Shown here piece by piece: positions 1-64,000 of a stretch of 64,000 bases of DNA. The notes beneath the pieces were generated by a model. That model worked only from the letters and a program-made list of their open reading frames with translations, did not search any database and was not told the DNA's origin. How positions within the stretch are numbered: the first letter of the stretch is position 1; every line of letters begins with the position of its first letter. The translations under genes were made by a program, and so were the position numbers. Source of the stretch: Vitrella brassicaformis CCMP3155 (Eukaryota; Protista; Chromerida); NCBI GenBank assembly GCA_001179505.1, contig CDMY01000267.1:62001-126000 (forward strand). Direction: 5' to 3'.

Positions 1-1533
1 GGCATCCACACGATTTGGCATTTGGTCTCCTCGGCCCAGGTGAGGAGGTCAGGGATGGCGAAGTTGTTGGGGCCGCTGCGGTCGGTCAGCTGGCGACTGA
101 AGTCGGGGCCAAACGAGAAGCGATGGTGAATGGTGATGGTCTTGTCCACACCTGCATACCACAGATGACACATGCAGCAAAGAGTGCCTCCCTGTGTGGT
201 GTTAATCTGCCCATCCCACCGACCAACCCACCTTTCATGTATTGGGTGCGCCAGTTGGTGTCGAGTGCCGTGGTGAGGCGGCCCAGCGGATCGTAGATGT
301 ACTCAACGCGACTGACACAAGACAGGAGGAAAAGGGACACATTACTTCACGCCATACATGGAGCTTCCGGCCAGCTCACTCAGGTTCTCTGTAGTCCTTT
401 TTGGGCGGAACGAGGTGGAGGCCGCTGATGCTCGTGAGCTTGGGGCAGCCGCGCAGCGAACTGACAACGACACACACGCACACACAAAGAGGCGAGAAAA
501 GATGTGTGTGTGAACGAAAGCAGAGGCGCGCCAGTTTTTCACCTACCTTGTGAACGCCTGCCACTCGTCCCCCTCTGTGACATGGATGACGTCGGCCTTG
601 ATGAAGGTGATCTTCGGCGACGCTGACACGATGTGGGTGACGGCCGGCAGGTGGGACACGCCGTAGACAAACATCTCGTCACACACCTTGCCCACGCTCA
701 GCACCTCCAGACTCGGAAACCTCCACTTGCGATCCCTGACACGAAACACCAACACACACCACAACACACATTTGCATCTCTGCAGCCCCTCTCCCCCCCT
801 TCTCCTTACTTGACTAGGTCTAGGTATCGTGTGTGGGTGAGGTGTAACTGCTGGGTCTTCTCAAACACCACCCGCTCCTTACCCCCCTCATCCACCCCCT
901 CTCCCTCACCCTCACCGCCATTGCCTGTCCCCCTGATATGGCCGTATCGGTTGTCATGGCACCGGCGCGCCGGGTCGTCCACACGGATGCGCACGAGTGT
1001 GGCCTTGGACGCCTCGATGGACTCCACTGCAGCCGGCAGCACATCGTTGTAGCCGTCGGTCTCGATGAACGCCGTCTTGAGCTTACTCTGACCCACACAC
1101 AGATACAGAAAACCATCCATCCATGCCTATCCTCCTCCCACCCATCCGCCCACCCACCAGTCGTGTTTTGAGTGTGTCTGTGAGTTTGATCTTCTTCCAG
1201 TAGTTGTACTCCTCGTTCGAGATGGTGAGGTCACGGTAGAGGACGCCGTATGTGGCGTCGGTGGTCTTCTTGTGCAGCTGCTGGCACACGAGCGACAGCG
1301 GCTTGCGCTGGAGGGTGGTGAGGAAGTCGCCGACCTCATACACACACTCAGCCTCGAGGTGAGCCAAGCCAACGCCAACGACCTTATCCTGACACAGCAA
1401 CGAGAGATCATGTCCACAGCCCAGGCTGTTGTTTGTTGGTCCATGGCTCGCTTACCGATTTGTTTGCCATGTCGACATCCTCCTCGTCTGTCCGCGGCTG
1501 CTTCGCCTTCACATTGGCCTCAACACGCGACAT
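1..1533 (-). CDS. Lineage-specific F-box-like/LRR-like protein, copy A1 (multi-exon; 3' part outside the window)
   Basis: ATG at 1533 directly after a CAG acceptor. GT-AG exons read MSRVEANVKAKQPR.. / DKVVGVGLAHLEAECVYEVGDFLTTLQRKPLSLVCQQLH / SKLKTAFIET.. / DRKWRFPSLEVLSVGK.. / SLRGCPKLTSISGLHL. Every exon has a counterpart in 42482-45426. The F-box-like call is by eye from the L..EV.DFL...R..LSLVC pattern. Confidence 0.75.
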
Positions 1534-1680
1534 CTGTGCAGAGAGAGGGGGAGGAACAGACCGAATGGATGAATGGATTGATGAAATGGATGGATGGATG
1601 GATGTGACGAGGAATGCATCCTATCCCTCTCAGCGCACCTCAAAAATGCACACGAGAGATCCCGTTCGTGACACACCAAA

Positions 1681-1721
1681 CAGCAGCAGCGGTTCAGGGA
1701 GCACCCTAGAAAATTGCGAGC
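1681..1721. promoter_or_regulatory. Candidate bidirectional-promoter elements: 29-nt element cagcagcagcggttcagggagcaccctag plus TGCGAGC (1715-1721)
   Basis: It lies between divergent starts at 1533(-) and 1935(+). The 29-mer recurs at 18437-18466. Confidence 0.5.
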
Positions 1722-1934
1722 CTGTAATTGTCTCAGCCCCCAACTTTGCTCTTTCAAAGCCTTCAGGAGAAGCGGTCTTCCTTTGATCAACAAGGAGGCG
1801 TCAGTATCGCTTCGCACGCCGTCCCGTGAGTCAGTCGCTGCTCGTCCGCTGCAGTGCGGTGTGCGTTGTGGAGGGCCTCTGCAGCTCAACACGTTGCTTA
1901 TTGGAGGGACAGCAGTTCACCCGTTGCTGGCAGG

Positions 1935-4060
1935 ATGGTGCTGACACGCGCACAGGTGAGGAGGAGAGTCAGGAGCCGTGTACGGGAGGTGGGGGCGCCG
2001 TGTCTCATGCATGCTTTGTCACCAAGAGCACGTAAGCCATCATGATGGGCACAGTCCATGCCTGTTTATGCCCAATTCGAAGCTGCATGGGCTCATTCAA
2101 TTTGTTGCTTTCTTTTCCTTCTGTGTGTGTGTGTGTCGATTATTGGTGCAGGCTGCCGCCAACTTGAAGGAGTTGGAGAGAGAGGCCGAGGAGGCAGCTC
2201 ATCTCGCTGCAGTGGCCGCCGCCACCGGGGGCATCCGCCTCTATGACCTCCGCCCCTTCACCAAGGCCGAAGACGACGAGCCCCTCGACAGGGCCGCCCA
2301 AAGGCAACACAAGAAGATATCCGCCCCCGAGAAAGACCACCAAAGGGATGTGAGGACGGGCGCCAGCCACAACAAACCCAGAGGGGCAGCCGCACGGCGG
2401 CCCGCTGCGAGGAGGGGCCGGGTGGAGGGGAAGGGGAGTCGGGAGATGGGAGATGTCCAGATGGGCGATGGAGAGGGCAAGGATGTCGAGATGATGGATG
2501 AGGGAGAGAACAATATGTTGGCGATGGAGGCCAAGAAGCCCGCCCACCATGCCGCCGCCCAGCAGCGTCGGGCTGCCAAGGCAGAGATGGAGAAGGATGA
2601 CATCCACGAGGCAGCCCTCATCGAGGGAGACGAGGACGAGGAGCCCCTCCGCAAGAGGAAGAGGAAGAAGGACAAGAAATCCGTCGCCCGCGCCGCCAGC
2701 CATGATGCGCACGGAGACGTGGAGATGGGCGTCGGCGAGGGGATGGGTGGAGGGATGGCCCTCAAGACAGCTGTGGAGAGGGGCATGTGTGAGGCTGTCG
2801 ATGCTCTGCTGAAGGGCCGACCGCAGCTGGCCGGACAAGGTCTGCTCCACGCCCTCGCTGAGGCCAAGAGCGTCTCCGACGAAGACAAGGTGCGCATCGC
2901 TGAGGCACTGCTGTCCGCCGACCCCTCCCTGGCCACCGAGACCGACTCCGACCTCCAGACGGCCCTCCACCGTTTCTGTGAGCTGCCATTGAGGGACCCC
3001 AAGCGGCAGGAGCAGCTGCTCGACCTGCTGCACGCCAAGGGAGGAGCCGCCCTCATCCACACTCAGGACGCGCAAGGCTGGCGCCCCCTGCACGTCGCAG
3101 CGGCGTCCCACCGCGGCCATCATGCGAGCGGCACTGCGACCGTCAAATGGCTGTGCGGCCATGGGGCCAAAGTGCACGTCAACGAGGCGGTGAGCGTGGA
3201 CGGAGACGCCTTCCTGACGCCCCTGTCCATTGCGGCTATGCATCCGGCCATTCCGGTGAATCGTCTGCGCGTGTTGATTGAGGAGGGCGGCGTGGGCAGC
3301 AGGCTGCCAGCGGAGGGGGAGAGTGATGGCCAACAGCCGGCTGCAGGGGGGAAGAGAAAGCGTCTGTCGCCGGCAGAGGCGGCAATGGAGACAGCGGGGA
3401 AAAGGATCGAGAAGGTGCACAGGGAGGGAGGGAACATGCTGTCATGGTGCTTACTTCTGTGGCTGTCTGGGTGGTTGTCAGGTGATTCGGGCATCCAGGA
3501 ACAAGGAGGAGGCAGCGAGGGCCCGGGAGGGGAGGAAGGACAAACAGGAGGCCGAGGCCGAGGCGGCTCGGATGCGTCGGAGCCAGTTGGGCCGTGAGTT
3601 GGTGAAGATAGTCAACGACGCCCTCCGACCGGTCCGCTCGCTGGAAGCGACCCGCCTGTTCGACCACCTCGAGGCGGCTCACGGCCTTCCGGCTCATGTG
3701 CTGGCGAAAGGCGTGGGCAAAGAGCCGCACCTGCAGGACAGCTATGACATCCCTAGCCTCAAGTTGCACCTGAAGAATGATATCGCTATCGACATCCGAC
3801 AGCATATCGCCTACGCAGCCCACATCATCAAGGTGTGTCAGCCGAGGCAAATTGGAAGGAGGGAGCCACCGGGCCTTTTCCATATGTCCATGTCTCCCTC
3901 TCTCTCTCGTATGTGTGTGCAGACGAAGGGCAACGAGCGTTTGGTGGGCAACCCGGCCCGCGGCATCGCACCGCACCCCATGAAGATGTGGACGGACAGC
4001 ACGACGGGCGAGCGGCTGGACCTCTTGCAGCGAATCGAGAGACGCGTCGGATGGGTGTGA
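1935..4060 (+). CDS. Ankyrin-repeat protein with charged low-complexity N-terminus, copy B1 (4 exons: 1935-1955, 2152-3414, 3482-3832, 3923-4060)
   Basis: In-frame splicing gives MVLTRAQ|AAANLKELE... Ankyrin-like units: DSDLQTALHRFC, DAQGWRPLHVAAA..TVKWLCGHGAKV, FLTPLSIAAMH. All intron boundaries are GT-AG and are conserved in the duplicate. Confidence 0.85.
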
Positions 4061-4190
4061 GGGAGGGAGGGAGGGAGGGGGGGACGGACTGTGCATGTGA
4101 TGTGATTTCTTGTGATGCGATGAGCGTGTCTATCGATTTTTCCAGGGGATGGCGACTGAGTGAGACCGTCGAATCGTTTGTCGCCCCATG

Positions 4191-4220
4191 CAGACAGACA
4201 GACAGACAGACAGACAGACA
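4191..4220. repeat. (GACA)n microsatellite, representative of many GACA/CAGT/GGAT/GAGG/CA tracts in introns and spacers
   Basis: cagacagacagacagacagacagacagaca. Confidence 0.95.
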
Positions 4221-5107
4221 CGTGTGCGTGACAGACACGTGTGCGTGCAGCATTGGATGGACCGGCATTCTTGCTGCATTCGTGTGGTGTGTATGTGTGT
4301 TGTGAAGCCGCCCATGTGTGTGTCGGCGCATTGCGTCCCCGGAGGGTAGAACGAAGAACGTACCAAATCTCTTGACATGTATTCCCTGACGCACACACCA
4401 CCGACGCCATAAACACCAACACACAGCTGGTCGGTCTCACAAATAGATAGGAGCATTCAGTCAGATGCAACCACACCACACCACACCATAAGACAGACAC
4501 CCACATGTCTCCCCTGTCTGTCACGTATCTGTCTCAGCTCATGGACGTACCCACTGCTGCACGCGTCCATCCATCTGTCAATGGCCAGCTACGGCATGCA
4601 GCCAGCTACGTGTCTCTGTGTCTCTCACTCACACACCCAGCTGTCCGCCATCCACGCCAACACCTCACTCGTTGATAGACCCACAAGGCAAAGAGCTGCG
4701 TGCTGGCGTGAATGATACGTACTTGTGTTCACAGCAATCACGACAACAATCACCCCTTCCTCAGCATCTCCTCTGATATTCCTCTCTCGTCTGATCCCAC
4801 TTTGCTGGTGGATATACTGCCCTCGGCCCCGGCCATCCCTGCATGCGGACCGGACTGGCGGCGCAGCGCCTGGGTGGGCGAGAGAGTGACGTGGCCGCCG
4901 CGCCCCCGCTGCATTTGCCTCTGGGTGTGCGGGTTACGTTTGAGCACGATTCCCTTCGACCGCCGCTGAGGCTCAAGTGCGCTGAGTTGAGCCTGCTTCT
5001 TGAACAGGACGTGTGAGTTGGCTCCAGAGGACCCTCCGCGGCAGCCGGTTGCGCCGCGAGATGCCGAGAAATGCACCGATCAAGGCCCGCTGAGATCTCC
5101 TCTTTGT

Positions 5108-7230
5108 TCAGACGTCGTGCCAGTTCTGTATCCTGACCCACGGCCCAGGCAAGCCGTACTCCTTTGCCACTTGCGCGTTGATCCACAGCGATCCAGCCGA
5201 CACCCAGCCCCCCAACGAACGCAGGACAGTCTTCCCGTTCGCCTGCACTGGCACCGAGCAGTGCTGCACGAAGGCGGCGGACACAGCTGAGAGGGGACCA
5301 CCTCAATAGTATGAGACACCGACACACGTGGCTGTGAAACACAGCCCCCTTCATGTCTCTGCGGCATGGTAGTCTTTGGCTGAAGAATGGCTCCCTGAGG
5401 CATTCATAAAGACCCGAATCAATGGGCTGAGGGTACCTGCACGTTCTTTTGCCTGAGCTACCCGTCCACGACAGTCGTCGCCATTGGTGTCTCGCGTCTC
5501 CTCTGTGTCTGTGTGACTTCTTCCGTCAAACTTGTCTCCATCCGCTTTCCGCGCGTATGCGTCGATGAGGTGCTGCGGGGGAGAGGGAGAAGGGAGCAGT
5601 TTGACGCGCATCCCAGGGCCGTGGGCAGCTTCCCACTTCGCATACAGCCTCAAGGCCTGAGTGCGAAACGAGGGATACGCACATGTGAGGAATGCAGTCA
5701 GTGTATGTCTTACCTGCTCGGCGTTGAGGGCATGTCGCTCCTTCTCTCCACACTCGAACGAGGACAAATATCTGTCCAATTCCAACACCTCTGGGCTCTG
5801 CACATGTACATTGACCAGGTTGAATTGAGGCACGAATGGGATCACGCCAGTGGGCTTCTTACCGGCTCAGGAATAAGCCTTCGGATGATACCAGCTGCAG
5901 ACGGCACACACCGAAAGATGCCGCACGGAACAGATACCCGCAAGCGTGCAGGCTTACAGACAATGTACAGGTCCCCACTTCTTTCGACTTCCTGCATGCA
6001 GGACAGAAAGGCGGCCGCACACAATCAAGCACGCTTTGTCTCAGGCCCGCCCACTACGGACGTATTGCGGGTTGCCGTGAAAGTCCAACAGCCGGTCGAC
6101 GTCTATGATAGTGGCTTTCGCATTGCCGTCTTCTCCGCGAGAAATGCAAATATTTTCGCTCTATAGGCAGCACACAAATGTGACGAAGCTCACCTGTTTA
6201 CGCAACCGCACCTTGATATCCGTATGAGCGAATCCTCTGTCATGCAGGCATTTGATGCCCTCCAACACGTTCTGGAATACGGACGAACGGACGCATGTGC
6301 AAACAGGCAAGTAGGGAGACATGCACGGACTTACCTTGATGAATGGCATAAACACTGCCTCGGAGTCCTCATAGTATATCGGCCCGTTCAGCCTCTGCAC
6401 CTCAGGCTCCGTCAGCATGCGTGGAAGGCTCCACATGTCTCCCCCTGTAGATGAAATATCCCATGTAGATGTCAGTGTCTCGAGCGTGGCCAATCCTTAC
6501 ATACCATAGCAGAACTCGAGAAAAAACCCTTTGAGTCCAGACGTAGGCGCGTAGCCTGGAAGGTTGGTTGTGGAGTATATCCCGTCAATCCTGACGATGC
6601 TTGGATGTCTCACTCCGCTCCAAAGAAGGATATCCATCCCATTCTTCGGAAACAAGCTATCGTCCTGGACCACGCAACGAATACAAAGGGCGTCCTGGAC
6701 AAAGCAGCTAGCTATCGGCAGTCTCACCGGATCACTCATATCCGTATAGTCGTAGATGACATTCATCTTGAGGACGACCTTTTTCTTTTCTTTCTGCACA
6801 CAGTCAGCAGAAGGCCGACTCCATCGACTCGCCAACGAACGAGCATGCCCCGGTGGGCGTGGTTGCGGTCAACATGCATGTATTACCAGGTCCCAGAAGA
6901 AGAAGGCGCAGCCATGGCGTCCTGACACGGGGTCGTCCTGCCTGTCGAGCACGTAGCGCCCCCCAAATCCCCCCTCAACCTTGGCCTGAAGAGGGGAAGA
7001 AGGTGGGCATTCGTTTGCTGTGCAGCAATCGCCTTACGCAGAAGTAATCCATCAGCGCCCTGGCTCTTCTCCACCCTGACACGCTGATGGGCTGTGCCTG
7101 GAAGAAGGGGAAGGGAGAGAGGGAAGAGAAGGACGCGTGGGGCCTTCAACGCAAGGCCTACCGGTGGCACAAACACGACACGCGCTCTCGGTGGGGGTCT
7201 TTCTTTGGTTCTGCAGCACAAATGGCCCAT
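5108..7230 (-). CDS. Divergent protein kinase-like protein with an MGHLCC acylation-type N-terminus (multi-exon)
   Basis: Spliced exons give: G-loop-like SGRHGCAFFFWDL, KKKVVLK (VAIK-type lysine), RHPSIVRIDGIY, FFLEFCYGGDM, IKCLHDRGFAHTDIK|SENICI, TIIDVD, PEP|SPEV. Exons downstream of subdomain VIII and the stop at 5108 are less certain. Confidence 0.7.
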
Positions 7231-7330
7231 TTTGGTTTTCTTTTTTGCGAGCAAAGCGATCCGGCACCACCACCGCTCCAACAAGGAGCGCATTCGTTCA
7301 TTCATCATTCAACAAGCAGAGCAAGCACAG

Positions 7331-9554
7331 ATGTCGCGCAACCAAGGAGCAGCGGGCCCTCGGTCCCATGTCTACGGTTTTGCGCCCCCTTGTGGCTTCA
7401 CGCCGACGCCCCAGCCTGAGCCTCGCCCTTCCTTCACCTCCCAGGTGGGCAATCAAAAAGGTCCATGGACAAGGATGAAAGATCCATGCTTCAGGCTGGA
7501 CAGGGAACTGTGCCGGGACGTGTGCCGGGCCTGATTGACTATCGTGGACGGGTGCGAACAAAGAAATGAAGCAATTCATTCAATTCATTGTCTTCTCATG
7601 GATCTATCAACAGGAGCAACCTTTCATGTACCGTGGTCCACCGCCCCAATCGGCACTGCCACTTCGCCCATCTCCCGAGTAAACTCCAGCAGATCACTCA
7701 CCTCCGCTGTGAGTCCTGTCTTTGTTTCTCCGCCAGGCCGGATACAGCTCGGCAGGTGGCAATTCTGCAGCAGCAGCTGCAGGACCAGCAGCAACAGCTG
7801 CAGGACCAAGGCAACGAGCTCCGCGTCACACGGGAGGCGCTGCAAGTAGCGCTCGCCGAGAAGGCTGCCAAAGAGGAGGAGCTGGCGGTGTTAAACATTA
7901 CCATCAAGGAGCTCAACGAGTAAAGCTCTCTGTACGTATGTCTGTCTGTCCGTCTCTCAACCTCTCTGTCTGTCGTTGTGCACGAACCTCTTTAAGCAAG
8001 AAGAGGCCGAAGAGGAGCCTGAGGGCGACAACGAGGGGGAAAGTGAGACCTCCTTCTTCCCCCTCGACGTGCCGACACTGGTCGCCGGCCTCGACGACTT
8101 CATCATCGGCCAGAAGGCCGCCAAGGAGGCCGTGGCGATAGGGCTCCGTAAGGCACATACACGATGCGATGTGTGTGTCTCTCCATCGTATCTATTGGTG
8201 TTTGCAGAGAACCGCTACCTTCGCCAGCGCCTATCTGACGATGGCCTGCGGAAGGCCACAAAGCCAAGCCACGTCTTGCTGACCGGGCCAACAGGAAGCG
8301 GCAAGACAGAGGTGAGAAGTGCCGTCGGTTGTCGCGTGCAGATATTGCTTGCCGGTGTGTCTGTGCACATACAGATTGCCCGGCGCATCGCGATGATGGT
8401 GAAGGCACCTTTTGCCCACATCGACATAACACGGTACACGACAGTCGACCTCAACAGTCTGGTGCTGGAGCTGCTCAATGACGCCAACAAACTGGAAGGG
8501 AAGAAGCAAGCCGGGGTACGATGCATGTTTTTTCCGACAGGCCACCACAATGACGGTGTGACACTGTATGTCCCTCAGGGAAAAGGCCCCATTGCAAGCG
8601 CAGCTATTGATGCGGCACAGAGCAGGGGCATCATCCACGTAGACGAGATCGACAAGATCTGCAATAATCAGGCGCATGTCAGCGTTTTTCAGGCGTGTCT
8701 CTCCACTTCATGGCCACTCATCTATTGCGCAGGCCGGCGAGGCACTCCAGCACGCGCTGCTACCCCTCTTGGATGGCACAGACATCAAGACGAGCCTCGG
8801 TGAGGCGGAGGACGCATTGATTTGGCATCTCATTTGTGTGTCCATTCAGGTACTGTCTCAACCGAGAATATCCTGTTTATCTGTGCCGGCGCCTTCCACC
8901 AGGCTGCGGAGCACCGCCCAACTGGCATGCTGCCTGAGTTAGAGGGCAGGCTGCCAGTCAGGGCGCTTCTCAAGCCCCTCACGGAAAAAGACTTCATAAA
9001 GATCCTCACCGAAACGAGATACAACCTCATTCAACAACACACCGGTGAACCGACAAGCGACGGGGACTTCTCGGGACGCTGCCTTGCTTTGTCTGCCTTC
9101 AGAAAAAATGGCTGTGAAGGGCGTTGAAATGATATTTGAAACAGACGCTATTGAGACCATTGCGAAAGGTAGGGAAGCGGGAGGGAGGAGACACGAGCGC
9201 ATGCCCTCCACGATGTCAGATGAGTCGAATGCATGTGTGCGTCGGTCGGCTCAGAGTCAGTCAAAGAGAATTCGACGATCAACATCGGCACAAGGAGACT
9301 CTCCAACGTGATGGCCCGGTAGGAATGAAATGACAGATAGGCCATTGAAGTTCGAGCTATACCAGGATGTGTGTCTTTGTAGCGTGATGCATAAGTACTA
9401 CGCCATGCACACTGAGTTTGCTCGAATGGAACCGTAAGAAGTCAAGAAATCTGCCGGCGTATTCGTATCTGTATTTATTGCCTGCAGAATCACCGTGACG
9501 AAGGAACGCGTCATCACCGCCCTTGCCGAGCCGCTAAGGGATTGCCCGATTTGA
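7331..9554 (+). CDS. hslU: HslU/ClpY-like AAA+ ATPase, degenerate, with a Pro-rich and coiled-coil N-terminal extension
   Basis: LDDFIIGQKAAKEAVAIGL/NRYLR, VLLTGPTGSGKTE|IARRIA (Walker A), GIIHVDEIDKIC (Walker B), LLPLLDG, NILFICAGAFH, LPELEGRLPVRA, NIGTRRL. These occur in HslU order. Joining of the N-terminal exons (7331-7920) is less certain. Confidence 0.85.
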
Positions 9555-10179
9555 CGTGATTTGCAGAGGTGGGGAAAGCACAGAACGACAGAAGAACACT
9601 TGGCCTGTGGGACGCTCATCTATTGACTGTATGACTCAATCATGTGCATGCAGGCATGCTGCATGCTCCTCCGACCATGAACTTCACACCATTTCCAGTC
9701 ATCCGATCCGATTGATGCGCCTAAGCTGACGGCTTATATACCAACGAATCGATCCATCCTTGCTGTATCTGACGTGCTTTGCAAGACAACTCATAATCGA
9801 ACAGATCCAGATGAGCTCATGAGTTGCGAGGGTGCAGAAACATGCTCATATGAAAAGGGTGTACTGCGGAGAACAGCGAGCTGATGACATGGCATGCATC
9901 ACATGTATCGTCATCTATGAACACCACACGCCATCAGTCAGTTGTCTGTCTCTAGACCTCACACACGTGCAATCAGGGCAAGCTTGTCCTGCTGCCCAGA
10001 CATGCCTCATCGCCTGCCACCGAACGAATCAGCTCACGCACACCGGCTGTCTGTGCTCCCTCCCCTCGTCGCATATGAGCTGCTGGTCTGCCACTTTGCC
10101 TCCTTAGTTCCTTGTGCCGTGTATGAGGAAGTGGATCGCCCGCTCGGGTGGCAGTCATACCACTCATGGCATTCATTCA

Positions 10180-11308
10180 TCAGTAAAGGTCATCCTTCCG
10201 AGTCCGCGAATAGGAGCGCATCTTCTTCCACTTAAGCCGATTCTCCTCATACCGTTGAATCTGCCACACAACGAAAACCAGCCGGCCACACAGATACCGC
10301 AGATACGTGTCGCACATCGTCAGCAGGTTTGTGTGCGTCCTCCCTTGTGACCGACCTCTTCTGGGTCTTTGACTTCGTGTATCCAGTCCTTGACGAAGGG
10401 CTTGAAGTTGCGCTCCTTCATGCTCTGACACACACCAGAAAGAAGCACTCATCTTTCTTGGCCGGCCATTGGTGTGTGTATGGTCCGTCTACCCCTACCT
10501 CTGCCTGGTCGAGCAGCTTCTGCAGCTTCTCAAAAGCGATCTCTGTGTTGGCAATCGCCGACGAAGTATCTGCGGCCATTCAACGCAACCAACATGATGC
10601 CTGCCTGCTCGCGTGCAAAGACGAGCTGGCCGTGTGCTCGTCTCATGGTATTTTGTCGTCGAGTCACCTCCTGCAGTGATCATGAGGTCGCCTTCCTTGG
10701 TCAGCTTCGAAGCACACGACTTGCTGCATCCATTGACCCAACCACAGCAGTGCACGAGAATCCACATGTTGAGATCGACTGCTGCCTTCCTTGCTTCCAC
10801 CCGTCCGCCCAGGATCCATACTCACAGGAGTCGTTCCCGTATCTTGTCAGGTATCCAGTCAGCCGTCTTCAGGTTGAACCGTAACCGCACTTTCGTGTCA
10901 GACTGCAGCATCCAGCCAACCACACACAAACACATGAAACACATCAACATGCCTGTATGTCTGTGTCTCTCTGGATGGGATTTTTGCATTGGCCGAGCAC
11001 CTCGTGAGTCCACGTACCGTGTTGACGCTCTGCCCTCCCGGGCCTGAGTTGCGCAGAAAGACCCTGTCGATCTTGTTCCGCGGAATCACAATGCCGTGCC
11101 GCACACCGAAACGGCACCAGCCAAGGTGGCCAGCCGCTGCTGGCGGCAGGAGCGAAGGCCAACAAGCAGATGCCAGCGACCTCCTCCTCCCCTCTTCAGG
11201 CCTCCTTGGACATGCAGAATCAGATGCAGTGGCGCTCATGTGCCGACAGATCGAAGATGCCTGAATCCTCGTTGAGGCAATACGGGCAGCAGAGGCAGCA
11301 GAGGGCAT
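10180..11308 (-). CDS. ICT1: Codon-independent peptidyl-tRNA hydrolase, ICT1/ArfB family (probably organellar)
   Basis: IPRNKIDRVFLRNSGPGGQSVNT|SDTKVRLRFNLKTADWIP..KLTKEGDLMITA, then AFEKLQKLL and a basic tail ENRLKWKKMRSYSRTRK. The Arg/Ser/Ala-rich N-terminus resembles a targeting peptide. The start codon is uncertain. Confidence 0.85.
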
Positions 11309-11367
11309 CTGGAGGTCTAGGGTTTGGTTTTTAAGCTCGCAGGAAGCTCCCATCGTTCGTTTGCGCA

Positions 11368-12788
11368 ATGAGGTTCGCCATCAGTGCGGTCCTCCTGCTG
11401 GCCTGTGTGTGCTTGGGTGCGGAGATCCAGGCACGGCAAGATCTTGGTGGGTGTCCATCCTGTGGGATGCCATCCTGTGTGTGCTTGGCGCGAAGCATGA
11501 CACCTGCCTGCCGCTGTAAGATGCGCGCTGCATCAGGTGAGCACCAATCATTGGACCGATGCTGCGAAAGAAGACCGATGGATGGTTGCGTATGGCGGCT
11601 GCCTGGCTGCGCTTTGCTTTGTGCCTGCCTGATGCGTGCTGTGTGTGTTTGAAATGCAGACGTGATATTGCCCCCCAACATTGGCGTGGATGAGGCCGAC
11701 ATGCTGGACAAGTCGACCTTCCCCATCCCCCCGGCAGAGCTGCTGGAGCTGGCGCGGCGATTTATCCTCACCAAGAGCGGGCTGGATGACCCTTCCATAC
11801 TCGCCGATGACTTCCAGGTCAGGCCTGCAGTAGGGGAGGGGTCGACATGAAATGAATGCGGGTCTCATTGATTGTGATGCTGTGTGTGTGCATTGACTGC
11901 AATGGCTGGCTGCAGTTCATCTTTCCGTTTGTGGGACCTTTGTCGAAGACCGAGTTCCTGGCGGCTGTGTCTACCTTCAACTTGGAGGAGGCCTTCCCCG
12001 ACCTCAAACAGAACACCCGCATGATGTCGGTATGCAAACCAATACAATGACTACCACATGCACTCACGCAGCCCTCATGGGAGGACGAATGTGTGAATGT
12101 GTGTGGATGACCGGTCGGTCAGGTCGACGCATTCGAGCCCAATCGTGTGTGGTATTTCGTCCAGCCTGAAGGGTCAGTCAGCACAGCTGGCCTACTTCAG
12201 TCAGTGACGTGACGTGCGTGTTGGGTGCCAACCATTGCAGGACGAATCTGGGTCCTCTGAACGTGTTGAACGTGCCCACCATCCCCTCGACAGGCATCAA
12301 GGTGCTCAACCCTCCCCAGGTGCACAGCATCACTTTCAACGAAGAGGGGAAAATCGTTAAATTCACCGGTACAAACACGAAACGAAACTAGGCCAGCCAG
12401 CAGTCATTCTTTGTTTGTTTGTGTCGTGTCATCCCCATGGTCTTTCCCTGTCTGCGCGTCTGTGTGTGTCACTGCAGGCGGTTATCCGGTCGATCGCACA
12501 ATCGGCAACACGGGCGGTCTCGGTGAGGCAGGAAAGATGCGCACACACTCTAGTTGCTGTCCACCAATATCTGTTTGTCTGTCTGCCTGCCTGTGTGCCC
12601 TGGCTGCAGGTGGGATCTTTGGGTACCTGAAGGCCATCGGCCGCCCTCTGCCTTTCCCCGAGGCCAGCACCTACTTCGAGAAGCGCAGCTTGGTGTGGCG
12701 GCTGCTGGTGGGCTTCAACAAGCGCGCCCTCCGCAGAAAGGGCCGGAAGATGCAGCGCCAGTACATGATGGCACAACTCAACAAATGA
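11368..12788 (+). CDS. Signal-peptide-bearing conserved algal protein, SnoaL/NTF2-like fold (multi-exon)
   Basis: Hydrophobic leader MRFAISAVLLLACVCLG. Exons read LADDFQ|FIFPFVGPLSKTEFL..EAFPDL, VDAFEPNRVWYF, PPQVHSITFNEEGKI..GGYPVDRTIGNTGGLG|GIFGYLKAIGRPLPFPEA. The fold assignment is from memory of the family pattern. Confidence 0.7.
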
Positions 12789-13303
12789 TGCATGGATGAA
12801 CCATCACAGACACACAAAGAGGGAGGGAGGGAGGGAGGGAGAGGGCGGACACATGTGTAGTGTGTCTGAGAAAGGGTGCAACCTTGAGCGTGTGCATTTA
12901 GAGTCTTGGGAGTGGTGTGGCATTTACATGTGAGTGGCGGCCGGCTGATGGCCGATGGTTCAAGAGGATTCAGCACAGCCTTGTCTGTGATGTTGGTGGA
13001 CACTATCGTGGTGTAGTATGTATGTGATCACGAGCCATGCTTGAAATATGACGTCACGAACGAGTCACTTCACACACGTATCCATTCATCCGCCCACCCA
13101 CCACTCCGTCGTATCTGAGTGTGCGAGTGAGGGCCGCACTTCATCCACCTCCCCCCACCATGAGTCGCCATGCTCTCGTGTCGCGTCACAGCCCGCACAC
13201 AGAGAGACACCATACCATCCACCACAGAACCACCATCCACCGTCGACACACCCAGCCAGCAGCAGAGAGGCTGCACGCCGATGGTCGTGTGTGTCTTTCT
13301 TGT

Positions 13304-14452
13304 TCAGACTTTGTATCCGCGAGACTTCCTGCGTCCGCGAGCCTTCTCGAACTTCCGACCCTTGTGGCGCACAAACGCCCTGCAGTCATTGCGCGCACAC
13401 AAACATGCGGTCGCCAAGCAGTGTGTCATCTAGTTGTTTGGTTGGTCGGGTGCTTGTTTGTGTGACTGACTTGGTGGTGCTGTGTGGGACGCCCGGCGCC
13501 CGGCCGAAGTACTTCTCCGCCTCGCGGGCCTTGGTGGGGCCACGGAGTAGCACACAGTCCTTGCCTACAGACAGAGAGAGACACCGTTGACCTTGTGGAC
13601 ACTGCCTGCGTGTGCTGATTGATCCTGTCTGTCTACCTTCGGGGTGCCTCAGCACGAACTCGTCGAATGTGAGGCACTCCCCGCCGGCCTTGAGGATGCG
13701 GCTGCGGGCGGTCTCAGTGAAACGCAGCGCACACACAGACAGCTTCGGCACATCCAGCAGACGAACGTCATCTGAACACACACACACCAGAGAGAGAGAA
13801 AGAAAGACATGGCGATCACACAAACTGGCAGGCTGGCAGCTTGTATGTCTGGCTCTCTATCGCTAACCGGTGATGGTGCCGACGACGACTGCGGTATGTC
13901 CGTCCTTGTCCTGCATGTGCTTGGTGAGTCTGGAGAGGGAGAGGGGCGGCCGGAACCGCCGCGACATGAACAGGCGCTTCAGGACCACCTTGTTGAACTC
14001 CGCATCCGTGCGGCGAGCCAAGAAACGATACAACTGCCAGGACACACACGCGCACAAAACGGTCAGCAACCTCACCCCCCTCGCAGATCCCCATCTCATC
14101 TGGGCCTGCCTCCCCCCTCCGCGTGTGTGCATCCCCCTCCCTCCCTCTCTCTCTGCCTCCCATGTGCTGCCTGCCTGGGTGGCTCCCTCACTGACTGACC
14201 TTGACGAGCAGTTTGGTGTATGGGTTGTCGGATTTGGCGTCCTTGCGGCAGGTCTTCTTGACCCGGCCGCCCGCCTTCAAGTCGATACCCTGCAGCCACC
14301 AGGCAAAGGGGAGGGAGGCAGCCACGCAGGCAGGACACACACACACAACACACACAGGGAGGGAAAGGTGGAGGAAGAGACCCCAAAACTGACAGATCTG
14401 GTGTCCTCTCGTCGGACTAAGCCGCTGTCCTCCCTGCCCTCGGTCTTACCAT
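13304..14452 (-). CDS. RPL18: 60S ribosomal protein L18 (eL18)
   Basis: M|[23 protein letters not shown]|[32 protein letters not shown]|[42 protein letters not shown]|[24 protein letters not shown]. Confidence 0.98.
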
Positions 14453-14760
14453 CCTCGGAGCGTCCGCCTCCCTGTTGTTTGGCGTTTGGCGGAGGAGCGG
14501 TTTCACGTTTGGCGAGTTTGCAAGCTCGGGATCGGGATGCGAGCTCAGAGGTGATAGGCATTCCTCTTTAATTCTGGTGGAGTGTGGGGATCCAAAAGGC
14601 GCAGGAGAGGCGTCGTGTGCAGATCTGCCGAGCAAACTGGCGTTCTCTGGCAATTCCACGTCAAATCGGTCGCTGCTGCATGGATTCGTCAGCTGCTGAC
14701 AGCCCAGCGAGCCCGTCAGTCATCTGAAGCGCGTCGGCGGCCCTGATCTTCGGGAATCTG

Positions 14761-16648
14761 ATGATGGCCAAGAGTCGCGAGGAGCGCGCGGCTGAGCTGC
14801 GTGCCGCCCGAAAGAGGGTGACACTGTTCCAGCAGCCCATCAGGACGGTGGCCAACTTCAGCGTGATGATGCACCGGTTCACCCACTGGCTGGCCGTGTA
14901 CATCTCGACCCACCCCTTCACGGTGCGGCTGCTGGTGCCGTTTGTGGTCTTGTGGGTGGTGCTGCGGTTCATCCCCGGGCCGCATGTGCCCTACATGGAC
15001 GAGATATGGCTCATGTTTCGGCTCGTCGTCTGGTGGGTGGGGCTCGGCATCCTCTCGTCCGTCGGGCTCGGCACCGGAATGCACTCAGGTCGGTCGGGGT
15101 GGGGGGGGTGGGGTGGGAGGGAGGGAGGGAGGGATGGACGCATCGATCGATCATCTGTCTGTCTGTCTGTCCATTGCATTGTGTGTGTGTGTGTGTGTGT
15201 GTGTGTGGTTGACTGGTTCGATTGGTTCGATTCACTCACTCAGGTATTCTGTTTCTGTTTCCGCACGTGTACATCATCTGCACGACCTCTGAGGAGTGCA
15301 ACAATTTGAACTTCGACTCGCGGGTCAACATGTGGGAGGGGCACCTGGAGCCCGGCCAGAACTTCCCCTGCCTCCAGCCCAGCCCAACCGGCACATTCAC
15401 AGACAACGTGACACTCTGGGGGCTCTTCCTCAAGTGCTGGTTCTACTGCTTCCTCTGGGGCTGGGGGACCGCCATTGGCGAGCTGCCGCCCTATGCCGCC
15501 TCCTATGCGGCCGCAAAGGTGACTGACTGACAAGCCAAGCAGGGGGGGTGGGTGGGTGGCGGGCGATGTGACAAAGGGTGTTCTGTTGATGTGTGCGCCT
15601 TGGTGTGTGTCAGTCTCGTGAGGCTGACGAGGAGTTTGAAGAGCTGCAGCACCAAATCGAATCGGGCACACAGTACGTACGCACAGATGATGATAACACG
15701 ACACAGCTCTGCACTGCACACAACCATGGCATGGCAAGTGGCTTCTGTGTGTGTGTCTAGTGACTGGCTGACGTCATCGAAGCGTTGGATGATCAACTAC
15801 CTCCAGAAGCACGGCTTCCTCGGCGTCCTCCTCCTCTCATCATGGCCAAATGGTGCGATGTGCACACGAACACACAAACCACCCCACCCACCATGCCAGC
15901 GAATCGCCCGTCTGTCTGTCTATCTGTGTGTCTATCTGTGTGTGCGATTGATAGCATTGTTTGACCTGTGCGGCATCTGCTGCGGGCACTTCCTGATGCC
16001 GTTTTGGAACTTCTTCATCGCCGTGTCGATCGGCAAGGGCGTCATCAAGGTCACAGGGCAGCTCGCCTTCTTCCTATTCCTCTTCAGCAAACTCTTCGTT
16101 GAGGTAGGTACACCCACACGCACACACACAGCCCACGCGCAGCCACGGGTATGTCTCCCTTGTTACATCAGAGCCGTAAGGCGGCGCTTCACTTCTTCGC
16201 CCCGATAGTCGAGCGTGTGAGCTTCGGCTCCATCACACACAGCAAGTTCGTCCACAAGGTGAATGAGGCCATCCACAAGGTGTCCCGCGGCAGGGGCCAG
16301 GCCGGGGCAGCGGCAGGGGGCGAGGAAGACGACGGGCGGGTGACCCTTGCCACGCTTTTCGGCTACCTCATCCTCGTGCTAATCCTCTACTTCGTCATGT
16401 CGTGCTTCAACCAATTCGCCCAGCAGAGACAAAAGGTCAGCCAACAGGGGAGAGCGGGGAGTGAGGGAGAGAGACAGAGCGAGAGATGTGTGTGTGGATG
16501 GGATGGACAGGAGTTGGATGACGAGGAGTTGAACAAGACGTACGGCAAGGTGGCCCCGTCAGACGCCGCCACCAACACCACTGCGTCGAGCGAGAAGCCG
16601 CCAGGCAGCCCCTACAACCTCAGAACACGGCCTCAAAAGGCGGAGTGA
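14761..16648 (+). CDS. VMP1: Vacuole membrane protein 1 (VMP1/TMEM49, DedA-family scramblase)
   Basis: WWVGLGILSSVGLGTGMHSG|ILFLFPH, WGWGTAIGELPPY, GFLGVLLLSSWPN|ALFDLCGICCGHFLMPFWNFF..IGKGVIK. Confidence 0.95.
15181..15206. repeat. Intronic (GT)n microsatellite in VMP1 intron 1
   Basis: (gt)13. Confidence 0.95.
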
Positions 16649-17119
16649 TTGAGTGATCCATGGTCCTTCTCCGCCCAGCACCACACCACCACCAGGGGGA
16701 GGGGGGGGAGGAGGGGAATGCCGTGAACTGATTGACAGAGAGAGAGAGAGAGTTCTTAGTCGACAGTTCCTGCGTCCGTTTTTCGGTGTGTATAGATGAG
16801 AATGCTTGGCTTGCACGAACAAAACGATCGATCATTCGACCGACTTAGTCGCGTATTTGTAAGAATGAACAGACAGACAGACCCCACCCGACTCACCCGC
16901 CCCATCCCCCAGCCTCAGCCATCCATCGCATCCACTGCCCCTCACTCTCGCTGCGCTGCCTACCGTTCTCTAATATGGATGGATACACACATGGATGGAT
17001 GGATGGACGCACACATGCCCGCCTCCATGTGTATGTATATGTGTGTGTGTGTGTGTGTGTGCGAGGCGGCCCGAATTGAGTGTGGTATGCCTTTTCCGCC
17101 AGCCAGTCAGCCAGCAAAT

Positions 17120-17146
17120 CAGCCAGCCAGCCAGCCAGCCAGCCAG
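17120..17146. repeat. (CAGC)n microsatellite in the convergent VMP1/glutaredoxin spacer
   Basis: cagccagccagccagccagccagccag. Confidence 0.9.
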
Positions 17147-17796
17147 AGCGTTTTTGTCTCGACACAGTCAGTCTTTCTTGCCCCCATCCATCGCTCATGG
17201 CGTCCGTACGGAGTGAATGTGAATGTGAATGTGCCCCAGCGCGTGTGTGGTGGTGCGTGGTGCATGTTGGTAGGTCGGTTGCATCAGCAATTTTGAACCA
17301 GACATACATGACGTCCAGCCACTGACTCCATGCCTGAACGTTCAATCAATGGGTGTATAATGTGTGGGTGACCCACGTCAATCCAACCCATCTCCCCCAA
17401 ATCGCATTGATTGAACAGGATTCCTGCCTTAGTCATTGCTCTGTCTGTCGCTCGTCCCATCTCTCTCTCATACAGACCCTCCGGCCATGGACACCATACC
17501 ATATATGCCATCCATCGATCAGTAAGTAGAGGAGAGAAAAGGAGCAAGGCGAGGCGCATCCGTCACATGCACACAAACAGTCAGGCCAGGCAGCAAAGCA
17601 GCAGCAATCGCTGCATCGATGCATCGATCGTTGGAAAGCAAAGCAACCAGCGGCCAGGCAGGTGGTGAAAAATCAAAGTCAGCCACATTCAGGCACGCAG
17701 GCAGGCACCCATGCAGACAGTCAAGACGGGCTTCAAAACTCCCTCTCTCTCCCCCCCCTCCCCTCCCCTCTGCCATTCACTCAGACTGTGCTCACT

Positions 17797-18321
17797 TCAC
17801 TTAGCAACGGGGAGGTCGAGGTATCCCGCCTTAAGGAGCATGGTGGTGAGTTTGCCCTGCTTGCCCATATCGGCCACCTCCTCCCCGCCGCCCAGGAACT
17901 TGCCTTCGAAGAACACTCGTGGTGTCGTCCTGGCGCCCGTCAGCTCCTCGAGGTAGTCCTGGATGCTGTCCTTGAGGCTCTCGTCCAGCTGGTCGATGAA
18001 CTCGCTGCCGAACCCCTTGGGCTTGACCGTCTTGCCGAAGTGCAGGTGGAACCGGTTCAAGACGCCGCGCGTGAAGGGGCAGAAGGACTGGCCGAAGACC
18101 ATGATGGGGAAGTTGCGGATCCGCTCGTCCACAAACTGCTTGGCCGCCGGGGACACAGCCAGACGCAGAGAGGACACGCCATTGCGCAGCCGAGTTGGGG
18201 TGCTGGTCTGCTGCTGGTGGTGCCTCGCGAGAGGCGTGGCGGCAGAGATGGAGGGCTGGAATGCATCGACCGACACACACAGGGCCGCGCAGAGGGCGAT
18301 GATCTGCACCAGGGAGGGCAT
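17797..18321 (-). CDS. Intronless glutaredoxin with a bipartite (signal + transit) plastid-type leader; CPFT active site
   Basis: MPSLVQIIALCAALCVSVDA-F, then a Ser/Thr/Arg-rich transit region. Grx core: IMVFGQSFCPFT, IQDYLEELTGARTTPRVFFEGKFLGGGEEV..GKL..ML. Confidence 0.9.
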   Translation of the reverse strand: MPSLVQIIALCAALCVSVDAFQPSISAATPLARHHQQQTSTPTRLRNGVSSLRLAVSPAAKQFVDERIRNFPIMVFGQSFCPFTRGVLNRFHLHFGKTVKPKGFGSEFIDQLDESLKDSIQDYLEELTGARTTPRVFFEGKFLGGGEEVADMGKQGKLTTMLLKAGYLDLPVAK

Positions 18322-18436
18322 GTTGATCATCGATCTGAGGGGCGGGTGCAGCGCAGGGAGGTGGATGGGGAGGGCTCGCAAGGGGAGGTCAGATCCTGCC
18401 AGATGGAGGCCTTGTAGACTTCGTGGAGCAGACCAG

Positions 18437-18466
18437 CAGCAGCAGCGGTTTCAGGGAGCACCCTAG
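18437..18466. promoter_or_regulatory. Second copy of the ~30-nt spacer element (cagcagcagcggtttcagggagcaccctag)
   Basis: It lies between divergent starts at 18321(-) and 18704(+). It is identical to 1681-1709 apart from one extra T. Confidence 0.5.
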
Positions 18467-18703
18467 GCGGCCTTGAGCTTTGGGCGAGCTCAAGAACAAG
18501 CGCAGAAGCAGCATCTGTGGAGATCTGCCTACTTCCACCAAGATGCAGCCGAGTTCGAGACGCCACGAAAGCCATTCGTGACGCTGCCGACCCGAACGTG
18601 GCCCTGGCTGATCCTGCCTGTTTTGTTTGTGCAATCAACGTGCTGCCAGCCAGTGGTTAGTGCTGCTGCCGCCATCGGCTACTGCCTGTGAGTGTGAGCC
18701 GCG

Positions 18704-21700
18704 ATGTCGATAAAGCTTCGCGAGTTGATCCGGAACATCCGCGCGTGTAAGACAGCAGCTGAGGAGCGTGCAGTCATTGCCAAGGAATGCGCTGAGATCA
18801 GGACGGCATTCAAGGTAAACCAGACAGACAGACAGACAGACAGACAGACGGGCTTGTGCTGGCTGCTGGCATGTGTCTGTGTCTGTTTGGTTTGGTGTGG
18901 TGTGTTATCTGTGTTTCTTCCCCCTCCTGCCTGCCTGTCTGTCTGTCTGTCTGCCTTGTTGATTACAGGAGGAGGACAATCACTATCGGCACCGCAATGT
19001 CGCCAAGCTGCTCTTCATTCACATGCTCGGGTCAGTCAGTCGGCGGAAGGGTGCGCTGGCTGGGCTGGGATGCACTCGTGACTCTCTGTCTGCCTACCCT
19101 GCCCTGCCCTGCCCCACTGTCTGTCTGTCTGTCTGTCTGTTGTGTCTGTGTGTGTGCGCGTTGATGCTGCAGGTACCCGACTCACTTCGGCCAGATGGAG
19201 TGTCTGAAGCTGATAGCGTCCACCAAGTTTGCCGAGAAGCGCGTAGGCTACCTGGGCCTCACTCAGCTGCTGGACGAGAACACGGAGGTCCTCATGCTCG
19301 TCACCAACTCGGTCAAGAACGACCTCAACCACCCGGTAGGTGTGTGCAGCCAGTTGACCAGCCCCCCACCCACTTGATTGATTTGACCCAAATGAACCAG
19401 CAGGTCTTTCTGTTCTGTGGTCCTGTCTGTCACTGCTGTTAAACTGTGCAGAATCAGTACGTCAATGGGCTGGCCCTCTGTGCGCTGGGCAACATAGGCA
19501 ACCCCGAGATGTGCAGGTGCGTGTGCAGCCAGCCAGGCAGGAAGCCGACCCAGCGAGAGAGATTCCAGCCCGCCTGTTGTTAATCTGTTTGTCTGCTTGT
19601 GGTCATTCCATCACTTAGGGCGTTGGCTCGTGAGGTAGAGAATTTGATGGGCGTGTCCAACCCCTACATCCGCAAGAAGGCCGCCCTGTGTGCCATGCGG
19701 ATGATCCGCAAGGTCGAGGAGATCGAAGACAAATTCAACCACAAAATCCCCACACTCCTCGAAGACAGAAACCACGGTCGGCCCACACACACACACACAC
19801 ACACACACCGCACAGGGAGGGAGGGAAGGAACAGAGAGGCAGCGAGCGGCATGTGGTTGTGTGTCTGTATGTCTGTATGTGTCAGCTGTGTTGCTGTCTG
19901 GGTGTGCGCTGCTGATCACGGTGTTGGAGATCAACCCATCGGCACTCTCGGAGTTCAGGCGATACGTACCCACACTGGTAAGTAGCCTGCCTAGACACAC
20001 ACACAACACACACACACACACACTGACCAATGAATGCGTGTGTGTGTGTGTGTCTTAGATCCGTGCGTTGAAGAACATGTCCATGTCTGGCTACGCCAAC
20101 GCGTCCGAGTACGACATCGCCGGCATCACTGACCCGTTCCTCCAAGTCAAGATCCTACGAGTCCTCAAACTACTCGGACACGTAACCACACACACAGGCA
20201 GGCAGCCGATAGCCAACACACACACAAGGATACATGGCGTGTCTGTGTGTTGTGTTGTGTGTGCCCCTGATCAGGGGTCCGTTGACGTGAGCGACGAGAT
20301 GAACGACATCTTGGCTCAGGTGGCGACCAACACTGAGGGCGCCAAGAACGCCGGCAACGCCATCCTCTACGAGTGCGTCCAGACCATCATGAACATCGAA
20401 GCAGAAAGCGGACTTAGAGTGCTGGGTCAGGCAGTCAGTCAGTCAGTCAGTCAGCCAGGCAGTCAGTCACAACACCCCACCCCACCCCACCCCCCAGCAC
20501 ACACACACCCCTAAGATGTCCCCCAAAATGTCTGTCTGTCTGTCCCTCTGTCAGGAGTGAACATCTTGGGTCGTTTCCTGATGAATCGGGACAACAACAT
20601 TCGCTACGTGGCGCTGACGACGCTGCAGCACGTGGTGACGGTCGACATGAAGGCCGTCCAGAGACACCGATCCACCATCGTCGACTGCCTTAAGGCCAGT
20701 ACTCTCACCAACCACACCACATACACCACACCACCAGCGTGTGATGTGTCGTGTGTTGTGTGTCGTGTGTTGTGTGTGTAGGATCCTGACGTGTCGATTC
20801 GGAAGCGCGCCCTCGACGTCACCTACGCACTCATCAACGAGGAGAATATCAAGGTGCGCAAGCCAAGGCGAGAGCAGCCACCCAGACAGACAGACAGCAT
20901 CGTGGCATTGTCGTGGCTGGCTGGTACAGACGATGACCAAGGAGCTGCTGAATTTTTTGCTTATGGCCGGGCCCGAGTTCAAAGAGGATCTGGTCACAAA
21001 GGTAGGTTCGTCACCGCCACACAGACAGGCACCACACCACAGCCTCGGCCGTCCAGTCAGCCCAGCCACACACACCCGTCCCGCCTTGGTGGTGTGGTAC
21101 TGCCTGCCACGCAGATATGTCTAGCAGTGGATCGGTTCGCACCCAACCGGAGATGGCAGATTGACACCCTCATCAAGGTGGGTTGGGTCGGGTACCCATG
21201 ACCATCCCATCTCTGAGACAGTATGGGTGCATTGTGTTGTGTTGCCTTGGGATGCGTCGCGTTTGGTGCGGTGCAGGTGATGTGTCTGGCGGGCAACTTC
21301 GTGCAGACCCAAATACGAGACAACTTCATATACGTGGTACACACACATGGTCGACACACACACGCGTCCCACTCTCGAGCGAATCGCATCCACATCATTC
21401 CTCTCTGTCTCTCTCCGTGTCGTGTGTGTGTCACCCACCCATGTGTGTGTGTCGACCATGCCATGACCATGCCATGCGTGTGTGTAGGTGATGGCCACCC
21501 CCGAGCTGCACACCTACACCGTCCACAAACTCTTCTTCTCTGTCAAAGAAAACCAAACACAAGTAACCATCCACACACACAGCCACACCGCACACAACGC
21601 ACACGCCCCCAAGCTCGTTTGTTCTTCGCTTGAGCAGGAGACGCTCATCCAGGTGGGCATATGGTGTCTGGGGGAGTTCGGCGACCTCCTCGTGTCGGGC

Positions 21701-23728
21701 AGCGCCGTCGGCCCCGACCAGCAGCCCATCAAGGTGTCCCCGTCAGAGGTGCTCGACCTGATCGAAACCATTGACAGGCGACCAACCGAACAGACCATCG
21801 GCGCATCCGTCATGGGCAAGACCGCTGCTGCTGGGGCTGCTGGGAGTAGCGGCGGTGGGGCGAACAGTGCAGGTGGTGGTGGCAGTGGTGTGGGTGGTGT
21901 TGGGAGTGCGGTGCAGAGCGCCAACAGTGCGTTGGTGACGCAGGAGTACATCATCACCACACTCATGAAACTCACCACACGATTCCCAAACGGTCAGTCA
22001 GTCTGTCGGTAAAGGGGGGGGGACACGGATTGGATTATCGCATTCATTGGTGCGTCTGGTGTGTGTGTGTGTTGTGTTGTGTTTTGTTGTGTGTCAGAGG
22101 TGCCGCGCATCCGCGGTCTGTTAGAGAAGTATTCGGCGAGCATGTCGCTGGAGATACAGCAGCGGGCCTGCGAATACGAGCAGCTTCTCGGCAACACATG
22201 GGACAAACTCAGGTATGCCCTGCACACAGATCACATGCCACAGCTGAGCTACGGATGTGATGTGTTGCCGTGTGTATGTGTGTTAGGGAGGGCATATTGG
22301 ATCGCATGCCCGCGTCAGAGAGAGCCAAGACCCTCACCACCGACAGACCCTCAGGTCAGGAAGCAGCCACACAACCCAACCCAAATCCCGCCCAACATAC
22401 TCCACTCCACTCTGTCTGTCTGTCTGTCTGTGTGTCAGGTGATGCGTCGATCGACGAGGTGCCGACGACTGCCAACCACCACCCCAAGGGCGGCGATCTC
22501 CTCGACCTCAACGACCTGCTCGACCTTGACACAAGGCCTGCACCCCCTGGGGGTGCCGTGCTCAACAGCCACCCTGCGACACAGACCAGCCCACACAAGC
22601 CATCCACCGGTGAGAGAGAAGATCGAAATCCAGCAAGGCTGGCTGCAAAGGCAGCAGGCACCTGTGTGTGATGTGTGTGTGTGTGTAGGTGGTGGTGATT
22701 TGTTGGATTTGCTGGGTGGCCTGGGGGGCGAGCTGGCGCCATCGGCTGGTGCTCCGGCGCCCACGGCAGCATCAGGTGGGCGAGATCCGGAAGGGAAAGA
22801 GTTGGAATGAGAATGGATGTGTGGATGATTTGGTTGGTTGACTGCTGTCAGGTTTGGACGCGTTGGCGGATTTGAACTTGGGCGGACCCACTTTAAACTC
22901 CCACCCCCCACCAGCCGCCGCTGCCGCTACTGCTGCTGCTGCTGATGCGGCACGACCACCATCGACAGGAGGGGTAGGCCACGCAGACAGACAGACAACC
23001 CCACCAAGTATCAAGACACACAACCGGCTCGCATGTGTGTATGCGTTTCTTTCATCCCCATCGTGTGCAGGACATCCTGGACATCTTCGGTGGCACCCCC
23101 TCCCCGGCCTCTCCACCCACCGCCCCGCCCGCCGGCGGCAAATCCTTCCCGCCATTCACCGCCTTCGACAAGAACGGACTGCAGATCACATTCACATGCA
23201 AACAGGTACCTACCACCACACACAGACACAGACGTGCAGTGGTCAAGGGAGATGACGTGTGTGTGCAGGATGGGAGCGATCCGAAGCGTTCGACGGTGGA
23301 GGCGAGTTTCGTCAACACCTCCACCGACGCCATGAGCGCATTCGTCTTTGAGGTGACAACACACCCCATACAATCATCTCATTCATTCATTCATTCTTGT
23401 GAAAACCCTCCCTGCCCTGCAGGCAGCTGTGCCCAAGTATGTGACGCTATCGATGGACCCCGCAAGTGCGTCTGTGGTGGAGCCGTTCGGGCTGACCCCC
23501 ACCACCCAGAGGATATCCCTAGTCAACAGCGCCCAGGGGGAGAAGCCCATCATGATGAAGATACGCATCTCCTACACACACAAGGATCAGCAGGTCACAC
23601 ACCGAGGGAGGGAGGGAGGGACAGGAGCTCGATTGTTCGTGTCTGTTGATGGCGCATTGATGTGTGTGTGAGAGTATGTGCAGGTGCAGGAGTTTGGTCA
23701 GGTGTCGGACTTCCCGAAGGAGCTGTGA
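18704..23728 (+). CDS. AP1G1: AP-1 adaptor complex gamma subunit (many exons)
   Basis: [45 protein letters not shown]|[52 protein letters not shown], and a gamma-ear ([28 protein letters not shown]). Confidence 0.97.
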
Positions 23729-24373
23729 CTGACGCGACCTGAGGTGTCATGCGAGGGGCAGCGTGTAGACCTGACGAGCAGAGCATGCGTGAGAGTATTT
23801 GTCTGAGTAGGGGTGCCGATGCGATGCGATGCTATGAGACGAGATGGATGGGACAAGATGAGAGCCGTATGTGCGCGTGTGAGTGTGTGAGTCGGTGTGT
23901 CGTCTTTGGTGCTCCATAATTGATTGACATATATGCTACGATTGAGCTCTCTCTCCGGCCTGCCTGCCTCCCTGCCTGCCTGTGCATGGATGCCCACAAT
24001 CTGTCCGTCTGTCTGTCTGTCTGTCTCGTGTGCGGTGCATGCCTCTCTCTGTCTGAGTGATGCGACTTGCCTCGCGTCCATCCTTCCTTGTTCGGTCAAA
24101 GAAGGTTTTAATCCACACTTAACTTAGCCAGAGGTACGGTGCGGTGCGGTCGCGAAAGTATCTAGCAGCTAGGACCACAATCCACACTCACATACACAGC
24201 ATCCATCCATCCATCCACCCATCCATTCATCCATTCGACAGACAGGCAGGCAGGCCACGTCAACTCAGCCTGACAACCATGACGCCAAAAGTGATGACAG
24301 CACATTGCCCATCTCATCTCTCCCCTCTTGTGACCCGCGCCTCCCTCACCGTGTACACGCGTGTGTCGACTGT

Positions 24374-26687
24374 TCACGGCAGGTCAAAGGCGATAATGAG
24401 CTCCTCACCTACACACACAAATGGCACCAGTCTGTTGCATTTCCGCCTACGTGGAGATGTGGGAGCGTACCGATGGCACAGCCGTCACTGAGTGGCAGGG
24501 GGGAGTGCGTCTTGACGCTGAATGTTCCCGGCCAGTACTGGCTGGCTGCACGGGAGCCCCTCAGCACACCCAGCCGCTTCAGACACTTGGCCACCAACTC
24601 AGAGCAGAAATACGTCTGATGGACACATGCACAGATAGACACATCAATCACATCAAGAAACCCATTCAGGCGCCAGTCATGTCTTGCTGACCTGTTCGTC
24701 GTCTCCCTGCCTCCATCCGACGGAGAAGTGCTGGTCCCTCCTCTCCCCGCCCCCTGTCTGTGTGCTCGCCTCCTGATAGCCGTCTCCTGCCGTGGCGAGC
24801 CGCGGGCCACTGGAAGCAGCAGCTGCTGCTGCTGTGGGTGCGGGGCTCTTGATCGTCACTGAGAGGGCAGGGAGAGAGTTATGACTTGACGGTGCGATGA
24901 TGTTCGTACCTTCTCCCTCCTCATGGTCGACGTCGATCTCCTCTGAGCGGTGGCGCCACAGGAGCTTCCGCACGGTGAGGCGGTAGGGTTTGCCCAACAC
25001 GTCGAAGATGAAGTCCTGGAAACTCGCCAACAGACGCGGATGGCGCTTGAAATACACCTGATTGATCGATTGGCAAAGATGCATCCGTGTCACCCCCAGG
25101 TGGACAAAGTTATACGTGCGTGCGTGTCTCCACCTTCCTGTAGACGAGCTTGGTGTAGCACTTGTGCCACCCGAACGCCCTGACGACACAAATGCCGTGA
25201 ATTGATGCTGCCGAGAAGTGTTTCCATGTCCAGTAGTACTTGAAGTCGCTCCAGCTGACGGCTGTGACACCGTGATTGCCCGTGGCCTCGAAGATCAGCA
25301 CGCTACCGTTGTCGACGCGCAGCAGCAGCGCCACGTGGTCGTACTCAGAGGCCGTCAAGGTGCGTGTCACCCTGGCACCGCCGTCAGTACCCCTGACACA
25401 CACACACACGCACAGAAGAAATCAGAAGACAGCACATGCACCACAGTGGAGGTCGGAGGCCTCTTCCTTTGCGATGTGCGTACCTGAAGAGGAGTATGTC
25501 GCCCGTCTGGACGAGTGACAGGTACTTGCTCTCTGAAATGCGATTGAACCGCCAGAAGTTCTTCTCCGCCACGATGCCCCTCTCCGCGTACGGCAGCGGG
25601 GCCGCACACCGGATATGCAGACCAGTGGCGTGCACCAGGCGCTGCATCACACGGGCGCTGCCACGGAACTCAAAACACTTCTGCATCCACGCGGAGAGAG
25701 GGAGCCATGGACACCGGCGATGTACAGTCCATCGTCGATGAATTGGTTACCTTTGGGAATGCGGTCGGTTTGAGTCTGAGTACTATGCGGTCGTCCCTGA
25801 CCCCGCCCCATTGATCGCAGCTGAAGAGCCCCTCGCACAGGCCAAATATGGCCAGGGGGTCGGCCGACGACGTGTCGCCGATCTCGGCACTCTCGTACAA
25901 ACAATGCAGCTCGTACCGCACCTGACACAGGCACAAGCACAACAACATGCGAGGGACGTGTGTGTGCGAGCATCCGTCGAGAGGTCTCCGGTTTTAGCAC
26001 TGTGTCGAAGTCCAGAACGCCCAGGGGAGCTGTAAGGCCCAGGTCGTCGGGCTGCAGACGAACAGAAAGAACAGTGTGTGCTGAGAACAATCAGCATCTT
26101 TGTACTCCATTGCAGGCCTTTACCTTGAAGTAGAGCAATTTGCGATCCTGCACCACACAGCAACAGAACACACACATGGTCCAAACACCTGTTGGTCGGT
26201 CCTCGCGTTGTCTGACGGACCTTGAGTATGTATGTGCGCCGCCGCCATCCCTCGTACCACCAGGGCGAGCGCTTCTCGAAATCGCCCTCCATCGCAGGCA
26301 AACACGAACCTACCTGCACCCACGCAACACGCGCAGACACTGCAGACACGTACTGCAGGTCTTTCCCTCTCTGCATCTTTCGCTCACCGGAAGAATCCAT
26401 TGAGGCGCTGGCATCCCTTGTCCGCCCTCCTCCCCCTCCTGGACCAAACGCTCACCATCAGCCTGCAGAGCCTCCACTTGGCCTTTGCGGAAGGACAGCT
26501 CATCTCGTCTATGGTCAATCAAGGCGGGCGGGGCTTCCTCTACGGGCCTGAAGCTCTCCAGCACCCGCTGTGCCACTGTGCGTTCTGTGGCGGTGCTGCA
26601 CTCATCGATGGGGGCCTCACACTCTTCAAAGAGGAGGTGGTCATCGGGAAACTCGGTTTCATAATATTTGACCTCTAGTGCCGGCAT
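24374..26687 (-). CDS. PH-domain protein with a C-terminal permuted papain-like NlpC/P60 (YiiX/YebB-like) amidase domain
   Basis: PH start: MEGDFEKRSPWWYEGWRRRTYILK|DRKLLYFK. Permuted catalytic domain: LVQTGDILLF, SEYDHVALL, LIFEATGNHGV, FIFDVLGKPY, YFCSELVAKCLKRLGVL, YWPGTF. His precedes Cys, as expected for the permuted form. Confidence 0.85.
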
Positions 26688-26774
26688 ACTGCGCGCGAAC
26701 GTCTGCCAGTCCACCGAATTCGAAACCCTAACCCCAAACCCCATTCGTAAATTGTGTGCGTCATTTTAAGCGCA

Positions 26775-27411
26775 ATGAGAGGCTTCGAGGTTTCAATGAG
26801 TCTGTCTGAGGGTGGTTCCGACGCCGTGGCGGGCCATATGCTGGTTGTGCAGCCGCCGTACCAAAGGCCGAAGGCGTGGTTGGCCATACGCGAGTGCGGC
26901 AAGTATACATATTTCGATTCCCTTACGGACGTCCCGAACGACCTAACCAATGTGGCCATGTGGCGGTACGTGACATCCATCCATCCATCCATCCATCAAT
27001 CCATCCACCCCTTCACACGTGTGGCGGTACGCGAGATCCATTCATCCATCCTTCCGTCCAGGCCTGAGAAGATCTATGAGGGGGACTTCGAGCAGTTCGG
27101 TATCATGGCCGTCGGTGCGGAGCTCGACAGGGAGGACACTGCATCCCTCCTCGCGGCGGTTCGTGACGCCGTCGATGACCTGCCGCATGTCATTGTGGAC
27201 ACCGAGGTCAGCAGGACCGATAAACCCTCCTACCGCTGCAATCGATGTATGCGCCATGTGTGTCTGCCTTTATGCGGTGCAGAGGAAGGTGGCTGCGTCT
27301 GCTCAAGCGTCGCGTGAGGAGGGGCGGGTGATCTTCGCGCCATGGTCAGGCCTGGGAATCCGAGATCGGTTGCCTGCGATTGGCGATCAAGCTTGCGGGG
27401 CCATCATGTAA
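26775..27411 (+). CDS. Small hypothetical protein (3 exons)
   Basis: In-phase GT-AG splicing gives MRGFEVSMSL..NVAMWR|PEKIYEGDFEQFGIMAVGAELDRED..VIVDTE|RKVAASAQ..GAIM*. I recognise no family. Confidence 0.55.
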
Positions 27412-27468
27412 ACGCATCAATACGTATAGTTTGATTCGATTCGACTGGACATGAAGCATCGATCTTGC

Positions 27469-30400
27469 CTAGAGTAGCGTCACGAGCACGATAGCAATGG
27501 CACACAGAGGAGACAGGGCAACGAGCAGGGGGAGAGGGAAGATGTCATCGTCGCACCAATTGATGTTCCACACACTCAACGTCCTGCACACAAACAAACC
27601 GACAGAGAGACACACAAGTATAGAATTTCCCGCCGTGCAGCTAGGGTTCCTTACGGTGTGCTGAGCGCCATGAGCAGCCGCCTGTGTGCGGCCTTGATGC
27701 CCTCCCCAATGTAGATGACGGCCGGCATCCGGCTCAGCTGCACTGCCCACGCCGGCAGCTGCCACTGGGGAAACGTGAAGTCTATCAGCTCGAAGTTCGG
27801 CCGCACCTACGCGCAGAAACGGAAACCATGCGTGGAACCAACATACATATCTACCCACCCGCTCCTCCACACACCCATGGCCCGGATGACATACCTCTCT
27901 GTTTGCGAGGAGGTGCAGGTTCTTGTCCAATGTCCAGCATGACAGCACGTCGGCCACGACTCGTGCGCCCATGACGACCACCAGCCGCACCACGCCCTCC
28001 CACCAGGAGAACATCACCAGCCAGAAGAGCACTATCAGCACCAAGGTCACCGTCAAGGCCGCCATCGAGGACAGCAGCGCTACCTGGATGGTCGACTGGC
28101 GCAGCAAAATGTCGAAACCCTCCTGGTGGTCGAGTGCGGTGGTACTCGACGCAGCCACAGCCAGCTGGAAGCTTCCCGTCCGCCGCCAGTCGCCTGTGTC
28201 TCCGTTGCGATCGCCCTCTGTGGGCAATGGTGGTGATGCCGATATGACGGCCAGCATGGCTGCCACATCCAGGATATTCGCCCAGCGAGCCAGGCGGTCC
28301 TCCCTCCCCCTCAGCGGCCTCGCCCCTGCTGTCGGCGTGCTCAGCTGGCCGCCCACCGAGTCGGCCTTTGTGTCCCCCTCTGTGCCCCCCTTGTCGGTGG
28401 GTGTGGGTCGGAATCGTTTGGGCAGCATGAGTGTGACGGTGGTGGCGAAGACAGAGGGTGTGCGGGTGAGCCGGTCCGCGACTGAGAGCGGCGGCAGGTA
28501 TCGGTAGGGTGGGAAGGACGGCAGCAGGCCGCCGTGGGTCTTGAAGGGGTTAGAGGGAGGGGGAGGGCGGGGGTAGTGATCGAACTTGAGCTGCCATTAC
28601 CACACACACACACACACACACACACATGCCAAGACATACCCGTATAGACTGAATCGGTGAGTGTGGCGGGATTGGGGGGAACCGACCCGGGTAGCGATCA
28701 GATGCGCGAAGAACACCTCAGACAGAAGGTGGGAGACAATGGCAGCCAAAAACACGAAACCTGACCAGTGCAACATGCACACCTTCAGATGAGCCTATGA
28801 CGGCACGCAGTCTCCTTGTCGGCCTGTGAGGTACCTCACCTCCAGTCGGCAGAAACAGAGCAAGCGCTACTGGTACCTCAATGAAGGGGAACAGGAACCG
28901 CAGCAGGTCCAAATACAAGACGAAGTGGTCCAACCCTTTGGACTCCTTGGTGCTCTCCTCCCCCCACTGTCCGTCGTCCCCCTCTCCCAACTCCCTCCCA
29001 GACGCCACATGCACCGCCGGCACGGCACCCGGCGCGGGGCAGCTATCGCCGAAACAGAGGCTGGCGAACATAGGTGGGAGGTAGCTGCTCTTCCGCTGCA
29101 CCGATGGCTGCCGGCCCTGTGCATCGCCCGCCGCCTTGGAAGGAATCTCAGGGTCGCTGCCACCGCCCTCCCCCTCTCCGTCCATGTCCTCGTCCATCAG
29201 CAGCTGCGCCGCTGCCGCACCGGGGGTCGGCTCCTCTGTCGGCAGTGCACCGAGCGGCTCTTCCTGCCTTGCCTTGGGGGTGCCCTCGGAGATGCTGTTC
29301 TTGCACCACATCATCCTGGGCAGCGGCCTCTGCACGACATGCTGCTGCTGCTGTTGCTGCGAAGAGGAGCTCTCCGCCGGCCGGTCCCAACCCGCTCTCT
29401 CTCTGCGCCTTCTGACCGGCGGCCCTGCCTGAGCTGCACTGATGAGGGCCGCGTTGAGGCGTGCCGGGTTGATGGGGAGGTGGACCTTGAGGGTTGCTCG
29501 GAGTGCTGGGGGGGGCGCGGCAATGAGACCATAGGCGAGGAAATGGGCCAGGAAGAGGCGGGCGACCAGGCGGAGGAGGGGGCAGACGATGACGTAGAAG
29601 ATGCGGTGGAACAGGATCGACCACGAGCTCATCATGTGCTGGAACATGAGTTGGACACCATCCATTCATTCTGTCTCTGGTTCTTTCTTTGTCTTACGTC
29701 GTCGTCGATCATGTAGGTGCTGAGTCGGTAGCAGACGGTGATGCCCACCCCAACGGCCGATGCGTAGAGGAAGGCCCCCATGTATGCGAACGTCATGGCC
29801 ATCATCCACGGCCGGCTCCTCCAGAACCACCGCCACACGCGCCACCGCACGTTGAGCCACGCCTGCCGAATAGAGCTACACGACTGACCGCACATCTGAA
29901 CACACACACACACAAACAGAAGACGACAAACACATCCTTTCCGCCCTCAGCCATCCCATCAGGTCAATCCTACCCGTTGCCTGGCCCCTTGATGGTCCGA
30001 TTGCTCGCGAGGCGTTGTACTGGCTGGATCATGTTGCAACTCCTCGCCCCACACCCCCTCTCTGTTGACCAGCACACGTGAGGGGTTCTTCCACCCAAAC
30101 ACCGAGTAGAAGGTCCGGCACTCGTAGAAGAGCTCCCGCCAGAAGAGACAAACGATGAGGCATGATACACAGAAGAACGCCGACGGGCCGGAGGGGGACA
30201 CCGGCGGCGCAGGCGGCAGTGTGTCTGCCCTTGACAGCAGGGAGGAGAGCGATGTGCCTATCTGGAGGCCGTGGAAGAGACCGATATGGTAGCGGTACGT
30301 CAGAGTGAGGAACATGTAGACGGTGAGGAAGAGCAGAGAGAGGCCCCAGAACTTGAGGGCGAAGTCACGGAACTGCCGGTCGTCCTTGAGCAGACACCGA

Positions 30401-30967
30401 TGGTCCAACTGACGAGGGAGAAGGTAACGCCCGTCAAGACGAGAAGGGAAGTGAGTGCATTTCTTTTCTCTCCCCCGCCACCCATTCATTCCATTGACCC
30501 ACCTCACCCAGGTGCATTCGAGTACAAATGTGGTCGTTTCTGCCAGAAGGTAGCACAGGCCGAACCCCACGGGCATCGAAGGAATGATCAGGAACACCAC
30601 CAGCAGCAGCAGGAAGAATACCATCCCAGCCGTCGACTTCAGCAAATTGGCACCTGCGCAACGGACAACCAACCCACACACAACCCACACGACTCATCAT
30701 TTCGGGTCCATCCATCCATCCACCCATTTATCCATCTCCTTTGGTCCTACCGGTCACGTATACCACGTAGCGCCTGAGCGACCTGGAGCAGAACTCGGCG
30801 GCCATGCGTGCAGCCCGCCTCAGCGGCACGCCAACGGCTCGAACGAGCTTCTGCCACCAAGTCTCCTCCCCGCCGGCCTCGGGCGCCCGCACGCCTGCCG
30901 ACGACTCCCGAACGGGCGACCCCGAGCGAAAGCTTCCATAGCGAGGGCGAAGCAGCTCTGAGCTCAT
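27469..30967 (-). CDS. Large multi-pass membrane protein of unknown function (multi-exon)
   Basis: A chain of same-strand exons joined by GT-AG introns carries many hydrophobic segments (MVFFLLLLVVFLIIP, FWGLSLLFLTVYMFLTL, MTFAYMGAFLYASAVGVG, ALTVTLVLIVLFWLVMF, LLVALSPLCAIAIVLVTLL*) separated by acidic low-complexity loops. Confidence 0.7.
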
Positions 30968-31079
30968 CCTCTATCTCCTTCAGGGGCTGCTGGGCAACCT
31001 TCAAAACCGCAACAGACCCCCAAGCTCGGACTGGCAAAGAGAGGGGTTCGCAACCCTGCGAGCCAACGCGGAAATTTCG

Positions 31080-32169
31080 ATGGAGAAGAAGGAGATGGAG
31101 GGAGGCGACGAGGGAGCTGGGGAGGCCCTCAGATGCATCACTGAGAAGGTGCAGTCGCTGGATGGAGAGTTGCAGCCCCTCAGCGGGCAGATTGTGACCG
31201 CGGCGCAGGACGTCGCCACCCAGGTGCAGCAATGCATCCACCAACACCAACACATCGTAGCAGGTGGGTGCCCACACCAACACACAAACGCAAATAGATG
31301 CATTGCATCCATCCCTTCTGCCATTTCATCTCATCTGCTGTCGTCACCATACCATCAGGTGCGCGTGAGAAGTTGTCGGTGTTGTCGGCTGAGGTAGCGG
31401 TAAGGGAGGAGTCGTTGACGGCGGCGAGCGAGCGTCGTGAGGCGGCCATGCGTGAGGAGGCCGATAGTAAGGCACGGGAGGCCGCGGCGCTGGAGCAGCG
31501 GCGGGATGCCGAGGGCGCCCGTGTGGATGGGCTGCACAAGGAGCTCAAGCATTACCAGGCCAAGATGGACAGACTCAAGGACAAAGAGAAGAAGGAAACC
31601 GAACACAAACGGTACGTGGGGTGGGGCTCACCTCATCAATAAAGGGGGAGGGAGGGAGGGAGGGAGAGGGGCACATCAAGGGCCAAAAGTGGAATGGGTT
31701 GGGTGCGTGTGCTGTGTTGTTGTGGGCTGTGTGAAGGATGAAGGTGTACATGTACGACGTGATAACCAAGATGCGGTGGGGCAATGAGTTCCTCATGACC
31801 CCACAGCAGCTACAGGACAAACACATCGAAGCCATTCGCGGATGTACACCACTCACTCACACACGGACACAAACAGACACCACACATGGACATGAACCCA
31901 TTCCCCGCCTGTCTGTGTGTGTGTGTGGCTGCCGTCCCATGTCAGGGGGTGCGTTTGAGAAGGGCCAGCAGGTGAGCAGCAGCACCAGCAGCAGCAGCGC
32001 GGGTGCCAGCGGCACCTTGGTGTCGGTGCTGCCGTCACTGTCGAGCACCCTGCCCGAGCTGGCCCTCATCAAGCTCCCCGCCCACCTCTCGGAGCGCGAG
32101 ATGTCCGACCGCATCTGGGACGTCGTGTGCGACAAAAACATTCCACAATCATTCAAAACCAACACTTAG
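31080..32169 (+). CDS. SPC24: Kinetochore Ndc80-complex subunit Spc24-like
   Basis: A long N-terminal coiled coil is followed by KVYMYDVITKMRW..KHIEAIRG..LIKLPAHLSEREMSDRIWDVV. This matches the Spc24 RWD pattern (LY..I..I.W ... S....SD.LW.L). Comparison is by eye only. Confidence 0.65.
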
Positions 32170-32804
32170 CTTAGCTAGAAAGAAGGTGGTGGGCGATGGA
32201 GGCAAGCGGGACTAGTACATAGCATCCATGTGTGTGCGGGGTGGGGTGGGGGATGGCTGGCTGTTCGGTGTGCTGGGTCGGGTCATTTTGTACAGCTGGG
32301 ATGGATGGATGGATTGATGGACGCCTGCATGTGGCACACACACATGACACGGACGGTCGTTGAACAGAATCGACACACGGCGAGATAGAAAGCCGACACG
32401 AACAGACAGAAGGATAGGTCCAATTAACGCAAATATGCACGATAACACACACCGAGTCAGTGCGCACCACAACAGACAGTGAGTGCACACACGCAGGCAG
32501 AAAGGCACGCAGCAGGGAGGCAGGGAGGAAGTACCCATAAAAGAAGCAGGGCCACACCATCGATCCACACGTGGGCGGCTGGCAGGGAGCACCATCCATC
32601 GCACTGTTTATATTTCTATCCACACCTCTCATCTCATGAGTGCACGAGAACATGCAGCCATCCATCCCATCCACCTGTCCAGCAACCCACCGCCACCGTC
32701 CCATATCGTACGACTGACTGACCGATAATAAAAACAGCATAAACGCAGACATCTCATCTCACACACATGAATGACCAACGACACGCAAGTCACGTCACGT
32801 CACG

Positions 32805-34505
32805 TCACGTCAAGGGCAAATAGTCCATCTCCCTGCCGGTCCACCCATCCTCCGGCATCCCCACACACCGCCGCACGGTCGGGCGAAACACCTCGGGAGG
32901 CTCGCGTGCATCGAGGACCACCATCTCTTCCCCCAGCCGTCTCGCCTGCACAACCGCCCTTGGCTGCTGACTACCCAGGCCGCCTCTCTGCTGTGACTGC
33001 CGCGCGGCGATCGCATCCAGCCTCTTCATCACGGCCACGAGCCACTGCCGGATGCCATCGTGGTCCAGACAGCGCCACGCAAACGTGTGTGCGGCTCTCC
33101 CCAGCCGCATGGCAATGTCTTCATGCTCTCGCAGCCATGTGATCTTGGCCATGAGCTCTTCAGCTGTGGCGAAGGGCACGAGAACGCCGTGGCGCTTCAG
33201 TAGGGGCGAGTAGAACTGATGTGATTCGTAGGCCCTCTGGTGCTGCAGCACCACGCCTCCGGAGAGCAGCAGCAGCCGAAGTCGTGTTGACCAGGGGCCG
33301 ACGCCAGGGAGGTCCACCAGGTACCGGTGCTGGAATAAGAGCTCCTGCCACTTGTCGAAGGGCACGGGATTCTTCCGGCAGATCAAGTCAGACGGACACC
33401 CATACTCACTGCTCACACACACGAGAGAGCGAGAGAACGACAGAAACGCAGACACCACCATGTGTTGTCTATCGAAAAGTTGTCCTTCGTGCTTGTCTTA
33501 CCTCTCCAGCAGTCGGGCATGTTTGGTGCAGTTGATCTTGTCAGCATCCGACACGTAGAAGGTGGACGCCTGGTGCGGCTCCTCGGGAAGAGCGAACACG
33601 TCACACGCCATCCGCAGCCGCAAGTGCTCCGTGAAACGGCCGACGAAGAACGCCCCACCCCCTCGCTCCATCCACACGGACTCAAAGCTCTTGGCTGACA
33701 GGAAGTCACGCACCTTAGCCTCCTCATGGTTGTTGTGCTGCAGGTATGGCACCGCAGCCACATCCCAGTTGAGGGCGGACGATGACGTCGAGACCAGGAG
33801 GGCGGGGTGGTGCGGGCCAGGGGAGAGGGTGTAGAAAGAGCTGTTGGCTTGGCATCGCTCGGTATAGGGGGCCATGCCCCGCCAGATCTTCTGGCAATCG
33901 TCCAGCTGCACGGCGAATTCCACCGTCAGGTTAGCGCCGCTGCCTCTCGCGTACTCGAGTGCCGATGCCAGTCGGGTCAGGAAGTCGAGAGCGCCGTCCT
34001 CCTTGATTTTGTCCGACGACCCGTGAGGCATCGGCCGACAATAGAGCTGCCCGTCACGAACACTCAGACGCATCAGGGTGTTCCTGTGGAACGACAGCTG
34101 CAGGGCGTTGTCGGCAAGCCCAGTGAGCATTGGCAGGCCGCCGCCTCGGCTCCGCGCCGCTGCCTCCAGTTGAGTCAGCGACGTGCTGTCATCGAGCACT
34201 TCCTCCCAGTATCTGCTGCAGTGGTCGGCCAGCAGGTCGCCGTCATGCAGCCGCCCCTCGAATGCCTCAAAGGAAGCCAAGTCGACGGGGGCGTCATGAA
34301 AGCCACCGCGGTAGGGCTGAGGCGCATTCTGTGTGACAGAGCTCCAGCCATCCGATTCGGTCCAGCGCTGCTCCGTCGACTGGTGGCGCAGTACGCGGTA
34401 GCTGAAGAGAACCACTGTGGTTCCGCCCAAGAAGACGCATATACAGAGGGTCTGGAGGTAGAAGGAGAGGGAGGCTGAATGGGAGCCGGTCACGCCGATC
34501 ATCAT
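32805..34505 (-). CDS. Glycosyltransferase family 90 (CAP10/POGLUT-like), type II membrane protein
   Basis: N-terminal TM anchor (FYLQTLCICVFLGGTTVVLFSY). GT90 signature: HRYLVDLPGVGPWSTRLRLLLLSGGVVL..FYSPL..LVPF..KITWLREHEDIAMRLG. Confidence 0.85.
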
Positions 34506-34701
34506 TGCTGCAGTTGAGACGACAGCCGAGACCGAAAATGAGACATTGTCAAAGCGGCTGTCGCTTGTTGTCCTTGGGTCCGTTCAGATCATTCAAAGGC
34601 CGTATACAAGTTGGAAAAGGCTGCAAGCCGCTTCAAGCGCGCACAACAGAAATAGTCCGAAATAAAATGAGCTCAAAACAGATGTGGCAAACAGACGTAG
34701 G

Positions 34702-37700
34702 ATGGGGTTCTTCCTCTTCGTGGCAACGGCAGTTGCACTGCTGTGCGGCACATGCGTCCGAGGCAGAGCCATCGCAGGAGGTCAGCCGTTGGCGCACACA
34801 CACACGACATTCACCCCTGTGTGCCCTCACTCTCTCTCTCTCTCCTGTGTTGTGTGTCCTGCCTGTCCTGCCTGCCTTCAGGGTCATGTGTGCGTTCAGG
34901 CCATCGGTTCACGTCTGGCAGCCTCATCGAGTCGCTCCCCCTCACGGCCCTGCCCAACTACACACACACGTGCCAGCCCAGCCCGGACAACCTCTTCCAC
35001 AGCACCTGCCACTCCCTCTGCCACCGCCACTGCCACGCACACCGCATGTGCCGCGGGTTCACCTTCATCGACTTCCCTTCGGCCGCCACATGTGAGCTGC
35101 ACTCGGAGTCCGATGAGGTGGAGCCCAACCCATTCGCTTTCTTCGCACCCATGAACTGCTCCTTGATGGAAGACTATGACGTGCCCTGGCCACTAGCAGC
35201 CACGACGCTGGCGAAACGATACCCGGATGTGGCCGAAGGTAGAGAGAGAAATGCGTGGCCTGTGTGTGCATATCCATCGATGGATGGACGTATGTGTTTC
35301 TCTTTGTTTGTGGTGAGTGAGTGCAGGCAGTCTTCTGGTGCCTGTCGGTATCCCAGCACAGCCGGCCCCCGACGCTCATCCAACCTTCTCGCGTGTGACG
35401 GAGGGTGCGGGGATCTATCAGCCGCCCGCACACACCGACCTCAGCCTGCCCATCAGCACCAACAAGTTCTGGACGCACCTGATCATCGGCGACGGCATGA
35501 CGCCCATCTTCCCGATGCCCTATGCGCTGCAGCTGGAGGTGGCCGATGACGGCCATGGCACCACCAGCTATCAGGTCAAGGTGTCGCAGAGTGGTGCCAG
35601 TGTGGAGGGCAAGGGGCGGCTGAGGGAGGAAGGCAGAGTCCAGTACTACTACAATCCCGTCCTTCGGGACATCGCAATAGGTAGGGAGGGAGGGGGGGAC
35701 ACACGCGCCAGAGAACAACTCACTCGCTCACATTTCTCCACATGTGTGTGTGCAGGTGCCATTGAGCCCATCGACGGTTTTGCGGTGACCAGCGAGTCGC
35801 TGCTGGGCGCCACCCTCTCCCTCCGCCACAACGGCCTCGCGCGCGTGGACCTGCCCATCACACAGGGCATGGCATACGTGTCGGCCCGCTACACCGGCAG
35901 CACCCCCCGCCTCTCCACACAGCACGCCATCGTCGAGGTGGTGGACGAGGGCGGGGGGGTGGGGCACCTGAAGCTCACCAACGGGCAGGAGTGGCGGCTG
36001 TACGTGCTGCACTTCGACGGCAGTCCACAGGAGGGATACGTGTGGGAGAGGGAGGCGCCTGTGGGTGGGGAGGGGGAGGGGGAGGGGGGCGAGCAGCGGG
36101 TCAGCAGCGTGCTGTTGTGGGGCGAGAGGGTTTTCTCGGGCATGGTGAGGGCCGCGCTCATCACCAAGCCCTCAGAGAGGGCCGTCTTCGATGCACACGC
36201 AGGTAGGTCAATGACACGGGAGAGAAAGACTGCACACCGGCTGGCCGCATCTGTCTTGTCTGTCTGTCAATCCATGGCCATCAGGTACATGGGTGGTGGG
36301 TGGTGGCATCGAGGTGCCCGAGTCGGATGACGGCAAGACCTACCAGTTCCGCTGGACCATCGAGGGCAAGAAGAACGAGCAGGCCCTCCACTTCGCCCTC
36401 CCCCACCACATGGACATCCTCACCGACCAGACCGAGCGCACAGACATCACCCTCCAGTCGCAGACAAAGGGCGTCATGACAGCCGTCCTGGGCAATGTGT
36501 GGACGATGGAAGAGCCCGACCAGCACCAGCTGCCCTTCATATTCCGGACGCGCAGCATCGACGACTACTACCAGAAGGAGATCAGGGAGGTGCTTGCTCG
36601 TGAGGTGGATGCCTTTGACATCCGGGCCGAGACGCAGCGGGGCAGCTGGTACCTCTCGGGCAAGGGCATGCAGAAACTCGCCTACATGTGCCTCGTGGGC
36701 TTTCGACTCGACGGCAGGTCAGTGAGCACTCCACACTGCAACACATCACACACACAGCGGAGATCACCTTCCATGGGCGTATCGTATGCAGAGACGGCGA
36801 TTTGACCCAGCGGTGTGTCAAGAAGCTCCGGGCCGCCCTGGACTGCTACGTCACGCGGAAATGCAGCGGCCCCGTGGCACCACGGCTGCTCTATGACGTG
36901 TCGTGGGGCGGCCTCGTAAGCGCTGCCGGGGCGACGGGCGGGCCAGACGGACTACTCGCAGACTTTGGAAACGCCGCCTACAACGACCATCACTATCAGT
37001 TCGGGTACTTCATCCTCTCGGCTGCAGTGCTGGGGTTCCTCGACGAGCAGTGGCTCACCCGGCCCGCCAATGTGGACTTCGCCAACACTTTGGTCAGGGA
37101 TGTGGCCAACCCGTCGGCGAGCGACTCGTGGTTTCCGCTGTTTCGTGCCCTGGACTGGTATCACGGCCACTCGTGGTCGAGGGGCATCTTACCGTCCATC
37201 CATGGCAAGGACCAGGTGGGGGAGGGAGCGAGAGCATCTGTGGGCGTGAGAGGTTGTGTGTGGTTTGTGTGCAGGGGTCGATAAGTGAGGAGGTGAATGC
37301 CTTTTACGGCATCTACATGTGGGCGCATGTGACGAAGCAGTGGAGCCTCAAGCGTGTGGCGCGACTCATACTCAATGTCAACGCGTAAGTGCATCGCATC
37401 GATGACTGAGCGACTCATCCACAGAAAGGAGTTGTGCAAGTGAATGTCTGTGTGTGGCAGCCGGTCCCACCAACACTATTTCCTGTTGGACAAGGACAAC
37501 GAGAACCACCCCAGCGATTTCGTCAAGAATAAGGTGGTGGGCCTGCTGTTCGAGAACAGGGCCGACTACACCACCTGGTTCGGCGATAACGCCACCTTCA
37601 TCCACGGCATTCACATGCTGCCCCTCACACCGGCACTCCTGCTCTCACGCACAGAGCGATTCACCATCGAGGTCAGTCAGGGTGGGTGAACAGCATATGG

Positions 37701-39182
37701 ATGGATGGATGGAAGTGTGTGTGGATTCCATGCAGGAGTGGGATTCCATCCTCAAGACCCATTCTGCCGGTGTCGGTCCCACCGACCCGTGGAGGTCCAT
37801 CATACTCGCCGGGGGCCTCGCATTCGTCGACAAGTCAGCCGACCCTTGACACCCCCGCAATCCGCCCATCGCTAAGTCAATGTATGTGGCTGTCTGTCTG
37901 TCTTTCTATCAGGGCTGCCGCGTATGCCGCCCTGAAGGCTCCGTTACAGGCCCTCGATGACGGGCTCTCGCGAGCATGGGCACTCTTCTGGACTGCCGCT
38001 GTGGGCAAGGGTACACTTGCCTTGCCACTGGATTGATGAACACTCACTGCCACATTTTGTGTGTGTCGCCATCAGACCGCCTTGCCCCCCCTACTGCCGA
38101 CACCGCGACCACAGCTGCAGCGGAGAAGCCGTCCAAAGCTCCTCCCAAGGGCCCGCAGTGCTCCCCAGATCCGGCGATCACGGCTGAGGTGTGTTCGTCC
38201 CTCCCTCTCGAGAAGGGCGAGTCGGTGCGGTTCGACGCCTCCTGCAAGGGGGGCATGCTGGGCTGCTACGCACAGGGCAAAGCCTGCTGCAGATACTGCG
38301 ACACGGGCGACTACGAGTCCATCCCATGTGATGACGCCGCATCGGCATCGGCCATGCAGGTGTCCCAGCCCCCCGCCCCGTCAACACCCCCGTCAACACC
38401 CGCACCCCTTCCACCATCCTCCTACGCGCCCGTCGAGACGCCCGGTGTGTGTGAGGAGAACCTCACCGTCACACCTGAGGTGTGCGAGGCTCTCAGCGGC
38501 GCCCTCAGGGAGGACGAAAGAGTCACACACAAGGTGCGCTACGACGCCTCTTGCAGAGGGGGTGTGTTGGGGTGCTATGCGTCCGGGCAAGCCTGCTGCC
38601 GATACTGCGAGGGGGACGGGGCCTTCGCGTCCGTCGAGTGCGGCGAGTCTCAGGGCGCGAGATTGCCGCCGCCTCGGTGCAAGGCCGATCCCGCAGTGAC
38701 GCCCTACACCTGTGACGACCTGGCGCTTGGCGGGGAGGGTGACAGGGAAAGGGTGGTGTTCGATCCTGGGTGCGATGTCAACAAGAGGGGCTGCTTTGCA
38801 AAGGGACAGGCTTGCTGCCGCTTCTGCGAGTCTGGGACGTTCCAAGACATTCCCTGTGTGGCCAACATGACGACTGGTCTGTCACGTGCAGCTTGAAACA
38901 TGGGAGCTGGCCGATTGTGTGTCGTGTGTGTGTTGCTGTGTCCATGCAGCGTCCCCCCCTACGGCTGCCTCTGGGCTGGTGCTGGAGACTGCACGCCTCG
39001 AGCAATCACAGCAGTCGGCAGCAGCCGTCCCCCAGCTGATCAGCAATGTACCACGCCGGCGGCCACCCCAGCGATCTCGGCAGTCAGCACCGGCACGGCA
39101 AACGACGGGAGAGGAGCTGCATTTAGGGTCGTCAGTCTCACTGCGATGGAGGAGGCGGAAGGAAGGGCAGCATTCAGCATGA
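34702..39182 (+). CDS. Secreted GH81 endo-1,3-beta-glucanase-like protein: signal peptide, PAN/apple domain, GH81 core, three C-terminal Cys-rich repeats
   Basis: Signal MGFFLFVATAVALLCG; PAN-like CHSLCHRHCHAHRMCRGFTF..TCELHS; PISTNKFWTHL, LPITQGMAYVSARY, DFGNAAYNDHHYQFGYF, WFPLFRALDWYHGHSWSRG, NKVVGLLFENRADYTTWFG..FIHGIHMLPLTP. The last exon (38950-39182) is inferred from a phase-matched splice; otherwise the CDS stops at 38896. Confidence 0.92.
38159..38857 (+). repeat. Three tandem ~57-64 aa 8-cysteine protein repeats (38159-38329, 38450-38641, 38678-38857)
   Basis: Repeat cores: VRFDASCKGGMLGCYAQGKACCRYC / VRYDASCRGGVLGCYASGQACCRYC / VVFDPGCDVNKRGCFAKGQACCRFC. Each unit is flanked by additional conserved Cys. 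Confidence 0.92.
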
Positions 39183-39469
39183 CGGACGTGTGGTGTGGGT
39201 GTGGTGTGCGGTGGTGCATCCATCGTGTACACTAGCTAGTAGTACGTGTGAGTGAGATGGTACACTTACATCTGCCTGGTGCGTGTGTGTGTGCATGCGT
39301 GTGTGCGTGGTTAGAGGAGTGCGTCACTCACTGACGAGGGCATGAAGGCAGGGAGGGGTGGATGCGTTGATGCACATCACTTGGATGGACAAGACAGACA
39401 GACAGACAGACGGCTGCATGGTAATGCCTGGTTCGGGTACCCAATTCACTGCCTGCTGTGAGCTGCGGG

Positions 39470-42400
39470 AGATACCTTTGTGACCGACAGGGGAGACATG
39501 TGGGTGTCTGTCTTATGGTGTGGTGTGGTGTGATTGCATCTGACTGAATGATCCTATCTATTTGTGAGACCGACCAGCTGTGTGTTGGTGTTTATGGCGT
39601 CGGTGGTGTGTGCGTCAGGGAATACATGTCAAGAGATTTGGTGCGTTGTTCGTTCTACCCTCCGGGGACGCAATGCGCCGACACACATGGGCGGCTTCAC
39701 AACACACATACACACCACACGAATGCAGCAAGGAGGCCGGTCCATCCAATGCTGCACGTACACGTGTCTGTCTGTCTGTCAGTCTGCATGGGGCGACAAA
39801 CGATTCGACGGTCTCACTCGCTCGCCATCCCCTGGAGAAATCGATAGACACGCTCATCGCATCACAACAAACCACATCACACGCACAGTCCGTCCCCCCC
39901 TCCCTCCCTCCCTCTCTGACTCTCTCACACCCATCCGACTCGTCTCTCGATCCGCTGGAAAAGGTCCAGCCGCTCGCCCGTCCGGCTGTCCGTCCACAGT
40001 TTCACGGGGTGCGGTGCGATGCCGCGGGCCGGGTTGCCCACCAAACGCTCGTTGCCCTTGGTCTGCAGGCACACATAGACACACACATACGAGAGAGAGA
40101 GGGAGACTTGTACTTATGGAAAAGGCCCGGTGGCTCCCTCTTGCCTGACCTACCTTGATGATCAAGGCCGCGTAGGAGATATGCTGTCGGATGTCGGCAG
40201 CGATGTCAAACATCTTGGCCTTTTCGTACCCGTTGAGGCTGGGGATGTCATAGCTGTCCTGCAGGTGCGGCTCAGCGGCTTCGCCCATGCCTTTGGCCAG
40301 CACGACTGCCGGGACGCCGTGGGCCGCCTCGAGGTGCTTGAAGAGAGGCGAGTGGAAGGCGGCGTCCTTGCCCTTGAGCCAGCGGACCGACCGCAGGGCG
40401 TCGTTGACTACCTTCTCCAACTCACGGCGCACCTGCCTCCGACGCACCCGCTCCGCCTCGGCCTCGGCCTCCTTCGTGTCCTTCTTGTCCTCACGGGTCC
40501 TCGCAGCCTCCTCTTTGCTCCTGGCTGCACGAGTCGCCTGACAACCACCCAGCCAGCCAGCCACAAAGGTAAGCACCATATGAGAATACACACAAGTCTC
40601 CTCCTCACTGACTGACGCACCTGTTCGATTCTTTTGGCCGCTGTCTCCATGGCCGCCTCTGCCGGCGACAGGCGCTTCCTCTTCCCCCCTGCAGCCGGCT
40701 GTTGGCCACCGGCATCACCCTGCGCTGGCAAGATGCTGCCCAGGCCGCCCTCCCCAATCAACACTCGCAGACGATCTAGTGGAATGGCCGGATGCAACGC
40801 CGCCATGGACAATGGCCTCAGGTGGGCCTCCCCCCCGTCCACACTGACCGCCTCGTTGACGTGCACCTTGCCCCCATGGCGGCACAGCCATTTGATGGTC
40901 GCAGTGCCGCTCGCATGATGGCCGCGGTGGGACGCTGCTGCGACGTGCAGGGGCCGCCAGCCCTGCTAGTCCTGGGTGTGGATGAGGGCAGCTCCTCCCT
41001 TGGCGTGCAGCAGATCGAGCAGCTGCTCCTGCCGCTTGGGGTCCCTCAGGGGCAGCTCACAGAAACGGTGGAGGGCCGTTTGGAGGTTGGAGTCGGTCTC
41101 GGTGGCCAGGGAGGGGTCGGCGGACAGCAGTGACTCAGCAATGCGCACCTTGTTTTCGTCGGAGACGGTCTTGGCCTCAGCGAGGGCGTGAAGCAGGCCT
41201 TGGCCGGCCAGCTGCGGTCGGCCCTTCAGCAGAGCATCGACAGCTTCACACATGCCCCTCTCCACAGCTGTCTTGCGGGCCATCCCTCCACCCATCCCCT
41301 CCCCGACGTCCATGTCCACGTCTCCGTGCGCACCACGGCTGGCGGCGCGGGCGACGGACTTTGTTCTTCTTTCTCTTGTGGAGGGGCTCCTCGTCCTCGT
41401 CTTGGTCGATGAGGGCTGCCGCATGGATGTCAGTGTCGTCCACCTCGGCCTTGGCAGTCCGACGCTGCTGGGCGGCTGCATGGCGGGGGGGCTTGTTGGC
41501 CTTCGTTGACAGCATGTCGTTCTCTTCCTCAGCCATCATCTCGACATCCTCGCCCTCCCCATCGGCCATCTGGACATCCCCCGTCTCCCGACTCCCCTTG
41601 CCCCTCGCCCGGCCCGTCCTCGCAGCGGGCTGCCGTGCGGCTGCCCTTGCGGGTTTGTTGTGGTTGGCGTCCGTCTTCCCATCCCTTTGGTCTTTCTTGG
41701 GGGCTGACGTCTTCTTTTTGTGTCCCTTCGGAGCGGCCTTGTTGAGGCGCTCGTCGTCTTCGGCATTGCTGAAGGGGTGGAGGTCGTAGAGGCGGATGGC
41801 CCCGGTGGATGCGGCCGCTGCAGCAAGTCGAGCTGCCTCCTGGGCCTCTCTCTCCAGCTCCTTGGCGGCGACCTGCACCGATAATCCACACACAGAGAAG
41901 AAAAACAAAGTGACAATGAGGTCATGCAGACAGCCTCGATATGGCTACAGGCAGGCATGAAATGGGCCCGTGGATGTGCGTGGATGTGCTCTTCATGTGG
42001 TGACAAAGGATGAGACGGCGCCCCCACCACCCGTCCGTGCGGTCGTTTCCCCTTGTCCTCACCTGCGCGCGGGTCAGCATCCTGTCAGCGACGGGTGAAC
42101 TCCTGCCCCTCCAATAAGCGACTTGTTGGGCTGCAGAACTTGCTGCAGAGGCCCTCGAGAATGCACACTGCACTGCACGGCAGCGGACAAGAGAGTGACC
42201 GCGTGAAGGAACGGCTCCTTGTTGACCAAAGGAGAACTGATTTTCTGAAGGCTTTGAACAGAGGAATGGACACTGGAAATGGGGGCTGAGAGACTTCGGC
42301 CAATTTAGTCTTGATGCTCGCATCCCGTTTCACGGGGGTCACGATCGCAATCTCTCGTGTGTCTGTGCATTTGTAAGGTAGGTACGGTGAGAGCGATACA

Positions 42401-44182
42401 AGGGAGCGATACCTCATCACATTCACCCATCCATCCATCCATTCATTCATCCATCCATCCAGTGGTGCATATGCAGATCAGATGTCGCGTGTTGACTGGG
42501 GGTCGGTGGTGCACCACGTGGCCACCATCGAGCCCAAGAAGTACCGGAAAAACCCTCCCTCAGACATCCCCACAGCCCTGGCGGCAGGGTACGACCTCGT
42601 CGCGCGCGAGCGCTCATGCGACTCGCACAAGGAGGCCAACGCAAAGGCCAAGCAGCCGCGAGTGAGCGAGGAGGGCGTCGACATGGCAAACGAATCGGTG
42701 AGCGAACATTATCCAACAAACAACAGCCGCCCATCTGCCGTTTGTGGTTGTTGTGCCAGGATAAGGTTGCTGGCGTTGGTTTGGCTGACCTCGAGGCTGA
42801 GACCGTCTATGAAGTCGGCGACTTCCTCACCACCCTCCAGCGCAAGCCGCTGTCGCTCGTGTGCCGGCAGCTGCACAAGATGACCACCGACGCCACATAC
42901 GGCGTCCTCTACCGTGACCTCACCATCTCCGTGCTCGAACACGACTACTGGAAGAAGATCAACCTCACCGACACTCTCAAAACACGACTGGTGAGTGAGT
43001 GAGTGAGTGAGTGAGTGGGCGGCTGGGTGGGGATGGTGGACGAATGCATGATGGATGTGTATCTCGTGTGTGTGTGTGTGTGTGTGTGTATGAGTCAGAG
43101 TAAGATCAAGACGGCGTTCATCGAGACTTACGGCCACAATGATGTGCTGCCGTCTGCTGTGGATCACATCGAGGCGTCCAAGGCCACGCTCATCCACATC
43201 GGTGTCGACGACCCGGCGCGTCGGTGCCACAACCGATTCGGCAATAGAGAGGGGGCGGGGGAGGGAGAGGGGGAGGAAGGTAGGGAGCCGGTGGTGTTTG
43301 AGAAGACCCAGCAGCTACACATCACCCACACACGCTACCTAGACCTAGTCAAGTAAGGACAAGAGGGGCGGGGTTGGCTGCAGAGATGCAAACGTGTGTT
43401 GTGCGGTGTGTGGCGGGTGTCGTGTGTTGTGTGTCATCTGAAGGGATCGCAAGTGGGTGTTTCCGAGTTTGGAGGTGCTGAGTGTGGGCAAGGTGTGCGT
43501 TGGGACTTATCCCTACAGCAGCCACCTGCCGGCCGTCACCCACATCGTGTCAGCTTCGCGCGAGGTCACATCCATCAAGGCCGATGTCATCCATGCCACA
43601 GAGGGAGACGAGTGGCAGGCATTCACCAGGTAGACACAATTGAACGACAAAACAATCTCATCACACACACAAATGTTTTCTTCCCTCTTTGTGTGTGCGT
43701 GCGTGTGGATGTCAGTTCGTTGAGTGGTTGCCCCAAGCTCACGAGCATCAGCGGCCTCCATCTCGTTCTGAAAGGCTACAGAGAACCTAAGTGAGCTGGG
43801 CGACAAGATAAATGGCTGGCATAGACACACCATGTATGCGTCTGTGGTGCTCCGGGTCAGCCGCGTTGAGAACATCTACGATCCACTGGGCCGCCTCACC
43901 AGGGCACTCGACACCAATTGGCGCACCGAACACATGAAAGGTGGGTAGGTGGGGGTGGGCAGATTAACACCACACAGGGCGGTACTCCTTGCTGACTGTG
44001 TCATCTCTCCTCTGTCATCTGTGGTGTGCAGACGTGCCCAAGACCATTACCATTCACCATCGCTTCTCGTCCGGCCCCGACTTCAGTCGCCAGCTGACCG
44101 ACCGCAGCGGCCCCAACCACTTCGCCCTCGCCGACCTCCTCACCTGGGCCGAGGAGACCAAATGCCAAATCGTGTGGAGGCC
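39470..44182. repeat. Right arm of the inverted segmental duplication (partner 1-4530); may extend to ~45426 if the left arm continues beyond the window
   Basis: Collinear reverse-complement similarity to 1-4530, covering introns and the divergent spacer. Confidence 0.93.
39925..42080 (-). pseudogene. Disrupted ankyrin-repeat gene, copy B2 (paralogue of 1935-4060)
   Basis: Frameshift at ~41359-41380: 22 nt where B1 has 30 nt, between CTC and TCCGTCGCC. In-frame TAG at 40966-40968 (IHTQD*QGWRPL versus B1 IHTQDAQGWRPL). Splice sites are otherwise retained. Confidence 0.8.
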
Positions 44183-45426
44183 ACGGTGACTGAGACATGC
44201 AGCAACAAATGCATCGCAGACAGAGACGGGCACAGGCTGTTGTGTGTGTGCTGTGCAGAGAGGATGACCATTTCAAGCGTTGCAGCTGGGACACAGACAG
44301 CCCCCCGCGTTATGACGACATCGTCATCGACTGCGGCAAGGAGGGAGCCGACACACCTCCGGCCCCGCACAGACGTGTAGCCCAGCTCATCACCGACCTG
44401 ACGACCGAATGCGACGCGGTGAGAGAGGGAGGGAGGGAGGCGGGGAGAGGGGGAGAGGGGGAGAGAGACGCCTGTTCATGTCTGCCCTTCTCCTGCCTCC
44501 CTCTGTTTCCCTAGGTCAAGTTTGTGTACGGCGGTGCTCCCCTGCACGACACGTGGGGGCAGCTGCTGACACTTCCCGCGGCCACCAAGCTCTCCATCTG
44601 CCCCCAACGCTACGCCACCCCCGTCCGCCAGCTCACCACGAGCATCCCCGAGTGGCTGGTGGCCCAGGACCACAACGGCAACAACACACACCTCCCGGCC
44701 ATCAAGCACCTCTACATCGACGCATCGAGCAGCGGGTCTGGAACCAACCGTGCCCAAAACAACGCCCTGCCGACCGGTGCTGAGGCTGGGAGGCTGGAGG
44801 AGCTGCTGGGCAGCCTGGCGGGGGTGCGTGAGGTGTGGCTCGGGGCACTGAGCCTTCGCACCGTGTCGCAGTGTGTGTCGTATCTGCATGCCCGTGAGTT
44901 AGATGAGTTGCACATCTGCCGGTGGGATGCGTCAGATGCGCTGCCCGACTCATCGCACACGCCGGTGCCTAAGCTAGCCTACCCTGCCGTCAAATCGTTG
45001 CGCGTGTGGAATGAGTCTGAGATGAGCAAGGGGTGTGTTCGGTCTGTGCTGTCTCTCGTCATGTCCATCAAGCCAGCCAAAGCCAGCATCGACCTGAAGC
45101 CCACAACAGAGTCGATCGCACCAGGCAAGGCGCGACGCACCTACTCTGGCAGCTTCAACCCGAGCCACTCGAAGGAGCTGACGGCTTTGCTGCGGGAGGC
45201 AGAGAGGACGGTGGGGTCGGTGTACAGTGTAGTGTCGTCATCGTGTGAGGTGGATATGGTGGATGACTGGTACATGAACACGATGCATATGGAGCTAGTG
45301 TTGAAGGAGGGGGGCGAGGGAGACAAGAGGGGCAAGAAGGGCAAGGGGGGAAAAGGGGAACAAGAAAGGCAACAAGGCCAAGTGAGGGAAGCGAGGGGGA
45401 GGGAGATGGATGCAGACGGAGGATAG
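42482..45426 (+). CDS. Lineage-specific F-box-like/LRR-like protein, copy A2 (apparently intact, 9 coding exons)
   Basis: Exons are orthologous to A1 and continue EDDHFKRCSW..|VKFVYGGAPLHDTWGQLLTLPAATKLSI..LEELLGSLAGVREV..MELVLK to TAG at 45424-45426. It carries a 138-nt in-frame insert relative to A1. Confidence 0.8.
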
Positions 45427-46620
45427 CATGTATGGCTTGCCGGCAGCCGATGGGCCGGCCATCTCACTCACTGCTACATCCATGGAATGGACACATTAAT
45501 CGCATGTTCCCGTGTTTCGTGTCTCCTTGTGTGTGTGCATACCCCCACCCCTCTTCTAATTCGCCATTGCGCGTGCGTGAGGATGGCCTACCACAGCCAT
45601 TCAGCACGCCGCCATTCTACTCTTGACGTGTGTGTGTATGTGTGCGGTGGGTTGGGTTCATCGGCTGTGGTCTCATTTTTTGGTCAGGGGATGGGCCGAC
45701 TCACTGACTGACTCACTCCCTCACTCGCGTGTGTGGCCCGAACGGCCGCAATCGCGTGTGTGCATGTCTCCATGGCTGCCTCCATCTCTCTCTGTCTGCA
45801 CCTCCCCATCCCATCCCCCCTGCCAATTCGCTGTCGTGCGTGTGGGTGTGACCGACCGACACCCATCCGAAGGAGGGGGTCATATGTGTGTGTGTGGCCG
45901 CTGGGATGGCTTACCACGGCCATCCAGCAACCACACACGTCTCTTTGTATGTGTGTTGTGGATGGGTGTGGGCATCGGACTGACTGCAATGGATGCGGAG
46001 GCAATGGGCCAGCTGGAGCTGTTGATTGATAATGCATGTGTGGAACCATTGTGTTTGTCCATTTGCGGACCATGACAACCATCATGGTCCGCACGCACGA
46101 CACACACACACACACACACGAGTTCCCTCCGCTACACATTGCTTTATCCACAGCCAGCCCGTCGCAAGCATGTGTCTCCCCCTCCCTCCAGGCATCAGTA
46201 AGTCGACCGAGGTGAGGCGCTGCAGCAGCCCTCACTCGGTTGGCCAATGGATGGCGGGGGCAAGGGATGCACACAAACAAATCGGGAGCTTTCAACCTGT
46301 ACAAGCGCAGTGCGCATCCCCATCCCCCATTCCCTCTCCCTCCCCCTCTCTCTTGAGCTCGTCTCAATGCATCAAGGCTACCCGCGGTCGTGTGTGTGTG
46401 TGTGTTCATTATCTGTCAGTCATTGAAGAGGATGAATGCACACACAACGACCCGTACCATCCGATGGATACATCAAAGCAGCCAGGCAACGCACAGCACA
46501 CTCATGGATCATTATGAATCACACAGTAGCGCCACCCAGACGCAGATCACATCGGTCACATGAGATCTACAGCCGAGGTTGATAATCGATGGGCCTCTCA
46601 CCGATGTGTGTGAGAGGCCG

Positions 46621-48500
46621 TCATCCGGACGCTGAGCTACCAACAGCAGCTGCTGCACCCGCGCCCTCCGCCGTCCGCTGGCGCTTCCGCTGAGCACACA
46701 CAGCACACACACACACACACACCAGCAGCGCAGCCAATGAATGCAGCCAATGTGCATATGTTGTGTCAGGTCTTATTGTGTACCTGTTGGACGAAGAGGG
46801 CGAAGTCTGAGTCGATCCCCTCGCGGGCCTCGTCGTCATCGCTGTCGAGGTCCTCATCCTCGTCGTCGTCACGGTTGTGCTTGATGCGCCGGTGCTCCTC
46901 GTACAACTCACGAAGCACCTGACCGACCACCACCACCACCACCACAGCAGCAGCAGCAGCAGCAGTTGGGCTGTCAGTGTCGTGCAGTGTTGTGTTGTGT
47001 TGTGTCGTGTTGTGTTCATCTCTCTCTCTCTCTCTCTCTCTCACGTTAGGTTTGGTGGTAAGTGCTTCGACGGCAGGGTCGTCCTCATCTGTGAGATCCA
47101 GGGGCGCCGCACTGGCCATCGCCGCGGGCACGGCAGCCTTGACCTCACGCTTGCGCACCACCTTCACACGCAGCCCTGCATGTGGAGGCACGCACTCACC
47201 CTGTGTGTGTGTGTTATATGGTACGTACCGTCCTCGGTGCGGCCAGCAGCATCTATCTTGAGTGCACCCATCACGCCCTTGCGATTCTGCTCGTACGACA
47301 AGTGGTCCACCAAATAGATCTTGCGCGTCCCTAGGGGGACACACACACACACGCATATGTACGTGTGTGCCACGAATCGCCGCCATACGCAGAATCAACA
47401 AGATTGCCGTTGCCTACCTATCTTTTTGATATTGAACCAGACGTCCACAGTGCCGTGTCTGTCCTTGAACTTGGGCAGCACCTTCAGCCCTGCGTCGGCG
47501 CCTGTCTCGGTGACGGCCGAGTGGGTCTTCTTGGCACTCTCGGGCACCTTCTCGGACGCCTGCACGCGAGAGAGGGAGGGCGTGTGTGGTCGTGTGTGCA
47601 TATGGGCATGCATGTTGGCTGCAGGCAGGGTAGAGGTCACTCAAGTACCTTGTCGAACAGCTGGACGGTCTCCGGCAGGGGAGCCTTGCACTGCTCGCCA
47701 TAGAACTCTGTGTTGGTCTTGTTCTCGATGCGCACCTTCCAGAACGGCACCGTGATCACCCCCTGCGCTTCCAGCCAGCTGACATACGCAGACCCACACA
47801 CACATACACGAGCAGCATGTAAGCAGATGGATGTCGGGCTGGGGTGTTCTCGCATGCAACGCGTACGCAGGATTGAACTGGCTCGCAGCAGCGTCTATCG
47901 TGTCCGGCTTGCAAAATGTCTGGCGCAACAAACACACGCAGAGCACACGCAGCGAAGACACAACCACGTGCACACCAGCCAGCACCCGCACACCCTCCCT
48001 CACCCATCCACCCACCATTTGTTTGTGCTGCACACAGTAGCTATCCACCGATGCGTCCACCGACACCGGCGCGGTGGAGACCGTCTTGGAAGTGCCCGCA
48101 GGCAACGCCAGCCACTGGATCTGCAAGCCATCAAGCAGAGCTGGGGAGATGAGGAGATGGAGTCGGCTCCCCTATCACCTACCTTTTGGCCATCTATCCA
48201 CAGCTCCGCGCTCACCGGATACGCACGGTTGTTGCGCACAGTCACCTACAGGCAGGCCACACACTCATACATAAGGCACACCATCCCCACCACCACACAA
48301 CCACACAACCACCACCACCGCGGCACCTGATAGGCTTGTCCAGGCTCCGCCACCACGTAGTCGACATCATGCGCCGGCTGGAGGTAGGGCAGTCGGCGGA
48401 GCGGCCTCCCAGGCTCCGCAACCGCAATCTCCTGGAACCAAGGCAACAGGACAAACGAATGCTCGTCGTCCATCGTGTAGAGCGACCATCTTGCGGCCAT
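46621..48500 (-). CDS. Hypothetical protein with an acidic/basic low-complexity C-terminus (multi-exon)
   Basis: Spliced exons: MAARWSLYTMDDEHSFVLL..YVVAEPGQAYQ|VTVRNNRAYPVSAELWIDGQK|..VITVPFWKV..|..DDDEDEDLDSDDD..|RKRQRTAEG (NLS-like). I cannot confidently assign a family. Confidence 0.65.
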
Positions 48501-49061
48501 GCGTATCTACCACAAAGAGATTCTTGCAGCCATACGCGCGGTTTGGTGTACGCGTGATTGTGCCCTCCGCTGCTGGCGCCAGACATACTTCTCAGCTGCG
48601 TATTATTCACCTGCCGGCGCCGCCGGCCGAAGGTGCTGTGCTCGAAGCGGCGCTTCCCACCGTCAGCCAGCCGATGGCTATACAGTACCCATATGCCGAT
48701 GGATCTGTCAATGCCGATGGATCTCTATCAGCTCTCTATCAACCTCACGCATGATGCACAGACAGGAGTCTCATCGCGCTGCCTGCATGAGTTGCGATCG
48801 TTACGAATTTGCGAGCAAATCATAGACAGAGCGGTTTCACGCAATGTCCTAGGCGTTGTCACCCTTCCCGAGTCTCCACAGCCGTCCATTTAGCGCAGAA
48901 GAGCGAGGAACTTCACCCGGAGAGAACTCAGGGCACCAAAGACCCGTCCCATCGTCACGCCCCCACCCGCGCTCTTCAAAGATCCCGGGCGGGCACTATC
49001 TCCTGCGATTCATCCCTCTCCCATCTGACTGACTGTCTGTCTGACTGACTGACTGATTGTC

Positions 49062-52000
49062 ATGAAGCGCAGGAGGGAGGTGGGCGATGGATCTTCATCC
49101 GATGGGCCTCATCCGCCCAAGTGGAAGGCCGTGACGCTGGATCCACAACTACTCAGCGGGTCAGGGACGAGATACGCATCAAGTTCATTCGTCCTTTTAT
49201 TCACTCATTCATTCTGTTTGTTGTCATACTCTCTTGTGTTTACTCTCTTGTGTGTGTGTGTGCGTGTGTGTGTGCATGTTTGCTGCTGGCTGGTGGCCGT
49301 CATGCAGGCTGCAGGGTGAGGGCTTTTCGATGCTGGAGGAGCTCGACGAGGGTGAGGCGCCCATGGTGTTCCAACACAGGAGGGGCACAACCAGGAAAGA
49401 GGCCAACGACAAGAAGGGAGCCGCTCGCGACGCCGATGCTGCTGCTACTGTCGCCGATGGCCCCTCCAAGAGGAACAGAGAGATCAAGAAAAAGAAGAAG
49501 CCATCTTATCGCGATGATGACGCTCGGTAAGGCCGTCCCACACCACACCACACCACACCACACAAGCACAATCACGTCACGGAGGCCATCAGCGCCTCCA
49601 CACAAGGCTGATTCCTCCCCGCCTGTTGCAGCGCTGCTCTGCTGAGAGCTCTCAAAGCCAAGAAGCGCTCTCAGGAGGCGTCTGCTGCCTCCCCCGCACC
49701 CGCCCCCGCCCCCGCCCCCGCCCGCCCATCTGCAGACGACCTGTGGGAAGAGCTTCCGTCACTGCTGGAGCGGCTGCCGGATTGGGAGTGCCTCGACTAC
49801 GGCGGAGAGGCCCTGCTGCACCCCGCTGTGCTGAGGGCCCTGCTGGACCGAGGCTTCACCACACCCACACCCATCCAGAAGGCCACACTCACGCCAGCAC
49901 TCCGCGACCGCAAAGACATCGTTGGCGCCGCTGAAACGGTACACACAGACAGACAGACAGACAGACAGACAGGGAGAGGGAGGGAGGGAGGGGTAAGCGT
50001 GTCATCATTCTTTCTCTGTGTGTGTGTGTGTGTGTGTGAAGGGTTCCGGCAAGACGCTTGCCTTTGGCATCCCGATAGTGTGCAGTCTTTTGATCAGTGC
50101 GGACCGCAAGAAGCAGCGATACATTGAGAAGATGCACAAGAGGGCGGAAAGAGGCGAAGACGTCGACATGGACGCCGAACCCATGGCTGACGAGCCCATG
50201 CTGCGGTCGCTGGTCGTCCTGCCCTCACGCGAGCTGGCTGTCCAGGTGGCCGCGCACCTGCAGGCCATCATGGGTTACACTAACCTTAAGGTGAGCGTTG
50301 CGCGCCGCCCACCAGACAGACACTAGCGATGTCGTTCCGCATGTGTGTATGTGTGTGTGTGTGTGTGTCAGTGCGTGTGTGTGGTGGGCGGCATGGCGGT
50401 GCCGAAGCAACACCGTCTGCTGGACCAGAAGCCCCAGGTCCTCGTAGGCACTCCCGGCCGCCTGTGGGCGCTCACCGGAGGACTCAACCCTGCACTCTCG
50501 GTAACCTTTCACACACACACACGCACACACACACACACAGAGAAAGAGAGAGAGAGAGAAGTGCGCATGCACATTGATCAGGCCGGTGAGTCGCATCCGT
50601 ATCTGAGCGACCTGAGTGGTGTGCGTCACCTGGTGCTGGACGAGGCCGACCGGCTCATCGAGAAGGGACACTTCAGAGACCTCACGTCGCTGCTCGACAA
50701 ACTGTATACACAGTGCATGGCCAGAGGTGACCAGCCAGCCGACCACACACACACGCACACGGAGAGATGAGCCCAAAGGCAGGCCCGCTGTCTGTCTGTC
50801 TGTGTGTCTGTCTGTCTTCCTCTCTATCTGCAGATCAGCTGCAGGCGTTCGTCTTCTCCGCGACACTTGCAATGCCGCCGGTCAGACCCGCACACACCAC
50901 AGAGGAAGAGATATAACGCACCACCACAGCATCACAGCATCTTTATGTGTGTGCACACAGCGGCCCGACAAGTCTCTGCCACCCAAGAAGAAGAAGAAAA
51001 AGCAGAAGCAGAAAGACCTATCAGCCACCACCAGTGTGCCCGACGAGGGCTGCCTGGAGTTGCAGCCCCTGATGGAGCGGCTCCGCCTGCGCCCGAAGCG
51101 GCTCTTCACCGTCGACCTCACCACAAGCACACAGGATAAGACCACTTATGGTGGCGAGGATACCGATGCCGATGCCGGCAGTGGCGGTCTGGCGGGCGCA
51201 CAGGGGGGAGTGGTTAAGGTGGAGAGGCAGCGGGTGGACAGAGAGGGGGCTGGGAAGGTCAAGGCGGTGAGAATGAGACAAGGAGGGTGGGAGGGTGGGA
51301 GGGATGGTGTGTCTGTGGGCTGAATGTGGGTCTCATTCAGGGTGTCAAGCTGCCCGAGGGGCTGATGCTGACGATGCTCCACTGCGCTTCCAAAGACAAG
51401 GTAGGTGCACTGCGTCGAATCACCCACAGACACATGCCATCCCATCCACGTGTGGCGTGCTCCTTTGTCTGTCTGCTTCAGGAGATGCACCTGATGCTGT
51501 TCCTCCTGCAGTACTTCGCCAGCAGCCCAAGCGCATCGTCCGCGTCGCGTGTGCTGGTGTTCGTCAACGCCATCACCTATGTCTACCGACTCGACCCGCT
51601 ACTCTCGCTTCTGCTGCACACCAGCGGCAACCACAGCAACGTCATGGTAGCCGGCCTCCACGCCAACCTCAAGCAGGCACAGCGACTCAAGCGCATGGAC
51701 AGGTGGGGGAGGCTATATAGGGGGATGGGTGGGTGGATGATGACTCTGTTTGCTCGTGCCTCGTTGCAGGTTTCGCTCCAGCGGTCGAGGTGTGTTGGTG
51801 TGCACCGACGTGGCTGCTCGAGGGCTGGATTTGCCGCAGGTGGATGCCGTGATCCACCTCCAGCCGCCAAGGGACCCGCCCACGTTCGTCCACCGCAGCG
51901 GCAGAACCGCTAGGGCACTCAGAGAAGGTGTGTGAGAAGTCCCGCTCGACTCGATACAATACCCCGCATGGATGTCATGTCTTCGGTCGTTGGCGCGCAG

Positions 52001-52713
52001 GTCTGTGCGTGTGTTTCTGCGGGCCTGGCGACGTGACTCACTGGAACCGCATATTCTCTGCCATTGGCCGCGACCCCAGACAAGCGCCGCCCCCACCACA
52101 GATGGCCGCCGTCACATCCCGAGAAATTGCAGGTGGGCAATCCTTTGTTCAATCGCATGATGGAAAGAACCAAACCGGCCTGAATGTGTTTGTGTGTGTG
52201 GGCGGCCATCCATCCATCCATCCATCAGATGGTCGGCGCGTGTTTGCCCTGGCCAATGAGATAGAGAAGGCGGAGCACAAGGTGAGGGAACAGAGGAACA
52301 TACGAGCCGCAACAGCGTCGATAAGTCGATATGTTTCTCGTTCAGATGAGCAAGGAGAAGAGGGAGAAGTCCTGGATGCAACGCACGGCAGAGGAGGTGG
52401 GTCAGCCAGCCAGGCAGGCAGGCAGACAAGCAGGCAGCCCATCTATGACACACGCCATATCCCCCCCATCCCTCAATTCCTTCTCTTCCTTCAGGCCGAG
52501 TTGCCCTGGAACGATGACGACCACGGCGGCCAAGACGATTCCGATGACGAACTATCGGTGGGTGAGTCAGTGAGCTGAGCGACTGCACTACGGTGGCACG
52601 TGTGTATGGGTGTGTCCTTTCAGACGAGTGAGAGTGCGCTTCGCCGTCGATTGTCCGAGCGGAGGGCGCAGCTGGAAGCCGAGCTGGAGAAGCTCTGCAC
52701 GCAACTCGCCTAG
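49062..52713 (+). CDS. DDX24: DEAD-box RNA helicase DDX24/Mak5
   Basis: [14 protein letters not shown]-terminal motif, [16 protein letters not shown]|[83 protein letters not shown]. Confidence 0.93.
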
Positions 52714-53403
52714 CTACCCAGAGAGAGGCCGAGGGTCTGTTCCATCCTGTGGATTGATTGGACCATAGTCAGATTTCGATCCGTTCGTTCATGGCTGATG
52801 TCCTCTGTCGGACACACGATGCGCAAAAACACCTAAGTAATCTAATGCGATCGTGGTGTACGTGGCTTGACGAGCAGAGAGAGAGAGAGAGAGGCGCAAA
52901 AGAGCCACAACAATAGTGGCAAGCCACACTAGAGGTCATGCAGGTGCCTTCGCACCACGCCACACCACTTTCTGTCCTCCGGTCGCCAAGCTGCCTTTGC
53001 TGAGCTCAGCCCCCTCCCACACAGACACCTCGAACACACCTCAGTCTTTCGGCTTTGAAGGCCTTGCATGCCCCACACCCACCCTCACACCCTCACTGTC
53101 TCCCTCCACCCCGCCATCCACCTGTGGATGGGACGGGATGGACGGATCACGCACACACAAAGAGTGTTGGGCTGACCCTACAGTAGTAAGTATACCAATT
53201 GATGAGTGGCATGAATCGCCTGTCTGTCTGTCTGTCTGTGTGCCTCTGCATGTGGGTGGGTCTAGAGCTAGGGAAAGTGCTTCCTCTCGTTGCGGAGCGA
53301 CCTGATTGGGCAACCAACCAGAGACAAGGAAGAAGACGATCTTGTCTCGCCTGCACCCCTGTGCTCCTCCCCCCCTCCCTCCCTCCCTCCCCCCTTCAGT
53401 TGC

Positions 53404-56400
53404 CTACCTGTCTCTCCGCTGTCTGACTTCGAGTGCGAGTTTCCACCTCTGGGCCTGGTCCTCGTCGCCATGAGCCAGGTAGATCAGATCCTCACGGTAT
53501 CTGCACACACACACACACACACGGACACACGGACACAGAGTCCATGCTGGCAGGGCACACTGCTGTCTGTCTGTCTGTCTGTCCATGTGTGTAGCCATTA
53601 CCTGCAGTCGGACGGCAGGACGTCCGTCCCCCCGACGGGCGTCAGAGTGGCCGGCTCAAAGTCATACAAACTCCAATAGCTGCACACGCACACATGAGCA
53701 CCCACACACGATGCATGCGCTGTGCTGTGTGTCTCTCCCCATCCCCATACGACTCACACCACAGCGCACCCCGCCCACCCACCTTTTGCCGTCGAAGTGC
53801 AGCCCCTCCAGCCAGGAGCCCGTCACGCTCACCACACTCTTGCCATCCTTCTTGATGCTGCCACGCAGCGTGTCCACAGGCGTCCTCGGCAGCCCAAACA
53901 GCGGCCGACCGTCAGGCGCCAGCACCAGAGTGCAGGTGAGCCCGTTAGCCCGGTCCTCAAACCGCAGTCGGTCGACCCACTCGAAGGTGCGCGCCCCCCA
54001 TATGAGCCCGCTGAGCTTGGCTGCCGGCATGGTGTACTCGACGCGCCCGCCGTCATGGAACTCGACGACGAGCGGCCCCTCCTGTCTGCCGACCGCGGCG
54101 TTGCCCTTGAGCTGGCCCTTAAACTCGTAGAAGCCCCAGAAGCGGAAGAGCCCGTCTGGCCCGTCGGCTTGGAAGTGAGAGATCGGTGGGTGGTGTGAGG
54201 TGTGCTCCATGAAGAGGTGCGAGCCGTCGCACCAGGCGGCCTGGAAAGTCTCGCCGAGGATGGGGTTGAAGGGCTTCAGTTGGCTGCACGCTGCAGCCAT
54301 AACACAGGGGGAAGGAGAGAGGCAAATATGTGTGGTGGGTAGGTGGGCGCTCTCTCCCTCCCTCTCTCTCCCTCTCTCTCTTCCTCTGTGTCTCTTCCCT
54401 CACCTCTGTGCAGCCCCGCGACGCAAAAACTGATGACGTATTTGAGTCGTTCCAGCGCCTGATTGGGCCCTGGCGGCACCATGGCAGCCTTGCGCAGAAA
54501 GGTGGGCCCGAAGCTCCACTGGTCGCTTATCCGCTCCAGCCCCGACCGTGGCTCGAAGACCCTGACGGGCAGTGAGATGCTGACGATGTTCTTGCCCTCG
54601 AGCAGGGCCTGGCCGGCCGACTTGATGAGGTCCAGGATGACGCCCTTCTGCTTCTCCATCTGGGAGGCGTCGATGCACCTGAGCCCACCCTCGGGCAGAC
54701 GCACCAGGCCGTGCAGCGGCCACTCGCGGCGAGATGGACTACTGATGTGACATGAAGGGACGGAAGAATGTGAGATGAAATGCAGGCAGCGGCCGTCGTG
54801 TGCTGTTTGCTCACCTGTCGTTGCGTGGGTGCAGGTTGCTGCGTCTTGCTGACCCGCGCGTGCCCCCCGATGCAGAGGAGGCCTCCCCGCTGCGACTCCC
54901 ACTGCCGTTGCCGCTGGCACTTGCGGCGGTGAGTGGCGAGGGGCACAGCCCGTCAGTCGACGTGGTGGTCGCACCCGCATGAGCACTGCCGCTCCTGCTG
55001 CACACAGCCGCCGTGCCCTCCTCCCACACCTCACCGACTCTCTGCATACGCAGACAGATCAATGAAGGAAACGCGCAGCACAGAGATGGCGTGATCCCTC
55101 TCTCTCTGCTGTGCGTCAGTCAGCCACTCACCTGTTGCTTGCCGATCGTGCCGTTGATGGCGTTGTGATCGTGTTCGTGCTGCGGGGGAATGCCCGGGGC
55201 CACCAGAGTCAGATACCTAAGCTGTCCGATCGCCCGTGCCCTGGTCAGCAGACAGGCCTCCTCCCCCCAGTCGGGCACCCACCCACCGAAGGACACGCTG
55301 CCTACATACGTCAAGCGGCACGCACTCGCACCCCCACCGCCCCCNNNNNNNNNNNNNNNNNNNNNNNNNNNNNNNNNNNNNNNNNNNNNNNNNNNNNNNN
55401 NNNNNNNNNNNNNNNNNNNNNNNNNNNNNNNNNNNNNNNNNNNNNNNNNNNNNNNNNNNNNNNNNNNNNNNNNNNNNNNNNNNNNNNNNNNNNNNNNNNN
55501 NNNNNNNNNNNNNNNNNNNNNNNNNNNNNNNNNNNNNNNNNNNNNNNNNNNNNNNNNNNNNNNNNNNNNNNNNNNNNNNNNNNNNNNNNNNNNNNNNNNN
55601 NNNNNNNNNNNNNNNNNNNNNNNNNNNNNNNNNNNNNNNNNNNNCCTCCCCCTCCCCCTCCAGTGACAGGCCGTGCCGCCCACAGCTCATAACCCTCCGC
55701 CTTGATGGCCTTGGCGGCCTCCAGCGGAGCGATCGGCACATCGTCGGACGCCCCCACCAGAGTCGACTCGCCCGACAGGCCAGCAGTGTTGCCCCGTGCA
55801 GGCCAGCCGCCCACCCATTCTGCCACCGATGGCTGGCCGCCGCCATTGCCCCTCCCGAGCCAGTCGAGCCACGCTGTGCGCCTCTGTGGTTGCGGCGGCA
55901 TGGAGGGGGCGGCAACCTGCCCGTGACGAGTGTTCCTCCGGCTGCGTGCTCGTGCCGCCTGTGCAGCGACCGTCGCGTTGAGTAGGCGTCTCTCCGCGTC
56001 GTCGCTCGTCTGCAATAGGATGAAGTAGGATCCGTCAGCCAAAGACCACCAGTACCTTCGCCGACACAGCCGACGCAGCCCCAGGCCGACGTGATTGCCG
56101 CCAGGGAGTGCCGCCGAGGACAGCACGGGCCGGAAGGTCTCGTATATGACATCGTTGTGCGCGTCGATGGTCTCGATGCGCTCGCTCTGCAGGTGCCCCG
56201 GGAGCCACTCACGTGTCCGCTGCAGGTCCATCAGCAGGCTGAAGACATCTAGAGGGGGCGAGAAGACCATGCAGGTGGCCTGCACCAGACGCGCATCGGG
56301 AGGCAGCCGGGCAGCCCCTGCGCGTGGGCTGGACGACTCCCATCGCTCGGCGTAGCTGTACTGGCGCGGCCCTGGGTGCCGGTAGCGGATGAACAGAGTC

Positions 56401-59300
56401 AGACAGAACACGCTGAGCAGGACGGCCAATGCGCCGTGCCACGATGGGCTGGTCACCATGCTCTCGAAAACCCAGGCGAGAAAGCCGTCCGGTGCGCACA
56501 GGCTCGACAGAAAGGGGAGGATCAGCACCACCAGACACAGCCAGCCCAGCAGCCGCACGCAAGGCCCCCCGGCCATGCCTCTGCCATGACGCCGCGCCCC
56601 CCCGAAGACCCTCCACGTGTGGAGATCTGCGACCGACAGCCTCAGCCCCTGGTCGGCCTCGACGAGCGTCCCCTTGGCGTCCATTCTCTTGGCAGCCTTG
56701 CAGACCTCGTGCAGCGCCTCCTCGATGCCGTCAGACAGCTGGCCCACACTGGCGTTGGCACTCTTGCGCCACCACCATGGGTCACGATCACGGCTGTGGG
56801 TGGGTGGTGGCTGGCTCGGCAGAGGGAACCAGGGGGGGGATGCTGGCGCTGACATGTCCGACGAGGGGGAAAGGTCGTTCATCATGCCCTCATCGGAGGC
56901 CAGGGGGACCACCGGCAGCCGAGAAGGCACTGCTGCTGCTGCTGCTGCGGGTGGTGGTGGTGGTGCTGCTGCTGCTGCCGGTGGCGGTGGTCCTGGTATG
57001 GCCGCTGCGGTGTCCGGCATGTGTGGAGTGCCCTCCAGCCCCGGCCTGGCCCAGCTGGCGGGCAGGGCCAAGGACAGCGGCCCGCTGCTGCCGCTGCCGC
57101 TGCTGCTGATGATGTTGGCGGCTGAGGCCCACCTGTCCTGCCTGGGGGGGCCCGCTGTGGCCGTGGCAGACGCACCCGCGTGTGAGAGGGGGGCGGCTCT
57201 GTGTGTCTGTGTCTTGTGCTGCTCATTAGGAGGTCTGCGTAGTGACGTTGGGCTGGATGGAAATGGTGATGGGGAGGGGACCTGTGTGGGCGGCGCCGTG
57301 ACGGCTGAAGGGGCGTAGGCGGGGAGGGAGGAGGCCGCCGTGGCCGCCCGCTGCATCCAACCCATCCACTGCTTGGTCGCCTCCACTGTCGACGCACTGC
57401 AGTCAGTGAGAGGGGTGACAAGGGAGGGAAGGAACCACACAATACAATCAATCCAATGTGTCCGTCCTCTGTCCTTCACAGAGGGCGACATGCATACGCT
57501 ACGCACCTGAAGTGGAGGGTGCGCTTCCAGCCGGCCGATGACGTGACTGTCACGGCGAAGGCATGTGCCCTGCCGCTGACCTCCCCCGCCCATGTGACCT
57601 CGGCCCCCCTGAGAGGCACCCGCCCCCTGGGGACACTGTCCCTGGCGTCGCCGTAGTAGAACATGGCCGCGCCCCCCACACGCACCGTCACGTACCGACG
57701 GTGCCACGAGTAGCTTATCGGACCCTCACCTGCAAAGTCACACACACACATACACCCATACACACACAGAGGGCGCAATTGCAAGACGGAGAGGCCAGCA
57801 CCCTGTCTCTCTCTCTCTCTGTCACCGAGTTTGAAGAGGTATCCGCATTTCGGTCGTCTGGTGGTGGCTGTGAGGGGTGGTGCGGCCCCTGCACCACCTG
57901 GCAGGGCGCGATGGGATGACGGTGTGTGTAGGGCGGTGGCCGGGTGGAGCGGCGGCTTGGGGGTCCCCACACGCGACGATGACCGGCGGAGACTCAGGCG
58001 AGATGACGAACGCCGATACTAACAGACACAGGCAGATAGACACTGGGGTGTGGGAGCGTCTGTTCTCTGTTGTTCTGCCCTGTCCGGTGGTGGCTGACTT
58101 GACCTCTTCTAGTCGAAGAGACGGTGACCTGCCCAGCCGCCCACCTGCACCCATACACGCACAACACACACACCACTGTCGGCTTCCCTGTCTGTCTGTC
58201 TGTCTGTCTGTCCATCGGTGTCGTCTCAGCGTACGGTCTGTTCCGGTGGGTGATGCAGCTGCCTTGGGTGAGCGTCGCCTCCTGGATGATGGCGAGCCCA
58301 TCCCAAGGCCACCCTCGATGCCCACGACCTCCACCTCGCCGTCCTCGTCCTCTTGTGGCTCGGGGGTGGTCGGGTTGGCCTCCACGTTGTCGGAGTCCTC
58401 GTCAGAGGTGCGCTCCTTGGCCCACGCCTGCACCCAGCACACCACACACAAGAGAGCAGGGCAGTGAGGCCCCTCTCTCTCTCTCTGTGTGTGTGTGTGC
58501 AGAGTACCCTGTCGAGCTTGGCTTTGACTTGCGCCTCGAGGGCTCGGATGTCCTCCAGCCGCATGCCGTGCCACTCATCCTGAACACACACGACAGGCAG
58601 GTGTGTGCAGTCAGCCATCGATATACACAGACGGACTGTACTAGAGGTGGTCTGTCAGCCTTTCTCTCTCTCTCACCATCCAGCAGATGGCCTTCCGGTG
58701 GTACTTGAGCAGCGCGTTGCGCAGCAGCTTCTGCGTCAAATCCTCGATCTGACAAACAGACAGACAGACATAGACGCATGAGTTGTCTTGTTTTGGTTGA
58801 GCATTATCGTTGGTTGGGTGGGTGTGCGGGCGGTTGGCTTGCGTGCCTTGTTCTGGAACCCCAGGAGTGGGAAGTCGACGGCGATGACCTTGTAGCAGGT
58901 CATGACGGGGTCTGCCCGCGACATCCACTCCTTCGACATGGGCGAAAAACCTATACACACATGACAATGACACGCACACACGACACGGACGTCAGTGCGT
59001 GTGTGCGTTGGCGCGTATTGTGACCGATATCCCTCACTCACTGACTGACTCACCGGCCTTTTGTGATGAGAAGAGGGCGGGGTCTTCGTCTTCCCGGTAC
59101 TCATCCGGCGGGATGGGATCGTTGACGATGTCTATCACATCAACCTGGGTGGGTGCAGACAGACAGACAGCCATATGGATGGATGGATGGATGACATCTG
59201 TCCTGTCGTGGTGTCTTGTGTCTACTCGGGCGCACCTGTCTGACTCTGAGAGTCTTCTCCGGCAGGTCTAGAGGCTGAACACACCGCAGCCATAACCACA

Positions 59301-59335
<35 letters not shown>

Positions 59336-60227
59336 GGTGACGATCGAAACACTCCGGTGCTGCTTGTGGAGGTGGTGCTGGTCCTGGGAGGCGACCAGGT
59401 AACGCCCGTCACGTACGTTGTCGTGTGTGCACACTCCCGGGTGGTGCATGCTCTCCACAACCAGAGTCAGCCGAGGAAACAGCGGACACTGACACACACA
59501 CACACACAAGTGTCGATCCACAGCCATAGATCTGTGGGTGAGGGCTGCCTGTCTGTCTGTCTGTCTGTCTGCCTACCGAGTATTCCGTCTTGCACATTGG
59601 GAAAGCGTTCCATGCCTTCTCCTCGAACACCTGCACGACATCGCATACAGCATCAGGCAGGCGGGCAGGACACACATGAGGAGACCAAACACACAAGACG
59701 GGACGGGTTCGTGTCGACTCAGCGCCCACCAGCCACTTTGGGTTCGCCAAAGACAGCACCCACTTGGGCAAATGACTGCAACCATTCACACACACACAAC
59801 AGACAGACAGACAGACAGACAGAGAGGGGGGGGAGGGGCAAAAACAATACAACACAACACAATTTGCAGGCGGGCAGGCAGGCAGGCTGACTGACTGACT
59901 GAGTGAGTAGCTCATCTAACAAGAGCTGGCCTGGTCACGTGACCGTGCGCACCTCACCCTGCGATGGAGATGCGTTTGTGCGTGAATTGTCCGTCCCATG
60001 TGCCGTCTTTGAAGGGCTCGTTGGTGACAATCTCCACACCGTCGCCGCCAGCCGTGTCCTCCAAACTCGACTTGGCCACCATGTACAGCTGCGCTATCTG
60101 GTACTGCTGCAACCACAACCACACACACACACGTCAGCCGAAATGACCGACACGAGAGAGCAGAGGCCATTTGCTCGCTCACCTCGAGTGACAGAGGCAT
60201 CACCAGGCGGTATTCAACGGTCTTCAT
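53404..60227 (-). CDS. Multidomain lipid-transfer protein: PITP - PH - 2 TM - START - OSBP-related domain
   Basis: PITP: MKTVEYRLVMPLSLE|QYQIAQLYMVAK, GQFTHK, EEKAWNAFPMCKTEY, MTCYKV, YHRKAICW..DEWHGM. PH: KCGYLFKL..WHRRYV..QWMGWM. START: PPLDVFSLLMD..IDAHNDVIY..RRYW..DGSYFIL..CRLTYVGSVSFGGWVP. ORD: SISLPVRVFEPRS, KPFNPILGETF, EHTSHHPP, GSWLE, LPSDCR|YREDL. All introns I checked between domains keep the frame. Confidence 0.85.
55345..55644. other. Assembly gap (300 N) inside the START-domain exon, flanked by C/G runs
   Basis: A run of n characters; the flanks encode poly-Gly on the minus strand. Confidence 0.99.
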
Positions 60228-60393
60228 GGCCCCAGGCCCTGGCGCCTGTCAGCGATGCTCCTGGTGCACAGAGTGTTTATTCTCCTGCAGGCCTTTGAGT
60301 CGCGGGAAAAAGTGGCACCTCACGCTCCACACACAAAGGCTGCCAGTGCATTTTGGCCAAAGGGGAGAAAAAGAGAACACATTCCGAAGCTGA

Positions 60394-60469
60394 GCTCGCA
60401 GTCGGAGAATCGTCGGCTCGCAGCTGAGGCAAAGAGGGCGCCACCGGCTCCTCTCTGACCACGCTCGCA
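60394..60469 (-). promoter_or_regulatory. Cluster of three TGCGAGC motifs upstream of the PITP-PH-START-ORD gene
   Basis: gctcgca occurs at 60394-60400, 60416-60422 and 60463-60469, about 170-240 nt upstream of the ATG at 60227. Confidence 0.5.
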
Positions 60470-61748
60470 ATCACGCCGTACTTTGATTCATCGGCAGCCC
60501 TTGCAGTGTTTGTGTGATTCCGACTGCCCACAGAGCTTTGTGAAAGGAATGAATGCACCTGCCAGTGGACGCTTTGCAAACAAAGCTCTGACGTACCGCT
60601 GACTCGTTAACTGCTTCCCTGTTGTTGTTCTGTGCGCTGCTGTCTTGCCCCGGACAGACAGACAGACAGCCTTAAACCATCAAGTTCCTCACTGACGGCT
60701 GCCTGCCTGCCTGTCTGCCACAGTGTCAAGTTGGATATATTGCGGGACAGACAGACAGGATCGAGGCGTCTCTGTACAAAATATGATGCATGACACAGCC
60801 ATGGGCGCGGCGCAGCTGGTTGACTGACTGACTGACGCAAAAATAGATAGATACAGACAGCCCCTCCCCTCCGATCCACCCACACTCCACACAAATGTAT
60901 GTCACTCACCCACAAACACTGCCATCCAGCCATGGCCATCCATGTCTTGCGAGTCTGTCAGTGCTGGCCGCCTCAGCCATCAGCCGCAGTCAGCAATGTC
61001 ACTCACTCCCCCATTTCACGACAGCAACCCGACACGCACACGGCCGCCAAGCAGGCACAGGCGGCTCGGCTCCCCTGTGAAGCATTGATCCATCCATCCA
61101 TCCATTCCCTCGTGCCTTCACATGTGCACCCATGGACTGGACGCACCCACATGCACTCCACCCAGCAACACAACACTAGCTGTCCCGCCCTCTCCCCCCA
61201 CCAGCTGACTCACGCAGGCCTGCAGCCCCGACGTACACACACACACACACACATGCATACATCAGACCGGGAAAACAGACACGCCGGCAGTCAGGCAGCC
61301 AGTCAGGCGGGCGGCAAACAACCAGAGGGGTTCGTGCAGCTATGTAGGCTAGGCTAGGCTATGTGTGCAACTCACACAGTCAGTCGTAGGTTCGTTCCCC
61401 AGTAGAAGCTAGCAAGCCAGCCAGGCAGCCAGCCACTGACTCACTGACTCACTGACACGGACCGACCGAGCACCCACCCGCCCCCCTCTCCCCACTCAGT
61501 CATTCCTTCAGTCAGTGAGTGAAACCCACCGCAGTCAATTCGCCAGCTACTATAGATGGATGGACAAACAATTGAGAATTAGACATACATACGGCAGTAA
61601 GTATACTGATACAACAAGCAAGTAATTCCCCTCCACCTGCCCCCCCCTCCCCCGCCCTGCTGCATGAACCCACTCATGGACTCACTGCTGCTGTCCTGTG
61701 CTGTGCTGTGCGAGCCATCCATCGCTCGATGAATGGATGGATAGGCAA

Positions 61749-63522
61749 TCACAGTATTCTCTGCAGAGTGCGTCGGTTGACCCGTGCACTCTGTGGTGCG
61801 GGGGGCGGCTGGAGGGGCTCAGCCAAGGTGGACCTGGACTCGGGAGCCTCGGATGACTGCTGCTGCTGCTGCTGCTGATGATGGCTTTGGGGCTGGGACG
61901 GCACTGCAGCTGCTATCGCCGCCGTCAGCGTACTCTCGGGAGACGACACCTGCATCGATGAGTGATGCAGACAGACAGACAGACAGAGGGGCTAATCAAT
62001 GGGCGACATCTTACTCCTCTCCTCTCCCCTCCCCGCCACCCCGTGTGCCGTGTTGTGCTTACGCTTCCTTGTGGCTGGCTTGTGGTGGTGGTGGTGATGA
62101 TTCTGTCCAGGTTGCCCTCGCTGCTCTGGGTGGACATGCGCGCGTCGCTCAGGCCGTCGGCCACCCCTCCTTTCTCCGACAGCAGCGCACCGCCACCACT
62201 CTGGTGGTGGTCAGTCGTCCGCTTGGTGGGCGGCACGGAGGGCGTCTTGATGGCCTCGATGTCCGCCGTGAATGAGTGTTTCTCGTCCTCCACGCCATAC
62301 CTCGCCGCGAAGGCCTGGGCGCGCAGAAGCTCCATGGCGTCGCGCTTCTTGACGGCCTTGAGGTTGGCCGCTCGGCGGGGGTGCAGGGGAGTCGCCAACG
62401 TGCTGAGGGAACCATCCATGGATGGATGGATGGATGATCACAGTAAGGTGTGTGGGTGTTTTGCAAACTCCCTCTCTCTGTCTGTCTGTCTTACTCGAGT
62501 CGGTTCTTTGATGCATGTGCCCCGGGCGCGCCCGTGCCACCGGTGTCTGACACACACACGGGACATTTGGACGGACACGTGACCCTTTTTTTCTGAAAGG
62601 ACATCCTCACTCACTCACCCTTGGGCACCTCAAACCGACGACCTGCATGCGTCACAGACAGTGAATGAATGAACGAACGAACGCACACAACACATACTCA
62701 CGGCGAGCAGACTGATCATTGCCTGGCGTGCTGGCTGTGCGAGTTGTGTTGCCTCACCCACCTAGCTGTCTGGGTGTTGTGGGAGTGCCCATGGCATCGC
62801 CCGTTCTGCTGCCGTTGCTGCTCTTCTGGCTCCCCAGAGGGCTCGGCAGGTCCTTCGGGCCGAGCAGCAGACCGTTCACACCGATCTTGACGTCAGACGC
62901 CAGAAACTCCTAGTTGTTCGCACACATAACACAGAGGCCATAAGCACGGAAGACCTCTCTGCCATGGTGGGGGCACGCAGGCAGACAGACTGCCGAGAAA
63001 GTGACCGCCATCATTCGGGCTCTTCTGACGATGTCCGTGGCTCTGGAGGGCTTGCTGTCGCCATCGGCGGATGAGCTGCCGACGCTCTCGCAGCTGCCCG
63101 ACGAGTCGAACGGTGCCGCGAAGCGGCTGGAGGCGGTGACGTGCACCATGGGCGACTCGGTCGTCATGTGCCGGTTGGGTGTCGGGAACGCCGAACTGTT
63201 CGCCTGGCTTGGCGCTGCACACACACACACAGACACACAGACACACACACGAGCAGCGGGCTCGCTATTGTCCGTCCGTCTCATGTGTTGTGTGTGAGGT
63301 GCGTTTGGTGACTGACTGAGTGAGTGGAGTGGTACCTCGGGAACTGCAGGGCGTCTCGCCACTCTCCTCTGGTATGGGATCAAGAGCCTGATTGAGTCAT
63401 TAGCACACACACCGTCCCAAACAGCAGAGGAAGCAACAGAGAGCGGCCTTGGTTTTCGCTTCTCTTCTCCTCACCCATGTGAGATTGCTTCTCTTTGCTG
63501 CTTCTGCTCCTGCCGCTGCCAT
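61749..63522 (-). CDS. Hypothetical Ser/Pro/Gln-rich low-complexity protein (multi-exon)
   Basis: Phase-consistent splicing: MAAAGAEAAKRSNLTW|ALDPIPEESGETPCSSR|APSQANSS..RRARMMA|EFLASDVKIGVNGLLLGPKDL..|..AVKKRDAMELLRAQAFAARY..|..QQQQ..RRTLQRIL*. Confidence 0.6.
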
Positions 63523-63693
63523 GCCGGGCTCACAAAAACAAAACCGCAATCTGTACTCAGCGAAGCGTACAAACCGGCCTGCGAGGCTCGGGGCGCCAAA
63601 CCACCAGCGAGTCAGAAGTGCGAGCTTCCTGGCGCCTGCGTTTTTGAGCTCGCACCCCGCGACAAGGCAGATCTCTCGTTTTGTGGCTTGAGA

Positions 63694-64000
63694 ATGAAGC
63701 TCCCAGGGCTGCTTGGCCTGATTGGGCCATTCATGGCACTCACCGACGCCTTCGTCGTGCCGAACCACAATCACGTCAGAACGGGGAGCACACACAATGA
63801 GGGAGGGGATGCGCAATGACGCACTCGGTGACCTGCCTGTTGATGTGTGTGTGTGTTTGCCACTTGCAGGGCCTGCAGCGACCCACGATAAGGCGGCATG
63901 CCCCCTCAAGGACTCTGAGAATGCAGGATGAGGTAAAGAGGCTGGCAGGGCAGCCGGAGGGCGGTGTCAAGGTTTGTGTGTCTTGCCTGCAGGCCGTGGC
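63694..64000 (+). CDS. 5' end of a probable plastid-targeted protein (truncated by the window)
   Basis: MKLPGLLGLIGPFMALTDA-FVVPNHNH|GLQRPTIRRHAPSRTLRMQDE|: signal peptide, +1 Phe and a basic transit-like segment, with GT-AG introns. Confidence 0.6.

What the first reader, a model, noticed from the sequence alone, without database searches (positions are those of the whole stretch)
53404..60227. One membrane-anchored polypeptide carrying three different lipid-transfer modules (PITP + START + ORD) plus a PH domain
Seen: the minus-strand exons splice in frame from a PITP domain (from 60227) through a PH domain (~57480-57850), two hydrophobic helices (LLGWLCLVVLILPFLSSL; ALAVLLSVFCLTLFI, ~56390-56560) and a START domain (across the N gap) to a complete OSBP-related domain ending at 53404. 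I found no stop between modules. Established: PITP, START and ORD are three unrelated lipid-shuttling folds, usually on separate proteins. Residues equivalent to the PITP inositol-binding set (T59/K61 in FTHK, E86/N90 in EKAWN, K195 in CYKV) and the ORD PI4P-binding signature (KPFNP, EHTSHHPP) are all intact. Inference: this could be a single ER-anchored contact-site machine that couples PI delivery, PI4P counter-exchange and sterol/phospholipid transfer. I do not know this full PITP-PH-TM-START-ORD order from model organisms; related partial fusions may exist in apicomplexans.
Basis: partly seen in the sequence, partly recalled or inferred. Interest (0 to 1): 0.85.

Follow-up and report, generated by a model that had tools for sequence, protein, structure and literature searches.

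The report
Membrane-anchored PITP–PH–START–ORD lipid-transfer gene
This is a real, expressed gene of the alga Vitrella brassicaformis that joins three lipid-carrying domains (PITP, START, ORD), a PH domain and a membrane hairpin in one protein. It is the free-living counterpart of a known but little-studied Toxoplasma/Plasmodium protein, and its START domain had gone unnoticed.

Summary
On the minus strand, 22 exons (60227..53268) encode PITP, PH, a two-helix hydrophobic hairpin, a START domain and an ORD. Spliced RNA contigs confirm 10 of the 20 introns exactly. They link PITP to PH to TM/START-N, and START-C to ORD.

Only the N gap (55345-55644) is unbridged. It falls in a Gly-rich loop between two consecutive START strands that are contiguous in relatives, so a gene boundary there is very unlikely.

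Pfam misses the START domain. It is supported by sequence matches to Pfam-positive START domains, and by AlphaFold models whose top 50 PDB matches are nearly all START domains. The hairpin is inserted inside START, between β2 and β3.

The novelty is overstated:
- The window is Vitrella brassicaformis CCMP3155, and the gene is already modelled publicly (1516 aa, spliced artificially over the gap).
- Orthologues are described as Toxoplasma TGME49_289570 (PITP-PH-OSBP) and Plasmodium PfPITP (ER, TM).
- PH-START-ORD is the oomycete ORP1 type, the oxathiapiprolin target.
- PITP and START are not unrelated folds.

What seems new is the START domain in the alveolate proteins and their link to ORP1. 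An ER contact-site function is inferred, not shown.

The parts
53268..60227 (-). Whole coding region: 15 exons before the gap (1048 aa) and 7 after it (496 aa), plus an unknown number of residues in the gap
   Evidence: Exon model. Identical to public protein P0023 apart from the gap flanks. Introns confirmed by spliced RNA contigs.
58523..60227 (-). PITP domain (IP_trans), residues 1-243, spread over 10 exons
   Evidence: E 2.5e-89. Human PITPalpha 1uw5 at E 4.1e-51, with the inositol-binding residues kept.
58749..58846 (-). GC-AG intron inside the PITP domain
   Evidence: Donor GC seen. Joint 58748/58847 (CT..GC on the + strand) in RNA contigs of two runs.
57348..57850 (-). PH domain, residues 383-481, split by two introns
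   Evidence: E 9.2e-13. Joint 57396/57507 confirmed.
56628..56726 (-). START domain N-terminal elements (helix α1, strands β1-β2), residues 689-721
   Evidence: AlphaFold model of P0023:660-1110. Conserved with P0001.
56496..56555 (-). Hydrophobic helix 1 of the hairpin, residues 746-765
   Evidence: Kyte-Doolittle peak 2.45. Modelled as helix 742-764. Hydrophobic segments at the same place in most alveolate relatives.
56385..56438 (-). Hydrophobic helix 2 of the hairpin, residues 785-802
   Evidence: Kyte-Doolittle peak 1.94. Modelled as helix 785-803.
55647..56294 (-). START core from β3 to β8, with a disordered insert of about 75 aa, residues 833-1048. Ends in a Gly run at the gap edge.
   Evidence: phmmer hits to Pfam-positive START domains. 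Language-model features. Fold.
55345..55644 (.). Assembly gap (N run of estimated length). It falls in the loop of the β8-β9 hairpin of START.
   Evidence: Alignment to P0001. G-rich flanks. DNA and RNA contigs run into it from both sides and none is listed as bridging.
55201..55344 (-). START C-terminal part (Gly run, β9, C-terminal helix α4)
   Evidence: Joined to the ORD exons in single RNA contigs.
54690..55200 (-). Ser/Gly/Ala-rich linker between START and ORD
   Evidence: Joints 55041/55132 and 54741/54815 confirmed.
53271..54689 (-). OSBP-related domain (short form), with KPFNP at 54276-54262, EHTSHHPP at 54207-54184 and K..LE..QR at 53442-53416
   Evidence: (E 1.9e-43). Joints 54290/54404 and 53679/53783 confirmed.
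53268..53270 (-). Stop codon TAG, at the end of a last 34-nt exon (53301-53268)
   Evidence: P0023 ends the same way. An RNA contig leaves the genome at the predicted donor (its piece ends at 53406).

Best explanation
This is one expressed gene of Vitrella brassicaformis. It encodes a protein of at least 1544 residues with this layout: PITP, linker, PH, a Pro/Ala-rich linker, a START domain with a two-helix hydrophobic hairpin inserted between β2 and β3, a linker, and a short ORD.

It is the chromerid orthologue of the apicomplexan multidomain PITP (Toxoplasma TGME49_289570, Plasmodium PfPITP). Its PH-START-ORD part shares ancestry with oomycete ORP1.

Shown here: the exon structure, transcription, the identity of the domains, conservation of the PI- and PI4P-binding residues, and the family relationship.

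Inferred from characterised relatives:
- The hairpin anchors the protein in the ER with all domains facing the cytosol.
- The PH domain reaches a PI4P-bearing partner membrane.
- PITP delivers PI for PI4P synthesis.
- The ORD returns PI4P in exchange for a second lipid (PS in PsORP1).
- START carries or senses a further lipid.
For: - Gene structure: an in-frame model with canonical introns. It matches public protein P0023 at 1-1036 and 1037-1516.
- Transcription: spliced RNA contigs confirm 10 introns. They chain the later PITP exons and linker to PH, then PH to TM/START-N, and START-C to linker to ORD.
- Domains: Pfam PITP, PH and ORD.
- START by sequence: the TM+START-N piece hits EDR2-type proteins exactly on their Pfam START domains, at E 2.7e-7 to 2.9e-4 in 1.84 billion proteins.
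- START by fold: the AlphaFold models of Vitrella 660-1110 and of relative P0001 show START topology. Nearly all of their top 50 PDB matches are START domains (STARD10, CERT, STARD13, STARD4, MLN64), best E 7.7e-9 and 5.9e-10.
- Gap: its two flanks align to consecutive strands of one START domain in P0001.
- Same order of domains in Selenidium. Digyalum (PH-START-ORD) and Toxoplasma (START-ORD) fragments are consistent with it, and Eimeria carries PITP, PH and ORD by precomputed Pfam.
- Phylogeny: the ORDs of the alveolate fusion form a clade (94/97). That clade sits inside a 99/97 clade with oomycete ORP1 and the other START-linked ORDs, apart from animal and fungal ORPs.
- Key residues are kept.
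- Literature on relatives: PMC13036008, PMC10408353, PMC10543664, PMC13538951.
Against: - No read or contig listed bridges the gap, so one continuous reading frame is inferred, not seen. RNA and DNA contig ends running into the gap disagree with each other.
- Pfam's START model does not reach threshold.
- The Vitrella model has a mean pLDDT of only 67. It was made from the public protein, which lacks part of the β8-β9 hairpin.
- The PITP membrane-insertion pair WW203/204 is LL here.
- The hydrophobic segments lie in a different START loop in oomycete ORP1 and apparently in Toxoplasma. Membrane anchoring may therefore not be conserved in detail.
- No localisation, topology or lipid-transfer data exist for Vitrella.
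- The ORD tree has only the outgroups that the searches happened to return.
Confidence: 0.8

Rival explanations
1. Two separate genes meet in the gap. An upstream gene would encode PITP-PH-TM plus the first part of START, and a downstream gene the last START strands plus the ORD. Alternatively, the scaffold wrongly joins two loci at the N run.
For: No listed contig bridges 55345-55644. The RNA contigs stop at 55669 and 55344, and the contig ends running into the gap differ between RNA and DNA runs. The frame across an N run of estimated length cannot be checked.
Against: This would cut one START domain between two adjacent strands. The flanks align to contiguous sequence in P0001. The same order of START and ORD occurs uninterrupted in Selenidium, Cardiosporidium, Digyalum, Toxoplasma and oomycete proteins. 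Both flanks are open reading frames right up to the Ns and end in the same Gly-rich low complexity, which explains the assembly break.
Confidence: 0.04
2. The START-like region is a degenerate relic. It would serve only as a scaffold for the membrane hairpin or as a regulatory module and not carry lipid, so the protein would have two working lipid-transfer domains rather than three.
For: Pfam START is not detected in any alveolate member. Large disordered inserts interrupt the domain in Vitrella and even more so in Toxoplasma. A hairpin inserted in the fold could restrict lid movements. In PsORP1, targeting was unaffected by ORD loss and was attributed to the PH, START and TM parts (PMC13538951).
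Against: The core strands and helices are conserved from chromerids to gregarines and coccidia. They are modelled with pLDDT 84-93, which argues for selection on the fold. The inserts sit in loops, as is common in functional domains.
Confidence: 0.25
3. The hydrophobic helices do not span the membrane. They would be an amphipathic or re-entrant membrane-dipping element, or a buried part of the fold, and the protein would be peripheral, recruited by its PH domain and other contacts.
For: The position and strength of the hydrophobic segments vary across the family. Toxoplasma P0028 has none between β2 and β3 at Kyte-Doolittle 1.3 or above, and the oomycete segments are Ala/Gly-rich and weak, 1.7-2.0. 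Only a hydropathy scan was run, not a dedicated predictor.
Against: The Vitrella segments are 18-20 residues long, strongly hydrophobic (peaks 2.45 and 1.94) and modelled as long helices outside the START core. PfPITP is at the ER and the authors attribute this to TM domains (PMC13036008). Vitrella has no FFAT-like motif to supply ER binding otherwise.
Confidence: 0.15

Closest known systems
Apicomplexan multidomain PITP: Toxoplasma gondii TGME49_289570 and Plasmodium falciparum PfPITP (PF3D7_1351000)
   Same: N-terminal PITPalpha-type domain, PH domain and C-terminal ORD on one large protein (PMC10543664, PMC8266687). PfPITP localises to the ER, probably via TM domains (PMC13036008). The Vitrella ORD groups with those of Toxoplasma and Eimeria (94/97).
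   Different: The papers I could read describe only PITP, PH, TM and ORD. One paper counts PF3D7_1351000 among the 'START proteins', as a putative STARD2 orthologue, without saying which part is meant (PMC5104948). Here a START domain is shown between PH and ORD. A profile built without coccidia also finds it, heavily interrupted, in a Toxoplasma partial protein (59 bits). That Toxoplasma protein lacks the hairpin between β2 and β3. Vitrella is free-living and photosynthetic.
Oomycete ORP1 (PsORP1/PcORP1), target of the oomycide oxathiapiprolin
   Same: PH, then START associated with two hydrophobic segments, then a short C-terminal ORD. No FFAT motif. Located at ER-Golgi contact sites and exchanges PS for PI4P (PMC13538951). 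These proteins are the next-best database relatives (E about 1e-72 to 1e-87, against 1e-9 for animal ORPs). Their ORDs fall in the same 99/97 clade.
   Different: ORP1 has no PITP domain. Its hydrophobic segments lie in the loop before the conserved PRDL strand, not between β2 and β3. Its START passes Pfam's threshold and the alveolate ones do not. The paper calls this START exclusive to oomycete ORP1, which the present data contradict.
EDR2-type PH-START-EDR2_C proteins
   Same: These carry the START domains closest in sequence to the Vitrella one (E 2.7e-7 to 2.9e-4). They also place a PH domain before START.
   Different: They end in an EDR2_C (DUF1336) domain instead of an ORD, and they have no PITP domain.
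Animal multidomain PITPs (PITPNM/Nir2/RdgBalpha) and the OSBP + PITPbeta + Sac1 cycle
   Same: A PITP domain working at ER contact sites to feed PI4P synthesis, which an ORP then consumes (PMC8266687). This is the logic the fusion would combine in one chain.
   Different: In animals these are separate proteins tethered through FFAT and VAP. PITPNM carries DDHD and LNS2 domains, not PH, START or ORD.

Membership tests
PITP, class I/II (Pfam IP_trans PF02121) | Full-length match to the family profile above the gathering score | tested here: met
   299.5 bits against a cutoff of 21.3, profile 1-245 of 246 on residues 1-243. Collinear exon hits.
PITP, class I/II (Pfam IP_trans PF02121) | Inositol-headgroup residues T59, K61, E86, N90 and K195 (PITPalpha numbering) | tested here: met
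   Alignment to human PITPalpha 1uw5: QFTHK, EEKAWN and CYKV are conserved.
PITP, class I/II (Pfam IP_trans PF02121) | WW203/204 membrane-insertion pair | tested here: not met
   Aligned residues are LL (PLLGF, 58870-58856). They are still hydrophobic.
PITP, class I/II (Pfam IP_trans PF02121) | PI/PC transfer activity | not testable with these tools
   Needs a biochemical assay.
START domain (Pfam PF01852) | Match to the Pfam profile above the gathering score | tested here: not met
   No hit at E<=1 on the window pieces and none at E<=0.01 on P0023.
START domain (Pfam PF01852) | Significant sequence similarity to accepted START domains | tested here: met
   phmmer E 2.7e-7 to 2.9e-4 in 1.84 billion proteins. 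The matches lie on the Pfam START segments of P0006-P0009. Language-model neighbours are START clusters.
START domain (Pfam PF01852) | Helix-grip α/β fold: α1, β1-β3, α2-α3, β4-β9, α4 | tested here: met
   AlphaFold models. Foldseek top 50 are nearly all START domains, best E 7.7e-9, probability 1.00.
START domain (Pfam PF01852) | Uninterrupted domain in this genome | tested here: inconclusive
   The N gap sits in the β8-β9 loop. Both strands are present on the flanks but no contig is listed as bridging.
ORP/OSBP (Pfam Oxysterol_BP PF01237) | Profile match and the EQVSHHPP-type signature | tested here: met
   149.2 bits against a cutoff of 28.9. EHTSHHPP at 54207-54184.
ORP/OSBP (Pfam Oxysterol_BP PF01237) | PI4P-contacting residues: K/N of KPFNP, the HH pair, and the C-terminal K..E..R | tested here: met
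   Alignment to the ORP1 and ORP2 structures 5zm5 and 5zm8.
Apicomplexan multidomain PITP (TGME49_289570 / PfPITP type) | PITP at the N terminus, PH in the middle and ORD at the C terminus of one protein | tested here: met
   subject to the gap.
Apicomplexan multidomain PITP (TGME49_289570 / PfPITP type) | ORD monophyletic with the coccidian members | tested here: met
   A clade of Vitrella, Digyalum, Selenidium, Cardiosporidium, P0001, Toxoplasma and Eimeria, support 94/97. The Eimeria branch is long.
Apicomplexan multidomain PITP (TGME49_289570 / PfPITP type) | ER localisation | not testable with these tools
   Known only for PfPITP and, by hyperLOPIT, for the Toxoplasma protein (PMC13036008, PMC10408353).
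Oomycete ORP1 type (PH-START-ORD) | PH, then START, then ORD, with no FFAT motif | tested here: met
   Domain order. No FFAT-like match to a relaxed pattern (a regex only, not a scored FFAT search).
Oomycete ORP1 type (PH-START-ORD) | Two hydrophobic segments inside the START domain | tested here: inconclusive
   Present, but in the β2-β3 loop in Vitrella and in the loop before the PRDL strand in oomycetes.
Oomycete ORP1 type (PH-START-ORD) | No further lipid-transfer domain at the N terminus | tested here: not met
   Vitrella carries a complete PITP domain upstream. It is therefore a relative of ORP1, not a member.

The most novel reading that the evidence does not exclude
The alveolate 'PITP-PH-OSBP' proteins, including the likely essential Toxoplasma protein and ER-resident Plasmodium PfPITP, would all carry a working third lipid-transfer domain: a START domain tethered to the ER from within its own fold by a hairpin in the β2-β3 loop. 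Together with oomycete ORP1 they would descend from an ancient PH-START-ORD contact-site protein of the SAR lineage, to which myzozoans added PITP. That would make a self-contained PI / PI4P / second-lipid exchange cycle on one chain. It would also mean that the START domain proposed as an oomycete-specific fungicide target has parasite counterparts.
Probability: 0.35. Interest if true: 0.65.

Novelty: new member of a known kind. Interest (0 to 1): 0.45.

Why it matters
The gene shows that a protein family already flagged as likely essential in Toxoplasma and ER-resident in Plasmodium has a free-living, photosynthetic orthologue. It also shows that the family carries an overlooked START domain. 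That makes it, as far as I can find, the only described chain with PITP, START and ORD together.

It links two separate literatures, the apicomplexan multidomain PITP and oomycete ORP1 (a commercial oomycide target). It contradicts the recent statement that a START domain in an ORP is exclusive to oomycetes.

It also corrects the public Vitrella gene model, which removes two START strands by splicing over an assembly gap.

The function remains inferred. The value is in annotation and in pointing experiments at the START domain and the hairpin, not in a new mechanism.

Tried and rejected
- Pfam on the long exon and on the post-gap exon gave no START hit. phmmer against PDB sequences with the START-N piece gave only chance hits to allophycocyanin. 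Sequence-to-profile methods alone would therefore have rejected START.
- The word-indexed search with the whole Vitrella protein returned only five proteins, because low-complexity words filled the candidate list. The search with the Selenidium relative was far more useful.
- The window's own protein was not among the representative-library hits.
- I tried to close the gap from public runs. Contig ends enter the gap from both sides and read open in frame: Gly-rich in DNA run X3, different letters in RNA runs X6 and X7. They disagree with each other, only 30 letters are shown, and none is listed as bridging. I did not use them as evidence of frame.
- A relaxed FFAT pattern found nothing.
- The START profile built without coccidia gave no hit on Eimeria P0064, so START is not shown for that protein.
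- Considered and rejected: a scaffold chimera or two genes (see rivals), and the START-like region being a second PITP-like domain (all top fold and sequence matches are START proper).
- Literature searches for Vitrella plus oxysterol-binding found nothing. PMC7611342 could not be read.
Full report
**What is in the sequence**

The region is eukaryotic, about 58% G+C, with short introns full of CAGA/GTCT microsatellites.

I built a minus-strand exon model by hand:
- Fifteen exons run from the ATG at 60227 to the edge of the N run at 55645. They give an uninterrupted 1048-residue reading frame. All introns are GT-AG except one GC-AG donor at 58846.
- Seven exons run from 55344 to a TAG at 53270-53268 and give 496 residues in a single frame.

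**Identity of the locus**

A database search returned a public protein, P0023: 'unnamed protein product [Vitrella brassicaformis CCMP3155]', listed in UniRef as 'PH domain-containing protein', 1516 aa.
- It is 100% identical to my model over residues 1-1036, and over the last 480 residues.
- The only difference is that the public model treats the gap and its flanks as an intron. This deletes 12 residues before the Ns and 16 after them.
- The window is therefore Vitrella, a free-living photosynthetic relative of apicomplexans, and the gene is already in public databases as one gene.

**Transcription**

Logan contigs of three runs (X6, X7, X1) are spliced, so they are RNA. A fourth run (X3) is unspliced DNA.

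The RNA contigs reproduce ten of my introns to the base:
- 53679/53783
- 54290/54404
- 54741/54815
- 55041/55132
- 57396/57507
- 58018/58104
- 58144/58235
- 58579/58677
- 58748/58847 (the GC-AG intron)
- 58950/59054

The contigs chain the modules as follows:
- One contig family carries exon 58233-58426. The joints from 58950/59054 down to 58018/58104 chain the later PITP exons through the linker to the first PH exon.
- A 2146-nt contig joins the PH exons to the long exon down to 55669.
- A 3.9-kb contig joins the first post-gap exon (55344-55132) through the linker to the ORD exons.

No transcript end lies between PITP and PH, or between START and ORD. Contigs cannot show transcript levels or ends, so this is evidence of presence and splicing only.

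**The gap, tested first**

The N run is an estimate, so frame cannot be compared across it. No listed contig bridges it. Contig ends from both DNA and RNA runs extend into it from both sides, but they disagree with each other. I do not rely on them.

The indirect evidence for continuity is strong:
- Both flanks are open to the last base and both end in Gly-rich, G-rich low complexity. That explains why assemblies break there.
- The closest relative with an intact region is P0001, an intron-poor ORF on a metagenome contig. The Vitrella flanks align to consecutive strands of P0001 (FVITS and CVIYLASL), separated there by only about five residues.
- Toxoplasma has a 45-residue insert in the same loop.

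The gap therefore hides a loop insertion of unknown length inside one domain, not a gene boundary.

**The domains**

- PITP: 299.5 bits, covering the whole Pfam profile. Human PITPalpha scores E 4.1e-51, with the inositol-binding T, K, E, N and K conserved. The WW membrane-insertion pair is LL.
- PH: E 9.2e-13.
- ORD: E 1.9e-43. KPFNP, EHTSHHPP and the C-terminal K..LE..QR are present. About 85 residues of the C-terminal subdomain seen in the ORP1 and ORP2 structures are missing, as they also are in oomycete ORP1.
- Two hydrophobic stretches, residues 746-765 and 785-802.
- No FFAT-like motif.

**Is there a START domain?**

Pfam says no, and so does a plain search of PDB sequences. Three independent lines say yes.

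1. An exhaustive phmmer search of 1.84 billion representatives with the TM+START-N piece found nine proteins. Four are PH-START-EDR2_C proteins, matched exactly on their Pfam START segments (E 2.7e-7 to 2.9e-4). Five are alveolate relatives with the same region next to an ORD or a PITP+PH.
2. Protein-language-model neighbours are START clusters.
3. Structure prediction:
   - P0001:170-640 has a mean pLDDT of 71.8 with the core above 90. Vitrella P0023:660-1110 has a mean pLDDT of 67 with the core at 84-93.
   - Both show the START order α1, β1-β2, β3, α2-α3, β4-β7, β8-β9, α4.
   - In both, nearly all of the top 50 Foldseek PDB matches are START domains: STARD10, CERT, STARD13, STARD4, MLN64, StAR and PCTP, with probability 1.00.

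The models also show that the hydrophobic hairpin is an insertion between β2 and β3 of START. A hairpin returns the chain to the same side of the membrane. That is what a domain split by it requires.

**The family**

The same region, with hydrophobic segments upstream of β3, occurs in several alveolates:
- Selenidium pygospionis, as PITP-PH-X-ORD
- S. serpulae
- Cardiosporidium cionae
- Digyalum oweni

Eimeria flavescens has a 1970-aa PITP-PH-ORD protein.

A profile built without coccidian sequences finds START pieces in a Toxoplasma partial protein (KFG42568.1): β3-α2, α3-β5, β6-β7 and β8-β9-α4, separated by long inserts, 59 bits in total. That protein has no hairpin between β2 and β3. It does have an Ala-rich hydrophobic stretch in the loop where oomycete ORP1 has its predicted TM segments.

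The next relatives are oomycete PH-START-ORD proteins, at E about 1e-72 to 1e-87 against 1e-9 for animal ORPs.

An ORD tree gives this picture:
- The seven alveolate sequences form one clade (94/97).
- That clade sits inside a 99/97 clade with oomycete ORP1, a ciliate ORD, an ACBP-PH-START-ORD protein and other PH-START-ORD proteins.
- This larger clade is separate from animal and fungal ORP3, ORP8 and Ank-ORPs.
- The outgroup sampling is limited to what the searches returned, and the Eimeria branch is long.

**What is already known**

- Toxoplasma TGME49_289570 is described as PITP + PH + OSBP, nearly 2000 aa, likely essential and unstudied (PMC10543664, PMC8266687, PMC13472501). It is assigned to the ER (PMC10408353).
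- Plasmodium PfPITP (PF3D7_1351000) has PITP, PH, TM domains and a remote ORD. It localises to the ER (PMC13036008). An older paper lists it among the 'START proteins' without detail (PMC5104948).
- Oomycete PsORP1 is PH-START-ORD with two predicted TM segments in START and no FFAT motif. It acts at ER-Golgi contact sites, exchanges PS for PI4P, and is blocked by oxathiapiprolin. Its authors state that the START domain is exclusive to oomycete ORP1 (PMC13538951).
- I found no paper that describes a START domain between PH and ORD in the alveolate proteins, or that links them to ORP1. My literature access is partial.

**How it most likely works**

This part is inferred. The hairpin would anchor the protein in the ER with every domain cytosolic. 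Long disordered linkers (about 130, 200 and 115 residues) would give reach. The PH domain would bind a PI4P-rich partner membrane. PITP would carry PI from the ER to feed PI 4-kinase. The ORD would bring PI4P back in exchange for PS or another lipid. START would move or sense a third lipid, or help targeting.

Only the architecture, the conserved ligand-binding residues and the behaviour of relatives support this. Nothing was measured in Vitrella.

**Verdict**

The gene is a new, already catalogued member of a known family. The useful additions are a previously unrecognised START domain, the position of the membrane hairpin inside it, the link to oomycete ORP1, and a correction of the public gene model.

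Noticed in passing
window 55645-55680 and 55297-55344: The public Vitrella gene model (P0023) bridges the assembly gap with an artificial intron. This drops 12 residues before the gap and 16 after it, which are parts of two START strands. That may contribute to automatic annotation missing the domain.
   Followed up: yes
window 58749-58846: A GC-AG intron inside the PITP domain, confirmed by spliced contigs in two RNA runs. All other introns of the gene are GT-AG.
   Followed up: yes
window 53560-53590, 58190-58215, 59555-59580, 59790-59830 and others: Most introns carry (CAGA)n / (GTCT)n tetranucleotide runs. The read-laying tool skipped several of them as repeats, and contigs appear cut there.
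   Followed up: no
window 55343-55345 and 55644-55646 (gap edges): Contig ends that run into the gap differ between the DNA run (Gly-rich, G-rich) and the RNA runs (other letters). Both read open in the flanking frames. This could reflect unitig collisions in low complexity or something spliced inside the gap. It is unexplained.
   Followed up: partly
L001 6-326 and 711-3509: The metagenome contig that encodes the closest relative (P0001) has a PH exon upstream, with an intron after the conserved 'LHF' at the same position as in Vitrella. The rest (TM, START, most of the ORD) is one intron-free ORF. The contig ends before any PITP exon could be seen.
   Followed up: partly
P0025 (EukProt transcript GILK01005639, organism not identified here): A protein with ACBP + PH + START + ORD. 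It is another chain with three lipid-binding modules, and its ORD falls in the same 99/97 clade.
   Followed up: partly
P0005 (Selenidium serpulae, 901 aa): The hydrophobic segments and the START piece occur twice with identical sequence (36-120 / 564-648 and 147-261 / 675-789). This is probably a transcript-assembly duplication rather than biology.
   Followed up: no
P0028 407-435; P0033 474-519; P0034 350-394: Toxoplasma and oomycete proteins have an Ala/Gly-rich hydrophobic insert in the START loop before the conserved PR(D)L strand. This is a different site from the Vitrella hairpin, so the membrane-contacting element seems to have moved within the domain during evolution.
   Followed up: partly
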